DNA of 64,000 nucleotides from Narcine bancroftii (GCF_036971445.1 NW_027212150.1:1-64000), one strand, 5' to 3'. Positions 1-64,000 are shown, counted from the first letter of the stretch. Notes: generated from the sequence alone by a model not told the origin. A program made the numbers and translations.

Positions 1-18625: not shown

Positions 18626-21600
18626 ATGACGGAAATCAGTGACCTCGACCGACAGATCGAACAGCTACGGCGCTGTGAACTCATCAAGGAAAATGAGGTC
18701 AAGGCGCTGTGTGCAAAGGCCAGGTCAGTGTTTGTCCCATCCTGGGAGTGTGTGACTGGATGAGGGGGAGAGGGGTCTTCATTCTGTGTCCAACCTCGGG
18801 AGTGTGTGATGGGATGGGGGGAGTGGGAACTTCAATCTGCTTCTCATCCGCTCTGTGTTTGCAGGGAGATTTTGGTGGAAGAGAGCAATGTACAACAGGT
18901 CGATTCACCTGTAACCGTGAGTTGGACACTTCACAGATCTCCCCCATCAGCCTCCATCCCCAAAAGTCCCTCGTCCTGGACTCGTCACCTGTTCCGATGA
19001 AGAGCAATGTGATTCACACCTCCTTCTCCGCTCCATCAACACATGTTCCAACTTTCAGGGAACGATATCTCTGTATCTCTCTGTTCTACAACACTCCCCA
19101 CCATTCACCAAGTTGGTTCCCGTACCCCAGGGTTCTCTGTTCTACAACACTCCCCTCTGTTCACCGTGTCGGACCCGGACCCTGAGGTCTCTCTGTTCTT
19201 CAACACTCCCCACCGTTCACCGTGTCAATCCCTATACCCCGAGGTCTCTCCGTTCTACAACACTCCCCACCCTTCACCTTGTCAGTACCCGTACCCCGAG
19301 CACTGTCCCAACACGTTGGTTCCCGTACCCCGAGGTCTCCCTGTTCTACAACACTCCCCACTGTTCACCGTGTCGAACCCAGACCCCGAGATATCTCTGT
19401 TCTCCAACAACACCCACTGTTCACCTTGTCTGTCCCTGTTCCCCGAGGTCTCTCTGTTCTACAACACTCCTACCGTTCCCCGGGAGTTCTGCATGTTTTA
19501 ACCTCTCTTCCCCCTCACCACAGGTCTGCGGAGACATACACGGCCAATTCTATGACCTGAAGGAGTTGTTTAGGGTAAGTCCAAAGTTCTTCTCTTCTTT
19601 TGCCCTCTTTCCACATTGATTCTAAATCATAGGAAGAACTACCTCTTTCATCTTTTACCAGATAGCATTGACATCAACTTCACCGATTTCTGTTAAATTC
19701 CCTCCCCCGTCTCTCTCCTCCACCTCCCCCCTTTCCCTCTCCATTCAGAGCTGCCCACTCCCCATCACTTCTCAGCTGAATCCACCTTATGTTGCATTGA
19801 AATCCTCCCCTGCCCCTTCCTCCCTCCTCACCTCCTCCCCTGTCCCTTCCTCCTCCTCCCCTGCCCCTTCTTCCCTCCTCTTCTCCTCCCCTGCCCCTTC
19901 TTCCCTCCTCCTCCCCTGCCCCTTCCCTCCTCTCCTCCTCCCCTGCCCCTCCTCTCCTTCTCCCCTGCCCCTCCTCTCCTCCTCCCCTGCCCCTTCCCTC
20001 CTCTCCTCCTCCCCTGCCCCTTCTTCCCTCCTCTTCTCCTCCCCTGCCCCTTCTTCCCTCCTCCTCCTCCCCTGCCCCTTCTTCCCTCCTCCTACCCCTT
20101 CCTCCATCTCCTCCTCTGCCCCTTCCACCCTCCTCCTCCTACCCCTTCCTCCCTCCTCCCGTACCTTCCTCTCCTCTGCTCCCCCTGCTCTGTCCTCACC
20201 CTCTTCCCCTCCCCCCAAGGTATCCACTCTCTCTCTCTAGCAGGGACTCCCTCCTCTCTCCCAATAAGCTCACAGCCTTTCTGATTTCCCCAATCTCTGC
20301 AGGTCGGTGGTGATGTTCCTGAAACCAACTACTTGTTCATGGGCGATTTTGTTGATCGAGGTTTTTACAGTGTCGAGACATTCCTACTGTTGCTCGCACT
20401 GAAGGTGAGGGGGCTTCACTCTGTTTCCCACCCCGGGAGTGTGTGACAGGTCGGGGGTAGAGGGAGCTTCACTCTGTTTCCCACCCCGGGAGTGTGTGAC
20501 AGGTCAGGGGTAGAGGGGGCTTCACTCTGTTTCCCACCCCGGGAGTATATGACAGGACGCGGGGAAAGGGAGCTTCACTTTGTGTCCCACCCTGGGAGTG
20601 TGTAATGGGATGGGGGGAGAGGGAGCTTCACTCTGTCCCACCCCGGGAGTGTGTGACTGATGCTGTGGCCCCTCACCACCCCCATCAGGTGCGCTACCCC
20701 GATAGGATCACACTGATCCGGGGCAACCATGAGAGCAGACAGATCACCCAGGTCTACGGCTTCTACGACGAGTGTCTTCGCAAGTATGGTGCGGTGACTG
20801 TCTGGCGGTACTGTACCGAGATCTTCGACTACCTCAGTCTGTCTGCCATCATTGACGGCAAGGTGAGAACGTGCGGGAGAGAGGGGAGGGGAGAGGAGAA
20901 GGTTGGAAGGCGTCAGGTACATTGGAGGGAGTCAAGGAGTGGAGAAGAGAGGTGGGAGAGGGTTGAGAAGAGTAAGGGAGAGAGAAACTGGCCCTTTCTG
21001 TGCTGAACTATTATTCTTCCTAGTCCCACTGACCTGCCCAGCCCATAGCCCTCCATACTCCACCCATCCATGTAGCTGTCCAAATTCTTCTTAAATGTTA
21101 AAACTGAGCCCACATTCACCACCTCAGTTCATTCCACACTCCAACCCCTCTCTGTGTGAAGAAGTTCCCTCCTAAACCTTTCCCCTTTCACCCTTAATCT
21201 GTGTCCTCTGGTTTGGATCTCACCCCCCCCCCCCACCCCAGTGGGAAAAGGCGATCTACATTTACTCTGTCTGTCCCCTTCATCATTTTAAACCCCTTGA
21301 TCAAATCTCCCCTCATCCTTCTACGCTCTAGGGAATAAAGTCCAAACCTGTTTAACCTTTCCCTGTAACACAGTTCCTGAAGTCTGGGCCACATCCTCGT
21401 AAATCTTCTCTGCATCTTTCTATCTTATTGAGATCTTTCCTGTAGTTCAGTGACCAAAACTGCACACAATTCTCCAAATGTGGCCTCACCAAAGTCTTGT
21501 ACAACTTTACCATAACATCCCAACTCCTGTACTCAATACTTCAATTTATGAAGGCCAATGTGCCAAAAGGTCTCTTTATAACCCTGTCCACCTGTGATGC

Positions 21601-23230
21601 CACTTTCAGGGAATTGTGTTCTACCACACTCCTCCCATTGTCCCTATGCTAAGATTTCCTGTTCTTTGCTTATTCTTTGAGGTAGGGCTCAGGTCCAAAT
21701 TGTCGGCAATATATGTTTGCCTCCTATGAATGCTGCGAGGCCAGCTGAGATCTTCTAGCATTTCGACGTGTTTATACTGCAATCACAGCGTCTGCAGACT
21801 TTTGTGTTTCACCTCCCACATTATTGTCCAGGTCAAACAACGATGGTCCCAGCACCGATCCCTGAGACACGGGGCAGGGGAGAAAAGGGGGGTGGGAGGG
21901 GGAAGAGGAGAGGTGGGGGATGGGAGAATGGGAGGGAGGATAGGGACCAGGTTCAAGTGGCTATACTGATATTCAGTCTATTGTCTCTCTTCCCCTCTCT
22001 TCTCCCACTCTCTCCCTCCTTTCTACCCACTTCTCCTTATCCCCCTTTCTACCCAATTCTCTCTCTCCCCCTCTTTATCCCCCTCTCTCCCCCACCCTCC
22101 TCTCTCCCCCTCTCTCCACCTCTTTCCCTTCCTTTCTCCCTCCTTTCCTTTTCCCCTCCCCACGCTCCCTCACACCACTCCATCCCCTCTCCCCCTCACC
22201 ACCCTTCATCCCCTCACATCCCTCCATCCTCCCCCTCTCACACCCCTCCATCCCCCTCACATATCCCTCTGCCCCCCCTCAAACACCCCTCCATCCCTCC
22301 TCTCACACCCCTCCATCCCCCAACTCCCTCACCCCCAGATATTTTGTGTGCACGGAGGTCTCTCGCCTTCCATCCAAACTCTGGACCAGATTCGAACCAT
22401 CGACCGGAAGCAGGAGGTTCCTCATGACGGTCCCATGTGTGACCTGCTCTGGTCCGATCCTGAAGGTAGGGGGAGTGATGGTAATGGGATGGAGAGAGGC
22501 AGTATGGCCTGAGGTCTCTCCTCTCTCTGTCCCCGGGGTCTCCCCTCTCACCCTGGCAGTTCTCCGCAGGTCCCAAACTCAGCTTCCCCCCTCCCCCGCC
22601 ACCTGCCTGACCTCTTTCTTTCCTCCCAATCATCTCTTCCCAGACACGACGGGGTGGGGCGTCAGTCCCCGCGGGGCCGGGTACCTGTTCGGCAGCGACG
22701 TGGTGGGCCAGTTCAACACGGCAAACGACATCGACATGATCTGCCGCGCTCACCAGCTGGTGATGGAGGGGTACAAGTGGCACTTCAATGAGACTGTGCT
22801 GACAGTGTGGTCGGCCCCCAACTACTGCTACAGGTCTGTCCGGGTTCAGTGGGAGGGGGAGGGAGAGGAGAGAGACTGGGGAGTGGGAGGGGGAGAGAGG
22901 GATGGGGCAGTGCATTGGGGAGGTTTGAAAGTGGGAGAGAGAGGAGAGGAGACTGGGGGTGGAGAGAAGGGGGAGAGGGAAGGAGACTGTGGGAGAGAGA
23001 AGGGGGAGAGGGGAGGAGACTGGGGGTGGAGGGTAGGAGGGGAACCGGGGGCAAAGACCTCATTCCCTGACCCTCTCTCCCCACCCCCCCACCCCCCCAG
23101 GTGCGGGAATGTGGCAGCCATCCTCGAGTTGGACGAACATCTCCAGAAGGAGTTCATCATCTTCGAAGCGGCTCCACAGGAGACCCGGGGCATTCCATCC
23201 AAGAAACCCGTGGCCGACTACTTCCTGTGA
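18626..23230 (+). CDS. PPP4C: serine/threonine protein phosphatase 4 catalytic subunit, 307 aa, intact
   Basis: Exons 18626-18723, 18865-18916, 19524-19574, 20303-20404, 20689-20862, 22339-22465, 22644-22833, 23101-23230 sum to 924 nt. [22 protein letters not shown] start, GDIHG, GDFVDRG, RGNHE, SAPNYC and C-terminal [11 protein letters not shown]. Confidence 0.98.
19065..19490. repeat. ~60 bp intronic minisatellite with core CTCTGTTCTACAACACTCCCC
   Basis: About 7 copies; the core is the reverse complement of the 4146-8880 core GGGGAGTGTTGTAGA. Confidence 0.85.
19805..20200. repeat. polypyrimidine minisatellite (CCCCTGCCCCTTCTTCCCTCCTC)
   Basis: Directly visible. Confidence 0.85.
20405..20660 (+). 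repeat. ~54 bp tandem repeat GGGAGCTTCACTCTGTTTCCCACCCCGGGAGTGTGTGACAGG
   Basis: About 5 copies fill a PPP4C intron; related copies at 18725-18850 and 10440-10700. Confidence 0.85.
20985..21870 (-). mobile_element. CR1-type LINE fragment with a nested short repeat (~21650-21815)
   Basis: Minus translation [40 protein letters not shown]. Confidence 0.85.
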
Positions 23231-23433
23231 CCAAACCCTCCCTCCCACTGGGCCCTCTCCCCTCTGCCCCTCTCCCCCCCCCACACCCCGGGGATCAGCT
23301 GGTCTCCCCTCTCCCTGGGGACTCTGCCCTCCCTCTCCTCAGTCTCTCTCCCTCTCCCTGCAACCCCCAGCCACTTCGCAGGCACTGGGAGAAGTTGCGA
23401 CTCGAACTGTGGGAGGTGGGGTTCGAGGCCAGC

Positions 23434-23439
23434 AATAAA
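23434..23439 (+). terminator. PPP4C polyadenylation signal
   Basis: AATAAA about 200 nt after the stop, followed by GU-rich sequence. Confidence 0.8.
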
Positions 23440-23994
23440 AACCATAACACCTTCCAATCCTCGTGTCCTGTGTATCTAGAGGGGTGGTTCACGGTGGGGA
23501 GAGGTGCTGAGGGAGCTCTATGTTCTCGGGGTGCGGGGCAAAGGGAAGGGGATGAGATAGAGAGGGTAGTGAGAGGGAGATGGGAGAGATGGGTGAGAGA
23601 GGGGGTGAGAGGAATAGAGAGAAAAAGAATGGGGAGAGAAAGGGGTGAGAGGAGGAGATATGCAGTCAGGGAGAGTGGGGGAAGGGAAGAGGGAAAGGGT
23701 TAGAGGGGAGAGAGAGATGAGGTCAGGGAAGGGGTTGAAAAAAGGTGAGAGGGTGGAGGGAAGAGGAGAAATGGAGTAGAGAGTGTGAGGGAGGAGAGGT
23801 GGGGGAAGAGAGGAATGAAGAGGGGGAGTGAGGAGAGCAAGATATAAAGTGGGGTTTATGTGGGGCTGATGCAGAGGAACCTCTGTGTTTGACCTGAAAA
23901 CGATGGGATTGGAACCTATGATCCTCAATCCCAACTAACTCTGGGACCTCTCTCTGCCCCCAATCCTGACCCTCAGGAGTTTCCAAAGGATCCA

Positions 23995-25545
23995 ACCATG
24001 AGACACTGGAGCAGAAATAGGCTATTGTCTACCCCCTCTATTTAATCATGAGCAGAACCATTTCCCCACTCAGCCCCACTGCCCACCCTTCTCCCCTTAA
24101 TCTGTGATGCCCTGGCTAATCAAGAACCCATCAATTCCTGCCTTAAATACACCCAACGACCCAGCCTCCACAACCATCTGTGGCAACAAATTCCACAGAT
24201 TCGCCGCCCTCCGGCTGAAGAAATTCCTCCCATGTCTCTGTTCTAAGTGGACGCCCTTCAGTTCTGAAGTTGTGCCCTCATTTCCCGGATTCTCCCTTCG
24301 TGTGGAAACAACCATTCTACATTGGCTCCGTCCACACCCTTCAATCTGGAACCCCATGAGTTTCTGATAGATCCAAACCCTGGGATCTTCCTCACCACTT
24401 GGGCTGTTAGAACCACAGAATGTTACAGCACAAAAGCAGGCCCTTCAAGACTGTACTGGACTATTATTCTGCCCTGTCCCACTGAACTGCACCCCAACCA
24501 TATCCCTCTGAACCCCTTCCATCCAGTTAACTTCCCAAATTTCTCTTAAATGTTAAAATTAAACCTACATTCACCACCTCAGCTGGTTCCACACTCCCAC
24601 CGCTCTCTTGGGAAGAGATTCCCCCTAAACTTTTCCCCTTTCACCCTTAACCCATGTCCTCTGGTTTGGATCTCACCCACCCTCAGTAGGAAAAGCCAGC
24701 CTACATTTACTCTGTCTGTCCCCCTCATTTTAAACACCTCGATCAAATCTCCCCTATTTCTTCTACGCTCCAGGGAATAAAAGTCCAGGCAATATCCTAG
24801 TAAATCTCTGCACTCTTTCTATCTTATTGAGATCTTTCCTGTAGTTCAGTGACCAAAACTGCACACAGTTCTCCATATGTGGCCTCAGCGATGTCTTCAC
24901 CATAACATCCCAACTCCTGTACTCGCTACTTTGATTTATGAAGGCCAATGTGCCAAAAGCTCTCTTTACAACCCTGTCCACCTGTGATGCCACATTCAGG
25001 GAATTATGTATCTATCCCCAGATCCCTCTGTTCCACTGCATTCCTCAGTGACCGACTGTTCACCGAGGACGTCCTTTTTTGGTTTGTCCTTCCAAAATGT
25101 AACACCTCACACTTTTATGTATTAAATTCCATCGGCCATTTTTCCAGTTGGTCCAGATCCCTCTGCAAACTTTGAAAACCTTCCTCTCTGTCCACAACAT
25201 CTCCAATCTCAGTGTCATCTGCAAACCTGCTGATCCGATTCACCACATGATCATCCAGATCATTGATATCGATGACAAACAATGATGGTCCCAGTACCGA
25301 TCCCTGAGGGACCCCACTGGTCACAGGCCTCCAGTCTGAGAAGCATCGTCCACCACTACTCCCTGGCTTCTCGAATTCAATGTACTACCTCACCATGTAT
25401 ACTCAGCATCTGAAAGGTCCTGACTAACCTCCAATGTGGGACCTTGTCAAAGGCCTTAATAAAATCAATGTAGACAACATCCAGGGCCACTTCCTGGGTA
25501 CCTCAGTGACTCTGTAAGGTTGGTTAAACACGCACAAAGCCATGG
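23995..25545 (-). mobile_element. CR1-type LINE fragments (RT domain and 3' end)
   Basis: [23 protein letters not shown]...SRFADDT RT motif; [12 protein letters not shown]; RNFFSRRAANLWNLLP. Confidence 0.9.
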
Positions 25546-25609
25546 TGACTACCCTGACTGTCCACTCACCCACTGTGATCATCCTCTCTAGCCAACAGCC
25601 ACCAGCCCC

Positions 25610-26310
25610 GTGACCTCTGCACCGTACTACAGAGAAGAGGTGGAAAGCCTCGTGAAATGGTGTGAGAGGAACAAGCTGAGTCTCGACGTGGACAAGACAA
25701 AGGAGATGATGGTGGACTCGGGGTTCCAGGAACGACTCTCATAACACATCAACAACTTTGTAGTGGAGAGCACCAAGTTCCCTGAACTAATGACCTATCG
25801 TGGTCACTCAACATCTCACTTGTCAGGAAGGTGCAACAGGGGTCTGCACTTCTTGAGAAGACAGGTGGATGAGGTTACCGGTCTCCATCATGTCAACCTT
25901 CTACAGGAGATCTATTGAGAGCGTCCTTGCCGGCTGCATCACAGTGCGGGTACGGTTACTGGGAGAAATGGATTGGAGGGCAATCCACAGGACCAGAAGA
26001 GTGGCAGAGAGGATCACTGGAGTCTCCCCCTCCCCAATGATGTGATCTACTGGGATCATTGAAGAGGGCCCGCAAGGTCATTGAGGACCCCTTCCACCTT
26101 GCACACGGCATCTTTCACCAGCTCCCTTCAGGGAAGAGATACAGAAGTATCAGACCCAGCACCACCAGGATGAGGAAGAACTTCTCCCCACTGGAATGTT
26201 TGTGGGATATGTCTGGTTGTGTGTCTGCATGCTTTGCACCAAGGACCGAAGAACGCTGTTTTGTTGGGTTGTACTTGTACACTCAGATAACAATGAATTT
26301 GAATGAACCC
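25610..26310 (+). mobile_element. Rex1/Babar-like LINE 3' fragment
   Basis: YREEVESLVKWCERNKLSLDVDKTKEMMVD and RARKVIEDPFHLAHGIFHQLPSGKRYRSI motifs; degenerate. Confidence 0.8.
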
Positions 26311-26319
26311 TTAGATTGA

Positions 26320-28020
26320 CCTTTGTACCCCACCCCCGGGTCCTCCTCTGCACCCACCCCTGGAATGCCCCCCTGTACCCGACGCCCGGGATCCCCCTCT
26401 GTAACCCACCCCAGGATCTCCCTCTATACCCCACCCCCGGGATCATCCTCTGCATCCCACCCCCGGGATCATCCTCTGCATCCCACCCCCGGGATCTCCC
26501 TCTGCATTCCACCCCCGGGATTGCATCCCACCCCCGGGATCTCCCTCCGTACAGCCCACCCCGGGACATCCATCTGTACCCCACCCTGGGACATCGTTCT
26601 GTACCCCACCCCCGGGGACATCCCTCTTTACCCCATCCCCGGGATAATCCTCTTTACCCCACCCCAGGATCTCCCTCTGCACCCTACCCCAATATCTCCC
26701 TCCGCACCCCACCCCGGGACATCCCTCCGCACCCCACCCTGGGACATCCCTCAGTACTCCGCACCCCACCCCAGAACCTCCCTCTGTACCCCACCCCCGG
26801 GACATTTCTCCGCACCCCAACTCCGGGATCTCCCTCTGCACCCACCACCGGAACTCCCTCTGTACCCATCCTGGAATCCCTCCGTACCCCACCCCCGGGA
26901 CATCCCTCTGTACTCCACACCCCACCCCGGGACATCCCCCTGTACCCCACCCTCTGTACCCCACCCCCGGGACATCCCTCCATACCCCACCCCAGAATCT
27001 CCCTCTGTACTCCGCACCCAACCCCGGGACATCCCTCTGTACCCCACCCCCGGGACATCCCTCTGTACCCTACCCCTGGGACATCCCTCTGTACCCCACC
27101 CCAGGATCTCCCTCTGTACTCCGCACCCCACCCCGGGAAATCCCTCCGTACCCCACCCCCGGGACATCCCTCTGAACTTCGCACCCCACCTTGGGACATC
27201 CCTCTGTACCCCACCCCCAGGACATCCCTCTGTACTCTGCACCCCACCCCAGGACATCCCTCTGTACCCCACCCCAAGGACATCCCTCCATATCCCACCC
27301 CCGGGACATCCCTCTACTCCGCACCCCACCCTAGGATCTCCCTCTGTACTCTGCACCCCACCCCGGGACATCCTTCGGTACCCCATCCTCTGTACCCTAC
27401 CCCTGGGACATCCCTCTGTACCCCACCCCAGGATCTCCCTCTGCACTCCACACCCCACCCCGGGACATCCCTCTGTACTCTGCACCCCACCCTGGGATAT
27501 CCCTCTGTACCCCACCCCCGGGGACATCCCTCTTTACCCCACCCCCATGGACATCCCTCTTTACCCCACCCCCAGGGCATCCCACTTTACCCCACCCCGG
27601 GATCTCCCTCTGCATCCCAACCCGGGATCTACCTCTGTACCCATGTACCTGAACCCTGGGATCTCCCTCTGCATCCCACCCCGGGACATCCCTCTGTACT
27701 CCGCACCCAACCCCGGGACATCCCTCCGTACCCCACCCCCGAGGACATCCCTCTTTACCCCACCCCGGGATCTCCCTCTGTACCCCACCCCAGGGATCTC
27801 CCTCTGCACCCCACCCCGGGATCTCTCTCTGTACCCATTTACCTGACCCCCAGGATCCCCTTCTGCACCCCAACCTGGGATCTCCCTCTGTACCCACGTA
27901 CCTGAACCCCGGGACATCTCCCTGAACCCCACCCCCGGGTCATCCCTATGTACCCCACCCCGGGATCTCCCTTTGCGCCCCACGCTTGGGACCTTGCTCT
28001 GCATCCCTGGGTCCCTTGAA
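26320..28020. repeat. C-rich minisatellite, ~27-36 bp unit CCCCACCCCGGGACATCCCTCTGTA
   Basis: Directly visible tandem array. Confidence 0.95.
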
Positions 28021-28099
28021 ACCCTGGGATGCTCTGTCTCCACCCCTGTGATCCACTGCATTTCACCCTCTCGGTTACCTTCTCTTCCCCCCCCCCCCC

Positions 28100-28346
28100 C
28101 ACCAATGCCACCTCCCATTGGGTATTTACGATCTCCTACCACGGCTCCCATTGGCCGCCACTCCGGTCCAATCGGCAGGTGGGTGTCGTGCGCATCTCTT
28201 CATTCGCTCCGATTGGTTACAATTCACGTCTCGGTCGCGGCGGGTGCGTTGATTGGCTGGGGCGAGTTGCTATGGGTGACGGGTCGATCAGCTATGCGCC
28301 TAGACGTATGGCGGGGAGGCGCATGCGCGGTGACCGGGCGGAGAGG
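28100..28346 (+). promoter_or_regulatory. CpG promoter and non-coding first exon of the Cys-rich TM gene
   Basis: Five CCAAT/ATTGG boxes (about 28115-28256), RFX X-box-like GTTGCTATGGGTGAC at 28266-28280, NRF1 palindrome GCGCATGCGC at 28319-28328, donor AGG|GTGAGG at 28346/28347. Confidence 0.7.
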
Positions 28347-28489
28347 GTGAGGGAAAGGGGTGATTGAGAAGGGGGGGGGGAGGTGAGATGAGGGGGATGA
28401 GAGAGGAGGGGAGGTGGGATGAGGGGGAAGGAGAAAGAAAGGGGAGGGTATCGGATAGGAAGAGAAGGGGGTGTGTGAGGAGAGGGAAG

Positions 28490-29700
28490 GTTTGAAATCT
28501 GTCTTTTATCACGAGGAGTATTAGGAATAAAGGGGATCAGAACATGGAACTACGACGTTGTGGCCGTTACTGAGACTTGGCTGGAGGGAGGGCAGGATCG
28601 GCTGATGCAGGTGTCGGGGTTTAGGTGTTTTAAAAGGTATAGGATGGGAGGTAAGAGAGGGGGGAGGGGATTTGAAGTAACATTACTGGTCAGAGGCCAT
28701 ATCACGGCGACGGAAAGGGAGGACGTTGCAGAGGGAGGGTCCACTGAGTCGGTGGGGGTGGAAGTCAGAAATAGGAAGGGAGCCATCACTGTGCTGGGTG
28801 TGGTCTATAGGCCCCCAAATAGCCCTCGGGACACCAAAGAGCAGCAGATAAGCAGACAGATTTTGGAATGGTGCAGGAGATACAGGGTTGTCGTTAAGTC
28901 AACTTCTCAAATATTGACTGAGATCTACTGACTGCAAGAAAGGTAGATGGGGCTGAGTTGGTCAGGTGTGACCCAGAAGGATCCCTGACACAATGTGTGT
29001 GTGGACCATCCGACGGGAGGAGAGGCCGAATGGGATTTGATTCTGGGGAATTAACCTGGTCAGGTGGCCAACCTCTTGGTGGGGGAGCAGTTTGGTGGGA
29101 GTGACCACAACTCCCTAAGCTTCAACATAGCTACAGAAAAGGATATAAACAGTCAAACTGGGAAAGTGATTAACTGGTAAAGGGTGAATTACGAAGGGAT
29201 GAGGCAGGAACAACCGATTGATTACAGGAAGGATGTGAAAGCTATGGAGAGGGGGGCAGAGGAGATTCACCAGGACGTTGCCTGGATTGGGAAACAAGTT
29301 TTATGAGGGAAGGTTTGCAGAGCTGGGACTTTTCTCTTGGAGCGTAGAAGAATGAGAGGAGACTTGATAGAGGTTGACAAGATTCTGAGAGGCGTCAATA
29401 GGGTGGACAGTCAGCGCTTGTTTCCCAGGGTGGGATCAGCAAACACCAGAGGACTTGTGTACAAAGTGGAGGGAGGGAAGTTTAGGGGAGACGTCAAGGG
29501 GAAGTTTTTTTACACAGAGAGTTGTGGGGGCCTCGAATGCATTGCCAGGTGGAGGCTGGGACATTGGAGGTGATTGAGACTTTTAGACACACGGATGGAA
29601 AAAAAATGGAGGGTTTAGTTTTTGGAAGGAATATCTGGGTCAGCACAAGGTCGAGGGCCAAAGGGCCTGTACTAAACTGCATTGTTCTATGTTCTAGAGA
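28490..29700 (+). mobile_element. internally deleted CR1-type LINE (endonuclease fragment joined to 3' end)
   Basis: VAVTETWL...GVVYRPPN endonuclease motifs and a GSDHN-like motif, then an abrupt jump near 29218 to [12 protein letters not shown] and the 3' tail. Confidence 0.85.
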
Positions 29701-29954
29701 GAGAGGGGACAGGGAGAAGAGAGTCAGGGGGAGATTGAAGGAGAGGGGAGACAGGGAGATGGAGGGGAGAGAGGAAAGGAGAGTGAGGGAGAGATGAAGG
29801 GGGAGAGGTGAGGGGGAGACTGAGGGAGAGAGGGAAGAGAGTGAGGAGAGAGAAGGGGTGACTGTTGGTCAAGTTCTTGGTAGTCCAGCCCATTGAGTAG
29901 GATGTTGCACTGGTTAACCAGGACCCCTGCTCACTCTGCCTGCAGCTTTGAACG

Positions 29955-30935
29955 ATGAGGAGCCCACCCCCCATCACAGCCTCTTCCCCCGGCCTCCTGC
30001 TACCTGTCCCTGGGATCGTGATGCTCGCAGTCACCATCTACCTGGTCCTGGTCTTGATGGTGGTCGTTGTCCGTCAGTGGCTGCTGGTGAGGGGGGGAGA
30101 TGGTGTGGGGGAGAGGAGAGGAGGGGGGGATGGTGGAGAGAGGGGAAGAGAGAGGAGTGGGAGAGAGGGGAAGAGGGCAAGTTGATGGTGTTGGGATAAC
30201 ACAGCCACCTGACTTTCCCCCTCTTTTGCCCCCCTCTCTCCTACCCCCTCCCCCCATCTGCTCCCCAGGCCCGGGGGTCCTGTGCCGAGTGTAGTGCCTG
30301 TGCGGAGGGAGAACCGGGACCCGGCTCGGAGTGGGCTCTCGCTCTGGCCCAGACCTGCGACTGTTGGGTGCCCACCTTAACTCAGTGTCTGGACCATTGC
30401 TGCCCCCGGGGACAGGTGAGTGGCCCAGACTCCACTGCTGACCCCTGACTTTGAACACCTCACCCCTGACCTCTTACCCCTGACCCTAACCTCATCCCTG
30501 GACCTCACCCCTGGAACTCTTGCCTGTGATCCTAGACCTCTGACCCAGAACCCCTCACACCTAACCTTAGACCACTCATCCCTGATCCCAGCCCCAAACC
30601 CTGACTCTGGTGCCCCCAATTCTCAACCGCTCAGCCCCAACGTCTTCACCTGGGACGATTGCACACCCCCCACTCTCTCTCTTCCCCTCTCCTTCCCACT
30701 CTCTTCCCTCTCCCTCTCCTCCCACCCTTTTACTCTCCCTCTCTCTCACACTTTCTCCATCCCTCTCTCTTCCCCCCTCAACCTTTCTACCCTCTCCCCC
30801 CCCCCCCCCCAGGACTGTCATTGCAGGATGTGCCTACCCTGTGGAACTGCTCCCCTCTGCGACTGTGCCTGTGCCTTTCAGCTCCCGGACTGTGAGAGCA
30901 TCAACTGCATCTGCTTCGAGATCCGCCTCCGGTGA
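29955..30935 (+). CDS. uncharacterised 133-aa single-pass membrane protein with Cys-rich C-terminal region
   Basis: Exons 29955-30086, 30269-30415, 30813-30935, all GT-AG and phase 0. Protein MRSPPPITASSPGLLLPVPGIVMLAVTIYLVLVLMVVVVRQWLL/ARGSCAECSACAEGEPGPGSEWALALAQTCDCWVPTLTQCLDHCCPRGQ/DCHCRMCLPCGTAPLCDCACAFQLPDCESINCICFEIRLR*. Confidence 0.85.
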
Positions 30936-31079
30936 CCGAGTGCTGAATCCACACTCACTCGCCATCTACTCCCTCCTTTCCTCGGGAGGCAGGGGAGAAG
31001 GCTGACACCACACAGGCTTCGAGAGACAGCAGTGGAACATGTATGCGATAACTTGCTCATGTGAAACATCTCTCACCCA

Positions 31080-31740
31080 GCCATACACCCATCAAAAAGT
31101 CCCCAGCCACACTGGTCCCACCTGCCCCTATTCCTCTAAACCCCTCCCATCCATGGACCTGTCCTACCCACACTGGTCCCACCTGCCCCATCCCTCTAAA
31201 CCCGTCCCATCCATGGATCTGTCCCACCCACACTGGTCCCACCTGCCCCTATCCCTCTAAACCCCTCCCATCCATGGACCTGTCCTACCCACACTGGTCC
31301 TACCTGCCCAATTCCTCTAAACCCATCCCATCCATGGATCTGTCCCACCCACACTGGTCCCACCTGCCCCATCCCTCTAAACCCCTCCCATCCATGGACC
31401 TGTCCTACCCACACTGGTCCTACCTGCCCCATTCCTCTAAACCCATCCCATCCATGAATCTGTCCCACCCACACTGGTCCCACCTGCCCCATCCCTCTAA
31501 ACCCGTCCCATCCATGGATGTGTCCCACCCACACTGGTCCCACCTGCCCCTATCCCTCTAAACCCCTCCCACCATGGACCTGTCCTACCCACACTGGTCC
31601 CACCTGCCCCATCCCTCAAACCCGTCCCATCCATGGATCTGTCCCACCCACACTGGTCCCACCAGTTCCTATCCCTCTAAACCCATCGCATCCATGGATC
31701 TGTCCCACCCACACTGGTCCCACCTGCTCCTCTCCCTCTG
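31080..31740. repeat. ~60 bp tandem repeat CACACTGGTCCCACCTGCCCCATCCCTCTAAACCC...CCATGGA
   Basis: About 10-11 copies, probably from a LINE tail fragment, in the putative 3' UTR. Confidence 0.9.
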
Positions 31741-31903
31741 AACTCCTCCAATACATCGACTGCCTTGGGAGCCCTTAAAGTCCTCCCTGGGTGTAAGGGG
31801 AGGGTTACATTGCGGGCAAGATGCGGAAGGAACTTTGTGTGTTGTACCTGGGACCTCAACCGGACAGAGTAAAAAGTGTATTTTCACCAAAACAAATCAA
31901 AAT

Positions 31904-31909
31904 TTTATT
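31904..31909 (-). terminator. polyadenylation signal of FIMP-like gene
   Basis: TTTATT on + (AATAAA on -) about 75 nt after the stop, followed by U-rich sequence. Confidence 0.7.
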
Positions 31910-31982
31910 TAAAAATATGTGTGAAATGAGGTGTGTTCAACTCAATCAAGTCCTCACTCTCAGCTTGGTGCGGGTAGGGGGA

Positions 31983-34900
31983 TCATCTGTGGAACAGAGA
32001 GGAGGACGAACGGTCAGGGAAGAGGTCATTAACAGTTCCTCCCAGACCATCCTCCACCTGTCCTCCCTCTCCCCACCCCTCACTCTCCCTCCCTCTCTGC
32101 CTTCCTCCCTACTTCTGCCCTCCCTCGATCTACCTCACAACCCTTCCCCCTCCGTTCCCTCTCTGACCTCCTCACTCAAACCTTCACCCTCCCCATCACC
32201 ACCTCAATTCCTCCCTCACCTAGCCCTGCCCTTACCCCCTCCCTCCCTCCACACCAATCCCACCCCTCCCTCCCACTCACTTTCTTCCTGCCTCAACCAC
32301 TCCCTCTCCACACCCCCTTCTCCCTCTCGCCTTCCCCCTGCCTCTTCCCTTCCATCTTGCCCCAACATCCTACTTCCTGCATCCCTCTGTCATCTCCCTC
32401 CCTCCATCCCCCCCCCCCCTCCCCCCCGCCCCGCAACATCCTACACTAACCGGAAGCAGAGGATCAGACCAAGCATGAAGGCAAAGAGCGAACAGAACGA
32501 TCCTGCCACCACCATCTTCATCATAGGCTCCAGGGTGTCTAGGGGAGTGGGGGGAGGGGAGCAAGGTCAGTTCCCCCAATGCCATCTCCCCCGCCCCGGG
32601 GTCAGTTCCTCCAATGCCATCTCCCCCGCCCCGGGGTCAGTTCCCCCAATGCCATCTCCACTGCCCCGGGGTCCGTTCCCCCAATCCCATCAACCCCGCC
32701 CCGGGGTCTGTTCCACCAATCCCATCACCCCCGCCCCGGGGTCCGTTCCCCCAATCCCATCACCCCCGCCCTGGGGTCCGTTCCCCCAATCCCATCACCC
32801 TAGCCCCGGGGTCAGTTCCCCCAATCCCATCAACCCCAATCCCATCACCCCCGCCCCGGGGTCCGTTTCCCCATCCCATCACACCCGCCCCGGGGTCCGT
32901 TCCCCCAATCCCATCACACCCGCCCCGGGGTCCGTTCCCCCAATCCCATCACCCCCGCCCCAGGGTCCGTTCCCCCAATCCCATCACCCCCGCCCCGGGG
33001 TCCGTTCCCCCAATCCCATCAACCCGCCCCGGGGTCCATTCCCCCAATCCCATCACCCCCGCCCCGGGGTCCGTTCCCCCAATCCCATCACCCCCGCCCC
33101 GGGGTCCGTTCCCCCAATCCCATCACCCCCGCCCCGGGGTCCGTTCCCCCAATCCCATCACCGCCGCCCCGGGGTCCGTTCCCCCAATCCCATCACCGCC
33201 GCCCCGGGGTCCGTTCCCCCAATCCCATCACCGCCGCCCCGGGGTCCGTTCCCCCAATCCCATCACCGCCGCCCCGGGGTCCGTTCCCCCAATCCCATCA
33301 CCGCCACCCCGGGGTCCGTTCCCCCAATCCCATCATCCCCGCCCCGGGGTCCGTTCCCTCAATCCCATCCCCCCGCCCCGGGGTCCGTTCCCCCAATCCC
33401 ATCCACCCAGCCCCGGGGTCCGTTCCCCCAATTCCATCCCCCCCGCCCCGGGGTCCGTTCCCCCAATCCCATCACCCCCGCCCGGGGTCCTTTCCCCCAA
33501 TCCCATCACCCCCGCCCGGGGTCCTTTCCCCCAATCACAACCCCCCCCCCGCCCCGGGGTCCTTTCCCCCAATCCCATCCCACCCCGCCCCGGGGTCCGT
33601 TCCCCCAATCCCATCCCCCCCCGCCCCGCCCCGGGGTCCGTTCCCCCAATCCCATCCCGCCCCGGGGTCCGTTCCCCCAATGCCATCTCCACTGCCCCGG
33701 GGTCCGTTCCTCCAATCCCATCAACCCCGCCCCGGGGTCTGTTCCACCAATCCCATCACCCCCGCCCCGGGGTCCGTTCCCCCAATCCCATCAACCCCAA
33801 TCCCATCAACCCCATCCCATCACACCCGCCCCGGGGTCCGTTCCCCCAATCCCATCACCCCCGGCCCGGGATCCGTTCCCCCAATCCCATCACCCCCGCC
33901 CCGGGATCCGTTCCCCCAATCCCATCACCCCCGCCCCGGGGTCCGTTCTCCCAATCCCATCACCCCCGCCCCGGGGTCCGTTCCCCCAATCCCATCAGCC
34001 CCGCCCCGGGGTCCGTTCCCCCAATCCCATCACCGCCGCCCCGGGGTCCGTTCCCCCAATCCCATCACCGCCGCCCCGGGGTCCGTTCCCCCAATCCCAT
34101 CACCGCCGCCCCGGGGTCCGTTCCCCCAATCCCATCACCGCCGCCCCGGGGTCCGTTCCCCCAATCCCATCATCCCCGCCCCGGGGTCCGTTCCCCCAAT
34201 CCCATCCCCCCGCCCCGGGGTCCGTTCCCCCAATCCCATCCCCCCCGCCCCGGGGTCCGTTCCCCCAATTCCATCCCCCCCGCCCCGGGGTCCATCCCCC
34301 CCGCCCCGGGGTCCGTTCCCCCAATCCCATCACCCCCGCCCCGGGGTCCGTTCCCCCAATCCCATCACCCCCGCCCGGGGTCCTTTCCCCCAATCCCATC
34401 ACCCCCGCCCGGGGTCCTTTCCCCCAATCCCATCACCCCCGCCCGGGGTCCTTTCCCCCAATCCCATCACCCCCGCCCGGGGTCCTTTCCCCCAATCCCA
34501 TCCCCCCCCCCGCCCCGGGGTCCTTTCCCCCAATCCCATCCCCCCCCCCGCCCCGGGGTCCTTTCCCCCAATCCCACCCCACCCCGGGGTCCGTTCCCCC
34601 AATCCCATCCCACCCCGCCCCGGGGTCCGTTCCCCCAATCCCATCCCCCCCCACCCCGGGGTCCGTTCCCCCAATCCCATCCCCCCCCGCCCCGCCCCAG
34701 GGTCCGTTCCCCCAATCCCATCCCCCACCCCACCCCGGGGTCCGTTCCCCCAATCCCATCCCCCCCCCCCCGCCCCAGGGTCCGTTCCCCCAATGCCATC
34801 ACCCCCGCCCCGGGGTCCTTTCCCCCAGTCCCATCTCCCTCTCTCCGGGGTCAGTTCCCCCAGTTCCATCTCACCATTGCCACAAGGACCACCAGCCCAG

Positions 34901-35789
34901 CTCTACTTACCACCCTGCTCCTTCTTTCTAACCCCAGGGGTCCTTGGGCAGTGATAGGGAGCAGCAGTGATAGGGAGCAGGAACTCTGGCTGGTGACCCC
35001 ATGCTCTCCTGTCTCTCCATCTCCTCTCTTTCCCTCCCCCCCCCCAAACGGGATTACTGGGCAGTGACGTGGCTGATTCATTCTCTCCACTCACTCCATC
35101 CATGTATCCTCCTCTCCCTTTCCCTCGCTCCCTCTCCCCCTCTTTCCCTCTCCTCCTCCCTCCCACCACTCACTCTCTTTCCCCCTTCTAAATTATTTCC
35201 TCGGTTCCATGACTGAACCCCTTCCCCGCAGAGTGTTGGGCAGACCTTGGTGCATGCCGGGAGTGTGGGTGGGTTTCTGGGACTCACTCTCAGGCAGATC
35301 GGGGGTCTCATTGATCCAATGATAGGTCTGCTTGATTTGTTGCTCATCGGTGTCTCCGTAATCCCACCACAGGTGTCCAGGCCCCCGGGAGCGATCAGGG
35401 GAGGCTGCCGTTGACAAAGGCACCTGAACAGGAGTCTGAGGCGTCCTGCCTGGTACTGCCAAAGTCAAGGGTCACAAGATTAAGCACTGATTCCCCCATC
35501 TGGTGTGGGGGGGGGGGGTCATGACCTGGTGAAATGACCCAGGGTCACAACCTGCACCCACATCAAGCATTGACAACTGGGTCGCAAGGTTGCGCATTGG
35601 TGAATGAATCACTCCCCGACCTCATGGGTCATGAGGTTCTGCCCCGAATTCCTGGGTCACCACCCACCACCCCCCCATTAATCCCCAACGCTAGGGTGAG
35701 GGGTCATGGGTCATGTGGAACCTACAGGAAAGAGAAGCTGCCACCAGTGCACACAAGAAGATCCCATGGAGCTCAGCAATCAGCCACAT
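31983..35789 (-). CDS. 107-aa type I membrane protein, putative FIMP/C16orf92 (fertilization-influencing membrane protein) orthologue
   Basis: Exons 35789-35726, 35455-35288, 32538-32451, 31986-31983, with GT-AG introns of compatible phases 1/1/2 and GCCATG start context. Protein MWLIAELHGIFLCALVAASLSLPGRTPQTPVQVPLSTAASPDRSRGPGHLWWDYGDTDEQQIKQTYHWINETPDLPENTLEPMMKMVVAGSFCSLFAFMLGLILCFR*. Lies next to the 3' end of TLCD3B. Confidence 0.75.
32451..32538 (-). CDS. FIMP-like exon 3 (transmembrane helix)
   Basis: ccactcccctag|AC...CG|gttagt; MVVAGSFCSLFAFMLGLILCF. Confidence 0.75.
32570..34870. repeat. 35 bp C/G-skewed minisatellite CCCCGGGGTCCGTTCCCCCAATCCCATCACCCCCG
   Basis: Dozens of copies filling intron 2 of the FIMP-like gene. 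Confidence 0.95.
35288..35455 (-). CDS. FIMP-like exon 2 (ectodomain)
   Basis: tttggcag|TA...GAG A|gtgagt; contains WWDYGDTDEQQIKQTYHWINETP. Confidence 0.75.
35726..35789 (-). CDS. FIMP-like exon 1 (signal peptide)
   Basis: gccATG...TCC T|gtaggt; MWLIAELHGIFLCALVAASLS. Confidence 0.65.
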
Positions 35790-36095
35790 GGCTGAGCCAG
35801 GGGGCATTAAGTGCCAGGAGTCGTGACCCTCTCCACCCTGGTGACATCACACAGGGTTCCAGGCAGGTCACAACCGCCCGCAACTTTTCCCTCATGGACC
35901 CACAGCTCAGCAGTCAATCAGATGCCTGGGTGGGGATTGGAATCCGTCTGTCCTCCCTTCCTCCCCCCCCCCCCCCCCCGTCCCCTCACACCTTCCCATC
36001 TCTTACCTCACCATATCCTCCCTCTTTACCACCAGAATGAGGGCAAATGAGTGCTTATGCAGAGAGAAGACAGATCCCAGTCACTGTTGAAGGGT

Positions 36096-36101
36096 TTTAT
36101 G
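36096..36101 (-). terminator. candidate variant polyA signal (CATAAA) of TLCD3B
   Basis: On the minus strand TGTA-containing, A/T-rich UTR-like sequence precedes CATAAA; no canonical AATAAA seen on - in the putative UTR. Confidence 0.4.
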
Positions 36102-37189
36102 GATACAACAGGAACTTTACAGAATTATGAAACATTTTTGTGTACAGTATGTCACAGCCCGGGCATCTCCCTGCCAGCGGTCCCCTCACATATGTCCCAA
36201 GGAGCTCCAGGGGCATTCGGAGAGTGGCCTCTCCATCTTCCTGCTCTCAAGCCTCTTCCTGCGGACCACGCTGTCTTGTCGATTGAGGGTGGAGGGAGAG
36301 GGAGGGAAAAGAACAAGAGGGGGAGAGAAAGAGAGGGGAGAAAAAGAGGGAGAGGGGGAGAGACAGTGAGGGGGAGGGAGGTGGGGGGGGAGAGAGATGG
36401 GTTTGAGGGGTAGGACGGGGAATCTTTGCCTTCCTCTCTCTGTTCTGTGCATCCCCTCCTGATGGGATAGTGTTGGGTCCGTTGAGAGGGACTTGTGGCT
36501 GAAACGCTGGCCTTCCACTCACTCCCCTCCCCCAGTAATAAATAGTCAATAAATATTTACAGCAGCAAACTCTGGAATAAATACCCTACAGAGTGGGCGA
36601 AGGTGAGGAGGGGCTCCGAGAATACATCCCAGCCCTGATACCTCCCTGACTCCACACTGACCCATTCCGGATCTTTCACTCCTCAGCCCCACACTGACCC
36701 ACTCCTGATCTGTCCCGACCCCTCATTGAACCACTCCTGACCTATCCCGACCTCTCCCTGACCTGTCCTGACCCCTTCCCTGACACCACACTGACCTCTC
36801 ACCAACCCCTTCCCTGACCTGTCCTGACTCCTCCCTGAACCACTTCTGACCTATCTCGACCCCTCACTGACTCCCTCCCTGACCCTTCACTCCTTCCTTG
36901 ACTCAAAGCTGACTTCCCACTGCCCCAACCCTGACCTGTCACTGACACACCCCTGACTGCTCCCTGACCTCTGACCCCTTGCTGACCCCACACTGACCTC
37001 TACCTTACCTCTTTGAACCTTCCCCATTCTCAGCCAGGGAGGGCAATCAGGGAGGTTGGGATTGCCCCCTCCCAGCCCTGGGTGGGGAAATAGTGCTTGG
37101 TGAAACCCCCTATCCCTCAGTCAGGGAGTTGCGATCCTTTGCCACCCACCCACTGACCAAGTGAGAAGACGGAGAAACCCATCAGCCCC

Positions 37190-37520
37190 CTAGAGAGGGA
37201 GCTGACACCCCTCTCTAACCTACAGAGGGAGGTGACACCCCTCCCCCAGAGAAGGAGCTGACACCTCTCCATCCCCTAGAGAGGGAGGTGACACTCCTTC
37301 CCCCCAGAGAGGGAGGTGACACCCCTCTTTCCCCCCCCCCCCCAGAAGGTGGTGACACCCCTCTCCCCCTGAGGAAGTGGTAACACCCCTCTCCCCCGAG
37401 AGAGGGAGGTGACACCCCTCTCCTCCTGAGGGAGTGGTAACAACCCTCTCCCCTTAGTGAGGGAGGTGACACCCCTCTCCCCCTGAGAGAAGGAGATGAC
37501 ACCCCCTCTCACCCCTCCCA
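37190..37520. repeat. ~30 bp quasi-palindromic tandem repeat AGAGGGAGGTGACACCCCTCT
   Basis: About 10 copies directly after the TLCD3B stop codon. Confidence 0.8.
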
Positions 37521-37522
37521 CA

Positions 37523-40063
<2,541 letters not shown>

Positions 40064-40089
40064 CTGGAAACGAAGACATGGGGGAGGGG

Positions 40090-42560
40090 TCAGCATGCAG
40101 ATTCACCCAGAACACAGTCAGCGTCCGTTCACCCGTATAGCAAATGCAGTCCACGTCCATTCACGTGTACTGCAAACGCAGTCTGTGTCCATTCACATGT
40201 ACAGCAAATGCAGTCAATATCCAGCCCCATGAACAGCAAATGCAGATAGCATCCAGCTCCGTGTACAGCCAAAAAAGCCAGCTTCCATCCCCACGTACAG
40301 CAAATGCAGTCCACATCCATTCACCCATACACCAAATGCAGTCCGCGTCATTTCACCGGTACAGCAAACGCTGTCCACATCAGTTCACATGTACAGCAAA
40401 AGCAGTCCATGTCCGTTCACGTATACAGAAAATCCAATCTGTGTCTGTCAGCATCAACCCTGCATAGAGCAAACACAGTCAGTGTCCAGCCCCTCGTACA
40501 GCAAATGCAGTCAGTGTCCAGCCCCATGAACAGCAAATGCAGATAGCATCCAGCTCCGTGTACAGCCAAAAAAGCCAGCTTCCATCCCCACGTACAGCAA
40601 ATGCAGTCCACATCCATTCACCCATACACCAAATGCAGTCCGCGTCATTTCACCGGTACAGCAAACGCTGTCCACATCAGTTCACATGTACAGCAAAAGC
40701 AGTCCATGTCCGTTCACGTATACAGAAAATCCAATCTGTGTCTGTCAGCATCAACCCTGCATAGAGCAAACACAGTCAGTGTCCAGCCCCTCGTACAGCA
40801 AATGCAGTCAGTGTCCAGCTCCGCGTAAAGCCAACAAAACCAGCATTCATCCCCACGTACAGTAAACGCAGCCAGTGTCTGAACCCGCATACAGCAATCT
40901 CAGCCAGTGTCTGTACCTGCATACAGCAAATGCAGCCAGCACCTGTCCCCACATACAGCAAATGCAGCCAGAGTCTGTACCTGCATACAGCAAACGCAGC
41001 CAGCATCTGTCCCCGCATACAACAAACTCAGCCAGTCTCTGTCCCCGCATACAGGAAACGCAGCCAGCGTCTACCCGAATACAGGAAACACAACCAGCGT
41101 CTGTCCCCGCATACAGCAAACGCAGCCAGCGTCTGTCCCCACATACAGCAAACGCAGCCAGTGACTGTAATCACATACAGCAAACACAGCCTGCATCTAC
41201 CTGTATACAGCAAACGCAGCCAGTGACTGTACCTGCATACAACAAACGCAGCCAGCGTCTGTACCCGCATACAGCAAACGCAGTCAGCGTCTATACCCAC
41301 ATACAGCAAACGCAGTCAGTGTCTGTATGCAGCAAATGCAGCCAGTGTTTGTACTCACATACATCAAATGCGGCCAGCGTCTGTACCTGCATACAGCAAA
41401 TGCAGCCAGCATCTGTTCCTGCATACAGCAAACACAGCCAGCATCTGTCCCTGCATACAGCAAATGCAGCCAGAGTCTGTACCTGCATACACCAAACGCA
41501 GTCAGTGCTGTCCCGGCATACAGCACACGCAGCCAGTCTCTGTCCCCGCATACAGCAAATGCAGCCAGCGTCTATCCGCATACAGCAAACGCAGCCAGCG
41601 TATACCCGAATAGAGGAAACACAGCCAGCGTCTGTCCCCACATACAGCAAGCGCAGCCAGTGTCTTTACCCACATACATCAAAGGCAGCAAGTATCTACA
41701 AACATACAGCAAACGGAGTCAGTGTCTGTAACCGCATACAGCAAATGCAGTCAGCTTTCATCCCCACATACTGCAAATGCAGTCAGTGTCCAGCCCCGCA
41801 TACACTAAACACAATCAGCATCTGGCCCCGTGTTCAGCAAACATAGGCAGCATCCAGACAACGTACAACAAACACAGTCAGCATCTATACCTGCATACAG
41901 CAATTGCAGTCAGTGTCCGTCCTCACGTAAAACAAACACAGTCAGCGTCTTGCCCTGCATACACCAAACACTGTCAACATCTGTCATCACATACAGCAAA
42001 TGCAGTCAGCGTCTGGCTCCGTGTTGGCGAATGCAGGAAGTGTCTGTCCCTGTGTGCAGCAAATGTAGTCAGTGTCCGTACCTATGTAATGCAAACGCAG
42101 CCAGAATCCATCACTGCATACAACAAATGCAGTCAGCATCCATCCTTGTGTACAGAAAACATAGTCAGTGTCCCTCCCTGCATGCAAATGCAGTCATTGT
42201 CTATGCATCCAGAAAACTCAGTAAGCGTCCATCCCATGTAAAGTAAATGCAGTCAGCATCCACCCCTGCATACACCAAACACAGCATTTGACCCCGCATA
42301 TAGTAAACGCAGTCAGTGTCTGTCCCTGCATACACCAAACACAATCAGTTTCCAGCCCTGAGTTCAATAAACATAGGTAGCATCCAGCCCCGTGTTCAGC
42401 AAATGCAGTCAGCATCTGTCCCCACATACAGCAAACACAGTTAGTGTCCGTCTGGTCCCCTCATATAGTAAACACAGTCAGCATCCATCCCCATGTACAG
42501 CAAAAACAGTCCACACCTGGCCCTGCATACAGCAAATGTGGGAAGCGTCCACCCCTGTAC
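40090..42560. repeat. ~32-34 bp degenerate minisatellite CATACAGCAAACGCAGCCAGCGTCTGTCCCCG
   Basis: Visible; includes a near-exact 297-bp duplication at about 40220-40815. Confidence 0.9.
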
Positions 42561-42579
42561 ACAGTTCATGTGCTCTGTC

Positions 42580-45500
42580 ACACAGGGCAGTGTTCAGTCC
42601 CATGGAAAGCGCACTCAGTGTTCATTCCTACATACGTATAGCACACGCAGGTTCAGTTCTGCATATTGCAGTGTTTAGTAGGATGCCTCACACGCACAGT
42701 GTTCAGTCCTGCATCTTGCACACATTGCATTCTGTCTTGTGTATCACACACAACATTCATTCCAGCATCTCTCGCATACACAGTTTCAGTCCTGCATCTC
42801 ACACATATTCAGTCCTGTATTTAGCACACACCGTTTTCTGTTGTGTGTTTGGCACACACAGCGTTCAATCCTGCATCTGGCACAGACCGTGTTCAGTCCT
42901 GTGTCTTGAAAGTGCAGTGTTCAGTCCTGCATCTCACACACACAATGTCCATTCCCGCGTCTCACGCACACAGGATCAGTCCTACTTCTCACACACATCA
43001 ATCATTCTTGCATCTAGCACACACAGTGTTCAGTCCTGCATCTCTCACACACAGTGTTCAACCCTATGGCTCTCACAGAGATTGTGGAGCCCTGCATCTC
43101 TCACATACATTGATCACTCTTGCATCTGGCACACACAGTGATCAGACCTACATCTTACACAGACAGTGTTCAGCCCTCACATAGTGTTGAGCCCTGTGTC
43201 TCTCAGACACAGTGATCAGTCCTGCTTCTAACACACACATCTATCAGACCTACATCCCCACACAATGTTCAGTCCTGCATCTCGCACACAGAAATCAGTC
43301 CTGGGCCTCACACACAGCGATCAGTCCTGCATCTACACACAGTGAGCTGTCCCGCATCTCACACACAATATTCAGTGCTGCATCTCCACACAGTGATCAT
43401 TCCTGCGTCTCTCCCACACAGTGGTGAAAAATGGCTGAAGATGAATAAACTGAATAAACTGCGAAGGGTGATGGAATGCAAAATATGTAGATTAGAGCTT
43501 GAAAATAAACATCACTAACTTGTAAGAAACCTCAAGGATGAATTAATCTGGTTTTGACTGGCCAAGGGTATCCCTTAGTCACCATTGCCCTTGCTTAATA
43601 AAGACATGAATATTAACTTAGACGCCCCTAAGGATGGGACAGCCTAATTAACATAACATGCGATGTATGATGAGGGAGGGTGTGTGGTATCTGTAGGGAT
43701 GGAAGGGAAAAGGGGAAGGTTGTAAGGTATTGAAATTCCGATTGGAAGAAAGGTGGGGTGATATTGAGCACTGAACTGCACAAAAGAATGATGATTCTGG
43801 ACCTCCGGTGTGTCTTGGGACTAAGAGACACCCGACTCTGCAGACCCAAAATAAAGCTGAACCTGTTCTCCAAGACTGTGTTTGCAGAGTAGTGATTGTG
43901 AACACTTTATATTGACAGTGATCTGTCCTGCGTTTCACAGTGATCAGTCCTGCCTCACACACAGTGATCATTTCTGCGTCTCTCACACACTATGTTTATT
44001 CTTCCATCTACACACAGTGATCAGTCCTGCGTCTCGCACACGACGATCAGTCCTGCATCTCGCACACGGTGATCAGTCCTGCATCGCACACAATAAGTCG
44101 TCCATCTCCAACACACACAAGTCCTGTGTTTCACACACAATGTTCAATCCTGCATCTCGCCACAGCGATGAATCCTGCGTCTCACACACAGCGATCAGTC
44201 CTGCATCTACATACAATAATCTGTCTTTCATCTCACATACAATATCGAATGCCGCATCTCGCACACAGTGATCTGTCCTGCGTTTCACAGTGATCAGTCC
44301 TGCCTCACACACAGTGATAAGTCCTGCGTCTCACACACAGCAATAAGTTCTGCATCTCACACACGACGATCAGTCCTGCACCTCACACACAGCGATTGTC
44401 CTGCACCGTGCACACAGTGATCAGACTTGCATCTCGCACACAGTCACCAGTACTGCATCGCACACAATGTTCAGTTCTCCATCTCCAACACACATCAGTC
44501 CTGCGTCTCACACACAGTGATCCGACCTGCTTTTCACACACTTATTAGTCATGGATCTCACACAGTGATCAGACCTGCTTTTCACACATTCATTAGTCCT
44601 GGATCTCACACACAGTGATCAGTCCTGCGTCTCACACACAATGATCAGTTCTGCTTCTCAGACACATTCATTCCTGGGTCTCTCACACAAAATGTTTATT
44701 CCTGCATCTCATAGTGATCTGTCCTCCATCTCCACACAGCGATGAGTCATGCGTCTCACACACAGTGATCAGACCTTCTTTTCACACACTCATTAGTCCT
44801 GGATCGCACACAGTGATCAGACCTGCTTTTCACACACTCAATAGTCTTGGGTCTCACACACAGTGATCAGTCCTGCGTCTCACACACAGCGATAAGTTCT
44901 GCATCTCACACATGACGATCAGTCCTGCACCTCACACACTGCTATCAGTCCTGCGTCTTACAAAGTGATCTGTCGTGCGTCTCTCACACAGTGACCAGTC
45001 CTGCGTCACTCACACACAATGTTTATTTCTGCATCTCACAGTGATCTGTCCTCCATCTCCACAAAGCGATGAGTCCTGCGTCTCACACACAGTGATAAGA
45101 CCTTCTTTTCACACACTCATTAGTCCTGGATCTCACACACAGTTATCAGTCCTGCATCTCACACACAGTGATCAGACCTGCTTTTCATATACTCATTAGT
45201 CCTGCATCGCACACACAGTGATCAGACCTGCTTTTCATATACTCATTAGTTCTGCATCTCACACACGACGATCATTCCTGCACCTCACACACTGCGATTA
45301 GTCCCGCACCGTGCACAGAGTGATCTGTCCTGCATCTCAACACAGTGATCTGTCCTGGGTCTCTCACACAAAATGTTTATTCCTGCATCTCATAGTTATC
45401 TGTCCTCTATCTCCACACAGCGAGAAGTTCTGCATCTCACACACAGCGATCAGTCCTGCACCTCACACACAGCGATCAGTCCTGCACCTCACGCACAGCG

Positions 45501-48500
45501 ATCAGTCCTGCAACTCACGCACAGCGATCAGTCCTGCACCTCACGCACAGCGATCAGTCCTGCACCTCACGCACAGCGATCAGTCCTGCACCTCACGCAC
45601 AGCGATCAGTCCTGCACCTCACGCACAGCGATCAGTCCTGCACCTCACGCACAGCGATCAGTCCTGCACCTCACGCACAGCCATCAGTCCTGCACCTCAC
45701 ACACAGCCATCAGTCCTGCACCTCACACACAGTCATCAGTCCTGCGTCTCACGCACAGTGATCAGCCCTGCATCTCACACAATGCAAACAGTCCTGCATC
45801 TCACACACAGCAATCTGTCAGACATCGCCACACAGTGTTCAGTCCTGCAACTGCACACAGTGATCAGTCCTGAGTCACACACACAATGTTCAGTCTTGTG
45901 TCTCACACATGGCGATCAGTCCTGCATCTCACCCATGGCGATCAGTCCTGCATCTTGCACAATTTTCAATCCTGCATCTCACCCACAGCAATCATTTCTG
46001 CATCTCGCACACTGTGATCTGTCCTGCATCTCACACATGATGTTCAGTCTTGCGTCTCACACACAGTTATCAGTCCTACCTCTAACACAGTGATCATTCC
46101 TGCAGATCAAACACAGTGATCAGTCCTGAATCTCACAGTGATCAGTCCTAAATCTCACAAAATGTTCAGTCTTGCATCTCACACAGTGATGTCCTGCATC
46201 TCGCACAGTGATGAGTCCTGCATCTCGCACAGTGATGAGTCCTGCATCTCACACAGTGATGAGTCCTGCATCTCGCACACACTGATCAGTCCAGCGTCTC
46301 ACACAGAGCGAATAATGCTGTGTCTCAGTCACAATGATCAGTCGTACTTCTCACATAAAGTCATCAGTCCTGCGTCTCACGCATAGTGGTCAGTCCTGTG
46401 TCTCACACACACAGTTATCAGTCCTGCATGCCCACTCAGCGATCGGTCCTGCAGATTACACACAATCAGACCTGCATCTCGCACACAGTCACCAGTACTG
46501 CATCACACACAATGTTCAGTCCTCCATCTCCAACACACATCAGTCCTGCGTCTCACACACAGTGATCAGACCTGCTTTTCACACACTCATTAGTCCTGGA
46601 TCTCACACACAGTGATCAGTCCTGTGTCAAACATACAGTGATGAGTTCTGCTTCTCACACACAGTGATCATTCCTGGGTCTCTCACACAAAATGTTTATT
46701 CTTGCATCTTATAGTGATCTGCCCTCTATCTCCACACAGCAAGAAGTTCTGCATCTCACACACAGTGATCAGTCCTGCACCTCACACACAGCGATCAATA
46801 CTGCACCTCACACACAGCGATCAGTCCTGTACCTCACACACTGCTATCAGTCCTGCGTCTTACAAAGTGATCTGTCCTGTATCTTACAAAGTGATCTGTC
46901 CTGCATCTTACAAAGTGATCTGTCCTGCATCTTACAAAGTGATCTGTCCTGCATCTTACAAATTGATCTGTCCTGCGTCTCTCACACAGTGACCAGTCCT
47001 GCGTCACTCACACACAATGTTTATTCCTGCATCTCACAGTGATCTGTCCTTCATCTCCACTCAGCGATGAGTCCTGCGTCTCACACACAGTTATCAGTCC
47101 TACCTCTAACACAGTGATCATTCCTGCACATCTAACACAGTGATCAGTCCTGAATCTCACAGTGATCAGTCCTGCATCTCACACAGTGATGAGTCCTGCA
47201 TCTCGCACAGTGATGAGTCCTGCATCTCGCACACACTCATTAGTCCTGCGTCTCACACAGAGCGATCAGTGCTGTCTCAGACACAATGATCAGTCGTACT
47301 TCTCTCAGTCATCATTCCTGGGTCTCATGCGCAGTGATCAGTCCTGTGTCTCACACACAATGTATAGCCCTGCATCTCAAATACAGTGATCAGTTGTGCG
47401 CAACGCACAGTTATCAGTCCTGCATGTCCACACAACGATCACTCCTCCAGATCACACACAGTTATCAGTCCTGAATCTCACACAAAGTGATCAATCCAGC
47501 ATCTCACACAAAATGTACAGTCTTGCATCTCACACAGTGATGAGTCCTGCATCTCACACACACTGATCAGTCCTGCGTCTCACACAGAGCGATCAATACT
47601 ATGTCTCAGACACAATGATCAGTCATACTTCTCACACAAAGTCATCATTCCTGCATGTCCACACAGCGATCACTCCTCCAGATCACACACAGTTATCAGT
47701 CCTGAATCTCACACAAAGTGATCAATCCAGCATCTCACACAAAATGTACAGTCTTGCATCTCACACAGAGATGAGTCCTGCATCTCACACACACTGATCA
47801 GTCCTGCGTCTCACACAGAGCGATCAATACTATGTCTCAGACACAATGATCAGTCATACTTCTCACACAAAGTCATCATTCCTGCATGTCTACTCAGCGA
47901 TCAGTCCTGCATCTCACACACTATCTGTCCTGAATCTCACACACAGTGATCAGTCCTGCAACTCACACACAGTGATCAGTCCTGCACCACACACACAGTG
48001 CTCAGTCCTGCACCTCACACACAGCGATCAGTCCTGCACCTCACACACAGCGATTAGTCCTGCACCATGCACACCGTGATCTGTCCTGCATCTCAACACA
48101 GTGATCAGTGCTGGGTCTCTCACACAAAATGTTTATTCTTGCATCTCAAAGTGATCTGTCCTCTATCTCCACACAGCGACAAGTTCTGCATCTCACACAC
48201 AGCAATCAGTCCTGTGTCTCACACAGTGATCAGTCCTGCGTCTCACAAAGTGATCAGTCCTGCGTCTCACACAGTGATCAGTCCTGAGTCTTACAAAGTG
48301 ATCTCTCCAACATATTACAAAGTGATCTGTCCTGCGTCTTACAAAGTGATTTGTCTTGCGTCTCTCACACAGTGATAAGACCTGCTTCTCACACACAGTC
48401 ATCAGTCATGCATCTCACACACAATGTTTATTCCAGCATCTCACAGTGATCTGTCCTCCATCTCCACACAGCGATGAGTACTGCATCTCGCACACAGTCA

Positions 48501-51500
48501 CCAGACCTGCATCGCACTCAATGTTCAGTCCTTGATCTCCAACACACATCAGTCCTGAGTCTCACACACAGTGATAAGACCTGCTTTTCACACACTCATT
48601 AGTCATGGATCTCACACACAGTGATCAGTCCTGTGTCTCACGCACAGTGATCAGACCTGCTTTTCACACACTCATTAGTCCTGGACCTCACACACAGTGA
48701 TCAGTCCTGCGTCTCACACAGTGATCAGTCCTGCATCTCACACAGTGATGAGTCCTGCATCTCACACAGTGATGAGTCCTGCATCTCGCACAGTGATTAA
48801 TCCTGCATCTCACACAGTGATGAGTCCTGCATCTCGCACAGTGATGAGTCCTGCATCTCACACAGTGATGAGTCCTGCATCTCACACAGTGATGAGTCCT
48901 GCATCTCACACAGTGATGAGTCCTGCATCTCGCACAGTGATGAGTCCTGCATCTCACACAGTGATGAGTCCTGCATCTCGCACAGTGATGAGTCCTGCAT
49001 CTCACACAGTGATGAGTCCTGCATCTCGCACAGTGATGAGTCCTGCATCTCGCACAGTGATGAGTCCTGCATCTCGCACAGTGATGAGTCCTGCATCTCG
49101 CACAGTGATGAGTCCTGCATCTCGCACAGTGATGAGTCCTGCATCTCGCACAGTGATGAGTCCTGCATCTCGCACAGTGATGTGTCCTGCATCTCACACA
49201 GTGATGAGTCCTGCATCTCACACAGTGATGAGTCCTGGATCTCGCACAGTGATGAGTCCTGCATCTCGCACAGTGATGAAGTCCTGCATCTCGCACAGTG
49301 ATGAGTCCTGCACCTCGCACACACTCATTAGTCCTGCGTCTCACACAGAGCGATCAGTGCTGTCTCAGACACAATGATCAGTCGTACTTCTCTCAGTCAT
49401 CATTCCTGCGTCTCATGCGCAGTGATCAGTCCTGTGTCTCACACACAATGTATAGTCCTGCATCTCAAATACAGTGATCAGTCGTGCGCAACGCACAGTT
49501 ATCACTCCTGCATGTCCACACATCGATCACTCCTCCAGATGACACACAGTTATCAGTCCTGAATCTCACACAAAGTGATCAATCCAGCATCTCACACAAA
49601 ATGTACAGTCTTGCATCTCACACATTGACGAGTCCTGCATCTCACACACACTGATCAGTCCTGCGTCTCACACAGAGCGATCAATACTATGTCTCAGACA
49701 CAATGATCAGTCATACTTCTCACACAAAGTCATCATTCCTGCATGTCTACTCAGCGATCAGTCCTGCATCTCACACACTATCTGTCCTGAATCTCACACA
49801 CAGTGATCAGTCCTGCATCTCACACACAGTGATTAGTCATGCATCACACACACAGTTATCAGTCCTGCATATCCACACATCGATCAGTCCTGCATCTTAC
49901 ACACAGAGATCAGTCCTGAATCTCACACACAGAGATCAGTCCTGAATCTCACGCAGTGATCAGTCCAGAATCTCACACAAAATATTCAGTCTTGTATCTC
50001 ACACAGTGATGAATCCTGCATCTCGCACACACTGATCAGTCCTGCGTCTCACACAGAGCGAATAATGCTGTGTCTCAGACACAATGATCAGTCGTACTTC
50101 TCACATAAGTCATCAGTCCTGCGTCTCACGCATAATGGTCAGTCCTGTGTCTCACACGCACAGTTATCAGTCCTGCATGTCCACTCAGCGATCGGTCCTG
50201 CAGATTAAACACAGTGATCTGACCTGCATCTCGCACACAGTCACCAGTACTGTATCGCACACAATGTTCAGTCCTCCATCCCCAACACACACCAGTCCTG
50301 CGTCACACACAGTGATCAGACCTGCTTTTCACACACTCATTAGTCCTGGATCTCACACACAGTGATCAGTCCTGCGTTTCACATACAGTGATGAGTACTG
50401 CTTCTCACACACAGTGATCATTCCTGGGTCTCTCACACAAAATGTTTATTCCTGCATCTCATAGTGATCTGCCCTCTATCTCCACACAGCAAGAAGTTCT
50501 GCATCTCGCACACAGCGATCAGTCCTGCACCTCACACACAGTGATCAGTCCTGCACCTCACACACAGCGATCAGTCCTGCACCTCACACACAGCGATCAG
50601 TCCTGCACCTCACACACAGTGATCAGTCCTGCAACTCACACACAGTGATCAGTCCTGCACCACACACACAGTGCTCAGTCCTGCACCTCACACACAGCGA
50701 TCAGTCCTGCACCTCACACACAGCGATTAGTCCTGCACCATGCACACCGTGATCTGTCCTGCATCTCAACACAGTGATCAGTGCTGGGTCTCTCACACAA
50801 AATGTTTATTCTTGCATCTCAAAGTGATCTGTCCTCTATCTCCACACAGCGACAAGTTCTGCATCTCACACACAGCAATCAGTCCTGTGTCTCACACAGT
50901 GATCAGTCCTGCGTCTCACAAAGTGATCAGTCCTGCGTCTCACACAGTGATCAGTCCTGAGTCTTACAAAGTGATCTCTCCAACATATTACAAAGTGATC
51001 TGTCCTGCGTCTTACAAAGTGATTTGTCTTGCGTCTCTCACACAGTGATAAGACCTGCTTCTCACACACAGTCATCAGTCATGCATCTCACACACAATGT
51101 TTATTCCAGCATCTCACAGTGATCTGTCCTCCATCTCCACACAGCGATGAGTACTGCATCTCGCACACAGTCACCAGACCTGCATCGCACTCAATGTTCA
51201 GTCCTTGATCTCCAACACACATCAGTCCTGAGTCTCACACACAGTGATCAGACCTGCTTTTCACACACTCATTAGTCATGGATCTCACACACACTGATCA
51301 GTCCTACGTCTCACATACAGTGATGAGTTCTGCGTCTCACACACAGTGATCATTCCTGGATCTCTCACACAAAATGTTTATTCCTGCATCTCATAGTGAT
51401 CTGCCCTCTATCTCCACACAGCGATAAGTTCTGCACCTCACACACAGCGATCAGACCTGTACTTCACAAAGAGCATCACTGCTGCACCTCAATCACAGTG

Positions 51501-54500
51501 ATCAGTCCTGTACCTCACACACTGCTATCAGTCCTGTACCTCACACACTGCTATCAGTCCTGCGTCTTACAAAGTGATCTGTCCTGCATCTTACAAAGTG
51601 ATCTGTCCTGCGTCTCTCACACAGTGACCAGTCCTGCGTCACTCACACACAATGTTTATTCCTGCATCTCACAGTGATCTGTCCTCCATCTCCACACAGC
51701 GATGAGTCCTGCATCTCACACACTGTAATCAGACCTTCTTTTCACACACTCATTAGTCCTGGATCTCACACATAGTGATCAGTCCTGGATCTCACACACA
51801 GTGATTAGTCCTGCATCTCACACACAGTGATCAGTCCTGCGTCTCACACACAGTGATAAGTTCTGCATCTCACACACGACGATCAGTCCTGCACCTCACA
51901 CACAGCGATTAGTCCTGCAACGTGCACACAGTGATCTGTCCTGCATCTCAACACAGTGATCAGTCCTGGGTCTCTCACACAAAATGTTTATTCTTGCATC
52001 TCATAGTGATCTGTCCTCTATCTCCACACAGCGATGAGTCCTGCGTCTCACACACTGTAATCAGACCTTCTTTTCACACACTCATTAGTCCTGGATCTCA
52101 CACATAGTGATCAGTCCTGGATCTCACACACAGTGATTAGTCCTGCATCTCACACACAGTGATCAGTTCTGCATCTCACACACAGCAATAGGCCTGCACC
52201 TCACACACAGCAATCAGTCCTGTACCTCACACACAGCGATCAGTCCTGTGTCTCACACAGTGATCAGTCCTGCATCTTACAATGTGATCTGTCCTACATC
52301 TTACAAAGTGATCTGTCCTGCATCTTAAAAAGTGATCTGTCCTGCGTCTTACAAAGTGATCTGTCCTGCGTCTTACAAAGTGATTTGTCCCGCGTCTCTC
52401 ACACAGTGATAAGACCTGCTTCTCACATACAGTGATCAGTCATGGATCTCACACACAGTGTTTATTCCAGCATCTCACAGTGATCTGTCCTCCATCTCCA
52501 CACAGCGATGATTCCTGCATCTCGCACACAGACACCAGTCCTGCATCGCACACAATGTTCAGTCCTCTATCTCCAACACACATCAGTCCTGTGTCTCACA
52601 CACAGTGATCAGTTCTGCTTCTCACACACAGTGCTCATTCGTGGGTATCTCACACAAAATGTTTATTCCTGCATTTCATAGTGATCAACCCTCTATCTCA
52701 CACACAGCGATCAGTCCTGCACCTCACACACAGCGATCAGTCCTGCAACTCACACACAGCGATCAGTCCTGCAACTCACACACAGCGATCAGTCCTGCAC
52801 CTCACCCACAGCCATCAGTCCTGCACCTCACACACAGCCATCAGTCCTGCACCTCACACACAGCCATCAGTCCTGCACCTCACACACAGCCATCAGTCCT
52901 GCACCTCACACACAGCCATCAGTCCTGCACCTCACACACAGCCATCAGTCCTGCACCTCACACACAGCCATCAGTCCTGCACCTCACACACAGACATCAG
53001 TCCTGCACCTCACACACAGCCATCAGTCCTGCACCTCACACACAGCGATCAGTCCTGCACCTCACAAACAGCGATCACTGCTGCACCTCAATCACAGTGA
53101 TCAGTCCTGTACCTCACACACTGTTATCGGTCCTGCGTCTTACAAAGTGATCTGTCCTGCATCTTACAAAGTGATCTGTCCTGCATCTCTCACACACAAT
53201 GTTTATTCCTGCATCTCACAGTGATCTGTCCTCCATCTCCACACAGCGATCAGTCCTGCATCTCACACACAGTGATCAGACCTGCTTTTCACACACTCAT
53301 TAGTCCTGGATCTCACACACAGTGATCAGTCCTGCATCTCACACACAGTGATCAGACCTGCTTTTCACACACTCATTAGTCCTGGATCTCACACACAGTG
53401 ATCAGTCCTGTGTCTCACGCACAGTGATCAGACCTGCTTTTCACACACTCATTAGTCCTGGACCTCACACACAGTGATCAGTCCTGTGTCTCACACACAG
53501 CGATAAGTTCTGCATCTCACCAACAGCGATCAGTCCTGCATCTACATACAATAATCTGTGCTTCATCTTACACACAATATTCAATGCCGCATCTCGCACA
53601 CAGTGATCTGTCCAGTGTCTCACACATGATGTTCTGTCCTGCGTCTCACATAGTGATCATTCCTGTCTCTCACACACAGTCATCAGTCCTGTCTCACATA
53701 CAGTCATCAGTCGTGCATCACACACACAGTTATCAGTCCTGCATGTCCACAGAGCGATCACTCCTGAATCTCACAGACAATGATCAGTCCTGAATCTCAC
53801 GCAAAATTTTCAGTCTTGCATCTCACACTGTAATGAGTCCTGCATCTCACATATACTGATCAGTCCTGCGTCTCACACAGAGCGATCAGTGCTGCGTCTC
53901 AGACACAATGATCAGTTGTACTTCTCACATAAAGTCATCAGTCCTGCGACTCACGCATAGTGGTCAGTCCTGTGTCTCACACACACAGTTATCAGTCCTG
54001 CATGTCCACACAGCAATCACTCCTATAGATCACACACAGTTATCAGTCTTTAATCTTACACAAAATATTCAGTCTTGCATCTCACACAGTGATGAGTTTT
54101 GCATCTCGCACACACTGATCAGTTCTGCGTCTTACACAGAATGATCAGTGCTGTGTCTAAGACGTTATGATCAGTCATATTTCTCACATAAAGTCATCAG
54201 TCCTGCGTCTCACGCACAGTGATCAGCCCTGCATCTCACACAATGCGAACAGTCCTGCATCTCACACACAGCAATCTGTCAGACATCGCCACACAGTGTT
54301 CAGTCCTGCAACTGCACACAGTGATCAGTCCTGAGTCACACACACAATGTTCAGTCTTGTGTCTCACACATGGCGATCAGTCCTGCATCTCACCCATGGC
54401 AATCAGTCCTGCATCTTGCACAATTTTTAATCCTGCATTTCACCCACAGCAATCATTTCTGCATCTCGCACATTGTGATCTGTCCTGCATCTCACACATG

Positions 54501-57500
54501 ATGTTCAGTCTTGCGTCTCGCACACAGTTATCAGTCCTACCTCTAACACAGTGATCATTCCTGAATCTCACAGTGATCAGTCCTAAATCTCACACAAAAT
54601 GTTCAGTCTTGCATCTCACACAGTGATGTTCTGCATCTCGCACAGTGATGAGTCCTGCATCTCGCACAGTGATGAGTCCTGCATCTCGCACAGTGATGAG
54701 TCTTGCATCTCACACAGTGATGAGTCTTGCATCTCACACAGTGATGAGTCCTGCATCTCACACAGTGATGAGTCCTGCATCTCGCACAGTGATGAGTCCT
54801 GCATCTCACACAGTGATGAGTCCTGCATCTCACACAGTGATGAGTCTTGCATCTCACACAGTGATGAGTCCTGCATCTCACACAGTGATGAGTCCTGCAT
54901 CTCGCACAGTGATGAGTCCTGCATCTCGCACAGTGATGAGTCCTGCAACTCCCACAGTGATGAGTCCTGCATCTCACACAGTGATGAGTCCTGCATCTCG
55001 CACAGTGATGAGTCCTGCATCTCGCACGGTGATGAGTCCTGCATCTCGCACAGTGATGAGTCCTGCATCTCACACAGTGATGAGTCCTGCATCTCACACA
55101 GTGATGAGTCTTGCATCTCGCACAGTGATGAGTCCTGCATCTCGCACAGTGATGAGTCTTGCATCTCACACAGTGATGAGTCTTGCATCTCACACAGTGA
55201 TGAGTCCTGCATCTCACACAGTGATGAGTCCTGCATCTCACACAGTGATGAGTCCTGCATCTCACACAGTGATGAGTCCTGCATCTCACACAGTGATGAG
55301 TCTTGCATCTCACACAGTGATGAGTCCTGCATCTCACACAGTGATGAGTCCTGCATCTCGCACAGTGATGAGTCCTGCATCTCGCACAGTGATGAGTCCT
55401 GCAACTCCCACAGTGATGAGTCCTGCATCTCACACAGTGATGAGTCCTGCATCTCGCACAGTGATGAGTCCTGCATCTCGCACAGTGATGAGTCCTGCAT
55501 CTCGCACAGTGATGAGTCCTGCATCTCACACAGTGATGAGTCCTGCATCTCACACAGTGATAAGTCCTGCATCTCGCACAGTGATGAATCCTGCATCTCA
55601 CACAGTGATGAGTCCTGCATCTCGCACACACTCATCAGTCCTGTGTTTCACACAGAGCGATCAGTGCTGTGTCTCAGACACAATGATCAGTCGTACTTCT
55701 CACATCAAGTCATCAGTCCTGCGTCTCACGCATAGTGGTCAGTCCTGTGTCTCACACACACAGTTATCAGTCCTGCATCTCCACTCAGCGATCGGTCCTG
55801 CAGATTACACACAATCAGACCTGCATCTCGCACACAGTCACCAGTACTGCATCGCACACAATGTTCAGTCCTCCATCTCCAACACACGTCAGTCCTGCGT
55901 CTCACACACAGTGATCAGACCTGCTTTTCACACACTCATTAGTCCTGGATCTCACACACAGTGATCAGTCCTGTGTCAAACATACAATGATGAGTTCTGC
56001 TTCTCACACACAAGTGATCAGTCCTGCACCTCGCACACAGCAATCAGTCCTGCACCTCACACACAGTGATCAGTCCTGCACCTCACACACAGCGATCAAT
56101 ACTGCACCTCACACACAGCGATCAGTCCTGCACCTCACACACTGCTATCAGTCCTGCGTCTTACAAAGTGATCTGTCCTGCATCTTACAAAGTGATCTGT
56201 CCTGCATCTTACAAATTGATCTGTCCTGTGTTTCTCACACAGTGACTAGTCCTGCGTCACTCACGCACAATGTTTATTCCTGCATCTCACAGTGATCTGT
56301 CCTCCATCTCCACAAAGCGATGAGTCCTGCGTCTAACACACAGTGATCAGACCTTTTTTTCACACACTCATTAGTCCTGGATCTCACACATAGTGATCAG
56401 ACATTTTTTTCACACACTCATTAGTCCTGGATCTCACACATAGTGATCAGTCCTGCGTCTCACACACAGTTATCAGTCCTACCTCTAACACAGTGATCAT
56501 TCCTGCAGATCTAACACAGTGATCAGTCCTGAATCTCACAGTGATCAGTCCTAAATCTCGCACAGTGATGAGTCCTGCATCTTGCACAGTGATGAGTACT
56601 GCATCTCACACAGTGATGAAGTCCTGCATCTCGCACAGTGATGAGTCCTGCATCTCGCACAGTGATGAGTCCTGCATCTCGCACGGTGATGAGTCCTGCA
56701 TCTCGCACAGTGATGAGTCCTGCATCTCGCACAGTGATGAGTCCTGCATCTTGCACAGTGATGAAGTCCTGCATCTCGCACAGTGATGAGTCTTGCATCT
56801 CGCACAGTGATGAAGTCCTGCATCTCGCACAGTGATGAGTCCTGCATCTCACACACAGTGATCAGACCTGCTTTTCACACACTCATTAGTCCTGGATCTC
56901 ACACACAGTGATCATTCCTGGGTCTCTCACACAAAATGTTTATTCTTGCATCTCATAGTGATCTGTCCTCTATCTCCACACAGCGACAAGTTCTCCATCT
57001 CACACACAGCAATAGGCCTGCACCTCACACACGGCAAATAGTCCTGTACCTCACACACAGCGATCAGTCCTGTGTCTCACACAGTGATCAGTCCTGCATC
57101 TTACAATGTGATCTGTCCTACATCTTACAAAGTGATCTGTCCTGCATCTTAAAAAGTGATCTGTCCTGCGTCTTACAAAGTGATCTGTCCTGCGTCTTAC
57201 AAAGTGATTTGTCCCGCGTCTCTCACACAGTGATAAGACCTGCTTCTCACATACAGTGATCAGTCATGGATCTCACACACAATGTTTATTCCAGCATCTC
57301 ACAGTGATCTGTCCTCCATCTCCACAAAGCGATGAGTCCTGCGTCTAACACACAGTGATCAGACCTTTTTTTCACACACTCATTAGTCCTGGATCTCACA
57401 CATAGTGATCAGACATTTTTTTCACACACTCATTAGTCCTGGATCTCACACATAGTGATCAGTCCTGCGTCTCACACACAGTTATCAGTCCTACCTCTAA

Positions 57501-60500
57501 CACAGTGATCATTCCTGCAGATCTAACACAGTGATCAGTCCTGAATCTCACAGTGATCAGTCCAAAATCTCGCACAGTGATGAGTCCTGCATCTTGCACA
57601 GTGATGAGTACTGCATCTCACACAGTGATGAAGTCCTGCATCTCGCACAGTGATGAGTCCTGCATCTCGCACAGTGATGAGTCCTGCATCTCGCACAGTG
57701 ATGAGTCCTGCATCTCGCACAGTGATGAGTCCTGCATCTCGCACAGTGATGAGTCCTGCATCTCGCACAGTGATGAGTCCTGCATCTTGCACAGTGATGA
57801 AGTCCTGCATCTCGCACAGTGATGAGTCTTGCATCTCGCACAGTGATGAAGTCCTGCATCTCGCACAGTGATGAGTCCTGCATCTCACACACAGTGATCA
57901 GACCTGCTTTTCACACACTCATTAGTCCTGGATCTCACACACAGTGATCATTCCTGGGTCTCTCACACAAAATGTTTATTCTTGCATCTCATAGTGATCT
58001 GTCCTCTATCTCCACACAGCGACAAGTTCTCCATCTCACACACAGCAATAGGCCTGCACCTCACACACGGCAATCAGTCCTGTACCTCACACACAGCGAT
58101 CAGTCCTGTACCTCACACACAGCGATCAGTCCTGTGTCTCACACAGTGATCAGTCCTGCATCTTACAATGTGATCTGTCCTACATCTTACAAAGTGATCT
58201 GTCCTGCATCTTAAAAAGTGATCTGTCCTGCGTCTTACAAAGTGATCTGTCCTGCGTCTTACAAAGTGATTTGTCCCGCGTCTCTCACACAGTGATAAGA
58301 CCTGCTTCTCACATACAGTGATCAGTCATGGATCTCACACACAATGTTTATTCCAGCATCTCACAGTGATCTGTCCTCCATCTCCACTCAGCGATGATTC
58401 CTGCATCTCGCACACAGACACCAGTCCTGCATCGCACACAATGTTCAGTCCTCTATCTCCAACACACATCAGTCCTGTGTCTCACACACAGTGATCAGTT
58501 CTGCTTCTCACACACAGTGTTCATTCGTGGGTATCTCACACAAAATGTTTATTCCTGCATTTCCTAGTGATCAACCCTCTATCTCACACACAGCGATCAG
58601 TCCTGCACCTCACACACAGCGATCAGTCCTGCAACTCACACACAGCGATCAGTCCTGCTCCTCACACACAGCCATCAGTCCTGCACCTCACACACAGCCA
58701 TCAGTCCTGCACCTCACACACAGCCATCAGTCCTGCACCTCACACACAGCCATCAGTCCTGCACCTCACACACAGCGATCAGTCCTGCACCTCACACACA
58801 GCCATCAGTCCTGCACCACACACACAGCCATCAGTCCTGCACCTCACACACAGCCATCAGTCCTGCACCTCACACACAGCGATCAGTCCTGCACCTCACA
58901 CACAGCCATCAGTCCTGCACCTCACACACAGCCATCAGTCCTGCACCTCACACACAGCCATCAGTCCTGCACCTCACACACAGCGATCAGTCCTGCACCT
59001 CACACACAGCCATCAGTCCTGCACCTCACACACAGCCATCAGCCCTGCACCTCACACACAGCCATCAGTCCTGCACCTCACACACAGCCATCAGTCCTGC
59101 ACCTCACACACAGCGATCAGTCCTGCACCTCACACACAGCGATCAGTCCTGCACCTCACAAACAGCGATCACTGCTGCACCTCAATCACAGTGATCAGTC
59201 CTGTACCTCACACACTGTTATCGGTCCTGCGTCTTATAAAGTGATCTGTCCTGCATCTTACAAAGTGATCTGTCCTGCATCTCTCACACACAATGTTTAT
59301 TCCTGCATCTCACAGTGATCTGTCCTCCATCTCCACACAGCAATCAGTCCTGCATCTCACACACAGTGATCAGACCTGCTTTTCACACACTCATTAGTCC
59401 TGGATCTCACACACAGTGATCAGTCCTGCATCTCACACACAGTGATCAGACCTGCTTTTCACACGCTCATTAGTCCTGGATCTCACACACAGTGATCAGT
59501 CCTGTGTCTCACGCACAGTGATCAGACCTGCTTTTCACACACTCATTAGTCCTGGACCTCACACACTGTGATCAGTCCTGTGTCTCACACACAGCGATAA
59601 GTTCTGCATCTCACCAACAGCGATCAGTCCTGCATCTACATACAATAATCTGTGCTTCATCTTACACACAATATTCAATGCCGCATCTCGCACACAGTGA
59701 TCTGTCCAGTGTCTCACACATGATGTTCTGTCCTGCGTCTCACATAGTGATCATTCCTGTCTCTCACACACAGTCATCAGTCCTGTCTCACATACAGTCA
59801 TCAGTCATGCATCACACACACAATTATCAGTCCTGCATGTCCACAGAGCGATCACTCCTGAATCTCACAGACAATGATCAGTCCTGAATCTCACGCAAAA
59901 TTTTCAGTCTTGCATCTCACACAGTGATGAGTCCTGCATCTCGCACACACTGATCAGTCCTGTGTCTCACACAGAGTCATCAGTGCTATGTCTAAGAGAA
60001 AATGATCAGTCGTACTACTCACACACAGACATCAGACCTGCATCTCAGACACAGTGATCAGTCATGCGTCACACACAGTTATCAGTCTTGCATGTCCACA
60101 CAGTGATCACTCCTATAGATCAGACACTGTGATCAGTTCTGATCCTCACAGATAGTGATCAGTCCTTAATCTCACACAAATTGTTCAGTCTTGCACCTCA
60201 CACTGTAATGAGTCCTGCATCTCACATATACTGATCAGTCCTGCGTCTCACACAGAGCGATCAGTGCTGTGTCTCAGACACAATGATCAGTTGTACTTCT
60301 CACATAAAGTCATCAGTCCTGCGACTCACGCATAGTGGTCAGTCCTGCGTCTCACACACACAGTTATCAGTCCTGCATGTCCACACAGCAATCACTCCTA
60401 TAGATCACACACAGTTATCAGTCTTTAATCTTACACAAAATATTCAGTCTTGCATCTCACACAGTGATGAGTTTTGCATCTCGCACACACTGATCAGTTC

Positions 60501-63500
60501 TGCGTCTTACACAGAATGATCAGTGCTGTGTCTAAGACGTAATGATCAGTCGTATTTCTCACATAAAGTCATCAGTCCTGCGTCTCACGCACAGTGATCA
60601 GCCCTGCATCTCACACAATGCAAACAGTCCTACGTCTCACACACAGCAATCTGTCAGACATCGCCACACAGTGTTCAGTCCTGCAACTGCACACAGTGAT
60701 CAGTCCTGAGTCACACACCCAATGTTCAGTCTTGTGTCTCACCCATGGCGATCAGTCCTGCATCTTGCACAATTTTCAATCCTGCCTCTCACCCACAGCA
60801 ATCATTTCTGCATCTCGCACACTGTGATCTGTCCTGCATCTCACACATGATGTTCAGTCTTGCGTCTCGCACACAGTTATCAGTCCTACCTCTAACACAG
60901 TGATCATTCCTGAATCTCACAGTGATCAGTCCTAAATCTCACACAAAATGTTCAGTCTTGCATCTCACACAGTGATGTTCTGCATCTCGCACAGTGATGA
61001 GTCCTGCATCTCGCACAGTGATGAGTCTTGCATCTCACACAGTGATGAGTCTTGCATCTCACACAGTGATGAGTCCTGCATCTCACACAGTGATGAGTCC
61101 TGCATCTCGCACAGTGATGAGTCATGCATCTCGCACAGTGATGAGTCCTGCATCTCGCACAGTGATGAGTCTTGCATCTCACACAGTGATGAGTCTTGCA
61201 TCTCACACAGTGATGAGTCCTGCATCTCACAAAGTGATGAGTCCTGCATCTCACACAGTGATGAGTCCTGCATCTCACACAGTGATGAGTCCTGCATCTC
61301 ACACAGTGATGAGTCTTGCATCTCACACAGTGATGAGTCCTGCATCTCACACAGTGATGAGTCCTGCATCTCGCACAGTGATGAGTCCTGCATCTCGCAC
61401 AGTGATGAGTCCTGCAACTCCCACAGTGATGAGTCCTGCATCTCACACAGTGATGAGTCCTGCATCTCGCACAGTGATGAGTCCTGCATCTCGCACAGTG
61501 ATGAGTCCTGCATCTCGCACAGTGATGAGTCCTGCATCTCGCACAGTGATGAGTCCTGCATCTCACACAGTGATAAGTCCTGCATCTCGCACAGTGATGA
61601 GTCCTGCATCTCACACAGTGATGAGTCCTGCATCTCACACAGTGATGAGTCCTGCATCTCGCACACACTCATCAGTCCTGTGTTTCACACAGAGCGATCA
61701 GTGCTGTGTCTCAGACACAATGATCAGTCGTACTTCTCACATCAAGTCATCAGTCCTGCGTCTCACGCATAGTGGTCAGTCCTGTGTCTCACACACACAG
61801 TTATCAGTCCTGCATGTCCACTCAGCGATCGGTCCTGCAGATTACACACAATCAGACCTGCATCTCGCACACAGTCACCAGTACTGCATCGCACACAATG
61901 TTCAGTCTTCCATCTCCAACACACGTCAGTCCTGCGTCTCACACACAGTGATCAGACCTGCTTTTCACACACTCATTAGTCCTGGATCTCACACACAGTG
62001 ATCAGTCCTGTGTCAAACATACAATGATGAGTTCTGCTTCTCACACACAAGTGATCAGTCCTGCACCTCGCACACAGCAATCAGTCCTGCACCTCACACA
62101 CAGTGATCAGTCCTGCACCTCACACACAGCGATCAATACTGCACCTCACACACTGCTATCAGTCCTGCGTCTTACAAAGTGATCTGTCCTGCATCTTACA
62201 AAGTGATCTGTCCTGCATCTTACAAAGTGATCTGTCCTGCATCTTACAAATTGATCTGTCCTGTGTTTCTCACACAGTGACTAGTCCTGCGTCACTCACG
62301 CACAATGTTTATTCCTGCATCTCACAGTGATCTGTCCTCCATCTCCACAAAGCGATGAGTCCTGCGTCTCACACACAGTGATCAGACCTTTTTTTCACAC
62401 ACTCATTAGTCCTGGATCTCACACATAGTGATCAGACATTTTTTTCACACACTCATTAGTCCTGGATCTCACACATAGTGATCAGTCCTGCGTCTCACAC
62501 ACAGTTATCAGTCCTACCTCTAACACAGTGATCATTCCTGCAGATCTAACACAGTGATCAGTCCTGAATCTCACAGTGATCAGTCCTAAATCTCGCACAG
62601 TGATGAGTCCTGCATCTTGCACAGTGATGAGTCCTGCATCTCACACAGTGATGAAGTCCTGCATCTCGCACAGTGATGAGTCCTGCATCTCGCACAGTGA
62701 TGAGTCCTGCATCTCGCACAGTGATGAGTCCTGCATCTCGCACAGTGATGAGTCCTGCATCTCGCACAGTGATGAGTCCTGCATCTCGCACAGTGATGAA
62801 GTCCTGCATCTCGCACAGTGATGAGTCCTGCATCTCGCACAGTGATGAGTCCTGCATCTCGCACAGTGATGAGTCCTGCATCTCGCACAGTGATGAGTCC
62901 TGCATCTCGCACAGTGATGAGTCCTGCATCTCGCACAGTGATGAGTCCTGCATCTTGCACAGTGATGAGTCCTGCATCTCACACAGTGATGAAGTCCTGC
63001 ATCTCGCACAGTGATGAGTCCTGCATCTCGCACAGTGATGAGTCCTGCATCTCGCACAGTGATGAGTCCTGCATCTCGCACAGTGATGAGTCCTGCATCT
63101 CGCACAGTGATGAGTCCTGCATCTCGCACAGTGATGAAGTCCTGCATCTCGCACAGTGATGAGTCCTGCATCTCGCACACACTCATTAGTCCTGCGTCTC
63201 ACACAGAGCGATCAGTGCTGTCTCAGACACAATGATCAGTCGTACTTCTCTCAGTCATCATTCCTGCGTCTCATGCGCAGTGATCAGTCCTGTCTCTCAC
63301 ACACAATGTATAGTCCTGCATCTCAAATACAGTGATCAGTCGTGCGCAACGCACAGTTATCTGTCCTGCATGTCCACACAGCGATCACTCCTCCAGATGA
63401 CACACAGTTATCAGTCCTGAATCTCACACAAAGTGATCAATCCAGCATCTCACACAAAATGTACAGTCTTGCATCTCACACAGTGATGAGTCCTGCATCT

Positions 63501-64000
63501 CACACACACTGATCAGTCCTGCGTCTCACACAGAGCGATCAATACGATGTCTCAGACACAATGATCAGTCATACTTCTCACACAAAGTCATCATTCCTGC
63601 ATGTCCACTCAGCGATCAGTCCTGCATCTCACACACTATCTGTCCTGAATCTCACACACAGTGATCAGTCCTGCATCTCACACACAGTGATTAGTCATGC
63701 ATCACACACACAGTTATCAGTCCTGCATATCCACACATCGATCAGTCCTGCATCTTACACACAGAGATCAGTCCTGAATCTCACACACAGAGATCAGTCC
63801 TGAATCTCACACAGTGATCAGTCCTGAATCTCACGCAGTGATCAGTCCAGAATCTCACACAAAATGTACAGTCTTGCATCTCACACAGTGATGAGTCCTG
63901 CATCTCACACACACTGATCAGTCCTGCGTCTCACACAGAGCGAATAATGCTGTGTCTCAGACACAATGATCAGTCGTACTACTCACATAAGTCATCAGTC
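42580..64000. repeat. 24/26 bp satellite (CACAGTGATGAGTCCTGCATCTCG / CACACAGCGATCAGTCCTGCACCTCA) with kb-scale higher-order duplications
   Basis: Homogeneous 24-mer tracts at about 48700-49320, 54600-55630, 60950-61670 and 62580-63180 embedded in diverged units; continues to the window end. Confidence 0.97.
43425..43917 (+). mobile_element. probable solo LTR (~493 bp) inserted in the satellite
   Basis: Unique AT-richer segment beginning TGAAAA and ending TTGACA; AATAAA at 43850-43855; flanks GTGG/GTGA (imperfect 4-bp TSD); the satellite unit resumes on both sides. Confidence 0.6.

Follow-up and report, generated by a model that had tools for sequence, protein, structure and literature searches.

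Current models of sperm-egg fusion in vertebrates divide the sperm factors into an old core and later additions. The closest described system to the gene considered here is FIMP (also C16orf92 or 4930451I11Rik; Pfam PF17672), whose need in sperm-egg fusion, also stated in the preliminary description of this locus, is known from mouse knockouts only (PMC7196805). The mouse gene has four exons with the transmembrane (TM) segment on an 88-bp exon 3, and its protein has a signal peptide at residues 1-23 and a TM segment at residues 80-102 (PMC7196805). The mouse exon lengths and phases used here were taken from the nucleotide figure in the supplement of that paper, according to which the isoforms, with coding sequences of 336 and 279 bp, are identical up to nucleotide 226 (the identity is given as 1 to 77 in the main text and as 75 residues in the supplement); because of this agreement and these lengths, mouse exon 3 is flanked by phases 1 and 2. 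In the human TMEM95-FIMP structure, FIMP contributes a loop (residues 62-75) and a helix (residues 76-86) with contacts at V82, F85 and I86, TMEM95 binding is abolished by the changes F68A, F69A and Y71A, and the surface by which TMEM95 contacts FIMP has also been proposed as an egg-receptor site (PMC13192804, a 2026 preprint). According to the same preprint, TMEM95 appears before FIMP by PSI-BLAST and works without FIMP in some vertebrates, and this is used to support the displacement of FIMP by an egg receptor (PMC13192804); the preprint on the SPARK complex describes the range of FIMP as limited and scattered (PMC13192892). FIMP is placed later than TMEM95 in these papers, and TMEM95, FIMP and SOF1 are treated as additional components, mammalian or scattered.

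The range of FIMP outside mammals is described differently in different sources. A 2021 paper reports no clear non-mammalian homologues (PMC8488580), and the preliminary description likewise treated the gene as restricted to mammals. This view is not correct, as two lizards and one caecilian (Pogona, Podarcis and Rhinatrema) are already included among the 51 sequences in the legend of SI Fig. S1D of PMC7196805 (2020). These FIMP-like records (accessions XP_029460801.1, XP_020654487.1 and XP_028560415.1) extend the family past mammals, as the ray candidate would. However, they are all from tetrapods, unlike the ray. The new step reported here is therefore likely the extension of the FIMP range from tetrapods to cartilaginous fish. 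Our literature search gave no paper that links FIMP to sharks or rays (the distribution figures of PMC13192804 and PMC13192892 lay outside this search), and the accessible portions of PMC11211608, PMC6123572, PMC8406655, PMC11052572, PMC13319360 and bioRxiv 2023.07.27.550750 contain no cartilaginous-fish FIMP.

Structure and transcripts of the candidate gene

The window (i.e. the whole stretch of DNA that was analysed, 64,000 nucleotides) covers the initial 64 kb of a contig of 72,117 bases. Its host had been suggested to be a cartilaginous fish, and the TMEM95 exons of this genome indeed match Narcine bancroftii records, which makes the host an electric ray. The candidate consists of four GT-AG exons (64, 168, 88 and 4 coding nt) on the minus strand, which form an open frame of 107 aa with intron phases 1/1/2; the features of the gene are listed in Table 1. 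Kyte-Doolittle means over 19 residues peak at 1.9 (residues 4-22) and at 2.3 (residues 88-106), and they are negative in all segments starting at residues 19-73 (spanning residues 19-91), which corresponds to a polar ectodomain. Judged by hydropathy, the protein has a small type I topology with a signal peptide, a short ectodomain and a C-terminal TM segment. The AATAAA at 31909 is located 74 nt beyond the stop codon. The exons with their splice sites, phases and frame, the two hydrophobic peaks around a polar stretch, and the downstream AATAAA are all found where the preliminary description had placed them. In the genome, which is 3.33 Gb in size, exon 2 matches at one place only.

Table 1. 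Features of the candidate gene and of the adjoining TLC-domain gene, in window coordinates
Feature	Position	Strand	Remarks
Last exon of upstream TLC-domain gene (TLCD3B by context)	37523..37807	minus	Pfam PF03798, E 1.2e-9; ends 1.7 kb upstream of candidate
Upstream in-frame ATG	35805..35807	minus	weaker context; adds 6 residues if used
Exon 1, coding part, 64 nt	35726..35789	minus	predicted signal peptide; ATG with A at -3, a good context; donor in phase 1
Exit of contigs from exon 1	35726	minus	toward exon 2 and toward exon 3
Intron 1, 270 nt, GT..AG	35456..35725	minus	absent from an X1 contig; unspliced cover in all 4 runs
Exon 2, 168 nt, phase 1-1	35288..35455	minus	encodes a linker rich in Pro/Thr/Ser, the aromatic motif and a short helix; can be skipped in frame
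W51-W52-D53-Y54-x-D56	35352..35369	minus	counterpart of human FIMP F68-F69-D70-Y71-x-D73 (TMEM95-binding motif); numbering of PMC13192804
W68-I69-N70-E71	35307..35318	minus	counterpart of human F85-I86-x-E88, ungapped offset 17
N70 within N-x-T sequon	exon 2	minus	from sequence
Intron 2, 2749 nt	32539..35287	minus	mostly GC-rich 35-bp tandem repeat, 49 copies in first array; removed in contigs of X1 and X2
Exon 3, 88 nt, phase 1 to phase 2	32451..32538	minus	predicted TM helix, approximately residues 84-106; first 30 nt in contig ends
Exon 4, coding part, 4 nt	31983..31986	minus	last base of R107 and TGA; known from sequence alone
AATAAA poly(A) signal	31904..31909	minus	sole AATAAA on minus strand in 31500-37600

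The transcript data are Logan assembled contigs from four runs (X1 to X4) of one study, which are presumed to represent RNA; they were aligned across 35060-36200 and show neither transcript starts, strand nor levels. A contig from X1 omits exactly 35456-35725, i.e. it joins exon 1 to exon 2, and contigs from both X1 and X2 exit exon 2 at 35288 and then read the same as exon 3 over its first 30 nt (126 loose letters are present in the X2 contig, and the 30 shown are those of exon 3). The first two junctions of the preliminary description, viz. 35726/35455 and 35288/32538, are in this manner bridged by contigs of presumed RNA origin, and the candidate is a real spliced gene. In another X1 contig 35726 is joined directly to exon 3; this join drops 168 nt in frame and would lead to a 51-aa product lacking the aromatic motif. 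In X3 and X4, exon 1 and intron 1 are covered unspliced only, and joins are absent within 35060-36200. The contig depths, which are 547 for exon 2, 243 for the join of exons 1 and 2, 582 for the join of exons 1 and 3 and 268 for the contig upstream in X1, and 6-14 in X2 to X4, are no measure of isoform or tissue level. Retention of intron 3 would lead to a stop three codons further on, and therefore the protein hardly depends on the join of exons 3 and 4. The upstream contig from X1 (2084 nt) starts at 35726, and its end would fall near 37809, close to the start (37807) of the last exon of TLCD3B. Because it reaches approximately this point, the 3' UTR of TLCD3B probably extends into the candidate's exon 1. 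Further, there is no AATAAA on the minus strand between the last exon of TLCD3B and exon 1, and due to this and the linking contig, some of the spliced molecules may be TLCD3B 3' UTR.

Comparison with FIMP and its partner TMEM95

From left to right the window contains an aldolase, a PP2A-family phosphatase, a three-exon gene for a TM/Cys-rich protein, the candidate and the TLC-domain gene. The aldolase exons are closest to aldolase A, although by a thin margin (113.7 bits for A vs 110.7 bits for C), and the phosphatase is clearly diverged from PP2A itself. Based on its C-terminus we take the phosphatase to be PPP4C, and the three-exon gene is presumably LOC112694756-like. Two paralogous TLC-domain genes were found in the genome, of which this is one, and the candidate adjoins its 3' end on the same strand, so that the TLCD3B-adjacent position within the 16p11.2 block is observed here, near aldolase A-type and PP4-like genes, as the preliminary description gave it for human FIMP. 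No gene like the candidate was found in the 50-kb region of the paralogous TLC gene (on C29), and the remaining 8.1 kb of the contig from which the window is taken (C370) contains repeats and no additional synteny. The candidate is thus similar to FIMP in being adjacent to TLCD3B in the ALDOA-PPP4C block. However, it is in tandem with TLCD3B, whereas the human C16orf92 and TLCD3B genes are convergent. The human gene order is DOC2A, C16orf92, TLCD3B, LOC112694756, ALDOA, PPP4C (PMC11848116, PMC11354020), and in comparison to it the ALDOA-PPP4C-TLCD3B block is locally rearranged in the ray.

The candidate is also similar to FIMP in its size of approximately 110 aa, in having a signal peptide, a short ectodomain and one TM segment, and in its four exons, of which exon 3 carries the TM segment and agrees with that of mouse Fimp in its length of 88 nt and its flanking phases 1 and 2. 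The comparison of intron phases with mammalian FIMP that was put forward in the preliminary description is thus in agreement around exon 3; the phase of intron 1 is absent from the mouse paper. The two genes differ in the coding length of exons 1 and 2 (232 nt in ray vs 226 nt in mouse) and in the cytoplasmic tail (1 residue vs 9 residues). Both are alternatively spliced, but the alternative form omits exon 2, and with it the motif, in the ray and exon 3, and with it the TM segment, in mouse. If exon 3 were skipped in the ray, then a product of 90 aa would result, vs 92 aa in mouse.

The comparison of the TMEM95-binding motif is limited to the 10 residues of human FIMP that are printed in PMC13192804, aligned ungapped at an offset of 17. 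At the positions of human F68, F69, D70, Y71, D73, V82, F85, I86, E88 and F93, the ray has W, W, D, Y, D, T, W, I, E and P. Five of these are identical, three are changes from F to W and two (one of them the T at V82) are mismatched. The candidate therefore shares with FIMP both the aromatic-aromatic-D-Y-x-D and the F/W-I-x-E elements at the same spacing, and all three positions that are essential for binding (F68, F69 and Y71) are aromatic, although the motif reads WWDY in the ray vs FFDY in human. The core of human FIMP, as given in the preliminary description, agrees with the residue numbers of PMC13192804 at all 9 checkable positions, and its gap-free alignment to the candidate holds across the 10 positions. 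The BLOSUM62 score of the motif (27 of 56) was reached in none of 100,000 shuffles of exon 2 (maximum 23). In the six-frame translation of 171 kb, comprising the window and 15 loci, 131,029 positions are free of stops; two of these reach the score, the candidate site among them, and the best score around the paralogous TLC gene on C29 is 23 (30,865 positions). Hence, a motif of this kind is to be expected by chance at approximately one in 130,000 positions and is by itself not unique genome-wide; it carries weight because the exon that contains it is spliced and is found where FIMP would be expected. Exon 2 contains an FFDY-type motif together with a predicted short helix, the latter being the only helix (residues 57-66) in an AlphaFold2 model of exon 2 alone that is of low confidence (pLDDT 55, too low for a fold search); the human helix 76-86 maps to ray residues 59-69, which at this confidence is a weak correspondence.

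TMEM95, the partner of FIMP, is present in the ray genome (G000:C5:198111561-198150564; protein XP_069776084.1; profile match over the cut-off), and all nine proteins found with a piece of it are elasmobranch records. In comparison with the structure 7ux0, the ray protein has K, R, V, V, I, F and W at human K67, R70, V71, V74, I77, Y87 and W90, i.e. 6 of the 7 pocket residues are identical. Across 16 elasmobranch TMEM95 rows, picked for completeness from 23 matches and cluster members, the K, R, V and V of this pocket are retained in all 16, the I in 12, and the F and W in 15 each. However, the conservation of this pocket should not be interpreted as necessarily reflecting FIMP, because the same surface is also the proposed egg-receptor site. 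A complex prediction for ray TMEM95 23-150 with candidate residues 41-77, made with neither an alignment nor folded controls, gave a score of 0.01, which speaks neither for nor against docking. Compared with the human TMEM95-FIMP heterodimer (PMC13192804), the ray thus has a TMEM95 with 6 of the 7 pocket residues and, as its putative partner, a protein that is aromatic at the three essential positions.

A profile search had been proposed in the preliminary description, and with the exons taken singly it did not return FIMP: hmmscan with the Pfam FIMP profile (PF17672) gave no match to exon 2, to trimmed cores of exon 2 or to exon 3, and a phmmer search with exon 2 against 1.84 billion representatives returned neither FIMP nor an elasmobranch copy. 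The three phmmer matches that were obtained are microbial-type repeat proteins of 458-1810 aa and were rejected as chance. Searching by words for homologues of exon 2 among lengths of 50-161 aa gave no candidate, a PDB sequence search with exon 2 gave 0 matches at E 10, and the ESM Atlas matches, which were unnamed or glycoside-hydrolase fragments of low recognition, were rejected. Across the genome, the Pfam FIMP profile found nothing (three candidates were scored, with no positive control), but this type of search missed IZUMO as well, whose profile gave nothing over the cut-off; two matches to the SOF1/LLCFC1 profile had E values above 1, were derived from repeats and were also rejected.

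Probable orthology of the candidate and alternative readings

Based on its position, exon architecture and binding motif, the candidate is likely an orthologue of FIMP/C16orf92. The deeply diverged orthologue that was put forward in the preliminary description is in this regard supported by the same three lines of evidence, whereas the profile searches with single exons, which did not return FIMP, go against it. It is, however, necessary to consider how else the observations could be interpreted. If the exons belonged to TLCD3B, as its spliced 3' UTR or a read-through tail, then the 107-aa frame would be untranslated or a decaying FIMP remnant. The X1 contig spanning from the last exon of TLCD3B to exon 1, the unspliced cover of exon 1 and intron 1 in X2 to X4, the location of the only AATAAA downstream of exon 4, the existence of the form skipping exon 2, and the lack of a protein record in the collections covered by the word search and phmmer are all in accordance with this. 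However, an intact frame over four exons, with signal and TM hydropathy and an ATG in good context, is not expected of a UTR, and neither is an exon 3 identical in length and phases to that of mouse together with the retention of binding residues; further, a dead gene is unlikely to have kept all of these features for more than 400 million years. This interpretation is in our judgement very unlikely.

It could also be argued that the gene is real but resembles FIMP only by coincidence, its product being a small type I membrane protein without relation to it. The lack of profile or HMMER support, the low overall identity, the orientation to TLCD3B (which differs from that in human) and the one other position in 171 kb that equals the motif score are in favour of such a reading. 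However, it requires four separate coincidences, viz. the adjacency to TLCD3B, a four-exon structure in which the TM exon 3 has 88 nt and lies between phases 1 and 2, the ungapped 10-position motif inside the transcribed exon 2, and the size and topology; we regard it as very unlikely. Lastly, a true orthologue of FIMP may perform a different job in rays, e.g. it may not be limited to sperm or not bound to TMEM95. The presence of the join between exons 2 and 3 in a second run (X2), the removal of the motif by exon-2 skipping and the near absence of a tail would fit with this, but the motif and the partner pocket are both kept, and a different role appears the least probable of the readings considered here. 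The candidate is thus best interpreted as a FIMP orthologue, and there is a good probability that it is a 107-residue type I membrane protein with a predicted TMEM95-docking role in sperm.

By analogy with mouse and human (PMC7196805, PMC13192804, PMC13192892), such a FIMP orthologue would be made in spermatids and, after cleavage of its signal peptide, sit on sperm as a type I membrane protein held by a single TM helix and nearly devoid of a tail. Its disordered Pro/Thr/Ser linker would lead to the WWDY loop and short helix, which may dock in the TMEM95 pocket at helices 3-4, where W51, W52 and Y54 would replace human F68, F69 and Y71 against ray TMEM95 K78, R81 and W101 (human K67, R70 and W90). 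The ectodomain and TMEM95 would, as in the mammalian proteins, form a 1:1 heterodimer, and this pair could serve the SPARK complex of sperm as an accessory module that, by analogy with mouse, would be needed for fusion after binding; the candidate would in this case be a small adaptor or cap and not the fusogen. As a speculation, the exon-2 skip, with its 51-residue signal-plus-TM product lacking the motif, could set the amount of binding-competent protein.

Implications for the age of the TMEM95-FIMP pair

If the ray gene is a true FIMP, then it contradicts the claim in PMC13192804 that TMEM95 predates FIMP, and its presence beside an intact TMEM95 pocket removes the displacement argument for cartilaginous fish. 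In this case the TMEM95-FIMP pair would be over 400 million years old and go back to the earliest jawed vertebrates. We are inclined to favour, with some reserve, the interpretation that the heterodimer is as old as jawed vertebrates and was part of the ancestral sperm fusion complex, with the patchy range of FIMP being due to losses (e.g. in zebrafish) and to annotation gaps. Under this ancestral-pair interpretation, the gene in cartilaginous fish would have been missed as it is tiny and sits in the 3' flank of TLCD3B, and rays would in addition remove the exon for TMEM95 binding by splicing. A ray FIMP implies no new mechanism, and the family was already known beyond mammals. The combination of the TLCD3B flank, the 88-nt TM exon and the motif provides a search recipe for the lineages that have been scored as lacking FIMP, and the ray gene also provides a natural FFDY-to-WWDY variant for testing the interface with TMEM95.

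Exon skipping in the FIMP candidate and in TMEM95

In run X1 (one of four public runs from a single study; assembled contigs, presumably of RNA), exon 1 of the candidate is joined to exon 3 (window 35726 to 32538, minus strand), which removes the motif exon in frame and would leave 51 aa, whereas in mouse Fimp it is the TM exon that is skipped. This loss of the motif exon is paralleled in TMEM95, where isoform X4 (protein record P0008) lacks a 19-residue exon bearing the equivalents of K67, R70, V71 and V74 (human numbering) of the FIMP-binding pocket. Within the TMEM95 intron immediately upstream of this pocket exon lies a retrovirus-like remnant, judged by eye to be gag-type in appearance.

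Coordinates of features in the window and at the ray TMEM95 locus (stretch L003)
Feature	Position	Strand	Basis	Remark
GC-rich tandem array, 35-bp unit	window 32565-34292			fills candidate intron 2
Low-complexity tandem repeats, >20 kb	window 40100-64000			inside TLCD3B intron
Three-exon gene	window 29955-30086, 30269-30415, 30813-30935	+	sequence	all phase 0
Pocket exon, TMEM95	G000:C5:198119324-198119380			in L003
Retrovirus-like remnant	L003:1-1150

Genes neighbouring the candidate

The three-exon gene encodes 133 aa with an N-terminal TM segment and a Cys-rich tail, and the protein gave no match in Pfam. It may resemble human LOC112694756; if this is correct, the gene would be the fifth 16p11.2 gene in the window and its product an uncharacterised protein conserved throughout jawed vertebrates. 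In human, LOC112694756 is listed between TLCD3B and ALDOA (PMC11848116, PMC11354020).

No AATAAA or ATTAAA is present from the TLCD3B stop to the candidate (window 35726-37807, minus strand), and the TLCD3B 3' UTR seems to extend over exon 1 and intron 1 of the candidate.
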